Shown here: positions 1 through 64,000 of the stretch, piece after piece
How positions within the stretch are numbered: position 1 is the first letter of the stretch
How the letters are laid out: the number at the start of each line of letters is the position of its first letter
NCBI GenBank assembly: GCA_963797625.1
Contig: CAWCQI010000027.1
Coordinates: forward strand, 192,774 to 256,773
Length of the DNA: 64,000 nt
DNA from: an uncultured Acidobacteriota bacterium
GTDB lineage: Bacteria; Acidobacteriota; Vicinamibacteria; Vicinamibacterales; 2-12-FULL-66-21
Reading direction: 5' to 3'
Notes under the pieces: model-generated
What the model was told of the DNA's origin: nothing
The model's input: only the letters and a program-made list of their open reading frames with translations
Database searches by the model: none
Made by a program: the position numbers and the translations under genes

Positions 1-48
1 GAGGAGCGTGCGCCGCGGCATCCGAGATGAATTATGATCTAAAACCTC

Positions 49-1416
49 ATGGCGCTTCCGCCCGTCTTCGCGGCCAGCGCGCTCTACGACAGCCTCCTGC
101 AGTCGGCGCTGCGGCAGTTCTTCGGGCGCGCCACGTTCGAGACCGAGCCGATCCCGTCGCTGTCGTCGGACGGGCGGCTGGCGATCGAGCCAACCAACGA
201 TCCGTCAGTGTTGTCGATCCGGTGGTTTGGTTCCCGCCATGTGCTGCACGTGCCGGCCCGCCGACCCTTCACGCCGCATGAAGTGCGGCTCGCGAAGGCG
301 ATCGGCAGCGTGCTGGCGTTGCGCTATCGCGCGATCTTCGACCCCAAGCAGATGCTCGAGCGCGGCGATCTCTTTCGCGGGGCGATCGAAGACCGCTACG
401 TCAGCGCGTTTCTGAACGCGCAGGAACAGCACGAGGCCGCGCATGCGCGCGCCGATCTCGTCGCCAACGCGCTCGAAATCCTCCGTGTGGCCGCGCTCTC
501 GAGCTACGAGAACAAGGCGATCTCGACCGGCGTGCTGCTCGTGGATCACGACGACGGCCGTCATTCCATGGGCGCGACGGCTCTCGCCGGACTGTCCTAC
601 AAGTATTCTCCGGCGTTGACCGGTATCAAGAGCTTCTACCGCCTCAGTGATGGTCTCGAGACGCTCTTCCTCGTCAATCGCGACGGCACGGTGCTCGACA
701 TCGTCGAGATCGCGCGGTATGTGTCCTCGGCGAGCCGCACTGGTCCGGTGATCCTCGACGTCGCGTGCCCGACCGCCTACCGCGCGCACGCGACCGCGAC
801 CGGCAGCAACCAGAGTATCTGCCTGGTGCTCAGCCCCTCGCACGAGATCAAGGTGTTTGCGCAAGGCGTTGAGGTCTTCAGCTTCCGGAACGCGCGCTGG
901 CACCTCCTCGACGTGCAGGCGAAATACGAGATGTGGGAACGCGCGATCGGGGACGCCGGGCTCGCCAGCCGCTTGTTTCAGACGGCGCTCGATTTGGCTG
1001 ACGCGCGACAGGGCGCGCTGTTCGTCGTCCTGCGCGATGCGGCGGCGTCCTTGCCGATGCTCGTGGCGCCTGGCGATCGCCTCGACGCGCCGCGCGGAAA
1101 GCCGGGCGACGCGCCCGACCGCGTCCAGCTGCTCCACATGCTGCGCGGCCGCAGCGCCGTGAATCTCGACCCCGCCGTGCTGGCTGGCCTTGCCAAGACT
1201 GACGGCGCGACGGTCATGGACGGCACGGGGCGGCTTCTCGCCGTCGGCGCGATTCTGATGCACTCCGAACCGGTCGAACCGCACTCGATGCTTGCCGTCG
1301 AAGGCGCCCGCACCACTGCCGCGATGGCAGCGGGTCGCTACGCCGCTGTCCTCAAGGTCAGCGAAGATGGTCTGATCACCTTCTACGATCGGCAGGAGAA
1401 GATCTGGGACATCTGA
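49..1416 (+). CDS. DisA_N / diadenylate-cyclase-like domain protein (divergent; RHR motif not conserved)
   Basis: 455-aa ORF with strong GC3 bias; overlapping antisense ORFs rejected. The C-terminal ~150 aa show the three DAC blocks by eye (ARQGALFVVL; TDGATVMDGTGRLLAVGAIL; EGARTTAAMAA..AVLKVSEDGLITFY), but the catalytic RHR reads RTT. Confidence 0.45.
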   Translation: MALPPVFAASALYDSLLQSALRQFFGRATFETEPIPSLSSDGRLAIEPTNDPSVLSIRWFGSRHVLHVPARRPFTPHEVRLAKAIGSVLALRYRAIFDPKQMLERGDLFRGAIEDRYVSAFLNAQEQHEAAHARADLVANALEILRVAALSSYENKAISTGVLLVDHDDGRHSMGATALAGLSYKYSPALTGIKSFYRLSDGLETLFLVNRDGTVLDIVEIARYVSSASRTGPVILDVACPTAYRAHATATGSNQSICLVLSPSHEIKVFAQGVEVFSFRNARWHLLDVQAKYEMWERAIGDAGLASRLFQTALDLADARQGALFVVLRDAAASLPMLVAPGDRLDAPRGKPGDAPDRVQLLHMLRGRSAVNLDPAVLAGLAKTDGATVMDGTGRLLAVGAILMHSEPVEPHSMLAVEGARTTAAMAAGRYAAVLKVSEDGLITFYDRQEKIWDI

Positions 1417-1421
1417 AGAAA

Positions 1422-1450
1422 TGCTGAATGCTGAGTGCTGAATGCTGAAT
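1422..1450 (+). repeat. four tandem TGCTGAR heptamers directly after the stop codon
   Basis: tgctgaa tgctgag tgctgaa tgctgaa begins 6 nt after TGA 1414-1416. The same string forms the left arm of the palindrome at 12261-12342. Confidence 0.85.
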
Positions 1451-1506
1451 TGGGAAGAGTGAAGTAAGATTCAGGCTCTTTCGACGAGCGGGGTGCTGCG
1501 AGCCTT

Positions 1507-2404
1507 ATGCGAGTCCTTCTGACGGGGGGCACGGGGTACATCGGATCGGCGGTTCTCGACGCGCTGGTTCGCGCCGGTCACCAGGTCGAGGCGCTCGTCC
1601 GCAATCGTGAAAAGGCGGCCGCGGTGCAGGCGCGCGGCGGCCATCCGGTGCTCGGCGACCTCTCGCGGCCCGAGACCTACGCGGGCGTGGCGGCGGCAGC
1701 CGATGGCGTGATTCACGCCGCGCTCGACGATGCGTCCCGCGGGCATGCGCTCGACGCCTTGGCGCTCGACACGCTGCTGTCGCCGTGCACGCGCCAAACG
1801 ATTCTTCATCTACACATCGGGCGTGTGGGTCCTTGGCCCGGCCCCGACGCCGGTGGACGAGACTGTTGCGGTCAATCCAGTCGAGCAGTCCGCCTGGCGC
1901 GTGCCGCATGAACAACGTGTGCTGGCCGCCGCGGGGCCGAACCTCCGCACTCTCGTCGTCCGCCCCGGCATCGTCTACGGCGGCTGCCGCGGGATTGTCG
2001 GCGATATGTTCAAGTCGGCCGCAAACGGCCTCGTCCGGGTGATTGGCACGGGCGAGAATCACTGGCCGCTCGTCTACGACCGGGATCTCGGTGAGTTGTA
2101 CGTGCTGCTGGCCACCAACCCGACCGCGTCGGGTGTTTTCCATGCCAACGACGAATGTGATGAGCGCGTCAACGACCTCGTCGCCGCGATTACCGGTCAC
2201 GTGTCGATTAGTCCGAGCATCCGCAAGGTCCCTCTGACGGAAGCCAGGAAGAAAATGGGTGTCTACGCGGACGCGCTGGCGCTCGATCAGATCGTGCGGT
2301 CCACTCGCGCGCGCGAGCTCGGCTGGGCGCCGTCGCTGCACGCCGTGTCAAGGAACGCCGCGCGTTTGTTCGAAGAGTGGCGGAACGGCCGCGAGGCGGC
2401 ATGA
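1507..2404 (+). CDS. NAD-dependent epimerase/dehydratase (extended SDR); +1 frameshift near 1785
   Basis: Rossmann N-terminus MRVLLTGGTGYIGSAV lies in frame 1. The conserved body (RFFIYTSGVWVLGP..VVRPGIVYG) continues in frame 2 (ORF 1730-2404). One extra base joins the two frames. Confidence 0.75.
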
Positions 2405-2410
2405 AACCGG

Positions 2411-2470
2411 CTCTCAGCTATGAGCTATCAGCTCTCAGTATTTCTGCTGACAGCTGACAGCGGACAGCTA
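2411..2470. repeat. imperfect hairpin built from 7-nt periodic units between convergent genes
   Basis: Left arm ctctcagctatgagctatcagctctcag, loop tatttc, right arm tgctgacagctgacagcggacagcta. About 6 of 7 positions pair per unit. Same AGCTNTC/GACAGCT unit family as 11024-11139. Confidence 0.7.
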
Positions 2471-3125
2471 CTTCATGCTCACTCCCGCGCTGAAGACCAT
2501 CATGCGTCTGCCACCGTACGCAGGTCGTCCAGGGGTGGCATCCTGCGCATTGATCTTGTAGAAGCGCAGGTCGAACGCAAAGGCGAGGTGCTCCTTCGCG
2601 AACCATCGCGCGCCGCCGCCATAGTTGATGGACCGCGTGCGCCCGTCCGAGTCTTCGACGGGCAATTCTTTCAGCTCGGTCGTGAATGCCGCCCACCCGA
2701 TGCCGCCGCTCAGGTAGCTCCACCCGTTTCGGCTGCCGAAGTTGAGCGAGATCTGCGGTGAGAGGACCGAAAACTCAGTTCTGACTGTCGGACCGCTGGC
2801 TGACGCCGTCCGTCTCCGGGTCGAGCGTCTTGCTGCCGCGGCTGAAGACCAGCCACTCTCCACCGATGCCAAGCGCCACCTTGCCCAGGCGCGCCGGATA
2901 GAAGTTGAGGCCCGCGGCCAATCCCAGGCCGCGGCTCGGCAGGTGCTCGGTTGTCACACCGAGCGCGGTGGCCGTCGCTGCATCATCCGGGAATCGCGGC
3001 AAGGCGATGCGCACATCGGCCGCAAACCTGCCGATGGGTTCTTTCTCGGGCTCTTGCGCGGCGGCTCGAGGGACGCCAAGCGCCATCGCCATCGCCACGA
3101 GAACTGCGGGACCCACACGATTCAT
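2468..3125 (-). CDS. small outer-membrane beta-barrel protein; +1 frameshift near 2780-2800
   Basis: Signal peptide MNRVGPAVLVAMAMALGVPRAAAQ (ORF 2775-3125) continues in ORF 2468-2872 (FSVLSPQISLNFGSRNGWSYLSGGIGWAAF..DLRFYKI..MMVFSAGVSMK). Alternating beta-strand pattern throughout. Confidence 0.55.
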
Positions 3126-3147
3126 TTGAAGTTGAACCTTTCCATCA

Positions 3148-4524
3148 TTACGACTGAGCCTGCATGTCGTCGACGATACGTCGGGCCAGCGTCAGCCCCT
3201 CGTCGAGCGTTTGCAGGCGCCCGTCCAGTTGCAGTTCGTACAAGCGTCGGAGGATTTCGCCCATTCGTGGTCCTGGTTCGACACCGAGATCGAGCAGATG
3301 GCGGCCGAGGACGATCGGCGCCGGGGGGCGATGTTCGACGCCGAGCGCGCGCGCCCGGTCGAGAAAGTGCTCGATCGCCGAGCAGTCGAACGCTCCCGTC
3401 CGTCCGCGGCAGTCCGACATGGCCACGCGCGCGAGCAGCTCGAGGTCCACTTTCTCCGCAAGGCGGCGGTAGGCACCGTCACCGACCGGGGTTGCCGACT
3501 TGGAGAATGCGTGCGGCTTCAGGTGGTGCGCGACAATCCCTTTGACCTGGCGAGCAACGTCGTAGCCGCCGATCGTCTGGACGTTCAGGCGGGCGAGGAA
3601 CGCGTCCGCCGGAGCCACTCCGGCCTGCTCGTGGTCCATCGACCGGATGCGGCCGTCGATGAAGGCCGTCGTGAGGGGCTTACCGAAATCGTGACACACG
3701 GCGCCAAGCATGACGGTCAACTGCTGCGGGCGATCGAGGTCGGCAATCCGGCGGCGGGCCTCGTCGATGACGAGCAGCGTGTGCACCCAGACGTCTCCCT
3801 CTGGATGCCACTCCGGTTCCTGTGGACAGTCGACGAGCGTCCTCAACTCTGGAAACAACCGATCGATCACGCCGAGCTCGAGCGCGAGCGCGAAACCGAT
3901 CGACGGCCGTTCGGCGAGGAGCAGCAGCTTCTCGACCTCGCCCCAGACGCGTTCGGCGGGAAGATCGTCCAGCGGAATGCGTTCACAGAGCGCCTTCGTG
4001 CCCGGATCCATCTCGAGCTCGAAACGCGCGGCAAACTGAATCCCGCGCAGCACGCGCAGGCTGTCGTCACCAAAGGTTCGCGCGTCGACGGCACGGAGCA
4101 CGCGGCGCTCGAGCAGGTCACGACGGCCATGATACGGATCGAGGTAGGTGTCCTCGAGTGGGTCCCATGCGATGGCATTGACGGTGAAGTCCCGCCGCCG
4201 CGCCGCTTCTTCCGGCGGCAGGTTCGGATCGCCCGTGACCTCGAACCCGCGGTGTCCGCGGCCGGTCTTCGATTCCCGGCGCGGCAGCGACACGTCGACG
4301 TCGAGCACCTTGTAGACGGTGAAGCTCTCGCCGACGGTATTGACGGGGCCGAGCGTTTCGAGCAGCGCCTTCAGCTGCGGCGCCGCCAGGCCGTAGACCT
4401 CGACGTCGACATCTTTGCCGGTTCGGCCGAGGAGCCGATCGCGCACCCAGCCACCGACCACCAGCGCGCGCCCGCCGTGCTGCCTCACGAGATCGGCGAT
4501 GGTCGTTGCCGCCTCGATGCTCAT
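3148..4524 (-). CDS. cca: CCA-adding tRNA nucleotidyltransferase / poly(A) polymerase family with HD domain
   Basis: GGWVRDRLLG..DVDVEV head motif, RRDFTVNA, HD motif VCHDFGKP. Start chosen at MSIEAATT (ATG 4524), which forms an ATGA overlap with the upstream SDR stop. Upstream part of the 513-aa ORF rejected. Confidence 0.75.
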   Translation of the reverse strand: MSIEAATTIADLVRQHGGRALVVGGWVRDRLLGRTGKDVDVEVYGLAAPQLKALLETLGPVNTVGESFTVYKVLDVDVSLPRRESKTGRGHRGFEVTGDPNLPPEEAARRRDFTVNAIAWDPLEDTYLDPYHGRRDLLERRVLRAVDARTFGDDSLRVLRGIQFAARFELEMDPGTKALCERIPLDDLPAERVWGEVEKLLLLAERPSIGFALALELGVIDRLFPELRTLVDCPQEPEWHPEGDVWVHTLLVIDEARRRIADLDRPQQLTVMLGAVCHDFGKPLTTAFIDGRIRSMDHEQAGVAPADAFLARLNVQTIGGYDVARQVKGIVAHHLKPHAFSKSATPVGDGAYRRLAEKVDLELLARVAMSDCRGRTGAFDCSAIEHFLDRARALGVEHRPPAPIVLGRHLLDLGVEPGPRMGEILRRLYELQLDGRLQTLDEGLTLARRIVDDMQAQS

Positions 4525-5352
4525 CGCGCGCGCGATCGCGAAGGATCCGGTGCGGCGGGCTCGACAACGCGACGCCGGCCGTACTTCCGCACCAGCCGAT
4601 CGGTAAATGCCGGCGCGAGCGAATTCAGGATCGCGAGCCCTCGCGACAGGCGATGCGGATACACCTCTGCCGCCGGCCGCCGGATGCATTGCACGATCGC
4701 GCGGGCGACGTCCTCGACCGGCTGCTTGGGTCCAAGCCCAGACACCTGGTGGCCAAAGTCCCGCTCCATCGCTTCCCGGAATTCGGTCGTCGTCGACACT
4801 GGAAAGACCGCGCTGACGTGAATGTCAGTACCGGAGAATTCTGACCGCAGCGACTCCGCGAAGACCGCCTGCGCGGCCTTCGTCGCGCTGTAGCCGCTCA
4901 TCAACGGGATGCCGCGCTTGCCGACGATCGACGAGACAAAAATCAGGTGGCCGTGCCCTTGCCGGCGGAAGACCGGCAGCGCGGCGCGCGTGCCGTAGAA
5001 CGTTCCCATGAAATTGACGTCCATCATCCGTTCCATCACGCCGCTGTCCATCTCGTCGACGCTGCCGTAGTAGCCGAAGCCGGCGTTGCAGACCATGATG
5101 TCCAGCCGGCCGAACGCCTCCTGAGCGCGCGTGACCAGTCGCACGACATCTGCTTCCTTCGTCACGTCCATGATCACCGACTCGGCGCGGCCCCCGCCAG
5201 CACGGATCCGCTGCACGGCGAGCTCGAGCCGATCGCCTCGCCGCGCGCCGAGCACGACTGACACGCCTTCGTGCGCGAGATGTTCGGCGACAGCGAGCCC
5301 GATCCCTGAGAGACGCTCCGGTGATCGCCGCGACCGTTCCGTTCAAGTCCAT
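4521..5352 (-). CDS. short-chain dehydrogenase/reductase; +1 frameshift at ~5310
   Basis: MDLNGTVAAITGAS (ORF 4825-5352) joins GIGLAVAEHLAHEGVSVVLGA (ORF 4521-5264). Deleting one base restores the classic TGASSGIG. NAG and YSATK catalytic motifs present. Confidence 0.8.
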
Positions 5353-5470
5353 CGCGGCATGATACTGTAGCCGTCGATCCGTCTCGCGCGCACGATCCGT
5401 GCCGTTTTAACGGCGGGGACACTCAACCTTGACTGTCCCCGGCCAGCCCGCGAGCCGGGCGCTTCGGTAG

Positions 5471-6616
5471 TTGCGGCCAATGTCCCACGACCCTGCCATC
5501 GATCTTCTCCGCGACCTCGTGGCGATCGATTCGGTGAACCCGTCACTGGTTCCCGGCGCTGCCGGAGAAGCGCAGATCGCTTCGGCGATCGCGGCGCACC
5601 TGCGACAGATCGGACTCGATGTGCACGTCCAGGAGGTCGCGCCCGGCCGACCGAACGTGATCGGCGTGCTCGAAGGCCAGGCCCCCGGACGATCGCTGAT
5701 GTTCTGCGGACACATGGACACGGTCGGCGTCGAGGGGATGGAAGCGCCGTTTGCGCCAGCCGTTCGTTCCGGGCGCCTGTATGGCCGTGGATCCCAGGAC
5801 ATGAAGGGAGGCGTGGCCGCGATGATCGATGCGGCGCGCCTGACGGCGGAACGCGGCCTCAGTCGCGGGCGGCTGATCGTGGCGGCGGTCGTCGACGAGG
5901 AGTTTGCGAGCATCGGCGCCGACGCGCTCGTCAAAGAATGGTCGGCCGACGGCGCGGTGGTCACCGAACCCACCGACCTGCAGGTCGGCGTCGGCCACAA
6001 AGGCTTCGCCTGGATCGATATCGAAACACACGGCCGAGCGGCGCATGGCAGCCGTCCGCGCGACGGGCGAGACGCCATCATGCGCATGGGCCGAGTCCTT
6101 CGCCAGCTCGAGACGCTCGACCGCGAGCTCCAGGCCCGAGCACCTCACCCGTTGATGGGCTCCGGTTCGCTGCACGCGTCGATTGTCAGTGGAGGGCGCG
6201 AGCTGAGCTCGTATCCGGATCGGTGCCGGCTGCAGATCGAGCGACGCACGATCGGAGCCGAAAGCGGTGAGGCTGCGCTTCAGGAAGTACTCGGCATCCT
6301 CGATGGGCTCTCACGCGAGGATGCGGAGTTCGAAGCGTCGGCGGTCCTCGCGTTTTCGCGGCCGCCCTACGAGCTATCGTCCGATCATGAGCTGCCGCGG
6401 CAACTGGTCGAAGCGATGCAGTCGCTCGGGAGAGGCCCCGCTGCTGTAGGTATGAGCTTCTGGACCGACGCCGCGGTGCTTGGCGCGGCGGGCATCCCGA
6501 CGGTCCTCTTCGGGCCCGGCGGCGCGGGCCTTCACAGTCGCGAGGAATACGTCACAACCGACGATGTCGTGACGTGCCGCGACGCCCTCAGCCGCCTGGC
6601 GCTCAGCTGGTGCTGA
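5471..6616 (+). CDS. M20 family metallopeptidase (ArgE/DapE-like deacylase)
   Basis: FCGHMDTV, GRGSQDMKGG, VVDEE and HGRAAHGS motifs; intact 381-aa ORF. Confidence 0.7.
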   Translation: MRPMSHDPAIDLLRDLVAIDSVNPSLVPGAAGEAQIASAIAAHLRQIGLDVHVQEVAPGRPNVIGVLEGQAPGRSLMFCGHMDTVGVEGMEAPFAPAVRSGRLYGRGSQDMKGGVAAMIDAARLTAERGLSRGRLIVAAVVDEEFASIGADALVKEWSADGAVVTEPTDLQVGVGHKGFAWIDIETHGRAAHGSRPRDGRDAIMRMGRVLRQLETLDRELQARAPHPLMGSGSLHASIVSGGRELSSYPDRCRLQIERRTIGAESGEAALQEVLGILDGLSREDAEFEASAVLAFSRPPYELSSDHELPRQLVEAMQSLGRGPAAVGMSFWTDAAVLGAAGIPTVLFGPGGAGLHSREEYVTTDDVVTCRDALSRLALSWC

Positions 6617-6625
6617 TCCAGACGC

Positions 6626-6940
6626 CTAGGCGGCGTCGTGCGTGCGTCGACCTTTCGCGAGCGCGATGTGCGGCTTGAGCGCATGCCGACGGGCATCGCC
6701 CTCGTAACGCATCCGGGGACCCTGACCGGAAATCTCCCAACCGGGTGTATCGTGCCCGCACGAGGTGCACCGCATCATCACGCGGTTGCCCTCGAAATGT
6801 AGCACCGCGTCGTGGCCGTGAAGTCCGCAAACCATCTGGCCGAGTCGGCTGGCCATCCGCGCCATCAGTCCGGCCTCTGGAGTTGACTTGCTCGTAACTT
6901 CCGCCGCCGCCGTGAGTTGCTGGGGATAGTTGGTAACCAT
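6626..6940 (-). CDS. small hypothetical protein with Cys/His pairs (possible zinc ribbon)
   Basis: 104-aa ORF with RBS GGGAGA 6 nt upstream of the ATG. Contains CGLHGH..CTSCGH. No family recognised. Confidence 0.45.
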   Translation of the reverse strand: MVTNYPQQLTAAAEVTSKSTPEAGLMARMASRLGQMVCGLHGHDAVLHFEGNRVMMRCTSCGHDTPGWEISGQGPRMRYEGDARRHALKPHIALAKGRRTHDAA

Positions 6941-7274
6941 GGGCGTCTCCCTGTAGCCTCCCGTTTGCCCTCTATCTAAGACTCCGGCCCGTTCCGAGCC
7001 GATTCAACGTCCTCGGGCAATCAGGGGAGTTCAATAGGTGTGCCACGGTCGGGCTATCCGACCTATCAATAGTCTTATCAGTGTTTTAGAGACAAAGATT
7101 GGCCCTGCATACGCTTCTGTCATTGGCAAATTCTCCGACCGGCCGGAGAACTTGCAAACCCTGAAGCTGACGGGAAATACACACCCTTCACAGCAAGACT
7201 ATGGGCGTCCCGAGCGCAGATATATGTCTGCGTTTCGGATGACTTTTAAGCTCTACTGTTGGGATCTGATCAGT

Positions 7275-8408
7275 TTAGTGAGTCCGGGACGTACGCCGCG
7301 GACCGTGAAGCAAGTGCTGAAGCGTGCGCGCGTAGTATCGGAGCACCGTGCGCTCGCGGACCCGAACCCGACCGCCACGCTCCACGAAGATGATGTTGCG
7401 CGCGGCGAGCGGCTCAATCCCTTCCTCGACGGCCTGGCGGCCGTCGTCGACACCGAGGTTGGCGCCGGCGGCCTGAAGCGTCTCAATCAATTCGTCAGCC
7501 CGCGATTCGAGCTCCCGCCGCGTAATCGACGGGCGCATCGCCGCGGCCACGACAGCGGTGGGCAGGACTTTGTAGAGGCGGCCAATCGAGTCTCGAATCT
7601 GGTGCGCGAGCGTCATGACGTCGCGTCGGGACTCGGGATCGTAGCCATCGAGTGAAATCGGCGCGCCGAAGGTCACAAACGCGCGCGACTGATATCCGAC
7701 AGCGAAGCGGACCATTTCGGCGACTTCGCGCGCGAACGGCCGCTGGCGCCGCTTCGATCCCTGGTGCGCGAGGATATGGTCCTCGAGCACGAGATCGTAC
7801 GAGACGGCAAGCGGAACGATCGACGAATCAGCGCGCTCGGCCTGAACCGCGGCATGGAGCAGGCCCGTCTTCGGTGATTTGAGCTCGCCCGTGTAGCTCC
7901 GGCCTCCCTCGATATAGAACAGCAAATCGTGACGCTGCAGCAGCTCCGCGACGTACGCCTTCAGCGTCACCAGATACGCCGGATCCTTGGCGTTGCGGCG
8001 AATTGGAATGGCCCCGGTGACGTGCCGGTGAATGAGCCCGAGCGGGCCGCCGAACAGGTTGATCCCCGCTGCAATTACCGGCGGCCGGATGCCGTTGTCG
8101 TCGATGACCAGGGGCTCGACGAGATAGTCGAGGTGGCTCTTGTGATTCGAGATGTAGATCGTGCGGCCCCTGCGGGTGGCGTCCTGTGCGATTCGGACAT
8201 GCTCTTCGATCCGGTCGATCTTCCGCAGGATCGGATAGAGCGGATGCTTCAGGGCCCGGTAGATGGGGTAGCGCTGCGTCGTTCGCAGCTCATCAAGGTA
8301 GGCGTGGATCCGCTCGCGAGCTTCCAGCTCCGACTGCCCGTGCCCTCCCCGCAAGTAGCGCCCGACGTCTTCCCGCGCCAGCACCGCCTGGGTGATCTCA
8401 TCGAGCAT
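7275..8408 (-). CDS. glycerol-3-phosphate / lysophospholipid acyltransferase family protein
   Basis: Acyltransferase motifs I-IV present: SNHKSHLDYLV (H-x4-D), GINLFGG, IEGGRSYTG, IVPLAVSYD. Confidence 0.7.
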   Translation of the reverse strand: MLDEITQAVLAREDVGRYLRGGHGQSELEARERIHAYLDELRTTQRYPIYRALKHPLYPILRKIDRIEEHVRIAQDATRRGRTIYISNHKSHLDYLVEPLVIDDNGIRPPVIAAGINLFGGPLGLIHRHVTGAIPIRRNAKDPAYLVTLKAYVAELLQRHDLLFYIEGGRSYTGELKSPKTGLLHAAVQAERADSSIVPLAVSYDLVLEDHILAHQGSKRRQRPFAREVAEMVRFAVGYQSRAFVTFGAPISLDGYDPESRRDVMTLAHQIRDSIGRLYKVLPTAVVAAAMRPSITRRELESRADELIETLQAAGANLGVDDGRQAVEEGIEPLAARNIIFVERGGRVRVRERTVLRYYARTLQHLLHGPRRTSRTH

Positions 8409-8541
8409 GCCGGAGGGACTATATCAAAGAAGTCGGCCTGTATACTGACATCCTTGACCGGGCCGGCTCACAGGACCTCCGCCTCGGCTCCACAGGCCAT
8501 GCCTCCGGAGGCGCGCGCCATGGCTCGTCGCGGCCGCGGTC

Positions 8542-9210
8542 GTGACCCTGCTCCAGATTCCGGTGGCCGGAGTTCGATCCCAAAAGGTCACCTTCAGGAC
8601 CGACGATGGCCTGACGCTCGCCGCAACGTGGTTCGAGCCATCCACCCGGCCGGCCCCGGCAGTCATTTTCGTGCACATGCTGCAGAAATCCCGCCGCGAC
8701 TGGGAAGGCCTTGCCGCACAGTTCGCGGCCGAGGGCATTGGCGGACTGGCCATCGATCTCCGTGGTCATGGCGAGTCGGCCGGCAGCCCGCAGGACTATA
8801 CGGGCATGGTCCAGGACGTGCGAGCCGCTCGGCGCTTTCTCTCGGCGCGCGCCGAGGTGACGCCCTCGCGCATCGGGATCGCCGGCGCATCGATTGGCGC
8901 GTCACTCGCGGTGCTTGCGGCGGTTGACGATCCGTCGGTCGCCAGCCTCGCGCTTCTCTCACCGTCGCTCGACTATCGCGGCCTCCGCCTGGAGAGCGCG
9001 ATCAAGAAGTACGGCGCGCGCCCGGCGCTCCTCGTGGCGAGCGACGACGATGGATATGCCGCGCGGTCCGTGCGTGAGCTGCAAAAGGCGGGTGGCGGCA
9101 GTCGCGAGGTCGTCGTGCTCAGCCGTGCCGGCCATGGTACCGCAATGTTGACGGGCGATTCGGCTCTCGGCCAGCGCCTCCTGGAGTGGTTCCGACGAAC
9201 GCTGCTATGA
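8542..9210 (+). CDS. alpha/beta hydrolase; 5' end uncertain
   Basis: IDLRGHGES and nucleophile elbow GASIG. In-frame upstream codons read WLVAAAVVTLL (signal-like) but have no start codon. ATG 8499 lies one frame back, so a further +1 indel near 8515 is possible. Confidence 0.6.
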   Translation: MTLLQIPVAGVRSQKVTFRTDDGLTLAATWFEPSTRPAPAVIFVHMLQKSRRDWEGLAAQFAAEGIGGLAIDLRGHGESAGSPQDYTGMVQDVRAARRFLSARAEVTPSRIGIAGASIGASLAVLAAVDDPSVASLALLSPSLDYRGLRLESAIKKYGARPALLVASDDDGYAARSVRELQKAGGGSREVVVLSRAGHGTAMLTGDSALGQRLLEWFRRTLL

Positions 9211-9245
9211 TCGAACCGCGGTCATCCCAGGGCATCCTCTAGAGC

Positions 9246-9272
9246 CACGGATCACACGGACAACACGGATCG
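9246..9272 (+). repeat. three tandem CACGGAYMA 9-mers downstream of the hydrolase gene
   Basis: cacggatca cacggacaa cacggatcg. Same unit as at 16846-16925, 20424-20458 (minus) and 60058-60081 (minus). Confidence 0.8.
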
Positions 9273-9290
9273 GGTTGTGAGATAGCTTTC

Positions 9291-9909
9291 GTGTCACGAG
9301 ACTCAGTCATCTTCGGCCTCGCCGGCGTGTTCTTCGGCATTCTCGTCGGCTGGATCATCGGCAGCCAGCAGAACGCCGCGCCGCGCGTCGCCACTCCGGC
9401 GGCAGAACGGCGCGGCCAAGTCAGGGCAGTCGACGGCGGCGCCGCTCGACGAGTCGCGCGCGGCCGCGCTGGCCCAGACGGCAAAAGGCAACCCGCAGGA
9501 TGCCGCGGTGCGACTCGAGCTCGGCAACCTCTATTTCGACTCGGAGCGCTTCGCAGATGCCGCGCGCTGGTACGAGCAGGCGATCGCCATCGAGCCGCGC
9601 AACGTCAGCGCCAGCACGGATCTCGGCATCAGCTACTACTACATGAACCAGCCCGATCGCGCGCTCCAGCAGTTCGACCGCTCGCTGGCGATTGACCCGC
9701 GTCACTCCAAGACGTTGCTGAACGTCGGCATCGTGCGCGCGTTCGGGAAAGACGATCTGGAGGGGGCCGCCGAGGCGTGGCAGCGGGTCGTGGAGTATGC
9801 GCCGGACTCGGCCGAAGGGAAGCGCGCGAAACAAGCCCTCGACAGCCTTCGCAGCGCGCATCCCAACCTGCCGGGAGGCGGTGGCGGGAGCGGCAAACCT
9901 CCAGGATAG
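9291..9909 (+). CDS. membrane-anchored TPR-repeat protein; +1 frameshift ~9400
   Basis: TM helix VIFGLAGVFFGILVGWIIG (frame of 9291) joins ..QNGAAKSGQSTAAPLDESRAAALAQTAKGNPQDAAVRLELGNLYFDSERFADAARWYEQAI (frame of 9508). TPR-like repeats follow. Confidence 0.65.
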
Positions 9910-9911
9910 CC

Positions 9912-10164
9912 ATGGTGCTCCGCCTCCTTCAGCTCCTCTTGCTCCTGGCTGTCGCACGAGCGGTCTGGCGACTCGCCAAGGGTGTCCTCGAAGGCGCGGG
10001 CTACCGACGCGTCGATGGTCCCGTGCAAAGTCGGCGTGAAGCTCGAGCGCGATCCCGTCTGCGGCACTTTCGTCTCGCCGGCCAAGGCGCCAGTACTCCG
10101 GATCGGTGGAGAGACGCTGTACTTCTGTTCGGACCGGTGCCGCCGCGAATGGGAACGCCGGTGA
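9912..10164 (+). CDS. membrane-anchored YHS/TRASH-type Cys-rich metal-binding domain protein; +1 frameshift ~10000-10025
   Basis: ATG 9912 sits 2 nt after the TPR stop. MVLRLLQLLLLLAVARAVWRL (TM helix) lies in frame 0. DPVCGTFV..YFCSDRCRREW lies in frame 1 (ORF 9982-10164). Confidence 0.55.
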
Positions 10165-10167
10165 TGC

Positions 10168-11025
10168 ATGGCTGACCGCTCAGAAGCCCAGCACCGCGCC
10201 GACATCGTCGAAGTCGGTCGCCGTCTTTATGCGCGCGGCTACACCGCCTCGAACGACGGCAACATCAGCCTCCGGCTCGACGCGTCGCGGCTGCTGATGA
10301 CGCCGACCAACGTCTGCAAGGGGTTCATGACCGTCGAGATGATGTGCATCACCGATCTCGACGGGAAGAAGATTGCCGGCGAGCGCAATCCGTCCTCCGA
10401 AATGCAGATGCACCTCGAGGTCTACCGCCAACGTCCCGAAATCCAGGCGGTGGTCCACGCACACCCGCCCATCGCCACCGGCTTCGCGGTCGCCGGTATC
10501 CCGCTCGATCGCGCGGTGCTTGCCGAGGTCGTCACCACGCTCGGGAGCGTGCCGATCGCCGAGTACGCGACGCCCTCGACCCGCGAGCTGCCTGAGGCCG
10601 TGCGCAAGTACGTCAAGGCGCACGATGGCATGCTCCTCGCCAACCACGGCGCGCTGACGCTCGGCGCCGACGTGTTCTCGGCCTACTACAAGATGGAGAC
10701 GATCGAGCACTTCGCCAAGATCAGTCTGGTGGCGCGAATGCTCGGCGGCGAGCGCCTGCTGTCGCGCGAGGAGGTCGCGCGGCTCGAGAAATTGCGCGGC
10801 TCCTACGGGATCGCCGCGCCCGCGCCGATCTGTCCCGAGCCCTCCGCCGCTGACCCGCTCGATTGCCAGGTGGTTCAGGCGCCATCGTCGACGCCAGGCG
10901 AGCGACTGGTTCCCCGGTCGCCCTCGGTGCGGCCGGGATCCGGCGTAGGCCCTGATGAGGAAATTCGGCTAACATACAGCGAGTTGACGGCGCTCATCGA
11001 GGACGCCGTACGAAGTCTCAAGTAG
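10168..11025 (+). CDS. class II aldolase/adducin-family enzyme (FucA/RhaD-like) with C-terminal encapsulation-peptide-like helix
   Basis: Zn/catalytic residues present (SSEMQMH, VVHAHPP, LLANHGALTLG). A ~55-aa Pro/Ser-rich linker follows, then the terminal amphipathic helix LTYSELTALIEDAVRSLK. Confidence 0.8.
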   Translation: MADRSEAQHRADIVEVGRRLYARGYTASNDGNISLRLDASRLLMTPTNVCKGFMTVEMMCITDLDGKKIAGERNPSSEMQMHLEVYRQRPEIQAVVHAHPPIATGFAVAGIPLDRAVLAEVVTTLGSVPIAEYATPSTRELPEAVRKYVKAHDGMLLANHGALTLGADVFSAYYKMETIEHFAKISLVARMLGGERLLSREEVARLEKLRGSYGIAAPAPICPEPSAADPLDCQVVQAPSSTPGERLVPRSPSVRPGSGVGPDEEIRLTYSELTALIEDAVRSLK

Positions 11026-11139
11026 CTATCAGCCATCAGCTGTCAGCTCTCAGCTCTCAGCTGGCGACAGTCGGACGACAAGACAGAATCACTAACAGCG
11101 GCGAGCTGACAGCTGAGAGCTGATAGCTGAGAGCTTTTT
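11024..11139 (+). terminator. long imperfect hairpin of AGCTNTC 7-mers followed by a T5 tract (terminator/attenuator-like) inside the BMC operon
   Basis: Left arm 11024-11063 and right arm 11104-11135 pair at about 28 of 32 positions. The loop is ~40 nt. ttttt at 11135-11139 lies just before the BMC-H RBS ggagg. Confidence 0.5.
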
Positions 11140-11152
11140 GTGGAGGCAGCAC

Positions 11153-11446
11153 ATGGGTGAGGCGCTCGGGATGGTCGAGACCAAAGGTCTCGTCGCGATG
11201 ATCGAGGCCGCGGACGCGATGGTCAAGGCCGCCAAGGTCACGCTCGTCGGCTGGGAAAAGATCGGCGCGGGTTATGTGACGGCAATCGTGCGCGGCGACG
11301 TCGCCGCAGTGAAGGCGGCGACCGACGCCGGCGCCGCCGCGGCGCGGCGCGTCGGAGAGCTCGTATCGGTGCACGTCATTCCGCGTCCGCATGCCAACCT
11401 CGAGGACGCGCTGCCGATCGGAAAGGCGACCGCAAGCGCGAAATGA
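11153..11446 (+). CDS. BMC-H shell protein (PduA/EutM/CcmK-type, single BMC domain)
   Basis: [63 protein letters not shown] ggagg at 11142-11146; ATG at 11153. Confidence 0.9.
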
Positions 11447-11715
11447 TCCTGGCGAAGATTGTCGGCACCGTGGTCGCCACGCGCAAAGACGACCGGCTGC
11501 TGAGCAGCAAGCTGCTCGTCGCGCGCCCGATGGATCCCCGAGGGAAGCCCGAAGGCAGCTACCTGGTAGCCGTCGACACGGTTGACGCGGGCGTCGGCGA
11601 GACGGTGCTGATCGTCAGCGGCAGCTCGGCGCGCATGGCCGCCGGCCTCAAGGATTGCCCGGTCGATGCCGCCATTGTCGGCATCGTCGATGCGATCGAA
11701 GTCAGGGAAACGTAA
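11443..11715 (+). CDS. BMC-P vertex protein (EutN/CcmL family), paralogue 1
   Basis: [71 protein letters not shown] overlap with BMC-H. Confidence 0.9.
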
Positions 11716-11993
11716 TGCAGCTCGCTCGTGTCATCGGTGAGGTCGTCGCGACGATGAAGGACGCGAATCTGGCCGCGTCGAAACTGCTGGTACTGCAGCC
11801 GCTGACTGCCGCCGGCGAGCCGGTCGGCCGCACGCTCGTCGCGCTCGATTCAGTCGGTGCGGGCGTTGGCGAGAACGTCTTCTTCGTCCGCGGCCGGGAG
11901 GCCGCGTTTCCGTTCTATCCCGCCGAGCCGCCGACCGACGCGTCGATCATCGGGATCGTCGACTACTGGCACACCGAGAGCGGCGGCGCCTAG
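11715..11993 (+). CDS. BMC-P vertex protein (EutN/CcmL family), paralogue 2
   Basis: [57 protein letters not shown]. Its ATG shares a base with the upstream TAA stop. Confidence 0.85.
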   Translation: MQLARVIGEVVATMKDANLAASKLLVLQPLTAAGEPVGRTLVALDSVGAGVGENVFFVRGREAAFPFYPAEPPTDASIIGIVDYWHTESGGA

Positions 11994-11997
11994 GCCA

Positions 11998-12277
11998 ATG
12001 CAAATCGCGCGTGTGGTCGGTACCGTGGTCTCCACGCAGAAGAACCGGAAGCTGGAGGGCGCCAAGCTGCTGCTCGTCCAGCCGCTGTCGATCGATGATG
12101 CACCGCGCGGCGTCCCGCTCATCGCGATCGATTCGGTGGGCGCCGGCATCGGCGAAAAGGTGCTGGTGGTGATCGAGGGCAAGGCCGCCGGGCGACGCGC
12201 TCGGCAAGAAAGCCGCCGCGGTCGATGCCGCGATCATCGGGATCATCGATACAATTACTTGCAATGCTGAATGCTGA
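11998..12277 (+). CDS. BMC-P vertex protein (EutN/CcmL family), paralogue 3; +1 frameshift at ~12190-12193
   Basis: MQIARVVGTVVSTQKNRKLEGAKLLLVQP..IAIDSVGAGIGEKVLVVIEGKAAG, then frame 2 gives DALGKKAAAVDAAIIGIIDTITCNAEC. The extra base lies in a ggg run. The stop codon sits inside the repeat at 12261-12342. Confidence 0.8.
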
Positions 12278-12342
12278 GTGCTGAATGTAAATGATGAATT
12301 CAGCATTTACTTCAGCATTCAGCATTCAGCACTCAGCATTGC
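12261..12342. repeat. 82-nt near-perfect palindrome of GCTGAAT/GCTGAGT heptamers centred on gaattc
   Basis: The arm gcaatgctgaatgctgagtgctgaatg matches the reverse complement of cattcagcattcagcactcagcattgc with 2 mismatches in 27. Lies between BMC-P3 and the small Cys protein. Confidence 0.85.
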
Positions 12343-12354
12343 AAGGATCAGCAT

Positions 12355-12564
12355 ATGGATGAACAGGCACTGCGCGCGATGGTCCGCGAGGCGGTGGCGA
12401 AGCGCCTGCAGACGCCCCAGCCGGTTGCGCCCGCCGCCCCCGCGGCCTTCTCGGCGCATGTGAGCCACATCCGCTACGTGCTGCCGAAGTCCGATGGGCC
12501 CTGCCTCATCGAACCGACCGTTTCCTGCAACCACTGTGGCTACTGCGAATCGCACGGACACTGA
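12355..12564 (+). CDS. small BMC-associated protein: N-terminal encapsulation-peptide-like helix, Pro/Ala linker, C-terminal C-x8-C-x2-C-x2-C motif
   Basis: MDEQALRAMVREAVAKRLQ (amphipathic), then TPQPVAPAAPAAF, then PCLIEPTVSCNHCGYCESHGH. GC3 counted by eye over 12481-12561 is 21 of 27 in this frame, against 13 of 25 in the overlapping frame. Confidence 0.6.
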   Translation: MDEQALRAMVREAVAKRLQTPQPVAPAAPAAFSAHVSHIRYVLPKSDGPCLIEPTVSCNHCGYCESHGH

Positions 12565-13525
12565 TTCGCGCCCTCGCGTCCTCCTGACCCGCCGGATCCC
12601 CGCGTCGGTCCTGTCGAAGCTCGAAGCTGGCTGCGACGTCGAGCTGTATGACGGCGGGGCGCCGCTGACGGCCGCCGAGCTCGTCAACCGGCTGCAGGGC
12701 AAGCAGGGGCTGGTCTGCGTCCTGACCGATCCAGTGAATGCAGACGTGCTGGCGGCGGCGCCGGATCTGAAGGTCGTCGCCAACATCGCCGTCGGTTACG
12801 ACAACATCAACGTCGCGGCCGCTCACGCGCGACACATCGTCGTGACCAACACACCTGACGTGCTGACCCAGTCGACCGCCGAGTTCACGTGGGCGCTGAT
12901 TCTGGCGGTGACGCGCCGGCTTGTCGAAGGCGAGCGGTTGGTGCGCAGAGGCGGCTGGAAGGGGTGGGCGCTCGACTTCATGCTCGGCATGGAGCTCGGC
13001 GGCAAGCAGCTCGGGATCATCGGCAGGGGACGGATTGGCCGCGCGGTCGCGGCCCGCGCGCCGGCATTCGGCATGACGGCGGTCTTCATGGCGAGAGAGG
13101 GACGGCCTGCCCTCGACCTGCCCGAGATGTCGCTCGACGAGCTGCTGGTCAGCTCGGACGTCATCTCAATCCACACGCCGCTGACGCCGTCGACTCGACA
13201 CTTGATCGACAAGCGAGCGCTGGCCCGGATGAAGCGGTCGGCGTATCTCGTCAACACGGCGCGCGGACCGGTCGTCGACGAAGAGGCGCTCGCCTGGGCG
13301 CTCAACGAACACTTGATTGCCGGCGCCGCGCTCGACGTCTACGAGAAGGAACCTGAAGTCTTCGCCGGGCTCCTCGGCCTCGAGAACGTCGTGCTGGCGC
13401 CGCATCTTGGCAGCGCCACGCGCGAGACGCGGACGGCGATGGCCGATCTTGCCGTGTCGAACGTGCTCGCCGTCCTTCACGGCCGTCCGGCGCTGACGCC
13501 TGTCACGCCGCGGACGGGACCCTAG
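12494..13525 (+). CDS. D-isomer-specific 2-hydroxyacid dehydrogenase (GyaR/HprA-like); 5' end unresolved
   Basis: Conserved core starts at RPRVLLTRRIP (~12571). LGIIGRGRIGRAVA (GxGxxG), NTARG, LDVYEKEP, APHLGSAT. No ATG/GTG lies just upstream of the core. ATG 12494 and GTG 12536 overlap the small ORF in a low-GC3 frame. Confidence 0.8.
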   Translation: MGPASSNRPFPATTVATANRTDTDSRPRVLLTRRIPASVLSKLEAGCDVELYDGGAPLTAAELVNRLQGKQGLVCVLTDPVNADVLAAAPDLKVVANIAVGYDNINVAAAHARHIVVTNTPDVLTQSTAEFTWALILAVTRRLVEGERLVRRGGWKGWALDFMLGMELGGKQLGIIGRGRIGRAVAARAPAFGMTAVFMAREGRPALDLPEMSLDELLVSSDVISIHTPLTPSTRHLIDKRALARMKRSAYLVNTARGPVVDEEALAWALNEHLIAGAALDVYEKEPEVFAGLLGLENVVLAPHLGSATRETRTAMADLAVSNVLAVLHGRPALTPVTPRTGP

Positions 13526-13610
13526 AAGCCATTTCACTAATGGCGCGAACGAGCGTAGCGAGTGAGCCACGCGATCGGAGCGCGCCGTCGCCAGCGGCGC
13601 GCGAGAGCGC

Positions 13611-14357
13611 GTGTCGGGGAGTCCGAGGGGCGAAGCCCCTCGGGTAAGACTAGACCAGGTGCCCCTGCCGCCGCAGCCGAAGGTTCCGCGCGGGCGCATC
13701 GCCGCGGTGATGCGCCGCCTGGCGAAGGCGATCGATGGGCTCGACGAGCCGGCGGTCGAGAAGATCGCCGCCGAGCAGCATGACGATCCGTTTCAGGTAC
13801 TGATCGCGACCATGCTGTCGGCGCAAACGCGCGATGCCGTCACGGCCTCAGCATCGAGGCGTCTGTTCCGGGCCGCTCGTACTCCGCGTACGATCGCCAG
13901 GCTGCCGACGGCGCGCGTCGAGGCGCTCATCTACCCCGTGAGCTTCTATCGAAACAAGGCCGTGCACGTCGTCGAGACCTGCAAGCAGCTCCTCGAACGC
14001 TTTGACGGCCGCGTGCCGCCGACGATGAACGACCTGCTGACGCTGCCGGGGGTCGGCCGCAAAACGGCGAACCTGGTCCTGATTCTCGCGCACCGCAGCG
14101 CCGACAACATCTGCGTCGACACGCACGTGCATCGCATCTCGAATCGGCTTGGCTGGGTGCGGACCCGGACGCCGGAAGAGACCGAGCGCGCGCTCTATCG
14201 AGTGGTCGAGCAGCGCTGGTGGCCAGTCGTCAATTTGTACCTCGTGACCTGGGGACAGAACGTCTGTCGGCCGGTGTATCCCCTATGCGGGAGTTGCGCG
14301 ATTGCCGATCTATGCCCCAGAATCGGCGTGACCCGGGTGGGGAAGGCTGCCAAGTGA
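13611..14357 (+). CDS. nth: endonuclease III (DNA glycosylase/AP lyase)
   Basis: LIATMLSAQTRD, HhH-GPD LPGVGRKTANLVL, VDTHV, and Fe-S cluster C-x6-C-x2-C-x5-C (CRPVYPLCGSCAIADLC). The true start is probably at MRRLAKAI (13710). Confidence 0.85.
   Translation: MSGSPRGEAPRVRLDQVPLPPQPKVPRGRIAAVMRRLAKAIDGLDEPAVEKIAAEQHDDPFQVLIATMLSAQTRDAVTASASRRLFRAARTPRTIARLPTARVEALIYPVSFYRNKAVHVVETCKQLLERFDGRVPPTMNDLLTLPGVGRKTANLVLILAHRSADNICVDTHVHRISNRLGWVRTRTPEETERALYRVVEQRWWPVVNLYLVTWGQNVCRPVYPLCGSCAIADLCPRIGVTRVGKAAK
13623..13643 (+). terminator. GC-rich 8-bp hairpin downstream of the dehydrogenase gene (no U tract)
   Basis: ccgagggg cgaag cccctcgg. It lies inside the nominal 5' end of ORF 13611, which argues for a later nth start. 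Confidence 0.3.
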
Positions 14358-14363
14358 GGACCT

Positions 14364-14900
14364 ATGAAACTGATTGCGTGCGCACTGGGCGTCTTGTTGT
14401 TGATGCCCTCGACCGTCAACTCTGAACAGACATCTCCAGGTGCCGGGCCGATCATCGTGCTCGACACCGCCAAAGGTGTCATCGAGATCGAGACCTACCC
14501 GGAGGAGGCCCCGAAGACCGTCGCGCACGTGCTCGCGCTCATCAAGAAAGGGTTCTACAACGGCCTGAGGTTTCACCGCGCTGAAGCGGGATTCGTGATT
14601 CAGGTCGGCGATCCGCAGACGCGTGACATGACGAAGCAGTCGTCGTGGGGCACGGGAAGCAGCGGCACGCCGATCGGCGTCGCCGAGATCACGAAGAAGC
14701 GGCGGAATGGCCCTGGCGCCGTCGGCATGGCTCACAGCGGTTCGGCCAAAGACGCGTCGAGCCAGTTCTACATCACGCTGCGCGCTGCACCGACGCTCGA
14801 CGGAAAGTTTGCCGTGTTCGGCAAGGTGATCAAAGGGCTGGACGTTGCCGCCAAGATCCAGAAAGCCGATGTGCTCAAGAAGGCTTCGGTGAAGGAATGA
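14364..14900 (+). CDS. cyclophilin-type peptidyl-prolyl cis-trans isomerase, secreted
   Basis: Signal peptide MKLIACALGVLLLMPS; FHRAEAGFVIQVGDP, GAVGMAH, QFYITL, FGKVIKG. Confidence 0.85.
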   Translation: MKLIACALGVLLLMPSTVNSEQTSPGAGPIIVLDTAKGVIEIETYPEEAPKTVAHVLALIKKGFYNGLRFHRAEAGFVIQVGDPQTRDMTKQSSWGTGSSGTPIGVAEITKKRRNGPGAVGMAHSGSAKDASSQFYITLRAAPTLDGKFAVFGKVIKGLDVAAKIQKADVLKKASVKE

Positions 14901-15840
14901 GCGCCGGCTGCAGAATCCTGACGAGGCCCTTCAGATCCGGATAGCGCTCGACGAACTCTTCCGGGTAGTCGCCCGGAAGCGTCTGGCCCAGCTGGTGCTT
15001 GAGGATCGCAGCGTTGGCCACCGCCTTCGCCGAGAAGTGATTGTTGGTGTAGAGATACGCCTTCTTCACTGCCCGTGCCGCCTCGCCGGCCGCCGCGGCG
15101 AATGGCTCGAGCTCGTCGGCCGAGTAGAGATAGTTGTAGCGGTCTTCGGCCTTCTCGTGCGTCCACCACTGTGCGGTGTTACGGCCGTGCAGGCGGAGGT
15201 AGTAGAAGGATCGGACGTTGGGCCGCAGGTCCTGCCGAATCGACGTCCTGAACTTGGGCTCGTCGATCTGCGTCCAGGCGGCGCCGAACGTTTCGAGCAG
15301 GTCGAACGTCGAACGCGGGTCATCGCTCCAGCTCCGATGGCGCAGTTCGACGGCGACGCTGTACTCCCTGAACTGCTCCAGGAGCCATTCCAGGTATCCG
15401 CGCGCGTCAGGCTCATTGGTGAAGCTGGCTGGAAACTGGGCGAGGAGCGCGCCCAGCTTGCCGGCTGATGCCAGCGGGTCGATCGCGCGACGGAACTCGT
15501 CGACGTCGCGCTCGCCGAGGTCGTGCGGATCGCTGCCCACGGCCTTGTGGAACATCTCGGGGTGGGTGAACTTCTGAAAGAGCTTCAGCGAGAAGTCAAA
15601 GTCCCTGGGCGTGCGGTCAGCCCAGCCCTTCGTTGTCGATGCCGCCGGCACGCCGTAGAACGTCGAGTTGATCTCGACGGTGTCGAAGTGCTCGGCGTAG
15701 TAGGCGAGCTCGTCGAACTTGCCGCGCCGGCGCGCGCGTGGCTGCGCCGGGTAGAAGATCCCGTTCCAGGTGCCCTGGCCGGACGGATAGTGCCAGCCTG
15801 AAGTGCCGATTTTGATTAGCGCCGTGCTACTTGTAGGCAT
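14875..15840 (-). CDS. DUF72 (UPF0759) family protein
   Basis: IKIGTSGWHY..YAEHFDTVEINSTFYG..ELRHRSW. Its ATG overlaps the end of the upstream ArsC-like gene by 14 nt. Confidence 0.75.
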   Translation of the reverse strand: MPTSSTALIKIGTSGWHYPSGQGTWNGIFYPAQPRARRRGKFDELAYYAEHFDTVEINSTFYGVPAASTTKGWADRTPRDFDFSLKLFQKFTHPEMFHKAVGSDPHDLGERDVDEFRRAIDPLASAGKLGALLAQFPASFTNEPDARGYLEWLLEQFREYSVAVELRHRSWSDDPRSTFDLLETFGAAWTQIDEPKFRTSIRQDLRPNVRSFYYLRLHGRNTAQWWTHEKAEDRYNYLYSADELEPFAAAAGEAARAVKKAYLYTNNHFSAKAVANAAILKHQLGQTLPGDYPEEFVERYPDLKGLVRILQPALIPSPKPS

Positions 15841-16153
15841 CCTTGTTGAACCCGAAGGTCACCTTCGAGCCCTGGATCAGAATCGGCCGCTTGATGAGGT
15901 TTGGCTGCTGCATCATCAAGTCGATCGCCTCCTTCTTGGACTTCGGTAAAGGCCGCTCCTTGAACACCGGGCTCCGCGTGCTGACGAAATCGAGGAAGCG
16001 GTCGGCGTCGATGTGCTTCTCGAGAAACGCGCGATCCGGTGGGTGTTTGTTGATGTCCCGCTCTTCGACGTCGATCTTCTGCTGCTCCAGAAAACTTCTG
16101 GCGTTTCTGCAGGTCGTTCACGTGGGCTTGAGGTAGAGGATCGGCTTGGCCAT
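15827..16153 (-). CDS. ArsC/Spx/YffB-family thioredoxin-fold protein with one in-frame TGA at the CxxC position (candidate selenocysteine, U-T-T-C)
   Basis: Manual translation: MAKPILYLKPT[TGA]TTCRNARSFLEQQKIDVEERDINKHPPDRAFLEKHIDADRFLDFVSTRSPVFKERPLPKSKKEAIDLMMQQPNLIKRPILIQGSKVTFGFNKDAYK*. 109 codons with high GC3. The TGA is at 16118-16120. Absent from the ORF track because of the stop. Confidence 0.6.
16079..16112 (-). promoter_or_regulatory. candidate bacterial SECIS hairpin
   Basis: mRNA CUGC-AGAAACG-CCAGAA-GUU-UUCUGG-A-GCAG starts 6 nt after the UGA. The apical loop begins with GU, about 22 nt downstream of the UGA. Confidence 0.35.
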
Positions 16154-16200
16154 GTCCGTATTGTACGTCTCGGACGCGGTACAATTGCTGTTTGGTCCCG

Positions 16201-16842
16201 ATGCTGACGATCAACGAGATTTTCCACTCGATTCAGGGAGAGTCGACCCATACCGGCCGGCCCTGTGTCTTCGTCCGCCTGACCGCGTGCGACCTGCGCT
16301 GCTCGTGGTGTGACACGCCGTACGCGTTTCATGAAGGCCGGAAGATGAGCATCGATCAGGTCGTCGCCGATGTGGCCGCGTTCGAGTGTCCGGTGGTCGA
16401 GATTACCGGTGGTGAGCCACTGCTCCAGCCAGACGTCTATCCCCTGATGAGCGAACTCCTGCAGCGGGGCCATACGGTCCTCCTCGAGACCGGTGGTCAC
16501 CGCAGCGTCGCGCAGGTCCCCGCTGGCGTCATCCGGATCATCGACGTGAAGTGTCCGGCGAGCGGCGAGTCAGCGAAGAACGACTGGTCGAACCTGGATC
16601 TCCTGACGCCGACCGACGAAGTCAAGTTCGTGGTGCAGGATCGGCAGGACTACGAGTTCGCAAAGGACGTGATCAGGCGGCACGCGCTCGAAGGGCGGTG
16701 CGCCGCGATTCTGCTGTCGCCCGTGCACGGTGTCCTGCCCGGCCACGAGCTCGCGGCGTGGATCCTCGCCGACCGTCTCCCGGTCCGGCTGCAGTTGCAG
16801 GCGCACAAGTACATCTGGAGCGCGGATGCCCGAGGCGTCTGA
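16201..16842 (+). CDS. queE: 7-carboxy-7-deazaguanine synthase (radical SAM)
   Basis: MLTINEIFHSIQGESTHTGRPCVFVRLTACDLRCSWCDT (CxxxCxxC). The ORF opens at TTG 16192; ATG 16201 preferred. Confidence 0.85.
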   Translation: MLTINEIFHSIQGESTHTGRPCVFVRLTACDLRCSWCDTPYAFHEGRKMSIDQVVADVAAFECPVVEITGGEPLLQPDVYPLMSELLQRGHTVLLETGGHRSVAQVPAGVIRIIDVKCPASGESAKNDWSNLDLLTPTDEVKFVVQDRQDYEFAKDVIRRHALEGRCAAILLSPVHGVLPGHELAAWILADRLPVRLQLQAHKYIWSADARGV

Positions 16843-16845
16843 CGC

Positions 16846-16925
16846 CACGGATCACACGGATCATCGCCACGGATCAATCGGAACATCGATCACGGATCCA
16901 CGGATTACACGGATTACACGGATCA
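16846..16925 (+). repeat. array of about seven CACGGAT(C/T)A 9-mers filling the queE-queC spacer
   Basis: cacggatca cacggatca tcgc cacggatca atcggaacatcgat cacggatc cacggatta cacggatta cacggatca. Direct repeats with no complementary arm. Confidence 0.85.
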
Positions 16926-16926
16926 G

Positions 16927-17634
16927 ATGAGTCACACGGAGGACCAGAGCGGTCGGCGAGCCATCGTGCTGCTCAGCGGCGGCCTCGACTCGTTCACTGC
17001 CGCGGCGATGACGAAGTCCGAGGGCTATGAACTCTACGCCCTCAGCATCCGCTACGGCCAGATCCATGCGCGCGAGATTGAGGCGGCGCGCGCGGCGGCA
17101 CGCGCGCTCGGCGTCGCCCGGCATCTCGAGCTCGCGGTCGACCTCGCGGCGTTCGGTGGCTCGGCTCTCGTCGGTGACGGCACGATTCCGAAGGATCGCG
17201 CGCTCGAGAGCGATCACAGCATCCCGTCGACCTACGTGCCCGCGCGCAACACTGTCTTTCTCTCGCTAGCGCTCGCCTGGGCCGAGGTCGTCGGCGCAAC
17301 CGCCATCGTCATCGGCGTGAACGCGCTCGATTATTCGGGGTATCCAGACTGCCGGCCTGAGTACCTCGAGGCCTTCGAGCGCATGGCCGCACTCGCCACC
17401 AAGGCCGGCGTCGAAGGCCGGCCGCTGCAGATCCTGGCGCCACTCCTGCGTCTGTCGAAGGCCGACATCATCCGACGCGGTCTCGCGCTCGGGCTCGATT
17501 ACGCGGTCACCCACAGTTGCTACGACCCGGCGCCGTCTGGCGCGCCCTGCGGCCGTTGTGACAGTTGCCGCCTGCGAGCGAAGGGATTCGCAGAAGCCGG
17601 TGTCGCCGACCCGGTGATCGGGGGACATTCGTGA
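16927..17634 (+). CDS. queC: 7-cyano-7-deazaguanine synthase
   Basis: PP-loop [11 protein letters not shown]; C-terminal zinc cysteines [14 protein letters not shown]. Confidence 0.9.
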
Positions 17635-18833
17635 CCGAACGCCTCTACTATCACGACGCCTACGCCCGCGAGTTCGATGCTGCGGTGGTCGGCGTTGACG
17701 CAGTGTCGGAGCGTCCGGGCCAGTTCGCAGCCGTCCTCGACCGCACCGCGTTCTATCCGACCTCCGGTGGCCAGCCATTCGATACCGGCATCCTCGGCGC
17801 CGCTCGCGTCGTCGACGTGATCGATGGCGACGACGGCCGGATTCTGCACCTGGTGGAGGGTCCAATCGAGCTCGGCCCGACGCGGGGCGTGATCGACTGG
17901 CCGCGACGATTCGAGCATATGCAGCAGCACACCGGTCAACACGTGCTTTCAGCGGCCTTCGACCGGTTGCTCAACGTGTCAACGGTCAGCTTCCATCTCG
18001 GCTCGACCGCCTCAACCATCGATCTGGCACGCGAGGTCACGCCGGCGGAGATTGCCCGAGCCGAGGACGAGGCCAATCGCGTTGTCTGGGAGAACCGGCC
18101 GGTCACGATTCGATTTGCGGACGCGGATGAGGTCGCGGCGCTGCCGCTGCGAAAGGAATCGAAACGGGAAGGCGTCTTGCGGCTGGTTGACGTCGAGGAC
18201 TTCGACGTGTCGGCGTGTGGCGGGACGCACGTCGCGCGCACGGGTGCAATCGGCATCATCGCGGTCGCCGCGTTCGAGAAGTTCAAGGGTGGGACCCGAC
18301 TCGAGTTTCTGTGCGGTGGGCGCGCCCTGGCCGGCTATCACGGGCTCCGCGATACTGTCGCGGCGAGCGTTCGGCTCCTGTCGGTGCTGCCGGCCGAGTT
18401 GCCAGCGGCGATCGATCGCGGACAGACCGACGCCCGCGACCTCCGACGGCAGGTCAAGGATCTGCAGACACGGCTCGCTGGACACGAAGCCAACGCGCTC
18501 GCGGAGCGCGCGGAGCCGGTGGGGGCGGCCCGCGTGGTCCTCGCTGCGCTCGAAGTTGGCGACGGGTGGGATGCCAACGGTCTCAAGTCCATTGCGACTG
18601 CGATTGCAGCTCGGCCGGGGCACGCCGCAGTCCTCATCAGCGTTCCCGAGCCGTCGGCGATCGTCATCGCACGGGCGCCGGATGTCGGGCTCGATAGCGC
18701 CACGGTCCTCAAGCAGTTGACGGCGATGTTCGGCGGGAAAGGTGGCGGCCGTCCGGAGCTCGCGCAGGGTGGCGGGCTAAAGGGCGACGCGAACGCGATC
18801 CTCGGCGCCGCGCGAACCGTTATTTCCGCGTGA
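17631..18833 (+). CDS. alaX: AlaX-L type alanyl-tRNA editing protein (tRNA_SAD + DHHA1)
   Basis: HTGQHVLS and CGGTHV zinc motifs; C-terminal [18 protein letters not shown] start in a GTGA overlap with the queC stop. Confidence 0.75.
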
Positions 18834-18853
18834 AGTAAGATGGCCCCCAGCGG

Positions 18854-20254
18854 CTACTGCCGCGTGAAGTTAGCAAGGTGCTCGACCGCGAGGTCGGTGA
18901 TCCAGTTCACCGTCGCCGCCGGAATGACGAAGTCGTTGGCGAGAATCGAGAAGACCAGCATCTCGCCATCGCGCGTCCGCACGTAGCCGGACAGCGCCCG
19001 CACGTTCGAGATCGACCCTGTCTTGGCGGCCGCGTTCCCCGCCGCGCGCGTCCGCCGCATGCGCGTCGCCATCGTGCCTTCGCCTTCCTTGCCGGCGATC
19101 GGCAGCGTCGCGATGAAAGGAGCGCGGTGGCGATCGTCCTTGTAGATGCGCTCGAGGATGGCAGTCACGGTCGAGGCCGCAAGGTAGTTGTAGCGTGAGA
19201 GCCCCGAGCCGTCGGCGTTCACGTAGCTGTCGGTAGGTATTCCCCAGGACGTGAGCGTGGCGCGGACCGCGTTCAGCCCGCCGTCGAAAGTCCCGAGGCC
19301 GTCTCTCGCTCCGCCGATCGCCTTGATGAGCGTTTCGGCGTAGAGGTTCTGACTGACTTTCATGAGGACGGTCGCGATCTGGCGTAGCGGGGGCGAGCTG
19401 GTCGTGACGATCGTGCGCCGTTCGGCGGTCGATTGCGAAAGCTCCGCGGCGACGTCGTCCTGGTCGACCGCACTGCCGGTGACCGCAATCCCTCGAGCGA
19501 TCAATCCATCCTTGAGCGACTGAGCGAAAAAGATCGTCGGGTTGACGACCGCCACTGCGCGCTCGAGCGTGGCAGAGTCCGCGCCGATCGAGCCCGTGAC
19601 CTCGAGCACCGGCTGGTCGAGCCGGCGGCGGTAGTCGATGCTGGGAGTGGCGCCGCTTGCGACCGTGGCGACGCGGTTGATGAGCGTGAAACCGGCGCCG
19701 GGAGTCAGCATCACCTGAGCAGGCTGGCCGGCCACCGCCGGGCGGATCGTCAGGGTCGCGAGATTCTCGTTGAACTGCAGCGCGCCAACCGGTGCAGCGT
19801 AACCAAACTGCAGATAATCCCAGGCCCAGCCCGGCCCGATGCCCTCATCGTCAAAACGCTGGTCGTCACCGATTATTCGGCCGTCGATCTTCTGAATGCC
19901 GGCCGATCGCAGCGCCGCCACCCATTCATCGAGGACGGCAGCGGCGCGCTGGTCGCGCGAGTTGATGGTCGGATCGCCCCCGCCGCGCACGATCAGGTCG
20001 CCCATCAAGACGCCGTCCGTCACCGGCGCGGACGTCTCGAGTGTGGTCGTGAAGACGTAGTCCCAGCCGAGCGCGTCGGCGGCCGCCGCGAGCGTCAGGA
20101 TCTTCATGTTCGACGCCGGCATCATGAGCCGGCCGGCATTGAGCTCGAATAACGGCTCGCCGGTGTCGAGCGACCGGATGTCGACGCCCCATACGCCACG
20201 CGCCATGATCGGGGCGGTGAAGACCAGCGTCAGATCCGCACGAAGTCGTGCCAC
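18854..20254 (-). CDS. dacB: D-alanyl-D-alanine carboxypeptidase/endopeptidase (PBP4, S13 family); true 5' end probably upstream (~20370)
   Basis: SxxK motif ASNMKILT and the typical PBP4 body. In-frame upstream codons read RILTVTAAWVAISLSAGC (lipoprotein signal + lipobox), but no canonical start codon is visible. Confidence 0.8.
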   Translation of the reverse strand: MARLRADLTLVFTAPIMARGVWGVDIRSLDTGEPLFELNAGRLMMPASNMKILTLAAAADALGWDYVFTTTLETSAPVTDGVLMGDLIVRGGGDPTINSRDQRAAAVLDEWVAALRSAGIQKIDGRIIGDDQRFDDEGIGPGWAWDYLQFGYAAPVGALQFNENLATLTIRPAVAGQPAQVMLTPGAGFTLINRVATVASGATPSIDYRRRLDQPVLEVTGSIGADSATLERAVAVVNPTIFFAQSLKDGLIARGIAVTGSAVDQDDVAAELSQSTAERRTIVTTSSPPLRQIATVLMKVSQNLYAETLIKAIGGARDGLGTFDGGLNAVRATLTSWGIPTDSYVNADGSGLSRYNYLAASTVTAILERIYKDDRHRAPFIATLPIAGKEGEGTMATRMRRTRAAGNAAAKTGSISNVRALSGYVRTRDGEMLVFSILANDFVIPAATVNWITDLAVEHLANFTRQ

Positions 20255-20423
20255 CGCAGCCGAGGCTTTGGGTGCCTCGGGAGAGGAAGTCGGAGGTGTG
20301 GCACCAGCGGGAAGCGAAGCAACCGGCGCTGTCGCGCAGCCAGCCGAGAGCGAGATAGCGACCCACGCGGCCGTGACTGTCAGAATCCGCGTTGTCGTGG
20401 TGGGCCGGTGCGTCGTGAATGTC

Positions 20424-20458
20424 TCCGTCTGGTCCGTGTTATCCGTGTTATCCGCGGC
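20424..20458 (-). repeat. CACGGATAA-type 9-mers (sense on minus strand) between the DUF4340 gene and dacB
   Basis: The minus strand reads cggataacacggataacacggaccagacgga. Confidence 0.75.
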
Positions 20459-20485
20459 TCGTGAGCCTCGGTGTTGCTGGTGGTT

Positions 20486-21820
20486 CTACTTGATGCCGTC
20501 GAGCGACTTGACGATGTTGTCGATCGTGGCGACATCGACTTTTGCGGCGCCTGGCTCGCTGTCGCGGCTTGCGTAACCGTCGGCGCCGCTGCGAGCAAAA
20601 CTGACCTTCTCGACACGCTTGCCCTCATCCGACGTGAATGTGATTGAAAGTTCCGGCTTGTCCAGCCCGGTCTTGGCCGCGCCCTCGACGAAGCTGGTCG
20701 CGCGCGCCGCGGTGATCGCCGAGATCAGGTTGTCGACAGTGGACTGGTCGACGTCTTTCGCCGCCGGCGCCGTCTGCTTCCACTTCTCTTCGTCCTGGCC
20801 TTCCTTGTTCTTCGTTTTGGTTTTCTCGAACGTCGAGGTCTGGCCGCCGCGCGTCACCTCGAGGCGAGTCGCATTGAAGGCGCGGCCGTCGAAGAGATCC
20901 TTTTGCCGATACTCGCCGGTGTCCTTGCTGGCATCATCGGCCAGGGTCGATTCGATCGTGATGATCGCCGGCCGCGATTGATCCTTGGCGTAGACGACGC
21001 CTTCCCCGGCGCTCTTGCCGAGGAGGAGCGTCGCCTGTGAGGAGCCTGATCCGAGCTGAATCGTGGTGGCGGGCTTGTCGAGCCCGTATTCGCCGAGCGC
21101 TGTCGCCTGCGGCGCGACGATCGATTTGGTCTGAAGCGTGCTGAGGCGGCTGACGAGACCATCCACGGTCGTGAAATCCGCGCGTCCCTTCACGGGCAAA
21201 GCCATCTTCCACTCGCCATCGGCCTTGGTGAATTGCAGGACGCGTTTCGGCGACGTGATCGAGAGGGTGTCGATCTTGTCGCGCTCGACCTTGAGGACGG
21301 TCTTGTCACGCAGGTCGAAGGTGGTCTTGTTGAACGTCGCGTCGACGAAGCTGGGGATCAGGAACACGCGCTTCTGATCGGCGATCTTCGCGTACAAGTC
21401 AGTCGCCGCGGGGGTCTTGCGGCCAATTTGGAGCCGCTGCTCCTTGCCGGCGGCCTTGAAGGTGACCTCGATGCGCGGCTGCGTCAGACCGTACTCCGCG
21501 ACGTCCTGCGGGTTGTCGTCGATGACCCGCTGGAGCTCGAGCGTGGAGAGGTTGCTCGTCAACCCCGACACCGCGGCGCTGTCGGTCGGTGCGGTCACGG
21601 GTTCGACGATTTGCCAATCGGTGCCGGTCTTCTTGAGCGTCGTGCGCTCGCCGGACTCCGACTTGATGGTCATCTCGTCGATCTTGTCCGCCTCGACGGT
21701 AAAGACCTTCTCTTTCTTTTCCGCGTCCGACGGGTCGCGCTTCGACTCGACGAAATACAGATAGGCGCCGAGGCCGGCGGCCACGACGAACAGGAGCAGA
21801 AACGATCGGATGCCCCGCAT
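20486..21820 (-). CDS. DUF4340-like protein (last gene of the GldA/F/G-like operon)
   Basis: Starts at MRGIRSFLLLFVVAAGLGAYLYF (ATG 21820), 2 nt after the GldG-like TAA. It is the C-terminal 444 aa of the artefactual 971-aa ORF. Confidence 0.65.
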   Translation of the reverse strand: MRGIRSFLLLFVVAAGLGAYLYFVESKRDPSDAEKKEKVFTVEADKIDEMTIKSESGERTTLKKTGTDWQIVEPVTAPTDSAAVSGLTSNLSTLELQRVIDDNPQDVAEYGLTQPRIEVTFKAAGKEQRLQIGRKTPAATDLYAKIADQKRVFLIPSFVDATFNKTTFDLRDKTVLKVERDKIDTLSITSPKRVLQFTKADGEWKMALPVKGRADFTTVDGLVSRLSTLQTKSIVAPQATALGEYGLDKPATTIQLGSGSSQATLLLGKSAGEGVVYAKDQSRPAIITIESTLADDASKDTGEYRQKDLFDGRAFNATRLEVTRGGQTSTFEKTKTKNKEGQDEEKWKQTAPAAKDVDQSTVDNLISAITAARATSFVEGAAKTGLDKPELSITFTSDEGKRVEKVSFARSGADGYASRDSEPGAAKVDVATIDNIVKSLDGIK

Positions 21821-21822
21821 CG

Positions 21823-23401
21823 TTAACGCCTCCGCCACCAGGTCTGAATGCCGGCGAGGAAGATCAGCCCGGGCAGAATCGCAATCGTGAACCAGAAGAT
21901 CATCCGGTCCTGGCCGGCCGTCATCGTGATGCGACGATCCTCGGGGTTGCGCGGCCGAACCGAAATCAGGTTCTCCTGCTGCGCCAGCCAGTTGACCATG
22001 TTGAGGAACATGTCCTGGTTGCCGGGGATTCCCGCGACCGAGTTTGCGGCGAAATCGGAGTCGCCGACGACGACCAGGCGCGTCTCGGGCTTGTTCGGAT
22101 TGGCATCCGGCCCGTCGTGCCGGAGGAGGCGGGGTCGCGCCTTCGACCGGCGCGCTGACCGCGACGGCGAGCGAAATTGGTCCCTGGACGTCGCCCTGGT
22201 CGAAGTTCGGCTCGGCGCTGCCCTCAGTCGTCATTCGTTTCAGATCGCTTTCGGCCCAGCTGTTTCGGCCGCTCATGACAATCGACGTCGCCGTGCGTCC
22301 CGCCGGCGCGCCCTCGATCGGCTTGACCGAGCGGACGTACGGATAGGCGGTCAGCAGTCGGAACGTGCTCGTGATCGCGTGAAAGGGATACTGAGCGGCC
22401 ACCGGCACGTCAGCCTGAGTGCCGCGGAGCTGACTCATCGGATCGAGGACGGCATTTGTGCCAACGTCGACCGACCAATCCTTCAAGAGCGCGATCAGGT
22501 TGGTCATCGGCGGCGCATCGGCCTTCTGCGGCGGGTCGATGAGGACCATCAGCTTCCCGCCCTTCGCCAGGTACGCCTTGAGCTTGGCAACCTCGGGCTC
22601 GAGGAGGTCGGACTTGGGGCCGGCGACGACGACGACGGCGGCGTCGGCAGGAATGTCCTGCTGGAGCAGCACCAATGGCTCGGTGACGAAGTTGTCCGAC
22701 TTCAGCGCTCCGGCAATTCCACTGTAACCACCGCCGTCCGATCCCGCGATGTCACGCTCGCCGTGGCCGGTGACGAAATACACCTTGGGCTGCTGGCCCT
22801 GGACGACTTTGATCAGCCCGTTGGTGAGGTCCTGTTCGGCATCCGAGGTCACGCGCTGCACGCGCCCGTCGTACTCGAGGACGATCGTTCCGAGGGCGTT
22901 CTCCTTGAGCCGCTCGGCCAGCGACGGGCGTTTCTCCGGATCGACGTACTCGACCTGCAGCTGCTTGGTTTGATACTGGTATTCCTCGAGGCGCGATCGG
23001 AATCGCTCGAAGTCGTCGGTGCGCGCGAAGACCGTCACCTTGACCGGTTTGGTCAGCCCCTGCAGGACCTTCTTGGTCTGATCCGACAGCGTGTACTGGC
23101 TCGCGGCGGTCAGGTCCCAGCGCTTGTTGTGGCGCTCGGCGAGGTAATTGATGGCGGCCAGGATGGCCAGGACGATGAGGACGCTCGCGCCCGCGAGCGT
23201 GCCGTACCGCGCCTGCCTGCCTGAAAAGTCACGCGCGATCTCGCGCCACTGGCTCAGCACGTAGAGCAGGACGCAGACCAGGCCGGCGATGGAGAGGCCT
23301 CTCCACCATCCCCATTCGGGCCGCAGGTTCGACACCGCGACCGAGGCGAACACGAGTATGACGCCCAGCCATCCCAAGAGTCCGAGAAGTCGTTTCAACA
23401 T
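21823..23401 (-). CDS. GldG-like ABC-transporter auxiliary component; +1 frameshift ~22117
   Basis: N-terminal TM helices. Body runs to ..VSAPVEGATPPPPA, then the frame of ORF 21823-22011 gives DGPDANPNKPETRLVVVGDSDFAANSVAGIPGNQDMFLNMVNWL..C-terminal TM..WWRRR*. Confidence 0.75.
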
Positions 23402-23419
23402 GATGTCGTTTTGGTCCGC

Positions 23420-24193
23420 TTATCCGCGCCAGCGTTCGGAGTCGACCGACTTGGCAGTCAGAAACAGGCCGAACGTGATGAAGCTCAGGTAGTAGACGAT
23501 GTGTTTCGTGTCGATGATGCCCTTGGTGAAATCGTCGAGGTGCTCGGTAATCGACAGGAAGCCGACGATCACGCGTCCGGTCGGCCCGACCGAATCGGCA
23601 AACCAGTTGATGATCCAGAGCATCAGGAACACCGCGAAGGTCATCACTCCGGCGACGATTTGATTCTTGGTCAGGCTCGAGAGAAACAGCCCGACCGACA
23701 GGAAACAGCCGCCGAGGAGGAGCAGTCCGAGATAGCCGGCAAGCACAGGCTTGAGCTCGGGGTTGCCCAGCCTGAACAGGATGGCGATATCGATCGCGGT
23801 GACGAGCAGCATCGCTCCAAACAGGCCCATCGCGCCGAGGAACTTGCCGACGATGATCTGGACGTCGGTGATCGGTGAGGTCAGCAGCAGCTCCATCGTG
23901 CCCGATCGTTTCTCTTCGGCGTAGGTCCGCATCGTGACGAGCGGCATGACGAAGAGAATGATGATGGCGACGTTGTGCAGCACGCCGCGAATCAGGTACT
24001 CGTTCACGTTGATATTTCCGCCGCCCCCCATCGCCATGCGCTGGCTTTGATCGGCAAAGCCCGTCAAGTAGACGCGGAAGAACGCGCCGAAGAGCAGCGC
24101 GAACAGCCCGACGAGGATATAGCCCATCGGCGAGGCAAAGTACCCGCGCAGCTCCTTGCCCGCGATGGCCAGAATGTTACGAACGCTCGTCAC
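23420..24193 (-). CDS. ABC-2 type transporter permease (GldF-like)
   Basis: 257 aa with about 6 TM helices. N-terminus NILAIAGKELRGYFASPMGYILVGLF is typical of the family. Confidence 0.8.
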   Translation of the reverse strand: MTSVRNILAIAGKELRGYFASPMGYILVGLFALLFGAFFRVYLTGFADQSQRMAMGGGGNINVNEYLIRGVLHNVAIIILFVMPLVTMRTYAEEKRSGTMELLLTSPITDVQIIVGKFLGAMGLFGAMLLVTAIDIAILFRLGNPELKPVLAGYLGLLLLGGCFLSVGLFLSSLTKNQIVAGVMTFAVFLMLWIINWFADSVGPTGRVIVGFLSITEHLDDFTKGIIDTKHIVYYLSFITFGLFLTAKSVDSERWRG

Positions 24194-25178
24194 GCGGCGC
24201 CTCCTGGATACGGGTCATATCGTCTGTTGCTGCGATCGCCGGCGCGGCGGGGTCGGGCGCACTTTCGTCGGTCGTCACCTGGAGGAAGACCTCCTCGAGG
24301 CTCATCCGCATCGGCCGAAGCTCCAGCAGTCCCCACCCCTTGTTGACGACGGTCTTCGCGAGCTCGCGCCGCACGTCCGTTCCGCGCTCGCTCTCGACTT
24401 CGAAGCCGCCGTCCGACTCGACCACGCGCGACACGCCGGGGATGGCGGCAAGCGCCGGTCCCGGCTCCGCGCCGGCCGCGTCAATCTGGATGTACATCGT
24501 TTCAGAGCCGGTCAGCCGCGCGGTCAGGTTCTCGGGCGTGTCGACGGCGACGACCCGGCCCTTGTTGATGATGACGACCCGCTGGCAGGTCTGGGCGACT
24601 TCGGGAAGGATGTGCGTGCTCAGGACGATCGTGTGGCTGCCGGCCAGGCTGCGAATGAGCTGCCGGGTCTCGATGATCTGCTTGGGGTCGAGGCCGGCGG
24701 TCGGTTCGTCGAGGATCAGGACCTCGGGATTGTGAATCAAAGCCTGCGCAAGGCCAACGCGCTGCCTGTATCCCTTGGAAAGCTTCGAGCAATGCCGGTC
24801 AGCCATGTCGCTGACATGGGTCTGCTTCATCACGCCCGTCACACGCGACTTGCGTTCCCCCGGCGGGACGCCTTTGATGCGCGCGACGAAATCGAGGTAC
24901 TCGCGGACCGTCATGTCGGGATAGAGGGGTGGGGATTCCGGCAAGTAGCCGGTGCGGCGCTTCGCGTCGAGCGGGTGCTCGAACACATCGAAGCCCGCGA
25001 CCATGGCTTTTCCTTCCGACGCCGGCATATAGCCGGTGAGAATGCGCATGGTTGTGGTCTTGCCAGCGCCGTTCGGGCCGAGAAAGCCGAGAATCTCGCC
25101 TCGTTCTACCTTGAAACTGACATCGTCGACGGCGGTCACGCGACCGTACCGCTTCGAGACGTGTTGGACCTCAATCAC
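24177..25178 (-). CDS. ABC transporter ATP-binding protein (GldA-like)
   Basis: Walker A GPNGAGKTT, signature LSKGYRQRV, Walker B ILDEPTAGLD. Confidence 0.9.
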   Translation of the reverse strand: MIEVQHVSKRYGRVTAVDDVSFKVERGEILGFLGPNGAGKTTTMRILTGYMPASEGKAMVAGFDVFEHPLDAKRRTGYLPESPPLYPDMTVREYLDFVARIKGVPPGERKSRVTGVMKQTHVSDMADRHCSKLSKGYRQRVGLAQALIHNPEVLILDEPTAGLDPKQIIETRQLIRSLAGSHTIVLSTHILPEVAQTCQRVVIINKGRVVAVDTPENLTARLTGSETMYIQIDAAGAEPGPALAAIPGVSRVVESDGGFEVESERGTDVRRELAKTVVNKGWGLLELRPMRMSLEEVFLQVTTDESAPDPAAPAIAATDDMTRIQEAPRDERS

Positions 25179-25325
25179 AGACTGCTCCAGCGTAGGGGGA
25201 CCGGGGCCGTAGAGCTCGCCGCCCTGGTCGCCTTTCGTAACATGTAGTTAGAGAGCCGATTACTGACCGATCCTTGGGATCCTACAGACACGCGGAAAAA
25301 CGTGTCAAGAAGTGCGCTACAGTAT

Positions 25326-25353
25326 ATATGAGCATCTGTTCAGATATTCATAT
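25326..25353. promoter_or_regulatory. 28-nt imperfect palindrome, candidate ArsR/SmtB operator
   Basis: ATATGAGCATCTGT|TCAGATATTCATAT matches at 11 of 14 positions per half-site. It sits in the AT-rich divergent region ~120 nt upstream of the ArsR-type gene. Confidence 0.5.
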
Positions 25354-25472
25354 GTTGCGCACCCTCAAAAGAACACCGGCCGTCGTCCCCTTCAGACTCC
25401 CCGAGAGCGGTCCCGGTTGCAGAAGAGCCCTGCAGCGCGCCGCATCTCGGGGGGAGCGAGGCGCGGCGACGC

Positions 25473-25760
25473 TTGCTGATGTCAGCTGGGGCGGTCGAGG
25501 CGCTGGCCGAGACGTTTCGCGTCCTCGGCGACCCGACGCGAGTCCGGATCCTCGACGCGCTGTCGGGTGGCGAGTTATGCGTCTGCGACATCGCGTCGCT
25601 TGCAGGGATCAGCGAGTCGGCGGTGTCGCACCAGCTGCGACTCCTGCGCGGTATGCGGCTCGTCCGTTACCGCCGTTCCGGGCGGCTGGTCTTCTACGCG
25701 CTCGACGACCACCACATCATCGAGCTGCTGAGACAAGGGCTGACGCACGTCGAGGAGTAG
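25473..25760 (+). CDS. ArsR/SmtB-family metal-responsive repressor
   Basis: GDPTRVRILDAL, ELCVCDIA (alpha3 site), HQLRLLR recognition helix, LDDHHIIELL (alpha5-type site). Confidence 0.85.
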   Translation: MLMSAGAVEALAETFRVLGDPTRVRILDALSGGELCVCDIASLAGISESAVSHQLRLLRGMRLVRYRRSGRLVFYALDDHHIIELLRQGLTHVEE

Positions 25761-25788
25761 CGGTTCGAGCGACGTAACGAAAGCGACT

Positions 25789-27922
25789 ATGGCTGACTGT
25801 CCTGTTTGCGAACTGCACGCCGAGTCGGTCTTCAGGATCGAGGGGATGGACTGTCATGAAGAGGTCGCCATCCTGGAGCACCGCCTGAAGACGCTCACCG
25901 GCCTCGAGATGTTCGATGCCGACGTGGTTGGCCAACGCCTTCGGATTCAGTACGACGCGGCGAAACTGACGACCTCGGGCATCGCCGAGGCGGTCGCGCA
26001 GACCGGGATGCGTGCCTGGCTGGAGCACGAAGAACCTCGTCCGGCGTCGTCGTCTATCTGGCGCGAGCGGCTGGTCCTCCTCTCGGGCGCCTTCCTCGCC
26101 TTCGGTCTGGTGACCCAGCTATCGAGTGCGCCGACGGTCACATGGCTGTGCTCGTACGTCGTCGCTGTTGGGTTGGCCGGCAGCCAAACGGCGCGGCGCG
26201 CCTGGATGTCGATTCGGGCCGGGCATCTCGATATTCACGTGCTGATGATGGTGGCTGTTGCCGGGGCGATCGCCCTCGGCGAATGGGCCGAGGGCGCATC
26301 AGTCGTGTTTCTCTTCGCGCTGGCGCAGATGCTCGAGGCACGCGCGATGGAACGGGCCCGCGGCGCGATTCGTGCGCTGATGGATCTCGCACCGGCTGAC
26401 GCGCTCGTCCGCCGGGCCGGTTCCGAGTTCATCGTTCCAGTCGACGAGATCGCTGTCGGCGATCTCGTGATCGTGCGTCCTGGCGAAAAGATTCCGCTGG
26501 ACGGGCTCGTCGACGCCGGCCAGAGCCACGTCAACCAGGCGCCGATCACCGGCGAATCACTGCCGGTCTTGAAAGAGCCGGGCGACGAAGTGTTCGGAGG
26601 AGCCATCAACGGTCGCGGCGCGCTCGAGGTGACCGTCACGCGCCTGCGCCGGGACTCGACCCTGGCCCGAATCATTCACCTCGTCGAGCGCGCTCAAGCG
26701 CAGCGCGCTCCGAGCCAGACGTTCGTCGATCGCTTCGCGCGCGTGTACACACCGATCGTGCTGGCGCTGGCGTGTGCGATCGCCCTCTTGCCGCCGCTCG
26801 TTCTTGGTGGAGGGGCCGGCGCCGACTGGAGCACATGGATCTATCGCTCGCTCGTACTGCTCGTCATCTCGTGCCCGTGCGCGCTCGTCATCTCCACGCC
26901 GGTCTCGATTGTGTCGGCGCTGGCGGCAGCGGCGCGCAAGGGGGTGCTCATCAAGGGTGGCGCACGTCTGGAGCGGCTGGCGGCCGTGCGCTGTATCGCG
27001 TTCGACAAGACCGGCACTTTGACAAGAGGACGCTTGCGCGTCACTGACGTCGTGCCGCTCAACGGCGCGTCGACGATCGAGATCCTCACGCTCGCGGCTT
27101 CCCTCGAATCGCGATCCGAACACCCAATTGCACAAGCGATCGTCGCGCGAGCGGTTGCCGACGATGTACCGCTGACCAGGGCTGATCGCGTCGAAGCGCT
27201 GCCCGGACTGGGGGCCGAGGGACGGGTCGCTGGTCGCACGGTCGTAGTCGGCAGTCATCGTCTGGTCGACGAGCGCGGGTGGGCCGGGACGACAGTCGAT
27301 CGCGCTACACAAGCCCTCGCTGCCCTCGGGAAAAGTACCGTCGTGGTCGCCGCCGATGGCGCGGCTATCGGCGTAATCGGTGTGGCTGATGAGATTCGCG
27401 CGAACGCGCGCGATACCGTGGGGATGCTGTGCGAGAACGGGATCGAGCACGTGGTGCTCCTGACGGGCGATCACGAGCTGGCGGCGCGTGCGCTTGCGGA
27501 CAACGTGGGGATCTCAGATTACCGGGCGGCGCTTTTACCGGAGCAGAAACTCGCCGCCGTCGAAGAACTCCAGCGCGCGTTTTGGCGCTCTCGCGATGGT
27601 GGGAGATGGCATCAACGACGCGCCGGCGCTCGCCGCCGCGGACGTCGGGATTGCGATGGGGGTGGCTGGTACGGACGCCGCGCTCGAAACGGCCGACGTT
27701 GCGCTCATGGCCGATGAGCTGGCGAAGATTCCCTACGCCCTCCGGCTCAGTCGCGCGACCGTCCGGAACATTCGCGTCAATGTCGGCTTCTCGCTCGCCC
27801 TCAAGGCGGCGTTCCTGGCGCTCGCGTTGACTGGCAACGCCACACTTTGGATGGCTGTCGTCGCCGACATGGGCGCGTCGCTCGTCGTGATTGGCAATGC
27901 GTTGCGGTTGCTTGCGGAATAG
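25789..27922 (+). CDS. P1B-type heavy-metal (Cd/Zn/Co-type) translocating ATPase; +1 frameshift ~27574
   Basis: N-terminal CPVC plus an HMA-like fold; [25 protein letters not shown]. After ..EELQR the frame of ORF 27488-27922 continues [18 protein letters not shown].. Confidence 0.85.
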
Positions 27923-27932
27923 CCTGAACCAT

Positions 27933-28655
27933 CTACGCTTTTCTATTCGAAAAGAAGTGCTGATCGACGAACTCGTCGACCTTGGCCTGATCGGCGGGAT
28001 CGACCTTTTCGAACTGCAGGCCCATGCCGACCCGCCGGTCGCTCCACGCGACGCGTGACTCGGCTTCGATGTCTCGTTTGGACCCTGGCAGACGGAAGCG
28101 CACGCGCATCTTGGCATCCTGCTGGAGCGGGCTCATCGTGCGGATTGCCAGCCCGCCCTTGCTGATGTTCAGCGTGAGCGCTGCGGCGATGGTGTTGCCG
28201 AAGCGATAGTTGATCGGTATCCCGAGGACGACTCGCGGACTGCCACGACGATTGAAGTTGTCGGGGAAGAGATGCGGCGCGAGCGACGGCAAGATGTGCT
28301 GGACGGCGCTGTACTCGTTGACGTAGCCGGAGACGCCAAGGGCCGCGAGGTCGCGAACCTCTTCCGCGGTCGCGATCGTGCCGCTGAAGACGAGAATCGG
28401 CAGCTTGCCGCCGTCGAGCTTGCGAATCGACCGCACGAGGTCCACTCCACCGGCATGCGGCAGGCGAAGATCGAGGACAATCAGATCGATGCGCGCGAGA
28501 TCGGCGCGCACGCGGGCGAGCAGCTCCACGGCGCTCTTGACGGTGAGCGCGGTGTGACCGGCGCCGAGCAGCGCCGTAGCGAAACGGTCGCGCACGAAGG
28601 CGGTGTCGTCGGCAACGATGACGGTCTTGTTGGTCGTCACAGCGGTAGCCGTCAC
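27933..28655 (-). CDS. response-regulator receiver + PilZ domain protein
   Basis: REC domain: VIVADD..LIVLDLRLP..ILVFSG. PilZ domain: RRGSPRV..LNISKGGLAIRT. Confidence 0.8.
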   Translation of the reverse strand: MTATAVTTNKTVIVADDTAFVRDRFATALLGAGHTALTVKSAVELLARVRADLARIDLIVLDLRLPHAGGVDLVRSIRKLDGGKLPILVFSGTIATAEEVRDLAALGVSGYVNEYSAVQHILPSLAPHLFPDNFNRRGSPRVVLGIPINYRFGNTIAAALTLNISKGGLAIRTMSPLQQDAKMRVRFRLPGSKRDIEAESRVAWSDRRVGMGLQFEKVDPADQAKVDEFVDQHFFSNRKA

Positions 28656-28757
28656 GCTTGGAGGTATCGGTCGGCGCGATTCCGGGCGTTAGGCTCGTTG
28701 CAGAATCTATCAGGTTCTCGTTATAATTCGAAGCCTTACAGCGATTGGCAACGAGGC

Positions 28758-28797
28758 GTCGATCGCGTAAATTGAAGCTCGATCGCGTAGATTGAGG
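28758..28797. promoter_or_regulatory. two tandem 20-nt direct repeats in a divergent promoter region
   Basis: gtcgatcgcgtaaattgaag / ctcgatcgcgtagattgagg (17 of 20 identical), ending 45 nt upstream of the LysW-like ATG. Confidence 0.4.
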
Positions 28798-28842
28798 AAC
28801 TTTGAGCTCGAACCCGTGCGCTGAGGAGTGTGAGGAGTTAGT

Positions 28843-29103
28843 ATGGCCACCTGTCCCGAATGTGATGCCGAAATCGAGATCGACGAATTCGACGTCGACA
28901 AGGGCGACCTGATTAGTTGCCCCGAGTGCGGCTCCAATCTCGAAGTGACCACCACTTCTCCGGTCGAGCTCGAAGCAGTCGATGAAGACGACGACGACGA
29001 CGATGACGACGAGGACGACGACGAAGTGGAGGATGACGACGCCGAACTCGACGACGAAGATGACGTAGACGACGACGCGAACGGGGAGGACTGGGAAGAG
29101 TGA
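28843..29103 (+). CDS. LysW-like zinc-ribbon amino-group-carrier-type protein with an unusually long poly-Asp/Glu tail
   Basis: MATCPECDAEIEIDEFDVDKGDLISCPECGSNLEVTTTSPVELEAV, then ~40 acidic residues ending GEDWEE (compare the LysW terminus EDWGE). Confidence 0.6.
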   Translation: MATCPECDAEIEIDEFDVDKGDLISCPECGSNLEVTTTSPVELEAVDEDDDDDDDDEDDDEVEDDDAELDDEDDVDDDANGEDWEE

Positions 29104-29993
29104 GCCAGTCCCCGACGGCGCTCGATCCTGCGGGCACTCGAGCACTCGGCGGAAGTCAGCAGTCCAACGAAAAAGAAGCCGCCCTGCTCGACCTCCTGGC
29201 CGCCTGGCCTGCGGTCATCATCGCCTACAGCGGTGGAGTCGATAGCGCCTACCTCGCCTGGGCGGCGACACAGGTGCTCGGCCGCCAGGCACTCTGCATT
29301 ACCGCCGACAGCCCCAGTTATCCCGAACGGCATCGCGCTCTCGCGCTGCGGATTGCTGCCGATTTCGCGTTTCACCACGAAATCATCCGCACCAACGAGA
29401 TGGCGAGCCCGGATTACCGCGCAAATCCCGCGAACCGGTGCTATTTCTGCAAACACGAGCTCTACACGCACCTGTCTCAGATCGCGCGGGAGCGCGGCAT
29501 TCCGACGATCGCCGACGGCAGCAATGCCGACGACCGCGGTGATTACCGTCCCGGCCGTCAGGCAGCCCGAGAGTTCGGTGTCGTCAGCCCCCTCGATGCT
29601 GTCGGTCTGACGAAAGCCGAGATTCGCGAGTTGTCGCACCGCGCCGGGCTGCCGACCTGGGACGAGCCCGCTTCCGCCTGCCTGTCGTCGCGGATTCCGT
29701 ATTTCAGCGAGGTGACGGAGAGCAAGCTGCGAATGATCGAACAGGCTGAGGCCGTCCTGCGGGAGCTTGGCTTTCGAGTTTGCCGGGTCCGTCATCATGC
29801 TCAGCATGGCGAGGAGGATCCAATCGCGCGGCTCGAGATCGGCCGCGACGAGATGGCCCGCGCCCTCGAGCCGGAGGTTGCAGATGCAATCGACGTCGCG
29901 CTGCGCGAGCTCGGCTACCGGCATGTGACGGTCGATCTGCGCGGCTACCGCCTGGGCAGCCTCAACGACGCGCTGCGACTCCGCCCAGTCTGA
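29100..29993 (+). CDS. larE: LarE-like PP-loop ATP pyrophosphatase (sulfur-transferase family)
   Basis: IIAYSGGVDS, DYRPG, ASACLSSRIPY, VRHH..ARLEI, GYRHVTVDLRGYRLGSLND. Extra CYFCK cysteines. GTG start in a GTGA overlap with the LysW-like stop. Confidence 0.7.
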   Translation: MSQSPTALDPAGTRALGGSQQSNEKEAALLDLLAAWPAVIIAYSGGVDSAYLAWAATQVLGRQALCITADSPSYPERHRALALRIAADFAFHHEIIRTNEMASPDYRANPANRCYFCKHELYTHLSQIARERGIPTIADGSNADDRGDYRPGRQAAREFGVVSPLDAVGLTKAEIRELSHRAGLPTWDEPASACLSSRIPYFSEVTESKLRMIEQAEAVLRELGFRVCRVRHHAQHGEEDPIARLEIGRDEMARALEPEVADAIDVALRELGYRHVTVDLRGYRLGSLNDALRLRPV

Positions 29994-29994
29994 C

Positions 29995-32255
29995 TTGGCG
30001 CGCATTCTCGTTGGCCTGATCGCGGTTGTGTCGTTCGCGGCGCACCTGACCGCGCTCCCCCCCACGCTCGAAGATTCCGACTCGGTCAATTTCGCGTTGG
30101 GCGTGCGCCATTTCGACGTCGCCCAGCATCAACCCCACCCGCCCGGTTACCCGATCTTCATCGCTCTCGGAAAGCTCGGTACGTCCGCGCTCACCCGGGC
30201 CGGCATCGCGAGCCCGGATGTGCGCGGCCTCGCAATCTGGAGCGCCTTCGCCGCTGGCGCGCTGCCATTTTTCTTTTTTGCGTTCTTCCGGCGGCTCGGC
30301 GGAGACGTTCCAGGCGAAAGTGGCGATCGACGCGCTGCAATCGCGACCCTGCTCATCGTCTGCAATCCGCTCTTCTGGTTCACCGCGACGCGGCCCCTGT
30401 CGGACATGGCCGGTCTCGCCGCAGCCTGGGCTGCGCTCGCCGCCCTGGGGTCAGGTCTCGATCTTCTCCCCCGAGTAGAAAATCGAGATCTGACCCCGCG
30501 GTGGTTGGTGGTCGGAGCGTTTCTCGCGGGGCTGTCGATCGGGTTCCGGTCGCAGATGGCGATTCTGACGATGCCGCTGCTTGTCTGGGTGGTCCTGACG
30601 CGTCCGCGCGTCAGGATGGCGGCCATCGCGGCTGCCATCGCCGGTGTCATCGCGTGGGTCAGTGCCGCTCATCTGGTTCAGCGGCGGCCCGCGTCGATAT
30701 ATTGCGGCGCTCGGCAGTCAGGCTGGCGAGGACTTTTCCGGCGTCGAGATGCTGTGGACGCATCCGACGCCGCGTGCCATCGTGACCGCCGTCCTCCAGA
30801 CCTTCGTTCGCCCATGGGACTCGCCGACGCTCGCTGGCATCATGCTGGCCTTCGCCGCCGCCGGCATCGTCGTCCTCCTGCGGCGTTCTCCGCGGGTGCT
30901 GGCCATCCTCGTGATGACCTTCGGCCCCTATGCCGTGTTCCATCTGCTCTTCCAGGACACGCCGGCCATTCGTTACGCGTTGCCGCTCGTCCCCCTCGTG
31001 GCGTATCTCGCGGCGGTCGTGACTGACTGAAGCCGACTCACGTGTTGGCGGCATCGTGGCGTCCGGGTTGGCCGTCGCTAGTCTCACTTTCGTGGTGCCC
31101 GCTGCTGCGGCTTTTGGCAAGACGCCAAATCCGACGTTCGCTCTACTTTCCGAAATGCGCCTGGTCCAGGACCGCGGCGCCAGGCCCGTCGTCGGCATGC
31201 ACCGTCGTGTGTTTACCGAATCGAAGCGCGCCCGGCTCTATGCCGGTGATGTTCCGGGCAGGCTGCTGCCGGCGCCTCGGGACTACGAGTGGCTCGAACT
31301 GACTCGCGCGTGGCGCGAGGGTCACGACGGCGAGACGTGGTTTGTCGCCGATCCGCGCCGGACCGACCTTGCATTGATCGATCGTGACCACGCCAGGACC
31401 CGCCAATATCGCTGGCCCTTCAACGCCGCCGTTTACGTCGGCGGCGCCAGGCCAGACGAACTCGACTGGCATGTCGTGACCGAGCCGGGATGGTTTCTCG
31501 AGCAGGGCTGGGCGCTGACACCTGAGACGGCTGGGATCGCCGAACGGGACGGGTGGGGGCCGCACCGCAAACCGAGCATCGGCTGGGTGCGCCGTCGCTC
31601 CACGGAATTGCTGATGATGATTGGCGGCCGCCACCTTGGCGGCGATCCGCCGGTCAACCTTCACGTGAATCTGGACGAGCGTCCAGTCACGACGCTGGTG
31701 ATACGTCCGGGTTATTTCCTCGATTTTGTGAACGTTCCCCCGGCGGCGCTGGCGGGCGAGGGCAGATACGCGAAGTTGACGGTGAGCGCGACGGTGCAGG
31801 GCGGCGGCGCAGTTCCACCGGTCGCGATCGAGCAGTTCAACCTCCAGCCGCCCGACCGGGTGCAATACGGCTTCGACCAGGGGTGGTACGAGCCGGAATA
31901 CAACCCGCGAACCGGTCGATCGTGGCGCTGGATGAGCGAGCGGGCCGTCGTCAGGGTGCATCCCGCAGGCAAGGCAGTCGTGCTTCGACTCGCCGGCGAG
32001 TCGCCGCTTCGCTACTTCGACGAGCCGCCGCGAATCACGATCAACGTCGGCGACCGTGTGGTCGCCGAGCTGACGCCGGCCGCGGACTTCACCGCCGAGG
32101 TATCGATCCCCGTCGACGCCCTCACAGGGGCCGACGGCCGGATCGTGCTCACCTCGGACCGCAGCTTCGTTGCGGGTGAGAAAGAGGGCACCGCCGACCG
32201 GCGCAAGCTGGCGATCCGCGTGTATTCGCTGAGCGTCGAGGCGGGGAGTCGCTAG
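29995..32255 (+). CDS. DUF2723/TMEM260-like polytopic membrane glycosyltransferase-family protein with large C-terminal domain; two +1 frameshifts (~30660, ~31026)
   Basis: TTG start 2 nt after the LarE-like stop. HPPGYPIF motif and many TM helices. Frames 1, 2 and 0 join as ..IAGVIAW|VPLIWFSGGPRRYIAALG.. and ..AYLAAVVT|EADSRVGGIVASGLAVASL.. Confidence 0.55.
30447..30497. repeat. intragenic hairpin element with GGGGTCAG..CTGACCCC termini
   Basis: ggggtcaggtctcgat (19 nt) atcgagatctgacccc pairs at 15 of 16 positions. Translated in frame as GSGLDLLPRVENRDLTPR. Confidence 0.7.
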
Positions 32256-32262
32256 GCGCGAC

Positions 32263-33000
32263 TCAGTCCGGCTTTCTTGCCAACGCCAGCAACGAGCTGC
32301 CAAGTGGCATGTTGACCACCTTGAGCGCCGCGGCCTCGACGGCGAGCGCCCCGGAGAGCGCGGCATTGACCGGTTTTGCCGGGACCGTCATCTCGGCGGT
32401 CGACTCCTGGTGGCCGGCCAGGCGCTGAGCGAACCGAACGCCGGCGACGATGGGCAGAAGTGTGAAATTCGTGTAGCTGATGCGCAATACCGTAAAGCCG
32501 GTCCTCGTCAGGTGGTCGCGTAACTCGTCGCGGTGATAGCGGCGGACCTCCCCGCCCAGGACGGAGTGGTTGCCGCGCAAAAAATTTAGGGCCGCGACGT
32601 TGATGATGATCTGTCCTCCCGGCCGCAACACCCGATACATCTCATTGAGCGCGTCCCGCTCCATCTCGTCGTCGAACGCGTAGAGGACGTCGAACGAGGT
32701 GACGAGGTCGAACTGGCCGGCCGGGAACGGCAGTCGGGTGGCGGATGCACGTGCCACCTGGACCTCTCCGCGGCGGCGCGCGTAGGCGAGACCACTCCAG
32801 GTGATATCGATGCCGCAGGCGCGGCCGTAGCGGCGGAGCATCGTCAGGTTGTTGCCGGTGCCGCAACCGCAGTCGAGGATGAGGGGATCCTGTCGGCCGG
32901 CGGTGGCGCGTTCGAGTAGGGGCCCGACGAAACGGCGAAACCCGCGGAACCAGAAGTGGTCACGCTCGGCGCGCGCCGTGGCTTCGAGCAATCGGTCCAT
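32263..33000 (-). CDS. class I SAM-dependent methyltransferase
   Basis: Motif I ILDCGCGTGNN; post-I and motif II FDLVTSFDVLYA. Confidence 0.8.
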   Translation of the reverse strand: MDRLLEATARAERDHFWFRGFRRFVGPLLERATAGRQDPLILDCGCGTGNNLTMLRRYGRACGIDITWSGLAYARRRGEVQVARASATRLPFPAGQFDLVTSFDVLYAFDDEMERDALNEMYRVLRPGGQIIINVAALNFLRGNHSVLGGEVRRYHRDELRDHLTRTGFTVLRISYTNFTLLPIVAGVRFAQRLAGHQESTAEMTVPAKPVNAALSGALAVEAAALKVVNMPLGSSLLALARKPD

Positions 33001-33084
33001 GAATGTGTGTGTGCGAGAAGAAAATCGAGTGTGTTTGCCCGTAGGACGGTCAGTGACATCTTACTCCGAGGAGAGACGACGGTG

Positions 33085-33668
33085 ATGATTCTCAGCGTTC
33101 GAACTGCTGCCACGGCGGTGCTCGTCTGCGCGCTCGCGGTCAGCGCGTGCGGCAAGAAGCCACCCGAAGTGAAACCCATGCCGCCGCCCCCGCCACCCGC
33201 GGAGAAGCCCACGACACCACCGCCGCCGCCACCACCGACGCCGCCGCCACCGCCGGTCGACAGCCGCCTGACAAGCCGCTGACCGAGGACGAGATCTTCG
33301 CAAAGGCGACTCCAGATGACCTCACCAAGAGCGGCGTGCTGAAGCCGGTCTACTTCGACTACGACTCGATCGTCCTGACCGAAGCCGCCCGCGGCATTCT
33401 GCAGAAGGATGTCGAGTATTTGAAGAAACGGCCGAGCACGAAGGTCATGGTTGAGGGCCACGCCGACTCGCGCGGAACAAACGAGTACAACCTCGCCCTG
33501 ACCGAGCGCCGCGCCGCGGCGGTGAAAGCGTATCTGGTCAGCCTCGGCGTGGCGTCGGATCGCGTGACCACCGTGGCCAAGGGTGAGGAACAGCCATTCT
33601 GCAGGGAAGAAACCGAAGCCTGCTGGCAGCAGAACCGCGTCGGCTATTTCGTGTTCACCGCGAAGTAG
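33085..33668 (+). CDS. pal: peptidoglycan-associated lipoprotein (OmpA-C family); -1 frameshift ~33260 in the proline-rich linker
   Basis: Lipobox LAVSACG and poly-Pro linker in frame 1. QPPDKPLTEDEIF..VYFDYDS..VEGHADSRGTNEYNLALTERRA in frame 0. Confidence 0.8.
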
Positions 33669-33679
33669 CCAAAGAGCGA

Positions 33680-33708
33680 CTCAGGGCTCAAGGCTCAGGG
33701 GTTCAGGG
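33680..33708. repeat. four tandem CTCARGG-type heptamers between convergent pal and pyrF
   Basis: ctcaggg ctcaagg ctcaggg gttcaggg. Overlaps the pyrF stop codon (33703-33705). Confidence 0.7.
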
Positions 33709-34432
33709 CCGCAGGGAACGAGCAATTTCCTCTGCGGCCCGTCGCGCGTTGGGGGCGGCGATGATCGGTCTCCCGACGACGATGTAGCTGGCGCCGGCGG
33801 CGATGGCTTCGGCCGGCCCCAGCGTTCGTTCCTGGTCGTCCTTTTTTGCGCTCGTTCCGGCCGCGCCGTCCGGCCGCTCCGCCACGAATACCCGGTGTCA
33901 CGATCGTGAAATCGGGTCCGCAACGTTTCCGAATCAACGGCGTCTCGAGAGGTGAGGCCACGACACCGTCGAGGCCGGCCGCCTGCGAGAGATCGGCAAG
34001 CCGCAGCACCTGATCGAGGACTGGCGTGTGGACGCCGGTTTCATCAAGCATGGCCTCGTTCATGCTGGTGAGCACGGTCACGGCGATCACGAGCGGCGGA
34101 TGGCGCCGCTCGCGCGCGGCGGTCTCGCGCGCCGCGTCGCGCGCCGCCTGCATCATCCGCGTGCCGCCCGAGGCGTGAACGTTGACCATCCAGACGCCGA
34201 GCGACGTCGCGGCCGCTACCGCGGTCGCCACCGTGTTGGGAATGTCGTGAAACTTCAGGTCGAGGAAAACGCGGGTGCCGTTGGCCGCGAGCGTCCGGAC
34301 GATATCTGGGCCTTCGGTGGTGAAAAGACGGCTGCCGACTTTGAAGGCGCCGACGACATCGCGGAGGTTGTTGCCGAGCGCCAGAGCCGCGACGCCGTCC
34401 TGTACGTCCAGGGCGACTACGAGCTGATCCAT
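33703..34432 (-). CDS. pyrF: orotidine-5'-phosphate decarboxylase; +1 frameshift ~33883
   Basis: MDQLVVALD..VFLDLKFHDIPNT..TIVTPGIRGG, then the frame of ORF 33703-33885 gives AERPDGAAGTSAKKDDQERTLGP..YIVVGRPI. Confidence 0.85.
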
Positions 34433-35355
34433 GCCTGTTCCCGCCGCGCCAGATCGAGGCTGCCGGTCAGATCGGCGAGGCGCGTGAGTCCCTGCCGTTC
34501 CATGTAGGCGGTCAATCCCTCGAGGAGCGAGCGCCAGATGAATGGATCGACGAAGTTGGCCGTGCCGACCTGGACGGCGGTCGCGCCGGCAATCATGAAC
34601 TCGAGGACATCGGTGGCGCTGTTGATGCCGCCCATGCCGATGATCGGCAGCTTCACCGCCCGCCGGCACTCGTAGACCATTCGCACGGCAATCGGCCGGA
34701 TGGCCGGGCCGCTCAGCCCGCCGACGATGTTCGACAGCTTCGGGCGCCTGGTTTCGACGTCGATCGCCATCGCGAGGAATGTGTTCACAAGGGACACGGC
34801 ATCCGCGCCCGCCTCTTCCGCAGCGCGCGCGAACGACGCGACATCGGTCACGTTCGGGGTGAGTTTCGGGATCACCGGCAGGCGGGTGACCTTGCGAACC
34901 GCGCTGACGACGCTATGGGTGCCGGTCAGACTGCAGCCGAACGTGATGCCGCCTTCCTTGATGTTGGGGCACGAGATGTTGAGCTCGAGGGCGGCAACAC
35001 CCTCGGCATCGCTCAGGATTCGCGCGAGCTCGACGTACTCATCGATGGTCGTCCCGCAGATGTTGACGAAGACGATGGCGCGGCGATCGCGCAACTCGGG
35101 CAGCTTCTCGCGCACGAAACGGTGTACGCCGATGCCCTGCAGGCCGATCGCGTTGAGCATCCCCGATGGAGTCTCGACGATACGCGGCGGCGGATGCCCC
35201 TGGCGTTCGGCGAGGAACAACCCCTTGACCGCCACGCCGCCGAGCGTCGAGAGGTCGACGATATCGCTGTACTCGACGCCGTAACCGAAGCACCCGCTCG
35301 CCGCGATCAGCGGGTTCGGCAGTCGAAGCGATCCGATTGAAACCGACAGGTCCAT
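34417..35355 (-). CDS. pyrD: dihydroorotate dehydrogenase, catalytic subunit (class 1B type)
   Basis: Starts MDLSVSIGSLRLPNPLIAASGCFGYG (ATG 35355). NISCPN; GMGGI. Upstream part of the 493-aa ORF rejected. Confidence 0.9.
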   Translation of the reverse strand: MDLSVSIGSLRLPNPLIAASGCFGYGVEYSDIVDLSTLGGVAVKGLFLAERQGHPPPRIVETPSGMLNAIGLQGIGVHRFVREKLPELRDRRAIVFVNICGTTIDEYVELARILSDAEGVAALELNISCPNIKEGGITFGCSLTGTHSVVSAVRKVTRLPVIPKLTPNVTDVASFARAAEEAGADAVSLVNTFLAMAIDVETRRPKLSNIVGGLSGPAIRPIAVRMVYECRRAVKLPIIGMGGINSATDVLEFMIAGATAVQVGTANFVDPFIWRSLLEGLTAYMERQGLTRLADLTGSLDLARREQAWISS

Positions 35356-35357
35356 CG

Positions 35358-36182
35358 TCAATGCGCCAATGCTTCCCAAACGATACGCTCGGCGTCGAAG
35401 ACCGGGCCTTCGAGGCAGGAACGAACAAAGTGTGGTGGCGCGCCGACCTGTCGCGTCAGGACGACGCAGCTGTAGCAGCCACCAAGGGCGCAACCCATGA
35501 CCTGCTCCAGCGAGACATCGCAGGGCTGGCCGTGGAATTCCGCGATAGTCGCGACCGCGCGCATCATCGGCGTCGGTCCGCAGACGTAGAGCTTCACCCG
35601 GCCGCCCGGCCGTAGCGCCGCGAGCGCATCGTTCAGCGGGCCGGTGATGAAGCCCTTGGCGCCGAGGCTGCCGTCCTCTGTCGAGGCGACAATGCGAACG
35701 CCGAGGCGCTCGAACGCCTCGATGCAGTAAAGATCGCGCGCGCGTCGCGCGCCATAGAAAAGCGTTGCCGGTGTTCCACGGCGCGCGAGCGCTTCGGCGA
35801 GCGTCAGGAAGGGCGCCAGGCCCACGCCTCCTGCCACCATCCACGCCTGAACCGGCGGTTCGACCGGCTCGAACGGCCGGCCCAAAGGCCCGAGGCACGA
35901 GAGCCGGGCGCCCGGTTCGGCGTCGTAGATCAACCGCGTGCCGACTCCGATGCGCTTGTTGAGGATCGACAGCCCCAGAGGATGTCCGTTGCTATCGCGG
36001 AGAATTTCGAAGATGGAAAACGGCCGCCGCAGCAGCGGATCGGTGGTTCGCGAGGGTTTGACCATCACGAACTGACCCGGGCGCGCGAGCCCGGCGATCT
36101 CCGCCGCGTCAAGTGCAAGCACGCTGTAGTCGTCGGACAGGCGCGTGTTCGACAGGACCGCCGCATCGATATCGCAAGGCAC
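35358..36182 (-). CDS. pyrK: dihydroorotate dehydrogenase electron-transfer subunit
   Basis: PGQFVMVKP, RPFSI (FAD), C-terminal 2Fe-2S cysteines CDVSLEQVMGCALGGCYSC. Start set at GTG 36182; GTG 36197 is also possible. Confidence 0.8.
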   Translation of the reverse strand: MPCDIDAAVLSNTRLSDDYSVLALDAAEIAGLARPGQFVMVKPSRTTDPLLRRPFSIFEILRDSNGHPLGLSILNKRIGVGTRLIYDAEPGARLSCLGPLGRPFEPVEPPVQAWMVAGGVGLAPFLTLAEALARRGTPATLFYGARRARDLYCIEAFERLGVRIVASTEDGSLGAKGFITGPLNDALAALRPGGRVKLYVCGPTPMMRAVATIAEFHGQPCDVSLEQVMGCALGGCYSCVVLTRQVGAPPHFVRSCLEGPVFDAERIVWEALAH

Positions 36183-36205
36183 ACCCGAAGTATACACTTC
36201 GGGTG
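36182..36205. other. 24-nt palindrome spanning the back-to-back GTG codons of pyrK and the divergent phosphodiesterase-like gene
   Basis: cacccgaagt atac acttcgggtg: 10-bp stem with a 4-nt loop. Confidence 0.6.
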
Positions 36206-37950
36206 ATGCGGTTCCTCCGGATGCTGACCAACTCGCTGCTCGCAGGCGCGCTTGGCGCGGCATTCCTCACCATCATCGTCCTTCAGCTCAATCCGAACGT
36301 GCCGCTCGTGTCGGGGACGACGTGGCGCTTGTTTGTCACGCTCGCGCTCTTCTACGGGGTTCACCTGGCAGTGCTTTTCTATCTGCTGATGGTTGGTGGC
36401 GAGTTCATCGGCGTGTACGCCCTCTCGCCCGGGTGGGTGAGCGTTCGCGTGCTCGCGTGGCTCGCGGCAGCATCGGCGGCGGGTGCGGCTGTATTGATGT
36501 GGCTGAACGTCAGCGGATTCTCGGTGGCGCTCGATGAAACCGCGGCCCGGCGGATGACCGCCGGTGCGGCCGCGACGGCCGCGACCGCCATCGTGTTGCT
36601 GGGACTGGCAGGCGCGCACTACTCGTTCGGGCGGCGAGGCAGTCGTGTTGGCGCCGGGCTGCTGGCGATCGCGGTAATTCGGCTCGCTGGCGCTGCCGAT
36701 CGCTGCGCGCGGGCCCGCAGTCGCAGGGCTCGATGGATCGCTCGCGATGACGATGGCCGACCGAGCGACGCCGGTGTCAGGCCCGCGTATCGTCATGCTG
36801 CTGCTCGACGGCGCGTCTCTCGAATACATCTGGCCGGGCGTGGCTGGCGGTCGGCTCCCGAACTTCGCGCGAATCCTCGAGACTGGCGCGTCGATGGATC
36901 TGGCGACGGTCCGGCCCACCGGCCCCGATCCCGTCTGGGGTGCAGTCGCCACCGGGATGTATCCCGCCAAAAACGGCGTGCGGTCGCCATCTGTCTACTA
37001 CGTGCGCGGCGACACGCGTCCGCTCGCCCTCTTGCCGGATCATTGCTTCTCGCACGTCCTCGTGCATCTCGGGCTTCTGCGCCGCGAACCGAATACGTCG
37101 CGATCGCTCCGCGCGCGGCCCCTCTGGAGCATTCTGGCCGACGCCGGCATCACCGCCGGCGTCGTGCGCTGGCCGCTGACCTTTCCGGCGCAGCCGGTTC
37201 ACGGTTTCGTGGTGAGCGACCGTTTCCATCAACTCCTGGGATCGTTCCAGGAGTTCGACCAGAGTGCGGCGTATCCGTCCGATGTGCTGCCGGTGGCCCG
37301 CAGCGCGTTTGCCGACGCCGGACAAACACCCGACTGGCTGCCGTCGCACGATGTCCGACACCGGTTCGCTGTCGCCGGAGGCGTCCGCTGGCCTGCGCGA
37401 CCAGCTCTACAGTCGTGCCATCCGCGATTTGCGAGCGCAATGGCCCGTGCAGTTGTCGGCGGTGCGATACCAGGGACTCGACACGGTCGGCCACTACAAC
37501 TTGCGGTACACGGAGCCCCGGGACGCTGCTGGCGCCAGCGAAGACGAACGTCGGCGTCGCCTCCAAGTGATCGATCGTTACTACGGCTACATCGACAGCG
37601 AGATCGGCGCGGCGATGTCTGAGTTGCTGCCCGGGGATCTGCTGATGGTCGTGTCGGGCTTCGGCATGCAACCGCCGAATGCCGTCAAGCGCCTGCTCGG
37701 CCGCTTGATTGGCGATCCGATGAGCGGCACGCATGAGCGCGCGCCCGACGGCTTTCTGCTCGCGTATGGGACGACGGTCGAGCCGGGCCGGCACCAGCGC
37801 GGATCGATTGTCGACGTCGCGCCGACCGTCCTCTATTTCCTGGGCCTTCCTGTCGGCCGTGACATGGACGGATACGCGCGCGCGGATTTGTTCCGGAGCA
37901 CGTTCACCGCCGAACGGCCGATTGCCTTTGTACCGACACATAATCGGTGA
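36206..37950 (+). CDS. membrane-anchored alkaline-phosphatase-superfamily protein (type I phosphodiesterase/nucleotide pyrophosphatase-like); two +1 frameshifts (~36680, ~37348)
   Basis: About 5 N-terminal TM helices (frame 2). ..AIAVI|GSLALPIAARG..RIVMLLLDGASLEYIW (frame 0). ..LPSH|MSDTGSLSPE..YQGLDTVGHY..MVVSGFGM (frame 1). Confidence 0.55.
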
Positions 37951-37960
37951 AACGAACAGG

Positions 37961-38175
37961 ACAGTCGGCAGTCGGCGGTCGTCAGTCGGCAGTCGCAGTC
38001 GTTAGTCTGAGTCGGCAGTCGCAGTCCTCAGTCGCAGTCCTCAGTCCAAGTCGTCAGTCGCAACGGGTCGACTTGGACTGTCGACTCGAACTCGACTAGG
38101 ACTGTCGAGTTGGACTGACTGACTCAGACTGAAGACTGTGACTGCCGACTGACGACCGCCGACTGACGACTGTCG
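37961..38175. repeat. ~215-nt imperfect palindrome built from CAGTCG/GACTG units, upstream of the pyrR operon
   Basis: The outer ~45-55 nt of the arms pair with only about 3 mismatches (gtcggcggtcgtcagtcggcagtc.cagtc.t.agtctgagtc). Inner stem cagtccaagtc/gacttggactg with a 16-nt apical loop at 38054-38069. Confidence 0.8.
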
Positions 38176-38322
38176 TGTTACACTACTGCAGCTCTTTAAG
38201 TGCGTCCCTGTGAGGCCGCCAAGAGGTGCCACGTTGAATACTCCGTCCACGCCTTCAACTTTCCGCTCGGTCTCTGCACGATTCCGCTCCACGCCTTTCC
38301 GGATCTGCCGACAGAGGTCCAG

Positions 38323-38859
38323 ATGCCGCAGGTAATGGACGCGGATCGGATGTCGCGCGCGTTGACGCGGATCGCCCACGAGATTCTCGAGCGGAACCGC
38401 GGGCTCGACGAGCTGGCGCTCGTCGGCATCCGGACGCGAGGCGTGCCGATCGCCCGGCGGCTGGCGCGAGCCCTCAAGGAGATCAACGGCGACGACGTGC
38501 CGACCGGCGCGCTCGACATCACGCTCTATCGCGATGATCTGATGCGCCATCCGGTCGGGCCGCAGCCGCTCGTCCGGCGTACCGAGATCCCCTTTTCGAT
38601 CGACGATCGAAAAATCATGCTCGTCGACGACGTGCTGTACACCGGCCGGACGATCCGCGCGGCACTCGACGCGCTGATCGATTTTGGGCGTCCTCGCGTC
38701 ATCCAGCTGATCGCCCTCGTCGACCGCGGGCATCGCGAGCTGCCGATCAAGGCCGACTACGTCGGGAAGAATCTGCCGACGTCGCTCAAGCAGAGCGTCC
38801 AGGTCCGCCTCCAGGAGATTGACGGAATCGACGAGATTGTCATCGAGGGTGAGCCATGA
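38323..38859 (+). CDS. pyrR: bifunctional pyrimidine regulatory protein / uracil phosphoribosyltransferase
   Basis: [62 protein letters not shown] at 38323. Confidence 0.9.
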
Positions 38860-39876
38860 CTACGCGAACCGCGGATCGGCCGGAGATTTCCGAGCGGGAC
38901 CTCGTCCAGGGACCGGCCGCGGCGGCGTTGAAGTCGCGCCATCTCCTGGGCATCGCGGGTCTCGGCGCCGATGAGATCACGCTCGATCCTGGACACCGCC
39001 GAGGCGATGAAAGAGATCGGCGGCCGCGCCATCAAGAAAGTGCCGACGCTCCGGGGCCGCACGGTCGTCAATCTGTTCTTCGAGCCGAGCACGCGCACGC
39101 GCACCTCGTTCGAAATCGCCGAAAAACGTCTGAGCGCCGACACACTCAGCATCGCGACGGCGACCTCGAGCGTGACCAAAGGCGAAACGCTCGTCGACAC
39201 CGTCCGAAATCTCGAGGCGATGTCACCCGACATGATCGTCATGCGCCACGCGTCGTCAGGCGCCCCAGAGCTGCTGGCGCGGATCTGCCGCTCGGCGATC
39301 ATCAACGCCGGCGACGGCATGCACGAGCATCCGACGCAGGCGCTCCTCGATGCCTTCACCATCCGGGCGCACAAGGGACGGCTCGCGGGCCTCAAAGTCG
39401 CGATCGTCGGCGACCTGCTCCACAGCCGCGTGTTTCGGTCGAACGTCCTCCTGCTCAAGACGATGGGCGCCGACGTCTGGGCCTGCGGCCCGGCGACGCT
39501 GATTCCGCCCGGGCTCGAGCGGCTCGGCGCGCAGCCGACCACGTCGGTCGACGAGGCGGTGACCGACGCCGACGTCGTGATGCTGCTGCGCATCCAGCAC
39601 GAACGCATGGAGAGCCATTTCATCCCGTCGGTGCGCGAATACTTCACGCTCTTTGGCATGACCCCCGAGCGCGTCCGCCTCGCGCGGGAGGACGCCATCA
39701 TCATGCATCCCGGGCCGATGAATCGCGGCGTTGAGATCGATTCCGCGGTGGCCGACGGTCCGCACTCGGTCATTCTCGAGCAGGTCTCGAACGGCGTGGC
39801 CGTGCGGATGGCCGTGCTCTATCTGCTGTCAGGAAGAGAAGGACGCGACGACGAGTCGCTCGGGGAGGGCCGGTAG
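38856..39876 (+). CDS. pyrB: aspartate carbamoyltransferase catalytic subunit; +1 frameshift ~38985
   Basis: ATGA overlap with pyrR. ..[15 protein letters not shown] then, after removing one base, [32 protein letters not shown]. Confidence 0.9.
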
Positions 39877-39882
39877 GCCACG

Positions 39883-41179
39883 ATGAACTTACTGTTGAAG
39901 AACGGGCGGGTGGTCGATCCCGCGAGCGGCCGGGACGGCGAATTCGATGTGTTGATCGAAGACGGCGTGATCCGGCGCGTCGGCAAGAACCTTCCAGCCA
40001 ATGGCGCCGAGGTGTTCGAGGTCGCGCGCGGCTGGGTGGTCACGCCGGGGCTGATCGATATTCACGTGCACCTGCGCGAGCCTGGTCAGGAACACAAGGA
40101 GACCGTCGCCACCGGCGCGGCTTCGGCCGTCGCCGGCGGATTCACCGCCGTCGCCTGCATGCCGAACACCGACCCGGTCAACGACCACGCCGGCATCACC
40201 GAGTTCATCCTCAAGAAAGCCGCCGAAGCGAAACTGGCGCGCGTGTATCCGATCGGCGCAGTGTCGCTCGGCTCGAAGGGGGAGCAGCTCGCCGAGCTCG
40301 GCGAGCAGAAGGCTGCCGGCTGCGTGGCGTTCACCGACGATGGCCGTCCCGTGGCCACGGCGCTTCTGATGCGCCGTGCGCTCGAGTACGCCGGCATGCT
40401 CGGCGTGCCAATCGTCAACCATTGCGAGGACCCCTCGCTCAAGGGAGACGGCGTCGCGCACGAGGGTTACCACGCCTCGGCGCTCGGGCTGCGCGGGATT
40501 CCCGGCGTCGCCGAATCGCTGATGGTGGAGCGCGACGTGTCGCTGGCCGAGCTGACCGGTGGCCACGTGCACATTGCGCACATGAGCGCGCGGCAGTCGC
40601 TCCGGGCCGTGCGGGCGGGCAAGGAACGCGGCGTCCACGTCACCTGCGAGGTCGCCCCGCACCATTTCACGCTGACCGACGCGGCGCTCGAGGGCCCCCC
40701 GAAGTACGACACGAACCTCAAGATGAACCCGCCCCTCCGCGAGGACGCGGATCGCGACGCCATGCTCGAGGGGATCGCTGACGGCAGCGTCGACGTGATT
40801 GCCACCGACCACGCCCCGCATCACGCCGACGAGAAAATGCTCGAATTCGACCGCGCGCCCTTCGGCATCGTCGGGCTCGAAACGGCAGTGCCGATCGTTT
40901 GCGATCGGCTGTTGCACGCCGGAAAGATCTCCTGGAGCCGATTCGTCGAGCTCCTCTCGGTCAATCCCGCCAGGGTCTTTCGATTACCCGGCGGGTCGCT
41001 GGCCGAGGGCGCCGCCGCCGACATCACGGTGATTGCCCCGGACGCGCGGGTCACGATCAGCGCGGCCGCGTTGCGGTCGAAGTCCAAGAACACGCCGTTT
41101 GACGGCTGGGAGCTGCGCGGCGCCGTCGTCGGCGACGCTCGTCGGGGGCCGCGTCGTCTACCGCAACACCGCTTTCTGA
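39883..41179 (+). CDS. pyrC: dihydroorotase; +1 frameshift ~41131
   Basis: DIHVHLREPG..DHAPH. After ..ELRGAVV, frame 2 gives ATLVGGRVVYRNTAF* (TGA 41177-41179). The 550-aa ORF tail is read-through. Confidence 0.9.
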
Positions 41180-41197
41180 TTCGGAGAACCACGGGCA

Positions 41198-41821
41198 ATG
41201 ACGGTCAATCGTCTGGAAGACCTGCGGGATCAGGCACTCAAGAAGCTTCAGACTTTCGAGGTGCTCATGACCGACGGGCATTTCGACTACCACAACGGAT
41301 TTCACGGTCGGGTCTACCTGAATCCTCACCAGCTGCTGCAGCATCCATCGACGATCTGGCGTTTGGCGCAGGATCTGCTCGACACGCTGCCGCTGCCCCT
41401 TATCGAACAGACCGACATTGTTGCCGGACCAGCCACCGGCGGCGCGCTCGTCGCGCATACGCTGGCGGGGCTGATCGACGGGCGTCGTGCCTTGAGCCAT
41501 CCGGCGTGCAGCTTTGCCCCCTTCACGCCGGGTGAGGGCAAGTTCACGCTGCGGAGCTTCTATGCGCGCTTGATGCGAGGCAAACGCGTGCTGCTGGCCG
41601 ACGACGTGCGGAATACCGGGAAGACGTTTCAACGCTGCGCGAAGCTTGTCGCAGAGGCCGGAGGCACCGTGCTCGCAACCGTCGAAATCTGCGATCGGAT
41701 GGAAGCCATCGTCGACCTCGGCGTTCCCAACTACGCCCTCGTCGAGTACCGCGCCCCCGAGAACTATCGCGAGGCCGAGTGCCCGATGTGCGCGGCCGGT
41801 GAGCCGGTGACGGCGTTTTAG
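41198..41821 (+). CDS. type I phosphoribosyltransferase, divergent PyrE-like paralogue
   Basis: PRPP loop VLLADDVRNTGKT. TDGHFDYHNGFHGRVYL replaces the GHFxLSSGxHS box seen in the pyrE gene at 49764. C-terminal CPMC. Confidence 0.65.
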   Translation: MTVNRLEDLRDQALKKLQTFEVLMTDGHFDYHNGFHGRVYLNPHQLLQHPSTIWRLAQDLLDTLPLPLIEQTDIVAGPATGGALVAHTLAGLIDGRRALSHPACSFAPFTPGEGKFTLRSFYARLMRGKRVLLADDVRNTGKTFQRCAKLVAEAGGTVLATVEICDRMEAIVDLGVPNYALVEYRAPENYREAECPMCAAGEPVTAF

Positions 41822-41921
41822 GCTCATGGCTCATGGCTCAAGGCTCAGGGCTCAGGCAAGACCTCGGAACAGTCGCTCGAAGATCTTGCTTGCCTTGAGC
41901 CTTGAGCCTGAGCCATGAGCC
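41821..41921. repeat. 101-nt hairpin with arms of GGCTCAN heptamers
   Basis: Left arm ggctcat ggctcat ggctcaa ggctcag ggctcag gcaag; loop ~24 nt; right arm cttgcttgccttgagccttgagcctgagccatgagcc. The right arm contains ATG 41915. Confidence 0.8.
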
Positions 41922-42794
41922 CTGCAGCCATCCCTCGCCTCCTCACTCGACGCGCTCTATCGCGACTACAACCGCGAAGAATCGGCGAGCGATCCCGTCC
42001 ACCGCGTGCGGCCGTTCTCGGACTCTCGCGATCGGGAAGTGGCGGGCTTCTGCGCGGCGGCGCTCGCCTTCGGTCGGGTCGCGAGTGTGCTGAACACGAT
42101 CGACACCTTGTTCGCGATTCTGGGTCCTCGGCCGGCAGAATACGTCAGGCGGTTCGATCCGGCCGGCAGTCATCCTGAACTGCGAGCGATGGTCCATCGA
42201 TGGACCCGAGGCGTGGACATCGCCGCCCTCCTCTGGCTGTTGCGGCAGATGCTCGAGCGGTCCGGGTCGATCGAGGCCTTTTTCCTCGAAGGCGATTCCG
42301 AAGCAACCCCTGATGTCGGTGCGGCGCTCGACAGTTTCTCGACGAGGGCGCTCGCGCTCGACATCCGGCGAGCCTACGGCCGCGTGCCGAAGCGTCCGGG
42401 GGTGTGCTATTTCTTTCCGCGTCCCTCAGCGGGCAGCGCCTGCAAGCGTCTGAACCTGTTCCTCCGCTGGATGGTGCGCCGCGACGCGGTCGACCTGGGC
42501 GTCTGGACGCGACTCTCGCCAGCGCGACTCGTCGTCCCGCTCGACACGCACGTGATCCGGCTGGGCCGCTGCCTGAGGCTGACGCGGTACGTCAGTCCTG
42601 GCTGGCGGATGGCATCCGACATCACTCACTCACTCCGTGACCTCGACGCGACGGATCCCGTCCGGTTCGATTATTCGATCTGTCACGTCGGCATGATGAA
42701 CGCCTGCGGCTTCGGCCGGAAGCAGGGAGACTCGCAATGTCCGCTCAAAGGGCTATGCCATCCACGACCGCGTCGCGCGCGACGTTCCGGCTGA
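41915..42794 (+). CDS. TIGR02757/DUF2400 family protein; 5' end uncertain (possible +1 indel ~41930)
   Basis: SLDALYRDYNREESASDPVHRVRPF..FCAAALAFGRV..CYFFP..LNLFLRWMVR..VPLDTHV..CHVGMMNACGF. ATG 41915 lies one frame back from the conserved body. Confidence 0.6.
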
Positions 42795-43273
42795 TCGCGG
42801 CGCTGATCCTCGGGATCGTGCTCGGCGCCGCCGGCGCGTTCCTGCTGACCGCGCGGACGACGGAGCCGGCGCGCCGCCGCGTGATGGCCCGGATCTATTC
42901 CCCCGACAAGTCACGAGTGGCAGTGGCGCTCGAGGCGCCATGCGCGGAAGGCTTCTGTCAGGAATTGCGGCTCGGCACTTCTCAGGACGCGAGTCAGGTC
43001 GTCTCGTCGCTCACCAACAGAACGTGCGGCGAGATCGCCTGGACACCCGACGGCAAGAGAGTGGCGTTCGTGATCGACGGCTCAGAGATGGCGGTGTACG
43101 ACGTGCAGACCGCCAAACTCGCGGGAACCGTCCGGCTCCTGACATCGGAGGCGGCGCTGACCCGCATCGCGCGCGGTGTGACGTTCTCCGAGAACGGCCG
43201 CGCCGCGACGTTCGACGACTGCCCACGGACGCAGTCAGGCTGTCGTGCTGGCGTGGTGGGAGTGCCACAGTGA
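42737..43273 (+). CDS. hypothetical membrane-anchored protein
   Basis: TM helix FRLIAALILGIVLGAAGAFLL followed by a ~130-aa Cys-containing domain. GC3 bias supports coding. No family recognised. Confidence 0.4.
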   Translation: MSAQRAMPSTTASRATFRLIAALILGIVLGAAGAFLLTARTTEPARRRVMARIYSPDKSRVAVALEAPCAEGFCQELRLGTSQDASQVVSSLTNRTCGEIAWTPDGKRVAFVIDGSEMAVYDVQTAKLAGTVRLLTSEAALTRIARGVTFSENGRAATFDDCPRTQSGCRAGVVGVPQ

Positions 43274-43400
43274 GACAGGAGACAGGAGACAGGAGCTCGA
43301 GCGCGCAGCGAATCCGCACCGACACTTTCTGACAACGGTGCCAACCTTCAGCTTCTCCTGTCTCATCTCCTATCTTCTATCTCCTGTCTTCTGTCTCCTG
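43272..43400. repeat. hairpin-type element: (GAGACAG)x3 arm, ~56-nt spacer, CTCCTGT/CTNNTCT arm
   Basis: gagacaggagacaggagacaggag at 43272-43295 is partly complementary to cttctcctgtctcatctcctatcttctatctcctgtcttctgtctcctg at 43352-43400. Lies between convergent genes and overlaps the GT4 3' end. Confidence 0.7.
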
Positions 43401-44504
43401 ATCTTCGACATGCGGTCTCAGCGCGACGCGCTGGTAGACGCGTAGCGTCTCCTTCAGCATCCGCTCGGCGCTGAACCGCTGGCCGGCGCGTGCGCGCCCG
43501 GCCTTTCCCATCCGCTCGCGAAGCGCGGGGTCCTTCAAGAGGCGCACGATGGCGTCAGCCAGCGCCGCGTCGTTCCGCGCGGGAACGAGGATGCCGGTGT
43601 CGCCGTCGACCACGACCTCCGGGATGCCACCGGTGGCGGTCGCCACGATCGGCTTCCCGGCTGCCATCGCATCGAGCAGCGACGTGCCCAGGCCCTCGGT
43701 GATAGAGCTCATCACGAAAATGTCGAACGCCTTGTGGAGCGAGAGCACGTCGGGCCGGAAACCGGCGAGCAGGACGTGTTTCTCCAGGCGATGCTCCCGG
43801 ATCTGCCGCTCGAGCGCCGGGCGCAGCTCACCCTCGCCGGCGATGACGAAGCGCGCGTCGGGCACCTTGCGGACGACGAGCGCTGCCGCTTCGATGAGGT
43901 GCCGCTGTCCCTTGTGCGGGACGAGCGCCGCGACGTTCCCGACGATCGGCGCCTGATGTGGGAGAAACAGCTGCTCGTGAAGATTGGCGGGCGGCGCCAT
44001 CGAGACCCGCTCGAGGTCGATGCCCTCGTGCACGGTGACCGTTCGCGCCGCCGGCACGCCATCGGCGACCAGCATCGCGCGAATCGCTTCAGAGGCGCAG
44101 ATGAAGCAATCCACTTGTCGATACTTCCATCGCGAGAGCGCGCCGTTGCGCAGGTGAAAGTCGACCCGCCGCGAGGCGATGAGCGGCGGTTTGGCGAGTT
44201 GGGTGCTCATCGACAACGCCAGCCCAGCCATCGCGACGCCGTGCGGGTCGTGGGCATGGACCACGTCAGGCTTGAGCGTTTTGAGCAGGCGCGACAAACG
44301 CCAGGCCGCGCCGAGATCCATCTCGGTCTTGGGTGCCAGCGGGATGAGGTCCAGACCTTCCTGCGCGCGCTGCCGCAGTTCGCCGCCGGGATGCGCGACG
44401 AGCATCGTCCGATGACCGAGGCCGCGCAGGCCCAGCACGGTGACGAGGACCTGGTTCTGACCACCACGCCACGTGCGCGCCGTGTCGATGTGGAGAGAAA
44501 ACAT
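43377..44504 (-). CDS. glycosyltransferase family 4 (GT-B)
   Basis: VHAHDPHG.., FVMSSITEGLGTSLLDAMAAGKPIVAT, GILVP. The last ~8 codons are encoded by the repeat. Confidence 0.8.
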   Translation of the reverse strand: MFSLHIDTARTWRGGQNQVLVTVLGLRGLGHRTMLVAHPGGELRQRAQEGLDLIPLAPKTEMDLGAAWRLSRLLKTLKPDVVHAHDPHGVAMAGLALSMSTQLAKPPLIASRRVDFHLRNGALSRWKYRQVDCFICASEAIRAMLVADGVPAARTVTVHEGIDLERVSMAPPANLHEQLFLPHQAPIVGNVAALVPHKGQRHLIEAAALVVRKVPDARFVIAGEGELRPALERQIREHRLEKHVLLAGFRPDVLSLHKAFDIFVMSSITEGLGTSLLDAMAAGKPIVATATGGIPEVVVDGDTGILVPARNDAALADAIVRLLKDPALRERMGKAGRARAGQRFSAERMLKETLRVYQRVALRPHVEDQETEDRR

Positions 44505-45371
44505 CTAATGCGGTCGGGAGTCGGATTCCGACAGCGCACCACCCTCGACGTTCGGCGTCCGGGCGAACTTCGGTCGCCGACGCGAGTTGCTGGCGCCAGG
44601 CGCATCGCCGGGACCGAGCGATCGATATCCGCGCTGCAGCTCCCAGAGCTTCAAGACCTTCAGGAAGACGTAGTAGGAGTTGAGGATCGAGATCAGGAAG
44701 CCCGCCGCTCCGTCGCGAAAGCCGCGGCGAGCGACGTAGTTCCGCAGGAACGCCACGGGAGGATGCACGGCAAACTCGATGGCGTTGGTCCGGCGTCCCT
44801 CGGCAAACCACTCCTCGGCGGCGAGCGTCGTGTAGTGATCGATGCTCGTGACGTGATCCGAGATGTCCCGGTAGGGGTAATGCTGGAGATCGTGCTGAAG
44901 CTGTCCCGGACGGCCGTAGGTCAGTTCCACCGATTCGTGGACCCGCTTGCCGTTGAAGCGGCCAACGCGCCGGTCGTAGAGCCGCAACTGATAATCGGGA
45001 TACCAGTCGGTGCCGCGAATCCAGCGCCCGAGATAGTAGGAGATGCGCGGCATGCGGTAGCCGCCGTGCACTGACCCCTCCCGCATGATTCGCTGAATCT
45101 CGGCGGCGAGCTCGGTTGGCACGCGCTCGTCGGCGTCGAGCGCCAGGATCCAGTCGTTCGAGGCGATCTCGGCGGCGTAGTTGCGCTGCGCGCTGTAGCC
45201 GGCCCAGTCGTGGATGACGATGCGGGCGTTGTACTTTTGGGCGAGAGCGACGGTTTCATCCGCGCTATGAGAGTCGACGACGACGATTTCGTCGGCCCAC
45301 CTGACGGATTCGAGGGCGCCCTCGATGTTGGCGGCCTCGTTCCGGGTGATGACCGTAACGGTCAGCTTCAC
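44505..45371 (-). CDS. glycosyltransferase family 2
   Basis: VTVITRNEAANI, VVVDSHSADET, ALDADE. Its stop abuts the GT4 ATG. Confidence 0.85.
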   Translation of the reverse strand: MKLTVTVITRNEAANIEGALESVRWADEIVVVDSHSADETVALAQKYNARIVIHDWAGYSAQRNYAAEIASNDWILALDADERVPTELAAEIQRIMREGSVHGGYRMPRISYYLGRWIRGTDWYPDYQLRLYDRRVGRFNGKRVHESVELTYGRPGQLQHDLQHYPYRDISDHVTSIDHYTTLAAEEWFAEGRRTNAIEFAVHPPVAFLRNYVARRGFRDGAAGFLISILNSYYVFLKVLKLWELQRGYRSLGPGDAPGASNSRRRPKFARTPNVEGGALSESDSRPH

Positions 45372-45383
45372 ACGGGGAGTGTA

Positions 45384-45478
45384 CAGCTACCGGCTACCAG
45401 CTGCCAGCCTCCAGCGTCGGAGGGGAGGTTCTTCGTCGCTGGAAGCTGGGAGCTGGAAGCTGGAGCCGGCAGCGCTGG
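45384..45478. repeat. 95-nt hairpin with CCAGCTN/GGAAGCT periodic arms
   Basis: cagctaccggctaccagctgccagcctccagcg, 20-nt loop, cgctggaagctgggagctggaagctggagccggcagcgctgg. The inner 20 nt pair at about 18 of 20 positions. Confidence 0.8.
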
Positions 45479-47120
45479 TTAGAATCCCCCTCCCGGCGGC
45501 ACAACCTGCACGGCCTCGAAGTTAATCAGCGCGCGGTTGTAGGAAATGATCGCGGACAGTTCGTTGTTCAGCTGAGTAGTCAGATCGCGCTGCGCCTGGA
45601 TGACGAGAAACGTGTCTGACAGGCCAACGGCCAGCCGCTTCTCGTACGCCTGCAGGTTCTGTTCGGCGAGCTCGCGGGCTTTCTTCGTGGTTTCCACCCG
45701 CTTGAGCGCCGTCGTCACCTGCCGCGCGGCATCGCGCACCTGCGCGACGACGATCGTCTCGAGGTCGCGAAGGTTCGTCGTCTGCTGGTCACGCTGGAGC
45801 CGCGCCTGCGCGAGGCCGGCGTCCGCGGCGCTCGTGCCAATCGGATAGCTCAGACGCGAACGCGACACTCCACGTCCTGAAGTCGTTGCCGAAGACGTCG
45901 CCCAGCGAGTCGCCGAAGCTCCGCTGCGACTGCCCGATGATTGGCGGCGGGAACACGCCGGCCTGGCGATCGAAAGCGAATTGGGTTCCGGCGACGCCCT
46001 GGACGTTGTACGAGCCGATGACATCGAGCGCGGGGAGCTTCTGGTTGCGCAGGTACTTCATGCTGATGTCGGTCTGGTCGAGCTGCTTGCGGTTCTGAGC
46101 CAGATCGGTCCGGTTCTCGAGGGCGTTTTTGATCGCGGCGTCGAGGTCGAGCGGCTGCGGGGCCAGGGACGGTCGCTCGGCCGGTTCGAGCTTGGTGGTC
46201 CAGAAATCGGGCTGCGACGGGTTCATGATGAGGACGCGCAGGTTGTCCTCCGCGGTCTGAATCTGGCCCTCGGCGACGATCACCTGTTCTTCGGTTCGTG
46301 CCACTTCGGCCTCTGCCTGCACGATATCGATCGGCGCGATCGTGCCGAGCTCCACTTTCTTCTGGTTGTTCCTGAGCGAAGTCTGCGCCAGCTCATACGA
46401 CTTCTGCGCAACCTGCAGCGAGCCGATCGCGTTGACCAGGTTGAAATAGGCGTTGCGGACGACTCGTGAGGTCTGGGTCAGGCTCTGCCGAAGCTGCACG
46501 TCGGCGATTTCCAGATTCTTCTGGCTCTGAAGCAGGTTCTGCCGCTGCGCATCGATCTTGAAGTTGCGAAGAAGCGGCTGCGTGAAGATCGCCGCAAGGC
46601 TCGAATCGAGCTGCGGGTTGAACGGGTTGGTCGGATTGTTCGTCGTCACCCGCGAGGCATCGAGGCCGAGCGTGTAGCGCCCGCCGCCCCAAGGCACGAA
46701 CTGGTTGATGCCCGCGCCTGTCCTGAAGCTGTCATTCGACAGGACGCTGCTCTCGGCGCCAGTCGCGAGAAAATCGGTTGGCGGTGCAGTAGCACTCCTG
46801 GTCGTCGTCGTCGACGTCAGGTTGAGGGCGTACGCCGCACGCGCCTCCGCAACACCGTAGGTCCCGATTTGAGGGCCCAACCGGTCGGCCTGGACACCGA
46901 GGTTGTTCTCGAGCGCCATCCTGACGGCTTCATCCGGCGTGATTTTGAGTGTGGTCGGCGCCGCCGAGGCATTGAGCGGCCTCGTTGGCTGAGCCGTTTG
47001 TGCCGCAGGCTGGGCCTGTTCGGAAGCGGACAGTGCCGGACCGAAAGCGAACATCGATAACGCCATCGCGCCTGCCGTTGTTACCCGGGCACACGCTGTT
47101 ACTAGGGCTTTCACGCGCAT
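45479..47120 (-). CDS. TolC-family outer-membrane efflux protein; +1 frameshift ~45854
   Basis: Signal peptide MRVKALVTACARVTTAGAMALSMFAFGPALSA and two TolC repeats. ..FRTWSVAFA|LSYPIGTSAADAGLAQARLQ.. joins ORFs 45789-47270 and 45479-46024. Confidence 0.8.
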
Positions 47121-47283
47121 TACTCTCTCTCCAAGTAGTAGTAGAAGGGGCCGCCCTGACGGCGTTGCAAGAACTGGGCGCGGCTCCAAAAACGAGCGTT
47201 TTCCGGAGTGTATACTGCTGGTTCGAGCGGCAAGCCGCTCGAGCACTACCCCTGCCGCCCAGGTTTCCAAGGATTAGACGTTG

Positions 47284-49764
47284 ATGCGACCAAATAGTGT
47301 TGGTTTTGCGGCAGCCCTTCTGCTCATGCTGCCCATGGCCGCTCCGGTGGTGCAGGCGCAACGAGCGTCGGGGCTCGCGGCTCCCAGCAGCGGATCGAGC
47401 GAGCCAGCCAACGGCCGCCTCGAGCTGACCGTCGACAGCATCATGCGCGGACCTGACCTCGTCGGTTATCCGCCAACCGGGCTCCGATGGGCTGCCGACT
47501 CCCAGAAGCTCTACTTCGATTGGCGTAAACCGGGCGAGGACAAGGCACACCCCTACGTCGTCGGACGGACGGGCGGATCGCCGCGCAAATTGTCCGAGGA
47601 CGAGGCGAAGAGCATTCCACCCTCGGCCGGCGGTCGCTGGGACAAGGCGCGCCGTCGCGTCGTCTTTGTAGACGGCGGCGACATCGTCATGGTTGACGCG
47701 GTCGCGGGCGTCCGCCGTCAGTTGACGAAAACGGCAGGTGCCGAATCGAATCCCCGCTGGGCGCGCAACGACACGCACGTCGCCTGGACGCGCGACGGCA
47801 ACCTCTTTATCGCGCCGGTCGATCCAGGAGCCTCGACGCTCCTGACACAGTTGACCGACGTCGCGCCCCGCCGGCCCGAGCCCCGGCTGACCGACAGCCA
47901 GCGGTTCATTCGCGACGAAGAAGAGAAACTCATCGACTTTGTCGAAAAACAGAAGGCCGAAAAGAAGAAGACCGAGGACGAGCAGAAGAAAGACCGGCTT
48001 CCGAGCCTCGAGCTCCAGGAACGGCAATCGGCCGTCGACCTGATGCTCTCACCCGACGACACGCACGTGTTCGTGGTGATTGCCGAGCGCGCCGTCGGCG
48101 TCAAGCCGACGATCGTTCCGAACTACATCACCGAAACCGGATATACCGAGGACATCCCGGCGCGATCCAACGTCGGCGACTCGCAGGAACGCCGGCTGCT
48201 CGCCGTGTTGAATATCAAAACGGGGAAGACCGCCTGGGCTGACGGAAGTTTTGCTCGACCAGGTCCAGCCGACGATGACAAGACGCCGACCCCTTCCGAT
48301 ATCTCCGCGTCCGAACGGCCCGCCCGCCCGTCCGGGCGGGAGCTTCGGTGGTCGATGCCGGTGGTCTCCGTCGACGGCACGCGCGTGATTGCGACGGCTC
48401 GTTCTGCAGACAACAAAGATCGCTGGCACGTGGTCCTCGACCCAGAAACCGGCAGCACGCGGGTCATCGACCTGCTGCACGACGATGCCTGGGTTCGCGA
48501 CGGGGTCGGTGGTGGAGGGCTCGCTGCTCCCGCCGTCGAGTTTCTCCCCGACGGCAAGCAGATCTGGTTTCTTTCCGAACGTGATGGCTGGATGCATCTC
48601 TACACGCTCGACGTCTCGGTCGAGTCGGCCAAGGCGACGCAGCTGACGTCGGGCAAATGGGAAGTGACGTCGGCGGAGGTGGCGCGGGACGGCAAGCAGT
48701 TCTACATCACGACCAGCGAAGTCCATCCTGGCGAGCGGCATCTCTATCGGCTTCCGATCGAGGGTGGTCCGCGAACGAGAATCACGTCGATGGCTGGCTC
48801 GAATCAGGCGGAGATCTCGCCAGATGAATCGACGCTGGGCCTGGTCTTTTCTTACAGTAACAAGCCGCCCGAAGTGTTCGTGATGCCGAACACGGTGGGG
48901 GCGCAAGCCATCCAGATCACGACGACGCCAACCGAGGCCTGGCGCTCGTTCAAGTGGATCGATCCGAAGGTCATCACCTTCAAGGCGCGGGACGGCGCTG
49001 ATGTCTACGCGAGGCTCTTCACGCCAGAGATGATCGGCGCCCGGCGCGACCCGGCCCGGCCGGGGGTCGTGTTCGTGCACGGCGCTGGCTATCTTCAGAA
49101 CGCGCACAAGTACTGGTCGACCTATTTCCGCGAGTACATGTTCCATAACCTGCTGGCGGCTCGAGGGTATGTCGTGCTCGACGTCGATTACCGCGCGAGC
49201 TCGGGCTACGGCCGCGACTGGCGGACGGCCATCTACCGGTTCATGGGCGGGAAAGATCTCGAAGACATCGTCGATGGGGCGAAGTATCTGACGACCGCCG
49301 AGAAGGTGGATCCGAAGCGCATCGGCGTCTACGGCGGCAGCTACGGCGGCTTCATCACGCTCATGGGAATGTTCACGACGCCGGACGTCTTCGCCGCCGG
49401 AGCGGCGTTGAGGCCGGTGACGGACTGGGCGCACTACAACCACGGCTACACGTCGAACATCCTCAACAGTCCGCAGCGGGACGCGGAGGCGTATCGCAAG
49501 AGCTCGCCAATCTACTTTGCCGAAGGCTTGAAGGGGGCGCTCCTCATCTGCCACGGCATGGTGGATACCAACGTTCATTTCCAGGATTCGGTGCGGCTCG
49601 CGCAACGCCTGATCGAGCTGCGGAAGGAAAACTGGGAGCTCGCCGTCTACCCGGTCGAGAACCATGGGTTCACGGAAGAGACGAGCTGGGCGGACGAATA
49701 CAAGCGCATCCTGAAGCTATTCGACGACACGCTCCGGACCAGGAATGGGAAGGCGACCAGCTAA
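47284..49764 (+). CDS. S9 family serine peptidase (DPP-IV/prolyl oligopeptidase-like beta-propeller + hydrolase)
   Basis: Signal peptide; nucleophile GGSYGGF; CHGMVDTNV and ENHGF complete the triad. Confidence 0.8.
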   Translation: MRPNSVGFAAALLLMLPMAAPVVQAQRASGLAAPSSGSSEPANGRLELTVDSIMRGPDLVGYPPTGLRWAADSQKLYFDWRKPGEDKAHPYVVGRTGGSPRKLSEDEAKSIPPSAGGRWDKARRRVVFVDGGDIVMVDAVAGVRRQLTKTAGAESNPRWARNDTHVAWTRDGNLFIAPVDPGASTLLTQLTDVAPRRPEPRLTDSQRFIRDEEEKLIDFVEKQKAEKKKTEDEQKKDRLPSLELQERQSAVDLMLSPDDTHVFVVIAERAVGVKPTIVPNYITETGYTEDIPARSNVGDSQERRLLAVLNIKTGKTAWADGSFARPGPADDDKTPTPSDISASERPARPSGRELRWSMPVVSVDGTRVIATARSADNKDRWHVVLDPETGSTRVIDLLHDDAWVRDGVGGGGLAAPAVEFLPDGKQIWFLSERDGWMHLYTLDVSVESAKATQLTSGKWEVTSAEVARDGKQFYITTSEVHPGERHLYRLPIEGGPRTRITSMAGSNQAEISPDESTLGLVFSYSNKPPEVFVMPNTVGAQAIQITTTPTEAWRSFKWIDPKVITFKARDGADVYARLFTPEMIGARRDPARPGVVFVHGAGYLQNAHKYWSTYFREYMFHNLLAARGYVVLDVDYRASSGYGRDWRTAIYRFMGGKDLEDIVDGAKYLTTAEKVDPKRIGVYGGSYGGFITLMGMFTTPDVFAAGAALRPVTDWAHYNHGYTSNILNSPQRDAEAYRKSSPIYFAEGLKGALLICHGMVDTNVHFQDSVRLAQRLIELRKENWELAVYPVENHGFTEETSWADEYKRILKLFDDTLRTRNGKATS

Positions 49765-50336
49765 TGGACCAGGACGCGGTGCTCGATCTCTTTCGGAAGT
49801 CCGGCGCGCTGCTCGAGGGCCATTTCCGCCTCTCATCCGGCCTGCACAGCGATCGCTACCTGCAAAGCGCGCTCGTGCTCCAGTATCCGGAGTTCGCCGA
49901 CGCCCTCGGCCAGGCGCTGGCGGCGCGCACGCGCCACCTGCAGCCGACGGTCGTCCTCTCTCCGGCGCTCGGTGGCATCGTCATCGGCCAGGAAGTGGGG
50001 CGGGCACTCGGGGTGCGGTCGATCTTTGCTGAGCGTCAGGACGGCACGCTCGTGCTGCGGCGAGGATTCACGCTCGACGGGTCGGATCGCGTGCTCGTCG
50101 TCGAGGACGTGATCACGACCGGTGGCTCGACGCGCGAAACCGCGGCGGTGGCGGAGTCGTTCGGCGCCCTCGTCACCGGTGCCGCCGCGATCATCGATCG
50201 TGGCTCGGATCCGGCGCGGCTCAACATGCCGACCCAATCGCTCGTCCGCCTCGAAGTGCCGACCTACGCGCCCGAGGCCTGCCCGCATTGTGCCAAGGGA
50301 ATGGCGATCGTCAAGCCTGGCTCGAGGGCGTCGTAG
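49764..50336 (+). CDS. pyrE: orotate phosphoribosyltransferase
   Basis: LLEGHFRLSSGLHSDRYL, PRPP loop VLVVEDVITTGGS. The ATG shares a base with the upstream TAA stop. Confidence 0.8.
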   Translation: MDQDAVLDLFRKSGALLEGHFRLSSGLHSDRYLQSALVLQYPEFADALGQALAARTRHLQPTVVLSPALGGIVIGQEVGRALGVRSIFAERQDGTLVLRRGFTLDGSDRVLVVEDVITTGGSTRETAAVAESFGALVTGAAAIIDRGSDPARLNMPTQSLVRLEVPTYAPEACPHCAKGMAIVKPGSRAS

Positions 50337-50390
50337 TCGCCTGAGTGTCTTCGTGCCTGTCGTGAGCGTTGGGATCTTCGTGGATGAGCT

Positions 50391-51174
50391 GTGAGCCAGC
50401 GCACTCTGAGGCTGACGGTCGAATACGACGGCACGAACTACGTTGGCTGGCAGCGTCAGGCCGAAGGCGTATCGATTCAGGGACTGCTCGAGGAGGCGCT
50501 GCAGCCTTTCGAGGGCGAGCCGCTGACGGTGCACGGCGCGGGCCGAACCGATGCCGGAGTCCACGCCCTGGCCCAGGTGGCCAGCGTCCGGACGCGTACC
50601 CTTCATGATGTCCGCACGCTGCGCCGCGCGTTGAACGCAGTGCTCCCCACCGACGTGCGCGTCGTTTCTGTCGAAGACGCGCCTCCCGAGTTTCATGCGC
50701 GCTTCGATGCGGTCTCGAAGACCTACGCCTATCGGATAGCCAACGCTCCGGTCGTCTCGGCTTTCGAGCATCGCTTTGTCTGGCACGTCCCGGGCGCGCT
50801 CAACGTCGAGGCGATGCATCAGGGCGCGCAGGCGCTTCTCGGCCGTCATGACTTCGCGGCATTCCAGTCCAGCCGGCGGGGACGTCCACACCACGGAGCG
50901 CACGATCCTGTCGATTGCCGTGGAGCCAGAGCGGGGTCAGACCGGGGTCAGACCATGGTCTGACCCCGGTCTGACCCCGCTCGTCATTCGCGTGACCGGC
51001 GACGGCTTTCTGCGGCACATGGTCCGCTCGATCGCGGGCACGCTCGTTGACGTCGGCCTCGGCCGATGGCAACCGAGCGAGGTCGGCAGGATTCTGGCGG
51101 GCCGGGATCGCTCGCGCGCGGGCCGCGCCGCCCCGGCCTCGGGACTCTTTCTCGTCCGCGTCGACTATGTGTAG
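50391..51174 (+). CDS. truA: tRNA pseudouridine(38-40) synthase; +1 frameshift ~50873; carries an in-frame 54-nt palindrome
   Basis: LTVEYDGTNYVGWQRQ, GAGRTDAGVHA. ..HDFAAFQSS|GGDVHTTERTILSI..GDGFLRHMVR joins ORFs 50391-50963 and 50776-51174. Confidence 0.85.
50929..50982. repeat. perfect 54-nt palindrome, (GGGGTCAGACC)x2 arms, in codon register inside truA
   Basis: gagcggggtcagaccggggtcagacca|tggtctgaccccggtctgaccccgctc. Encodes ERGQTGVRPWSDPGLTPL on both strands; the same peptide appears in minus ORF 50800-51498. Confidence 0.9.
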
Positions 51175-51268
51175 CGGTTTTGCTTTATAATGCAAAGCTA
51201 GGCGCTCGCGCCTTGAAATGGCCCCGTAAGACTCTGTATTATCAGGATTTATTTGCCACGCTTGTCCG

Positions 51269-52054
51269 ATGGCGCTTGACGACTTCCTTTCCGCTCTGAC
51301 CTCCGGCTCCCCTGAAGAGGCGCTCGCCCGCCAGGTCGACTTCGACCGACTGCCGCGGCACGTCGCCGTCATCATGGACGGCAACGGCCGCTGGGCCGCG
51401 CAGCGCCATCTGCCGCGTGTCGAAGGCCACCGCGCCGGGATCGATTCGGTCCGCGAGGTCGTCGAAAGCTCGGCCCGGCTCGGCATCCAGGTGCTCACGC
51501 TCTATGCGTTCTCGGTCGAGAACTGGAAGCGGCCGGCGACGGAAGTCTCGACGCTGATGTCGCTCCTCAAGCGCTATCTCCGCCTCGAGCTGAACACGCT
51601 GCTGCGCAACAACATTCGCTTTCGCGTCATCGGCAGGGAAGAGGAACTGGCCCGCGACATCCGCGAAGAGTTGAAGGCGGCCGAAAGCAAGACCGCGGGC
51701 AACACCGGCATGCTCTTCAACATCGCCCTCAACTATGGGGGCCGGGCCGAGATTGTCGAAGCGACGAAGCGGCTGCTGGCCGCGCAGGTTCCGCCCGAAG
51801 AGCTCGACGAGCAGCGCTTCGCGGGTTTCCTCTATACCTCCGGGCAACCCGATCCCGATCTGTTGATTCGGACGAGCGGCGAGATGCGGATCAGCAATTT
51901 TCTGCTCTGGCAGATTGCCTACGCTGAGATCTGGGTCACCGACACGCTGTGGCCGGATTTCCGGAAGCGGGATCTGCTCGAGGCCGTTCTCGCCTACCAG
52001 AAGCGCGACCGCCGCTACGGCGGCATCAACAAGCCAGTGGTCGCGGGTCGCTGA
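51269..52054 (+). CDS. uppS: undecaprenyl-diphosphate synthase
   Basis: HVAVIMDGNGRWA, AFSVENWKRP, RTSGEMRISNFLLWQ. Confidence 0.9.
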   Translation: MALDDFLSALTSGSPEEALARQVDFDRLPRHVAVIMDGNGRWAAQRHLPRVEGHRAGIDSVREVVESSARLGIQVLTLYAFSVENWKRPATEVSTLMSLLKRYLRLELNTLLRNNIRFRVIGREEELARDIREELKAAESKTAGNTGMLFNIALNYGGRAEIVEATKRLLAAQVPPEELDEQRFAGFLYTSGQPDPDLLIRTSGEMRISNFLLWQIAYAEIWVTDTLWPDFRKRDLLEAVLAYQKRDRRYGGINKPVVAGR

Positions 52055-52845
52055 TGACCCGCGTGCTCAGCGCCGTGGCTCTCGCGGCGCTCGTTCTGGC
52101 GATCGTCAGCCTGCTGCCCCCGCACGCGACGCTGCTCCTGGCCGTGCTCGCGTCGGCGGTGGCGTTTGCCGAGTATGTCGACCTCGCCGCCGCGGTCGGC
52201 GCCCGGATTCCGATCATCCCGAGCGGCGCGGCAGTGGCCGCGGCATGCGTGTCGGTGGGCGGTGACGGCCCTCCACTCGAGCTCGTGTGCCTTGCCGCCG
52301 CGATCGTGATCGGGATCTGGATCGTCGCGCGCGGGCGGCCAGGTCCCGAAGTCCTGCGCGACGCCTCGGCCTCGCTCTTTCCGATCCTCTACATCGGGAT
52401 CCCGCTCGGGGCGCTGGCCGCCGTCCGATTCATCGGCGGACGCGATGCGACGCTGCTGCTGATTGGGACGATTGTGGTCAGCGATTCGGCGCAGTACTAC
52501 ACCGGGCGAGCACTCGGCCGGCACCGGCTCGCGCCGGCGATTAGTCCCGCCAAGACTGTTGAAGGTGCGATTGGCGGACTCGTCCTCGGGTCGGCCGCAA
52601 TGACCTACGGCGGCCTCGCGCTGTTCAAGGGCGTCAATCCCTGGTTGCTGCTCGCGACGTCGGTGGCGGTCGTGGCGCTCGGCATGGTTGGCGACCTGTT
52701 CGAGTCGCTCCTGAAGCGCAGCGCTGGCGTGAAGGATTCCTCGACGCTGATTCCCGGGCACGGCGGTGTCCTCGATCGGATCGACAGCTGGCTCTTTGCG
52801 GCGCCCGTTTTCTACGTCTTCGTCATGTATCTCCAGACCTCATGA
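52054..52845 (+). CDS. cdsA: phosphatidate cytidylyltransferase
   Basis: ATG 52054 overlaps the uppS TGA. Multi-TM protein with signature SLLKRSAGVKDSSTLIPGHGGVLDRIDS. Confidence 0.85.
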   Translation: MTRVLSAVALAALVLAIVSLLPPHATLLLAVLASAVAFAEYVDLAAAVGARIPIIPSGAAVAAACVSVGGDGPPLELVCLAAAIVIGIWIVARGRPGPEVLRDASASLFPILYIGIPLGALAAVRFIGGRDATLLLIGTIVVSDSAQYYTGRALGRHRLAPAISPAKTVEGAIGGLVLGSAAMTYGGLALFKGVNPWLLLATSVAVVALGMVGDLFESLLKRSAGVKDSSTLIPGHGGVLDRIDSWLFAAPVFYVFVMYLQTS

Positions 52846-54029
52846 AGCGAGTCGCGATCGTCGGATCCACCGGCTCGATCGGACAGAGCGCCCTCGCGGT
52901 CGTGGCCGCGCATCCCGATCGGCTGCGGGTCGTGGCATTGTCGGCTGGAGAGAATGTTCCCAGGCTCGTCGAGCAGGCTGCCCAGTACGCGCCCGACACG
53001 GTCGCCATGGCGACGGCTGCCGGCGTTGCCGAGCTCGAGGCTGGACTCCGGAGCGCTGGCGCGCCGCTTCCGGCGAGGACGGCATGCGGAGCAGAGGGGC
53101 TGATTGCCGTGGCGACGCATCCGGACGCCGACGTCGTACTCTTCGCTTCGTCGGGCACCGCGGCGCTCGACGCGGTCCTCGAAGCCATTGCCTGCGGGAA
53201 GTCCATTGCGCTCGCCAACAAAGAGATCCTGGTCATGGCCGGCTCGATCGTGATGGATCACGCCCGGAGGCGGGGCGTCACGGTGCTCCCGGTGGACAGC
53301 GAACACAACGCCATTCACCAATGCGTGCATGGGCGGGCAGCCGGCGAGATCCGCCGGCTCATCCTCACGGCGTCCGGAGGTCCGTTCCGGGAGTTCCAGG
53401 CCGATCGGCTCCAGCACGTCACGCCGGAAGATGCGCTGCGTCACCCGACGTGGCGGATGGGTCCGAAGATCACCATCGATTCGGCGACGTTGATGAACAA
53501 GGGACTCGAGGTCATCGAAGCGCACTGGCTGTTTGGCGTCGGGCCGCGTCAGATAGACGTGGTCGTCCACCCGCAATCGATCGTCCATTCGATGGTCGAG
53601 CTCGTCGACGGCTCGATCATCGCGCAGCTTGGCGTGACCGACATGCGCCTGCCCATCCAGTACGCATTTTCCTATCCGGAGCGCTGGAGCGCGCCGCTCG
53701 AGCCCCTCGACCTGACGCGGGCCGGCCGGCTCGAGTTCGAACCGCCCGACGAGGCCCGCTTCCCGTGTCTGGCGCTGGCGTTTCGGGCGCTCGACGGTAA
53801 CGTCGGGCTGCCGATCGTCTTGAACGCAGCCAACGAGGTGGCAGTGGCAGAGTTTCTGCAATCCCGTCTGGGTTTTACCTCGATCCCCGACGTCATCGCG
53901 CAGGCGATGGAAGCCTACGAACGGAGTGGCCCGTCGACGGTTTCGGGTCTGGATGACGTGCGGGCTATCGATCGGTGGGCTCGAGACTTCTCCTTTCGAC
54001 GGGCGCGGGGAGACCTGAGTGCCAGTTGA
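52842..54029 (+). CDS. dxr: 1-deoxy-D-xylulose-5-phosphate reductoisomerase
   Basis: VAIVGSTGSIGQS, LANKE, PVDSEHNA, HPTWRMG. Confidence 0.9.
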   Translation: MKRVAIVGSTGSIGQSALAVVAAHPDRLRVVALSAGENVPRLVEQAAQYAPDTVAMATAAGVAELEAGLRSAGAPLPARTACGAEGLIAVATHPDADVVLFASSGTAALDAVLEAIACGKSIALANKEILVMAGSIVMDHARRRGVTVLPVDSEHNAIHQCVHGRAAGEIRRLILTASGGPFREFQADRLQHVTPEDALRHPTWRMGPKITIDSATLMNKGLEVIEAHWLFGVGPRQIDVVVHPQSIVHSMVELVDGSIIAQLGVTDMRLPIQYAFSYPERWSAPLEPLDLTRAGRLEFEPPDEARFPCLALAFRALDGNVGLPIVLNAANEVAVAEFLQSRLGFTSIPDVIAQAMEAYERSGPSTVSGLDDVRAIDRWARDFSFRRARGDLSAS

Positions 54030-54069
54030 AGGTCGCGGCCGGATTGGCCAGTAAGGTAAAATCAACAGC

Positions 54070-55395
54070 GTGACGAGTATTCTCGCTTTCCTTTTTGTAC
54101 TCGGAGTACTAATTTTCGTCCATGAGCTCGGCCATTTCCTGATGGCCCGGCGGATTGGTGTCCGTGTCATCACGTTCTCGCTCGGCTTCGGTCCGAAGCT
54201 GCTGTCCTTCAAGCGAGGCGACACCGAGTACTGCATCAGCGCGATTCCGCTCGGTGGCTACGTCAAGATGGCGGGCGAGACGCCGGAAGACGCGCGGACG
54301 GGGTCGTCGGACGAGTTTCTCTCGAAGTCGAAATGGCAGCGGTTCCAGGTACTGGTGATGGGGCCGGTGATGAACCTGGCACTGGCCGTCGTCGTCATGA
54401 CGTTCGTCCTGTTGCAGGGCGCGCGGCTTCCGGCTTTCGAAGACAGCGCCGTGGTGATCGGCGGATTCGAGCAGAATTCGGTCGCCGAGGCTGCCGGTCT
54501 CCAGATCGGCGACCGCGTCATCAGCGTCGACGACAAAGAGGTTCCGACCTGGAAGAACTTCTTCATCGCGATCGCGACGCGAGCCAACCGTCCGGTGCGC
54601 CTGACGATCGAGCGCGACGGAAAACGGATTGAGCGTCAAGTCACGCCTGCCGCGATCGACAGGTTCGAGACCGGGGCGATTGGCGTGTTACCGGTGACGC
54701 ATCCGCAGATTGCCGAGGTTCGCAGCGGACAGCCCGGCGCCGAGGGCGGATTGCGCGGCGGCGACGTCGTCGATCGGGGCCGCAGGCGAAGCCAACGTCA
54801 ATCGAGCGCGGCTGATCGAGTTGATCCGCGCTCATGAAGGGAAGCAGCTTGCCGCTCGATATTATCGCGGGGGAAGCGCGAGTCGCGTTGACCCTCGTGC
54901 CGCGGCATCATCGATCGGCAGGTCATCATCGGCGCGACGATTACCGAGGCCGAGTTCAAGACCGTCGAGCCCGGCCCGGTCGAGGCCGTCAAGCTCAGCC
55001 TCAAACAGAACTGGGAGTGGACGACGCTGATTTTCGAGACGCTCGGTGGCTTGTTCACGCGTCAGACCTCCGTCAAGCAACTCATGGGTCCGGTCGCGAT
55101 TGCGGACTTGTCCGGGACGGCAGCGCAACAAGACAGCTGGATCCCTCTCTTCCAGCTGATGGCCATGATCAGCCTCAACCTCGGGCTCCTCAACCTCATG
55201 CCGATTCCGGTCCTTGACGGCGGGCATATCGCCATCCTGGCGCTCGAAGGCGTCTCGCGCCGTGACTTCAGCATGAAGGTCAAGGAAAAGATGCTGCTCG
55301 CCGGGTTCGTCCTGCTCCTGATGCTGATGGTCACCGTGATCTACAACGACCTCATGCGCATTCAGTGGATCGAAAGACTCGTGCCTTGGCGCTAG
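54070..55395 (+). CDS. rseP: RIP zinc metalloprotease (site-2 protease); three +1 frameshifts (~54771, ~54851, ~54905)
   Basis: HELGHF, two PDZ-like regions, NLMPIPVLDGGH. Path: ..GGDVV|IGAAGEANVNRARLIELIRAHEGKQL|PLDIIAGEARVALTLVPR|IIDRQVIIGATITEAEFK.. Confidence 0.85.
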
Positions 55396-56156
55396 GAGAG
55401 GTCGCTCGCCGAACGGCGCTCCTCTTCCTGTCGATACTCGCTATTCTCACAATCCATCCGCTGGCGGCTCAGGACGAGCGTTCACCGGAACCCGTCGCCA
55501 CATTCTCGATCCTCGGTTACGACCCGCAGACGGGAGAGGTCGGAGGCGCCGTCCAATCGCGCGTCTTCTCGGTTGGCAATGGCGTGCTCTGGGCCGAGGC
55601 CGACGTCGGCGTCGTCGCGACCCAGGCGATCGTCGACGTCAGCTACGGACCGCAGGCGCTGCAGCTCCTGAAGAAGGGCCAGAAGCCAGCCGATATCGTC
55701 AAGACGATCTGGGAGGGTGATCCCGATCCGGGGCTCCGCAACAATCCCTGGCCGAAGGCAGGTCGGCAGTTCGCCGTCATGGATGCCAAGGGAAACTACG
55801 CCGCCTTCACAGGTCCGAAGGCGACCGCTTGGGCCGGGAACAAAGGCGGAAAGTTCTGCACCGCTCAGGGCAACATCCTCGCGGGAGAGATTGTCGTCAC
55901 CAACATGGTGGACGCGTTCGAAAAGACCACCGGGCCTCTTTCCCTGCGGCTCATGGCCGCGCTCGACGCCGGCCAGGCCGGCGGCGGCGACACGCGCGGC
56001 ATGCAATCGGCGGCCATGCTGATCGTCAAGAAAAACGGCGGCGTGTGGCTTCACAACGACGTTGTCCTGCGCCTGCAGGTTGACGACAGCTCCGAGCCTC
56101 TCAAAGAACTCCGCCGCCTCGTCGAGATCCACGCGAAGCGGTTCGCTCCTCGATAG
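55365..56156 (+). CDS. DUF1028 family (Ntn-hydrolase-like) protein, secreted
   Basis: Signal peptide, then TFSILGYDPQTGEVGGAVQSRVFSVGNGVLWAEADVGVVATQA. Start at GTG 55365 or TTG 55386. Confidence 0.6.
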   Translation: MDRKTRALALGEVARRTALLFLSILAILTIHPLAAQDERSPEPVATFSILGYDPQTGEVGGAVQSRVFSVGNGVLWAEADVGVVATQAIVDVSYGPQALQLLKKGQKPADIVKTIWEGDPDPGLRNNPWPKAGRQFAVMDAKGNYAAFTGPKATAWAGNKGGKFCTAQGNILAGEIVVTNMVDAFEKTTGPLSLRLMAALDAGQAGGGDTRGMQSAAMLIVKKNGGVWLHNDVVLRLQVDDSSEPLKELRRLVEIHAKRFAPR

Positions 56157-56269
56157 ACTCCCTGCGCCGGCTTCGACCTCTCAATCGCTCGGCGGTCGCC
56201 ACCGCGGAGCATGCCCGTCGTCGCGACGGCTTGCCACCATTCATCTGTGACATCATTCAGGGTTCCCGC

Positions 56270-57622
56270 ATGCTTCCCTCCGTTCGCGATCTCAGACAGG
56301 AACTCCGGCCGATGGTCACGCTCGCGGCCCCTGTGGTCGTCGCGGAGATCGGCTGGGTCGCGATGGGGTTGGTCGACACGCTGATGGTCGGGCCTCTTGG
56401 GCCGGAAGCCATCGGCGCCGTGGGTGTCGGCAGTTCGCTCTTCATCGGCGTGGTGATCTTCGCGATGGGGATCCTGCTCGGCCTCGACACGCTGGTGTCG
56501 CAGGCCTACGGCGCCGGACGCATCGACGAGTGCCACCGATGGCTCGTGCACGGCGCCGTGCTGAGCCTGGTGGTCGCCGTGCCCGTCACGCTCCTGCTCG
56601 TCGGTCTCTCCGCCGTTCTTGCCGGTTGGGGTCTCGATCCTTCGGTCCTGGTCCTGACGCGACCGTACCTGGATGTCGTGACCTGGAGCGTGCTACCGCT
56701 CCTGCTGTACGCGACGTTCCGTCGCTATCTCCAGGGCATGGGCGTCGTGCGGCCGGTCATGATTGCGCTCGTCACGGCCAACATCACCAACGTGATCGTC
56801 AACTGGGTACTCATCTACGGCAAGCTCGGCGCGCCGGCGATGGGCGTGCGCGGGGCCGCGTGGGCCACGGTACTCTCGCGCGTGGTGATGGCGGCGTATC
56901 TCCTGGGCACAATCGTCGCGCGCGAGCGTAGCCGTCGGCCTGGCCTGTTCGAGACGCCGCTCGCGATCGAGTGGTCGTGGATACGGAGGCTGCTGAGGCT
57001 CGGGGTGCCAGCGGCGTCGCAAATCACGCTCGAGGTCGGCGTGTTCGCCGCCTCAACGGCGCTCGCGGGACGACTGGCGCCGATCGCGCTCGCCGCGCAC
57101 CAGATCGCCATTCACATCGCCGCGCTGTCATTCATGGTCCCGCTCGGGATTTCGTCGGCGGGCGCGGTGCGCGTCGGCCACGCGGTCGGGCGCCGCGACC
57201 CGGCCGGAGCCGCGCGCGCGGGATGGACGGCGCTGGCGCTCGGCGCGGTCTTCATGGCTTGCACGGCCGCCGCATTCGTGCTGTTTCCGAGGGCGCTGAT
57301 GGGCGGCTTCACCCGCGACGAAGGTGTCCTCAGCCTTGGGGTCTCGCTCCTTGCCGTCGCCGCGGTCTTCCAACTCTTCGACGGAATCCAGGGCGTCGCC
57401 ACCGGAGTACTCCGCGGCCTCGGCGACACGCGCACGCCAATGATCTGGAATTTGATCGGCCACTGGTTCATCGGCCTGCCGACCGGCTATTTCCTGTGCT
57501 TCGGCCTCGGGCGAGGCGTGGTGGGTCTCTGGTGGGGCCTGTCGATCGGCCTCATCATCTGCGGCGCTGTATTGCTGGTGGTGTGGTCGCGCCGAATCCG
57601 CGCGCTGAAAGCCGAACCCTGA
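56270..57622 (+). CDS. MATE family efflux transporter
   Basis: 12 predicted TM helices. N-terminus LRPMVTLAAPVVVAEIGWVAMGLVDTLMVG. ATG 56270 preferred over the ORF opening at 56231. Confidence 0.8.
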   Translation: MLPSVRDLRQELRPMVTLAAPVVVAEIGWVAMGLVDTLMVGPLGPEAIGAVGVGSSLFIGVVIFAMGILLGLDTLVSQAYGAGRIDECHRWLVHGAVLSLVVAVPVTLLLVGLSAVLAGWGLDPSVLVLTRPYLDVVTWSVLPLLLYATFRRYLQGMGVVRPVMIALVTANITNVIVNWVLIYGKLGAPAMGVRGAAWATVLSRVVMAAYLLGTIVARERSRRPGLFETPLAIEWSWIRRLLRLGVPAASQITLEVGVFAASTALAGRLAPIALAAHQIAIHIAALSFMVPLGISSAGAVRVGHAVGRRDPAGAARAGWTALALGAVFMACTAAAFVLFPRALMGGFTRDEGVLSLGVSLLAVAAVFQLFDGIQGVATGVLRGLGDTRTPMIWNLIGHWFIGLPTGYFLCFGLGRGVVGLWWGLSIGLIICGAVLLVVWSRRIRALKAEP

Positions 57623-57650
57623 ACCTCTGAACCCTGTGAACCCTGAACCA
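57614..57650. repeat. four CTGAACC-type units filling the convergent MATE/ispG spacer
   Basis: gaaccctgaacctctgaaccctgtgaaccctgaacca. Includes the MATE stop codon. Confidence 0.7.
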
Positions 57651-57657
57651 GCCTGGG

Positions 57658-58887
<1,230 letters not shown>

Positions 58888-59064
58888 GTCGATAACTCAT
58901 TCGATCATAGCAAGTTCTTCGGCTTGCGGTTGGGCTTGCGCCAACAGCCCGGCGTCACTTTTGCACCACCAGGGCTAAGTCGGGGCCGCGTGCCCGGTAC
59001 CGGCTGAACAGGAGGCGCTGACGTCTATGGCAATAGGGCGCCTCAGCAAACAGGTGAGGATTCG

Positions 59065-60022
59065 ATGACCGTACAGAGATGGAATCGCGCGGCAATTGCT
59101 CTACTGGCCCTGAGCTGGATGCTGTGTATGTCGGTGCCGGCCCTTGCGCAAACTGCTGTGTCGAGCGGCGACATTCAGCGTTTGCAGGACGAGGTGTACC
59201 AGGCCAGCGCCGACGTGTCGCGGTTGAGGACCACCGATGCGCTCCAGGCAGGCCGCCTGCAGGATGATCTCGACAGGCTGCGCGAAGACGTGATTTATCT
59301 CAAGGTGAAGCTGCGCAAAGAGAGCAGGGTGAGCCGCTCAGAGTACGACCAGGTTCGCGACGACCTCCTGGAGCTGCGTTCCCGCGCGCGAGGCGAGACG
59401 CGTCCACCGACCTCCGTGGGTAACGGCCCGACCTCCACGGGTGTCAGCGGCGGCTCTTCCGGATCGGCGCCGGTCTACGACGATCGGCCCCGCGCCACCA
59501 CCACCCGTGCTGGGCAAAGCGGGATTCCTGTCGGCCAGGAAATCGACGTGCGGATTCAGACGGAGCTGACGTCGGACACCGCTCAAGTCGAGGATCGGTT
59601 CGAGGCGACGACCGTGGTGGATCTGTATCAAGGCGATCGCGTGCATCATCCCGGCCGGCTCGGTGATGCGTGGGCTGGTCACGTCAGTGAATCGAGCGTC
59701 GCGCACCGATCGAAAGGGAAGCCTCACCGTCGCCTTCAATCAGATCACCGTTCGCGGCCGCAACTACCCAATGCGCGGCACGGTGACGGAGGCCATCGAG
59801 AGCTCGGGCATCAAAGGTGAGATCGGCCGGATCGGTGCGGGCTCAGCCGTCGGCGCCATCATCGGAGGCATCATCGGCGGCGCCAAAGGCGCGCTGATCG
59901 GCGTCCTGATTGGCGGCGGTGGCACGATGGTGGCGACAGAGGGGAAGGACGTGACCCTGCCGGCTGGAACGATCCTCCGCGTCAGGATGGATACGCCGCC
60001 AGAGATCAGCGCCGGAAGCTAG
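59065..60022 (+). CDS. secreted coiled-coil protein with C-terminal glycine-zipper region; +1 frameshift ~59644
   Basis: Signal peptide ..SVPALAQ and a coiled-coil region. ..LYQGDRV|IIPAGSVMRGLVTSV..GAIIGGIIGGAKGALIGVLIGGGG..LPAGTILRVRM joins ORFs 59065-59820 and 59663-60022. Confidence 0.5.
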
Positions 60023-61387
60023 CGGCGATACCAGTCCGGATGCTATTTCATGAGACGGTCCCGTGTTGTCCGTGTAATCCGCAGGCCCGTAGACCGCTCG
60101 CATAGCCTCGCGGGCGGCTTTGATTGTCCGCTGGACATCGCGCTCGGTGTGCGCCGCCGACAGGAACCAGGCCTCGAACTGCGACGGGGGCGGATAGATG
60201 CCCCGTTCGAGCATCGCGTGGAAGAAGCGGCCGTAGGCCCGGGTGTCGGCAGTCAGCGCCGACTGGTAGTCGACGACGGCCCGACTCGTGAAAAACGGGG
60301 TCAGCATCGATCCGAAGGCGTTCACTTGCAGGGGAACGCCCGCCTCCCTCGCGGCATCAGCGAGCCCGGCCGCCAACATCAACCCGTGTTTTGCCAGGTC
60401 GCGATAGAGCTTCGGCGAAAGTTCCTTCAACGACCACACGCCCGCTGTCATCGCCAGTGGGTTGCCCGAGAGGGTGCCCGCCTGGTAGACGGGGCCCGCC
60501 GGCGCGACGAGGTCCATGATGTCTGCGCGGCCGCCATACGCACCGACCGGCAAGCCTCCACCGATGATTTTTCCGAGGCACGTCAGGTCCGGACGAATCC
60601 CGGCGAGTTGCTGCGCGCCGCCGATCGACGCGCGAAATCCGGATATCACCTCGTCAAAGACGAGCAGCGCGTGTTCGCGATCGCACAGCGCGCGCAGCCC
60701 CTCCAGAAATCCCGGCTTGGGCGCTACCACGCCCATGTTGCCGGCAACCGGCTCGACGAAGACTGCGGCAATCTGTTTCGGGTTCTTTGCGAAGACGGCT
60801 TCGACCGAGGACAGATCGTTGTAACGCGCGATCAGCGTGTCTCGCGCCGCTCCAGACGAGACACCGGGGCTGGTCGGCACACCAAGCGTCATGGCCCCCG
60901 ATCCGGCCTGCACGAGAAACGCGTCGGCATGCCCGTGGTAGCAGCCTTCGAATTTGATGACGCGATCGCACCCGGTGGCCGCGCGGGCGACGCGGAGCGC
61001 ACTCATTGCCGCCTCGGTGCCCGAGCTGACGAAGCGGATCCGCTCCATCGAAGGCATGACGTTCGTCACGCGCGCGGCGAGCTCGGTTTCGAGCGCGGTC
61101 GGCGCGCCGAAGCTGGTGCCGCGAGCGGCCGCCGCGGCGAGTGCCTTGCGCAAGCGCGCCGGCGCGTGCCCGTGGATGAGCGGACCCCAGGACATCACGT
61201 AGTCAATGTAGGTGTTGCCGTCGACGTCCTCGAGCCGCGACCCCAGCGCTCTCGCCACGAAGATCGGGGATCCACCAACCGCCTTGAAGGCGCGCACCGG
61301 GCTGTCGACGCCGCCGGGAAGAAAACGACGCGCGTCGGCGAAGAGCTTCTCCGAGCGCGTGTACTTTGACCGCTTTCGCCGGATCAT
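59843..61387 (-). CDS. hemL: glutamate-1-semialdehyde 2,1-aminomutase; 3' end probably artefactually extended beyond ~60045
   Basis: Starts MIRRKRSKYTRSEKLF (ATG 61387). GGVDSPVRAF, FDEVISGFR. After ..AAREAMRAV the frame runs 65+ codons into the convergent gene. Both other frames stop at 60043-60050. Confidence 0.85.
   Translation of the reverse strand: MIRRKRSKYTRSEKLFADARRFLPGGVDSPVRAFKAVGGSPIFVARALGSRLEDVDGNTYIDYVMSWGPLIHGHAPARLRKALAAAAARGTSFGAPTALETELAARVTNVMPSMERIRFVSSGTEAAMSALRVARAATGCDRVIKFEGCYHGHADAFLVQAGSGAMTLGVPTSPGVSSGAARDTLIARYNDLSSVEAVFAKNPKQIAAVFVEPVAGNMGVVAPKPGFLEGLRALCDREHALLVFDEVISGFRASIGGAQQLAGIRPDLTCLGKIIGGGLPVGAYGGRADIMDLVAPAGPVYQAGTLSGNPLAMTAGVWSLKELSPKLYRDLAKHGLMLAAGLADAAREAGVPLQVNAFGSMLTPFFTSRAVVDYQSALTADTRAYGRFFHAMLERGIYPPPSQFEAWFLSAAHTERDVQRTIKAAREAMRAVYGPADYTDNTGPSHEIASGLVSPLASGADLWRRIHPDAEDRSSRQGHVLPLCRHHRATAANQDADQRAFGAADDASDDGADG
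60058..60081 (-). repeat. CACGGA-type 9-mers at the hemL 3' end (sense on minus strand)
   Basis: The minus strand reads cggattacacggacaacacgggac. Confidence 0.7.
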
Positions 61388-61435
61388 AGATCGACGAAGA
61401 TAGCATACGGACCGCGTGGACTGGCGCGTGGAGGA

Positions 61436-62269
61436 GTGATGACGATTCATGCCGCGGCGCGCGTGCTCGCGTTGGCCGCCGCCGGCGTCGGAGTCCTGCT
61501 GCTCTTGATATGGCTAGGGCAGCGCCGGATGATCTATTTTCCGTCTGGCACCGTGCCAGCCCCAGGCGACGTCGGTCTCCTCCGCGCCGAGCAGGTGAGG
61601 TTCGCCACCGACGATGGGTTGACGCTCAACGGATGGTTCGTGCCGGCCGGGCGGCCGGGTGCGGATACCGTCATCGTCTTCAACGGCAATGCCGGGAATC
61701 GCGCCTATCGATCCGACCTAGCCGCGTGGATGTCCACAGCGGGAATGGCGGTCCTGCTCTTCGACTACCGTGGCTACGCCGAGAATCCCGGCTCGCCGTC
61801 CGAGGAAGGCCTGGCGCTGGACGCTCGTGCGGCCCGACGCTACGTCGTTTCACGCCCCGACGTCGATGCGCGCCGGCTCGTGTACTTCGGCGAGTCCCTG
61901 GGATCGGGTGTGGCTGTCCGGCTGGCCGTCGAGCACCCACCCCGCGCGCTCGTCCTGCGTTCGCCCTTCACGTCGTTCGTGGACATGGGGCGCGTGCACT
62001 ATCCGTTCCTGCCCGTCGCCTGGCTGCTGCGGGATCGATATCCGTCAATCGATCGCATCGCGCAGGTCACGTGTCCAGTGCTCGTCATCGCAGGCGCCAA
62101 CGACACGCTCGTTCCGGCCGCGCAGAGTCGCCGCCTGTTCGACGCCGCGCATGAGCCGAAACACCTCCTGATTGTCGAAGGCGCGGATCACAACGATGAG
62201 GCGCTGGCCGCTGGCCAGCAGGTCGTCGCGGCGGTCACGATCTTCGTGAGGAGCCTTGGTGATCCCTAG
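61436..62269 (+). CDS. alpha/beta hydrolase (membrane-anchored)
   Basis: N-terminal TM helix; nucleophile elbow GESLGSG; VIAGANDTLVP; GADHND. Confidence 0.7.
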   Translation: MMTIHAAARVLALAAAGVGVLLLLIWLGQRRMIYFPSGTVPAPGDVGLLRAEQVRFATDDGLTLNGWFVPAGRPGADTVIVFNGNAGNRAYRSDLAAWMSTAGMAVLLFDYRGYAENPGSPSEEGLALDARAARRYVVSRPDVDARRLVYFGESLGSGVAVRLAVEHPPRALVLRSPFTSFVDMGRVHYPFLPVAWLLRDRYPSIDRIAQVTCPVLVIAGANDTLVPAAQSRRLFDAAHEPKHLLIVEGADHNDEALAAGQQVVAAVTIFVRSLGDP

Positions 62270-62331
62270 TGGACGTTCACCGCACGACCCGGAGACCGAA
62301 GAGATCGGCCGCTTCAATCACCGCCGGATCG

Positions 62332-62835
62332 TCAAGTGTGAGCGCCCGCACCGAGCGCAGCGCGCAGCTTTGTCGCGGCTCGATCGAACAGCGTGACGTT
62401 CATCCACAGCGCCTCATAGGTCGACCACCACTGCAAGCCAGCCGCGGCGGGATGAGCTGCGTGCAGATGACGTGCCTGCGGCTGCGTCATGTCTCGCTGA
62501 CGAGTGGCGACGACCGATGGCCGCAAACGCTCACGGCGAAGGACCACCGGATCGTCGAGATCGATGAGCTCGACAGGATCGGCCAGTTCCAACTCGGCCA
62601 GGCCGAGGGGGAGCCCGCGGCGGCGCAGCAACGAAGGGAGAAGTCGCTGGCCGCGGAACCGCGCGAGCTGTTCGGCGACCGACGAGAGGGCGCGAGTGGA
62701 GAGATACAGGCAGCCGAAAAGCTCAGGGTTGTCGTGCCGGCCCTCACCCTGGAACACCCGCGGAAACCAGAGCGGCCCATCAGCGGCCCGATCGTCCGCG
62801 CGGGCGTCCCACGCGAAGCAGCGGTAGAGGATCAC
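62332..62835 (-). CDS. RES-domain toxin
   Basis: GRHDNP..CLYLS..VAE..WWSTYE (R-E-S signature). GTG start in a GTGA overlap with the antitoxin stop. Confidence 0.8.
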   Translation of the reverse strand: MILYRCFAWDARADDRAADGPLWFPRVFQGEGRHDNPELFGCLYLSTRALSSVAEQLARFRGQRLLPSLLRRRGLPLGLAELELADPVELIDLDDPVVLRRERLRPSVVATRQRDMTQPQARHLHAAHPAAAGLQWWSTYEALWMNVTLFDRAATKLRAALGAGAHT

Positions 62836-63164
62836 GCGAAGCTGTCCGAGCGCTCGGCCCGAATCGCCCGCATCAGCTCCTCAGCGCGGCCCAGGCGAAT
62901 GAGATCAATCGGGCGGCGGTCTCCGAGCAGCGGGTTCACACCGAACAGCCACGCGAGTGCCGCGTCGCGCTCGTACAGACGGAGTACGTTCGACCAGACG
63001 AGCTCGAGCAGGTCGACTTTCTCGGCGTTGAGTGGGTCGATCCCGGCCCCCTGCAGCCAGCGCGTCACCTGGGAACGGCTGACCCCGAGGAGATCGGCCA
63101 ATTGCGCCGCCGAGCGGAAATCCGCTCGAAGCGCCTCAATCTTCTGGGCAAACGCCACCGGCAT
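62832..63164 (-). CDS. Xre-type HTH / DUF2384-like antitoxin (MbcA/ParS family)
   Basis: HTH LADLLGVSRSQVTRWL. C-terminal WLFGVNPLLGDRRPIDLIRLGRAEEL. Confidence 0.8.
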   Translation of the reverse strand: MPVAFAQKIEALRADFRSAAQLADLLGVSRSQVTRWLQGAGIDPLNAEKVDLLELVWSNVLRLYERDAALAWLFGVNPLLGDRRPIDLIRLGRAEELMRAIRAERSDSFA

Positions 63165-63175
63165 GTCTCATGATA

Positions 63176-63213
63176 GCGCAACAAAAACTGTTGCGCAACA
63201 GAAACTGTTGCGC
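63176..63213. promoter_or_regulatory. two overlapping palindromes, candidate antitoxin operator
   Basis: GCGCAACA-aaaa-CTGTTGCGCAACAG-aaa-CTGTTGCGC, starting 12 nt upstream of the antitoxin ATG. Confidence 0.55.
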
Positions 63214-63259
63214 TCGGCGGCACCGGGGCCCACGCGGCGGCCCGCGTCCGCCGCCGATC

Positions 63260-64000
63260 CTACGTCGTGCTCAGGAACGCCCGCAGGACCTCGAGCGTCT
63301 GCGTCTTGTTCTCGCGACGCACGTTGTGCCCCGCACCCTCGATGTGGACGATCTTCCCCTTCGGCAGCTTCGCGGCGACGTCCTCGTTCTGTTTTCGGAG
63401 ATCGCCCTGCGCGTCAGCCTTCAGGATCAGCGTTGGCGCGGTGATCTTCACGAAGAGCTCCGTGATCGGCGGCCGCGCTCCGGTCCCGATTGCCGCCGTG
63501 CCGGGATGATGCCGCCGTTTCGACGGCGCCCAGAACTCACACTCCGACTGTCCCCACTTGGGAGAGTTCTTCATGCAGCCGGCGACCAGCTCCTGCTCGC
63601 TCATGTTGTTGCGCGCGAGGATGGTGGCCTGCCGCTGCTCCACGGTCGGTGGCGTGGCGCCCGTCGCGGGCGTCGCCGGCCTGACGAGTGCCGGGTCCTC
63701 GAGGATGACCGCGCGTGGCACGTCGGGATACCTGGCGGCGAACTGCGCCACTGACGCGCTTCCCATCGAATGGCCCATCAGGATCGGTCGTTCCAGTTTC
63801 AGCGCCCTGATCAGGGCCGCAAGGTCCTCGACCTGTACGTCGGCCGGGTCGGACGGGGTCGGCGGATCCGACAACCCGTGTCCGCGCGCGTCGAACATGA
63901 TGATGTCGTAACTATCCTGGATTTCCTTGGCCAGATTCGTCCAGCACAACCCGTCGTCGGACGAGCCGTGAGCCATGACCATCGGTGGCCGGTTCCCGCC
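63260..64000 (-). CDS. alpha/beta hydrolase, 5' end outside the window
   Basis: MFDARGHGLSD, nucleophile GHSMGS, GAGHNV. The reading frame is open to the window edge. Confidence 0.65.
   Translation of the reverse strand, partial: GGNRPPMVMAHGSSDDGLCWTNLAKEIQDSYDIIMFDARGHGLSDPPTPSDPADVQVEDLAALIRALKLERPILMGHSMGSASVAQFAARYPDVPRAVILEDPALVRPATPATGATPPTVEQRQATILARNNMSEQELVAGCMKNSPKWGQSECEFWAPSKRRHHPGTAAIGTGARPPITELFVKITAPTLILKADAQGDLRKQNEDVAAKLPKGKIVHIEGAGHNVRRENKTQTLEVLRAFLSTT

Follow-up and report, generated by a model that had tools for sequence, protein, structure and literature searches.

How does a perfect palindrome come to lie, in codon register, inside the gene for a housekeeping enzyme? 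The question is raised by the truA gene of an uncultured Acidobacteriota bacterium, contained in the 64,000-nt stretch of DNA that was analyzed here as a whole (the window). The host genome is 65% GC, and its relatives are Acidobacteriota MAGs; one gene of the window matches Vicinamibacterales MAG loci at 76-79% nucleotide identity, which, with the distribution of the repeat family described below, gives indirect evidence of its taxon. A first-pass annotation had read the palindrome as a new insertion in this genome, comparable to the RPEs of Rickettsia. We consider it probable that the palindrome is one state of an inherited array, belonging to a dispersed repeat family, that evolves at its present site through slippage and the templated conversion of its units and is carried by TruA as a passenger.

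Results

A palindrome built from four 11-nt units

The two arms of the palindrome (50929-50955 and 50956-50982) have 0 nt between them, and the chance of such an arrangement (4^-27) is negligible. As the first-pass annotation had stated, the palindrome is perfect, starts on a codon boundary and spans 18 whole codons. In the 3' truA frame (ORF 50776-51174) these are translated as ERGQTGVRPWSDPGLTPL, preceded by RTILSIAVEP and followed by VIRVTGDGFLRHMVR. The same peptide is contained in the minus-strand ORF 50800-51498, again as annotated; this is a trivial consequence of a perfect palindrome lying in codon register.

Each arm resolves into tandem units (Table 1). The 11-nt unit is GG followed by GGTCAGACC, and the palindrome contains two direct and two inverted copies. 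The 9-nt core of the unit, GGTCWGACC, is a quasi-palindrome that is symmetric save for its central base, so that a direct (A-type) unit can be told from an inverted (T-type) one only by this base and by the 2-nt spacer, which is GG in the former and CC in the latter. This small difference bears on translation: GGTCAGACC contains no stop codon in any frame, whereas GGTCTGACC reads TGA in one of three. Any run of three 11-nt units is read once in each frame, one of which gives TGA, so that at most two consecutive T-type units can be translated. More than two T-type units on the sense strand were seen in no coding copy that we found.

The predicted RNA hairpin of the palindrome has a dG of -58 kcal/mol. 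It is followed by no U-tract, and no terminator was predicted there. Searches against Rfam 15 returned no match at gathering score, either in the window or in 16 loci with intergenic copies of the repeat described below; the sub-threshold matches were confined to eukaryotic miRNA-precursor models, as long hairpins generally give.

Table 1. Features of the window truA gene, repeat states of orthologous truA loops, and other genes with in-frame copies.
Feature	Position or locus	Strand or site	Basis or remark
truA 5' part, residues 1-161, with catalytic RTDAGVH motif	50391-50873	+	frame A
Extra base in AGCCGGC, shifting truA to the +1 frame	50872-50874	+	comparison with L001 and L003
truA 3' part, with palindrome loop and GDGFLRHMVR motif	50875-51174	+	frame B; stop 51172-51174
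Perfect 54-nt palindrome in truA, CATG center	50929-50982		27+27 nt, no spacer; arms 100% complementary
Two direct 11-nt units GGGGTCAGACC, A-type	50933-50943, 50944-50954	+	exact matches; open in all three frames
Two inverted units, GGTCTGACCCC on the + strand, T-type	50957-50967, 50968-50978	-	minus-strand matches
Four direct units	L001, L177, L178	truA loop	unit map
Three direct and one inverted unit (3+1)	L004, L179	truA loop	unit map
Two direct and two inverted units, AT center (2+2)	window, L002 (one mismatch)	truA loop	unit map
33-nt deletion leaving CGGGGTCTGACCCCG, the outer hairpin ends	L003	truA loop	unit map
Seven direct units	L005	truA loop	unit map
Eight direct units	L007	truA loop	unit map
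Unrelated hairpin	L006	truA loop	unit map
2-oxoacid dehydrogenase E2 acyltransferase, in-frame copy		inter-domain linker	Pfam
MFS transporter; CitMHS transporter, in-frame copies		central loops	Pfam
Ornithine cyclodeaminase; amidase, two in-frame copies each			Pfam
Methyltransf_28; M14-type peptidase; FHA protein; S9 peptidase, in-frame copies			Pfam
QueA; HEAT protein; PriA; DUF1295; alpha-2-macroglobulin, in-frame copies			Pfam

truA as the host gene

In the window truA is not one open frame; the frame breaks 55 nt upstream of the palindrome. With one base taken out of AGCCGGC, the gene again reads FQSSGGDVHTTERTI, the sequence shared by all orthologues. The rebuilt 260-aa protein, a tRNA pseudouridine38-40 synthase, scores 172 bits against TIGR00071, the TruA equivalog model (cut-off 142.85), carries the catalytic-Asp motif GRTDAGVH, and aligns end to end with the TruA proteins of E. 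coli and Thermus (1DJ0 over 6-259, E=6e-46).

The split into two frames could mean that truA is a decaying pseudogene and the palindrome part of its decay, a reading that we regard as very unlikely given the pattern of differences from the closest relatives. Outside the loop, synonymous codon differences outnumber non-synonymous ones 18:5 relative to locus L001 and 10:3 relative to locus L003, and downstream of the frameshift every codon difference from either is synonymous. The 18:5 excess argues for purifying selection on truA outside the loop. No other indel breaks a reading frame within the genes of the ~6.5 kb aligned to L001, and locus L002 has the same palindrome in an intact gene. The extra base also coincides with a codon that is polymorphic between the nearest relatives, AGC in L001 (AGC-GGC) and ACC in L003 (ACC-GGC), and the AGCC of the window looks like these two alleles collapsed into one consensus. 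The frameshift is probably a consensus artifact. TruA is dispensable in E. coli and Salmonella, where hisT mutants are viable, and the description of the host as an essential-type enzyme in the first-pass annotation was, by this textbook knowledge, overstated.

The TruA loop in orthologues and in a structural model

Orthologues were taken as the best 120 of thousands of TruA matches in a large protein collection (62-97% identity, 230-310 aa). These proteins are near-identical on either side of the loop (…ERTILSIAV before it and PLVIRVTGDGFLRHMVR… after it), and their variation is almost confined to the stretch between those blocks. Many of the loops read GSDRGQTGVRPGSDQGQT, which is what tandem GGGGTCAGACC units in direct orientation encode, and a unit array occupies the truA loop in most orthologues above ~72% identity. 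A block of three units is 33 nt long, encodes 11 aa and runs through each frame once. Array-type loops among the 120 orthologues are 7, 18, 29 or 40 aa long, the 7-aa class being short two-unit forms; these 33-nt steps are partly a sampling effect, because the orthologues were drawn as intact proteins and out-of-frame alleles would be missed. Loops of orthologues that have no unit-derived peptide are 0-6 aa long.

The suspicion that this segment is longer than usual for TruA was well founded: the window loop exceeds those of the solved structures by 13 aa (E. coli, 1DJ0) and 9 aa (Thermus, 1VS3), as well as the loops of the repeat-free orthologues. Relative to distant TruA proteins the 18 residues are indeed an insertion, but one that is already present across a wide clade.

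An AlphaFold model was built on P0004, an intact TruA that is 94% identical and carries the same palindrome peptide (pTM 0.82; TM 0.87 to 1DJ0). The insert is placed between strands 169-179 and 197-203, with pLDDT <50 at residues 182-190. In this model the palindrome-coded insert forms a predicted disordered tip of a beta-hairpin, which fits the proposal in the first-pass annotation that it is tolerated in a surface loop. The loop is rich in Gly, Pro, Ser, Thr and Arg. Its variability and the low model confidence suggest that it is a neutral passenger that plays no part in TruA catalysis. A review (PMC12710931) contains no residue-level statement on this TruA hairpin.

Alleles of the truA array

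The unit content of the DNA was mapped at ten orthologous truA loci (Table 1). Among these, L001 is the closest genome locus (95-96% nucleotide identity over ~6.5 kb) and L003, a SPAdes contig, is the nearest relative of the window, at 1.8% divergence; L002 is an independent JGI metagenome contig. The first-pass annotation took the palindrome for a new insertion in this genome, a claim that the map contradicts. At L001, L177 and L178, which differ from the window by 3-4% at the nucleotide level, the site already holds four direct units, and the homologous residues are encoded there by DNA that is not palindromic. Direct and palindromic alleles are equal in total length (4 units). The array is inherited and common to a wide clade, with only the palindromic state being recent and reached via intermediates of the kind seen at L004 and L179.

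The substitutions that separate the window from L001 are concentrated in the palindrome. Its 54 nt contain 8 substitutions against an expectation of 1.8 (Poisson P=5e-4), forming the densest such stretch in a 3.8-kb block, and all 8 raise self-complementarity. Flipping of the 3' arm by an invertase was considered and rejected: once the 20-nt arm is reverse-complemented its spacers read AT and GG, but direct alleles have GG and AG.

In a tree calculated without the loop, the six closest truA alleles form one clade with 100% bootstrap support. Within it the window and L003 group with L001, which has a direct allele (80% bootstrap), and in 0 of 200 replicates with the palindromic L002. The palindromic alleles are not monophyletic in this tree, and the same palindrome must therefore have been produced or transferred at least twice. 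Either the 6-position change, including the non-templated AT center, would have arisen twice, or it would have moved by recombination.

A dispersed repeat family

Scanning GTDB species-representative genomes with the two-unit pattern GGGTCAGACCNGGGTCAGACC yielded at least 117 stretches, none of those listed being in truA; a tblastn control worked. Among the matches listed, 81 of these at least 117 stretches were in Acidobacteriota MAGs, many of them labelled Vicinamibacterales, and a single Acidobacteriota MAG contributed up to 8 matched contigs. The GG/AG spacer found in truA accounts for 155 of the 178 adjacent-unit junctions counted in Acidobacteriota, where runs reach 11 units. A variant with a CG spacer, mostly two units long, occurs in Thermoleophilia, Acidimicrobiia and a few other phyla.

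By architecture, 123 arrays divide into 85 direct arrays, 26 direct-then-inverted hairpins, seven inverted-then-direct arrays and five of mixed type, and many of the "direct" arrays are closed by a degenerate inverted unit. The loops between arms measure 2-190 nt, with sequences unrelated between copies. The palindrome center GGTCAGACCATGGTCTGACC matched 52 soil-metagenome contigs, none of them truA, and most of these matches are single-unit palindromes of 24-26 nt, (T)GGGGTCAGACCATGGTCTGACCCC(A). Larger forms also recur at unrelated loci: L172 holds the same 2+2 element as the window, L050 holds the window's palindrome with one mismatch, and L150 likewise has perfect arms, of 23 nt. Altogether more than 170 non-truA loci were collected from Acidobacteriota (Vicinamibacterales) MAGs and soil metagenomes, with elements of 24-120 nt.

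Hallmarks of known mobile palindromes were sought in the same material. Position-frequency matrices of the 25-nt flanks of 105 arrays showed neither a GTAG or CGTC tag nor a conserved tail, only the unit's own GG/CC, and no direct repeats that could be target-site duplications flank the arrays examined. At the two paired-copy loci inspected, the copies enclose a DinB-like gene and a permease of the FtsX type; no transposase lies between them, which on two loci is a weak test. The inter-arm sequence is alike in L054 and L088 (GGAGTTTTTCCAA), which might have indicated a MITE, but it is unrelated across the set, and this assignment was discarded. A literature search on the unit sequence, or on such repeats in Acidobacteriota or Vicinamibacteria, found nothing relevant. 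A 47-aa array peptide compared with a collection of 5.8 billion proteins matched seven short hypothetical ORFs, on an E-value scale too strict for this query. The truA palindrome is, by these sequence comparisons, one copy of a previously undescribed Acidobacteriota repeat family.

Most copies lie outside genes. Under a stringent test, in which a copy counted as coding when both flanks were open and coding-like (GC3) in frame through the array, with Pfam used to identify hosts, non-coding copies made up 98 of the 106 arrays and 43 of the 44 CATG-center copies that could be assessed; a looser test placed up to 17% of copies inside ORFs. For intergenic copies the median distance is 10 nt where a stop codon faces the copy, with 52 of 77 lying no more than 30 nt away, and 68 nt where a start codon does. 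Convergent, tandem and divergent spacers number 23, 31 and 10, against a background of 73, 156 and 79, so that convergent spacers are enriched (chi-square p=0.037).

In-frame copies were found in at least 15 unrelated protein families, with peptides of the GVRPGSDRGQT- or SDPGLTP-type, and Pfam confirmed 14 host genes outside truA (Table 1). Two further candidates, L139 and L151, were set aside as probable wrong-frame readings, L139 having a DinB-like ORF on the opposite strand, and L047 received no Pfam support as an in-frame copy. The likeness to a dispersed RPE-type element proposed in the first-pass annotation holds to the extent that the family is dispersed, mainly between genes, and also enters other genes in frame; it does not extend to membership in the RPE family.

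Heptamer hairpins in the window and at the truA site

The first-pass annotation had assigned the truA palindrome to the same class as the intergenic elements of the window. About ten intergenic hairpins are present there, with arms built from tandem heptamers, each hairpin with its own unit, and several begin only a few bases from a stop codon. The 64-kb window holds no second copy of the 11-mer, the nearest sequence being a single one-mismatch unit at 30487. The shared feature is therefore architecture (hairpins with arms of iterated units) and not the unit itself. The two kinds do meet at the truA site: the loop of L006 and of at least seven other orthologues holds a hairpin with heptamer arms, GGGATCN/NGATCCC (dG -89.5 versus -62.9±4.6 for shuffles). 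The truA loop has thus been colonized by more than one repeat family. A comparison of window 11024-11135 with L054 2158-2325 as an orthologous spacer was rejected, as only the downstream BMC-shell gene is homologous.

Discussion

In our preferred model, the ancestor of a large clade acquired the array a single time, at the tip of the beta-hairpin. Slipped-strand events would then add and remove units, of which the gene would keep only multiples of three (33 nt, 11 aa). Since the units are quasi-palindromic, the array could pair with itself; templated repair or synthesis could then replace direct by inverted units, beginning on the outside and moving inward, to give first 3+1 and then 2+2 alleles. 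The template might be provided within the molecule, by intramolecular template switching, or by gene conversion from other copies of the family. A perfect palindrome could in turn invite palindrome-centered deletion, as L003 may illustrate. The reading frame caps the inverted arm at two units, given that a third would put TGA in frame.

Quasipalindrome-associated template-switch mutations are established in E. coli and provide a precedent for the conversion step (PMC7202029, PMC3820800). A purely intramolecular template switch would not explain the AT center, whereas conversion from other CATG-center copies would. The shared AT center, together with the lack of monophyly among palindromic alleles, favors some contribution by other copies or by exchange between alleles.

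The most direct competitor to this model is recent transposition, in which a mobile RPE- or MITE-like palindrome would have landed in frame in truA, either in the present genome or in its direct ancestor. The 2+2 CATG-center palindromes at the unrelated loci L050 and L172 and the in-frame copies in at least 14 other genes speak for such mobility, and repeated replacement could give the scatter of palindromic truA alleles on the tree. Nevertheless, homologous units already fill the site in every close orthologue and in most of the distant ones, direct and palindromic alleles do not differ in length, and 3+1 intermediates exist; with neither a target-site duplication, a conserved terminus nor, at the two paired-copy loci inspected, a transposase, we judge recent transposition unlikely. 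An assembly artifact would remove the problem altogether, since fold-back reads or chimeras can yield perfect palindromes and at least one suspicious indel lies nearby in the window. We give this explanation hardly any credence: the palindrome recurs with one mismatch on the independent contig L002, L003 carries a deletion derivative of it, and L050 and L172 carry the same element elsewhere.

A selected function is the other way to account for an array that has been kept across a large clade. The loop might bind RNA or take part in another interaction, the very stable hairpin might regulate truA-uppS, or the 11-nt units might act as a phase-variation switch, as the gain or loss of one or two units would change the frame. 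Close relatives, however, differ in loop length, in orientation and even in repeat family, and others manage with 7 aa or with 0-6 aa. The AlphaFold model has no ordered structure in the loop, the hairpin lacks the U-tract and the prediction of a terminator, and the same peptide occurs in unrelated proteins. Selection for such a role seems to us quite improbable, and the neutral array evolving in place is the reading that we carry forward.

A broader proposal, which we put forward tentatively and regard as more doubtful than the model for truA itself, is that Vicinamibacterales-type Acidobacteriota harbor an undescribed class of "iterated-stem" hairpins, with units of 7, 9, 11 or 13 nt that are each dispersed, and that this class spreads by means other than classical transposition. 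One candidate route would combine growth of quasi-palindromic arrays on their own template with ectopic conversion from copy to copy; another would be an unrecognized hairpin-specific enzyme. If such a class exists, the disordered loops of TruA, QueA, PriA and E2 would have been seeded repeatedly, and the truA alleles would be a natural snapshot of de novo formation of a REP-like palindrome.

For the GTAG and CGTC families, the origin of REP-like palindromes and their continuing formation de novo are explicitly named as open questions (PMC3733652). At truA, one orthologous site preserves a direct array, a partial hairpin, a perfect palindrome and a deletion in genomes that are 2-20% diverged. 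The reading frame serves as a built-in filter (33-nt steps and at most two inverted units) that makes the constraints explicit. The RPE phenomenon of repeat-derived loops in housekeeping enzymes is extended to a soil phylum whose members are abundant, free-living and little studied; within the literature that we searched, such repeats had not previously been described in Acidobacteriota. In practical terms, the arrays are a source of length hypervariability in Acidobacteriota MAGs, of spurious short ORFs that run across them, and of consensus sequences prone to frameshifts.

Comparison with known systems

REPs have stems of 5-13 bp and loops of 2-20 nt, and they lie mostly just downstream of coding regions and occasionally within genes (PMC3733652). 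The single-unit form of the present family, a short GC-rich palindrome with an 11-bp stem and a 2-4-nt loop, falls within these ranges, and its copies are likewise many per genome, mainly extragenic and close to stop codons, with some intragenic. Unlike REPs, the family has neither the GTAG or CGTC tag nor a conserved unpaired tail, and no RAYT or REPtron was present at the two paired-copy loci inspected, which is a weak test. Its stems also iterate as tandem 11-nt units, up to 11 of them, and long arrays may be purely direct. Acidobacteriota are not among the host phyla reported for the GTAG and CGTC super-families (PMC3733652).

RPEs are Rickettsia-specific elements of ~150 bp that lie in frame in many genes, with nearly half of the R. 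conorii copies being intragenic (PMC10969869). The family resembles them in placing a palindrome in frame in many unrelated housekeeping genes, where its translation adds a peptide typical of the family to loops in which the fold can accommodate it. It differs in size (24-120 nt), in its tandem-unit build, in its unrelated sequence and in its phylum, and only ~8% of its copies are intragenic by the stringent test, or at most 17% by the looser one. From MITEs it is distinguished by having no conserved core between the arms and no flanking target-site duplications.

As at VNTRs and contingency loci, the number of units in truA changes by slippage, here in frame-preserving classes of 7, 18, 29 and 40 aa. 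The truA unit differs in being quasi-palindromic, which allows the array to flip units and become a hairpin, and no on/off switching was seen in a sample that was restricted to intact proteins. The STRR heptamers of cyanobacteria, like the present family, are short tandem units dispersed in families through the genome. The quasipalindrome template switches of E. coli and yeast provide a close parallel to the changes in truA, as clustered substitutions there perfect an inverted repeat (PMC7202029, PMC3820800), a pattern that the eight clustered substitutions and the 3+1 intermediates match here. They are, however, a mutational mechanism and not an element family, and leave the AT center and the dispersal unexplained. 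Overall, the family appears to be a member of neither the REPs nor the RPEs, combining REP-like geometry and position with the in-frame copies that are characteristic of RPEs.

Repeat elements at truA and other genes

The truA loop, a disordered beta-hairpin tip encoded in the window by the palindrome of 11-mer units, also carries repeat inserts in other lineages. At L006, an orthologous truA locus, a loop insert of ~45–50 amino acids is encoded (2023-2190) by a hairpin with heptamer arms, GGGATCN/NGATCCC (dG -89.5). This site has therefore been colonised by two different repeat families. Inserts of this size and heptamer-arm origin also occur in orthologous proteins of the P0030, P0034, P0036, P0041, P0042, P0045 and P0047 type, and ~12 more orthologues carry a variant loop of ~30 amino acids, GSDP…SDRGLTP.

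In the window, truA lies in two frames owing to a single surplus base at 50872-50874 (AGCCGGC). Since sequence comparison shows that this site coincides with a codon polymorphic (AGC/ACC) among the window's nearest relatives, the extra base may represent a collapsed consensus rather than a true mutation. The AT-rich truA-uppS spacer contains a promoter match (table) and, at 51216, a 1-nt indel relative to L001, a closely related truA locus.

In-frame 11-mer elements are found twice, as separate copies, in each of two further genes: an ornithine cyclodeaminase gene (L040 2015-2442) and an amidase gene (L132, at ~2130 and near the ORF N-terminus). A CG-spacer variant, GGGTCWGACCC, renders the 11-mer quasi-palindromic throughout. 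It forms arrays as well as hairpins in MAGs from outside the Acidobacteriota, among them Thermoleophilia and Acidimicrobiia (L010, L016, L020, L022, L023, L065, L069, L070, L073 and others). Shared ancestry, transfer and convergence are all candidate explanations for its presence there.

Other short-unit repeats in the window

The hairpin preceding the gene at 38200 is the largest iterated-stem structure of the window. Arrays of the 9-nt unit CACGGATCA constitute a further dispersed short-unit family; the array at 16843-16940 has up to ~11 copies and is flanked by two same-strand ORFs. The two overlapping copies of the 17-nt unit lie beside a minus-strand gene (62832-63164), at its 5' end, and look like a candidate tandem operator. 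In the LysW-type protein, the acidic tail derives from a (GAC)n tract of ~30 copies.

Features located in the window
Feature	Positions	Details
Sigma-70-like promoter match	51213-51242	TTGAAA-18-TATTAT; 10/12 positions; AT-rich truA-uppS spacer
Hairpin, ~210 nt	37962-38172	7- + 13-nt units (CAGTCGY…); shortly 5' of gene beginning 38200
9-nt unit arrays	9246-9271, 16843-16940	CACGGATCA; related unit at 20433-20454
17-nt unit, two overlapping copies	63175-63214	palindromes GCGCAACA-N-TGTTGCGC
Tandem-heptamer-arm hairpins	1420-1450, 2410-2469, 11024-11135, 12263-12340, 41821-41921, 43267-43406, 45384-45464, 57614-57649	
Small LysW-type zinc-ribbon protein	28843-29103	amino-group carrier

A heptamer-arm hairpin precedes the window's BMC-domain shell-protein gene (11138-11446), and in a Vicinamibacterales MAG (L054, region 2158-2680) the homologous gene follows an 11-mer-arm hairpin whose loop spans 128 nt. 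Because the genes upstream of the two spacers show no homology, orthology of these spacers is unsupported.

The heptamer unit differs between the window's hairpins, except that AATGCTG recurs at two loci and an AGCTRTC-like unit at two. None matched Rfam. Several begin a few bases from a stop codon, and TTTTT follows the segment 11103-11135; these hairpins are REP-like or terminator-like.
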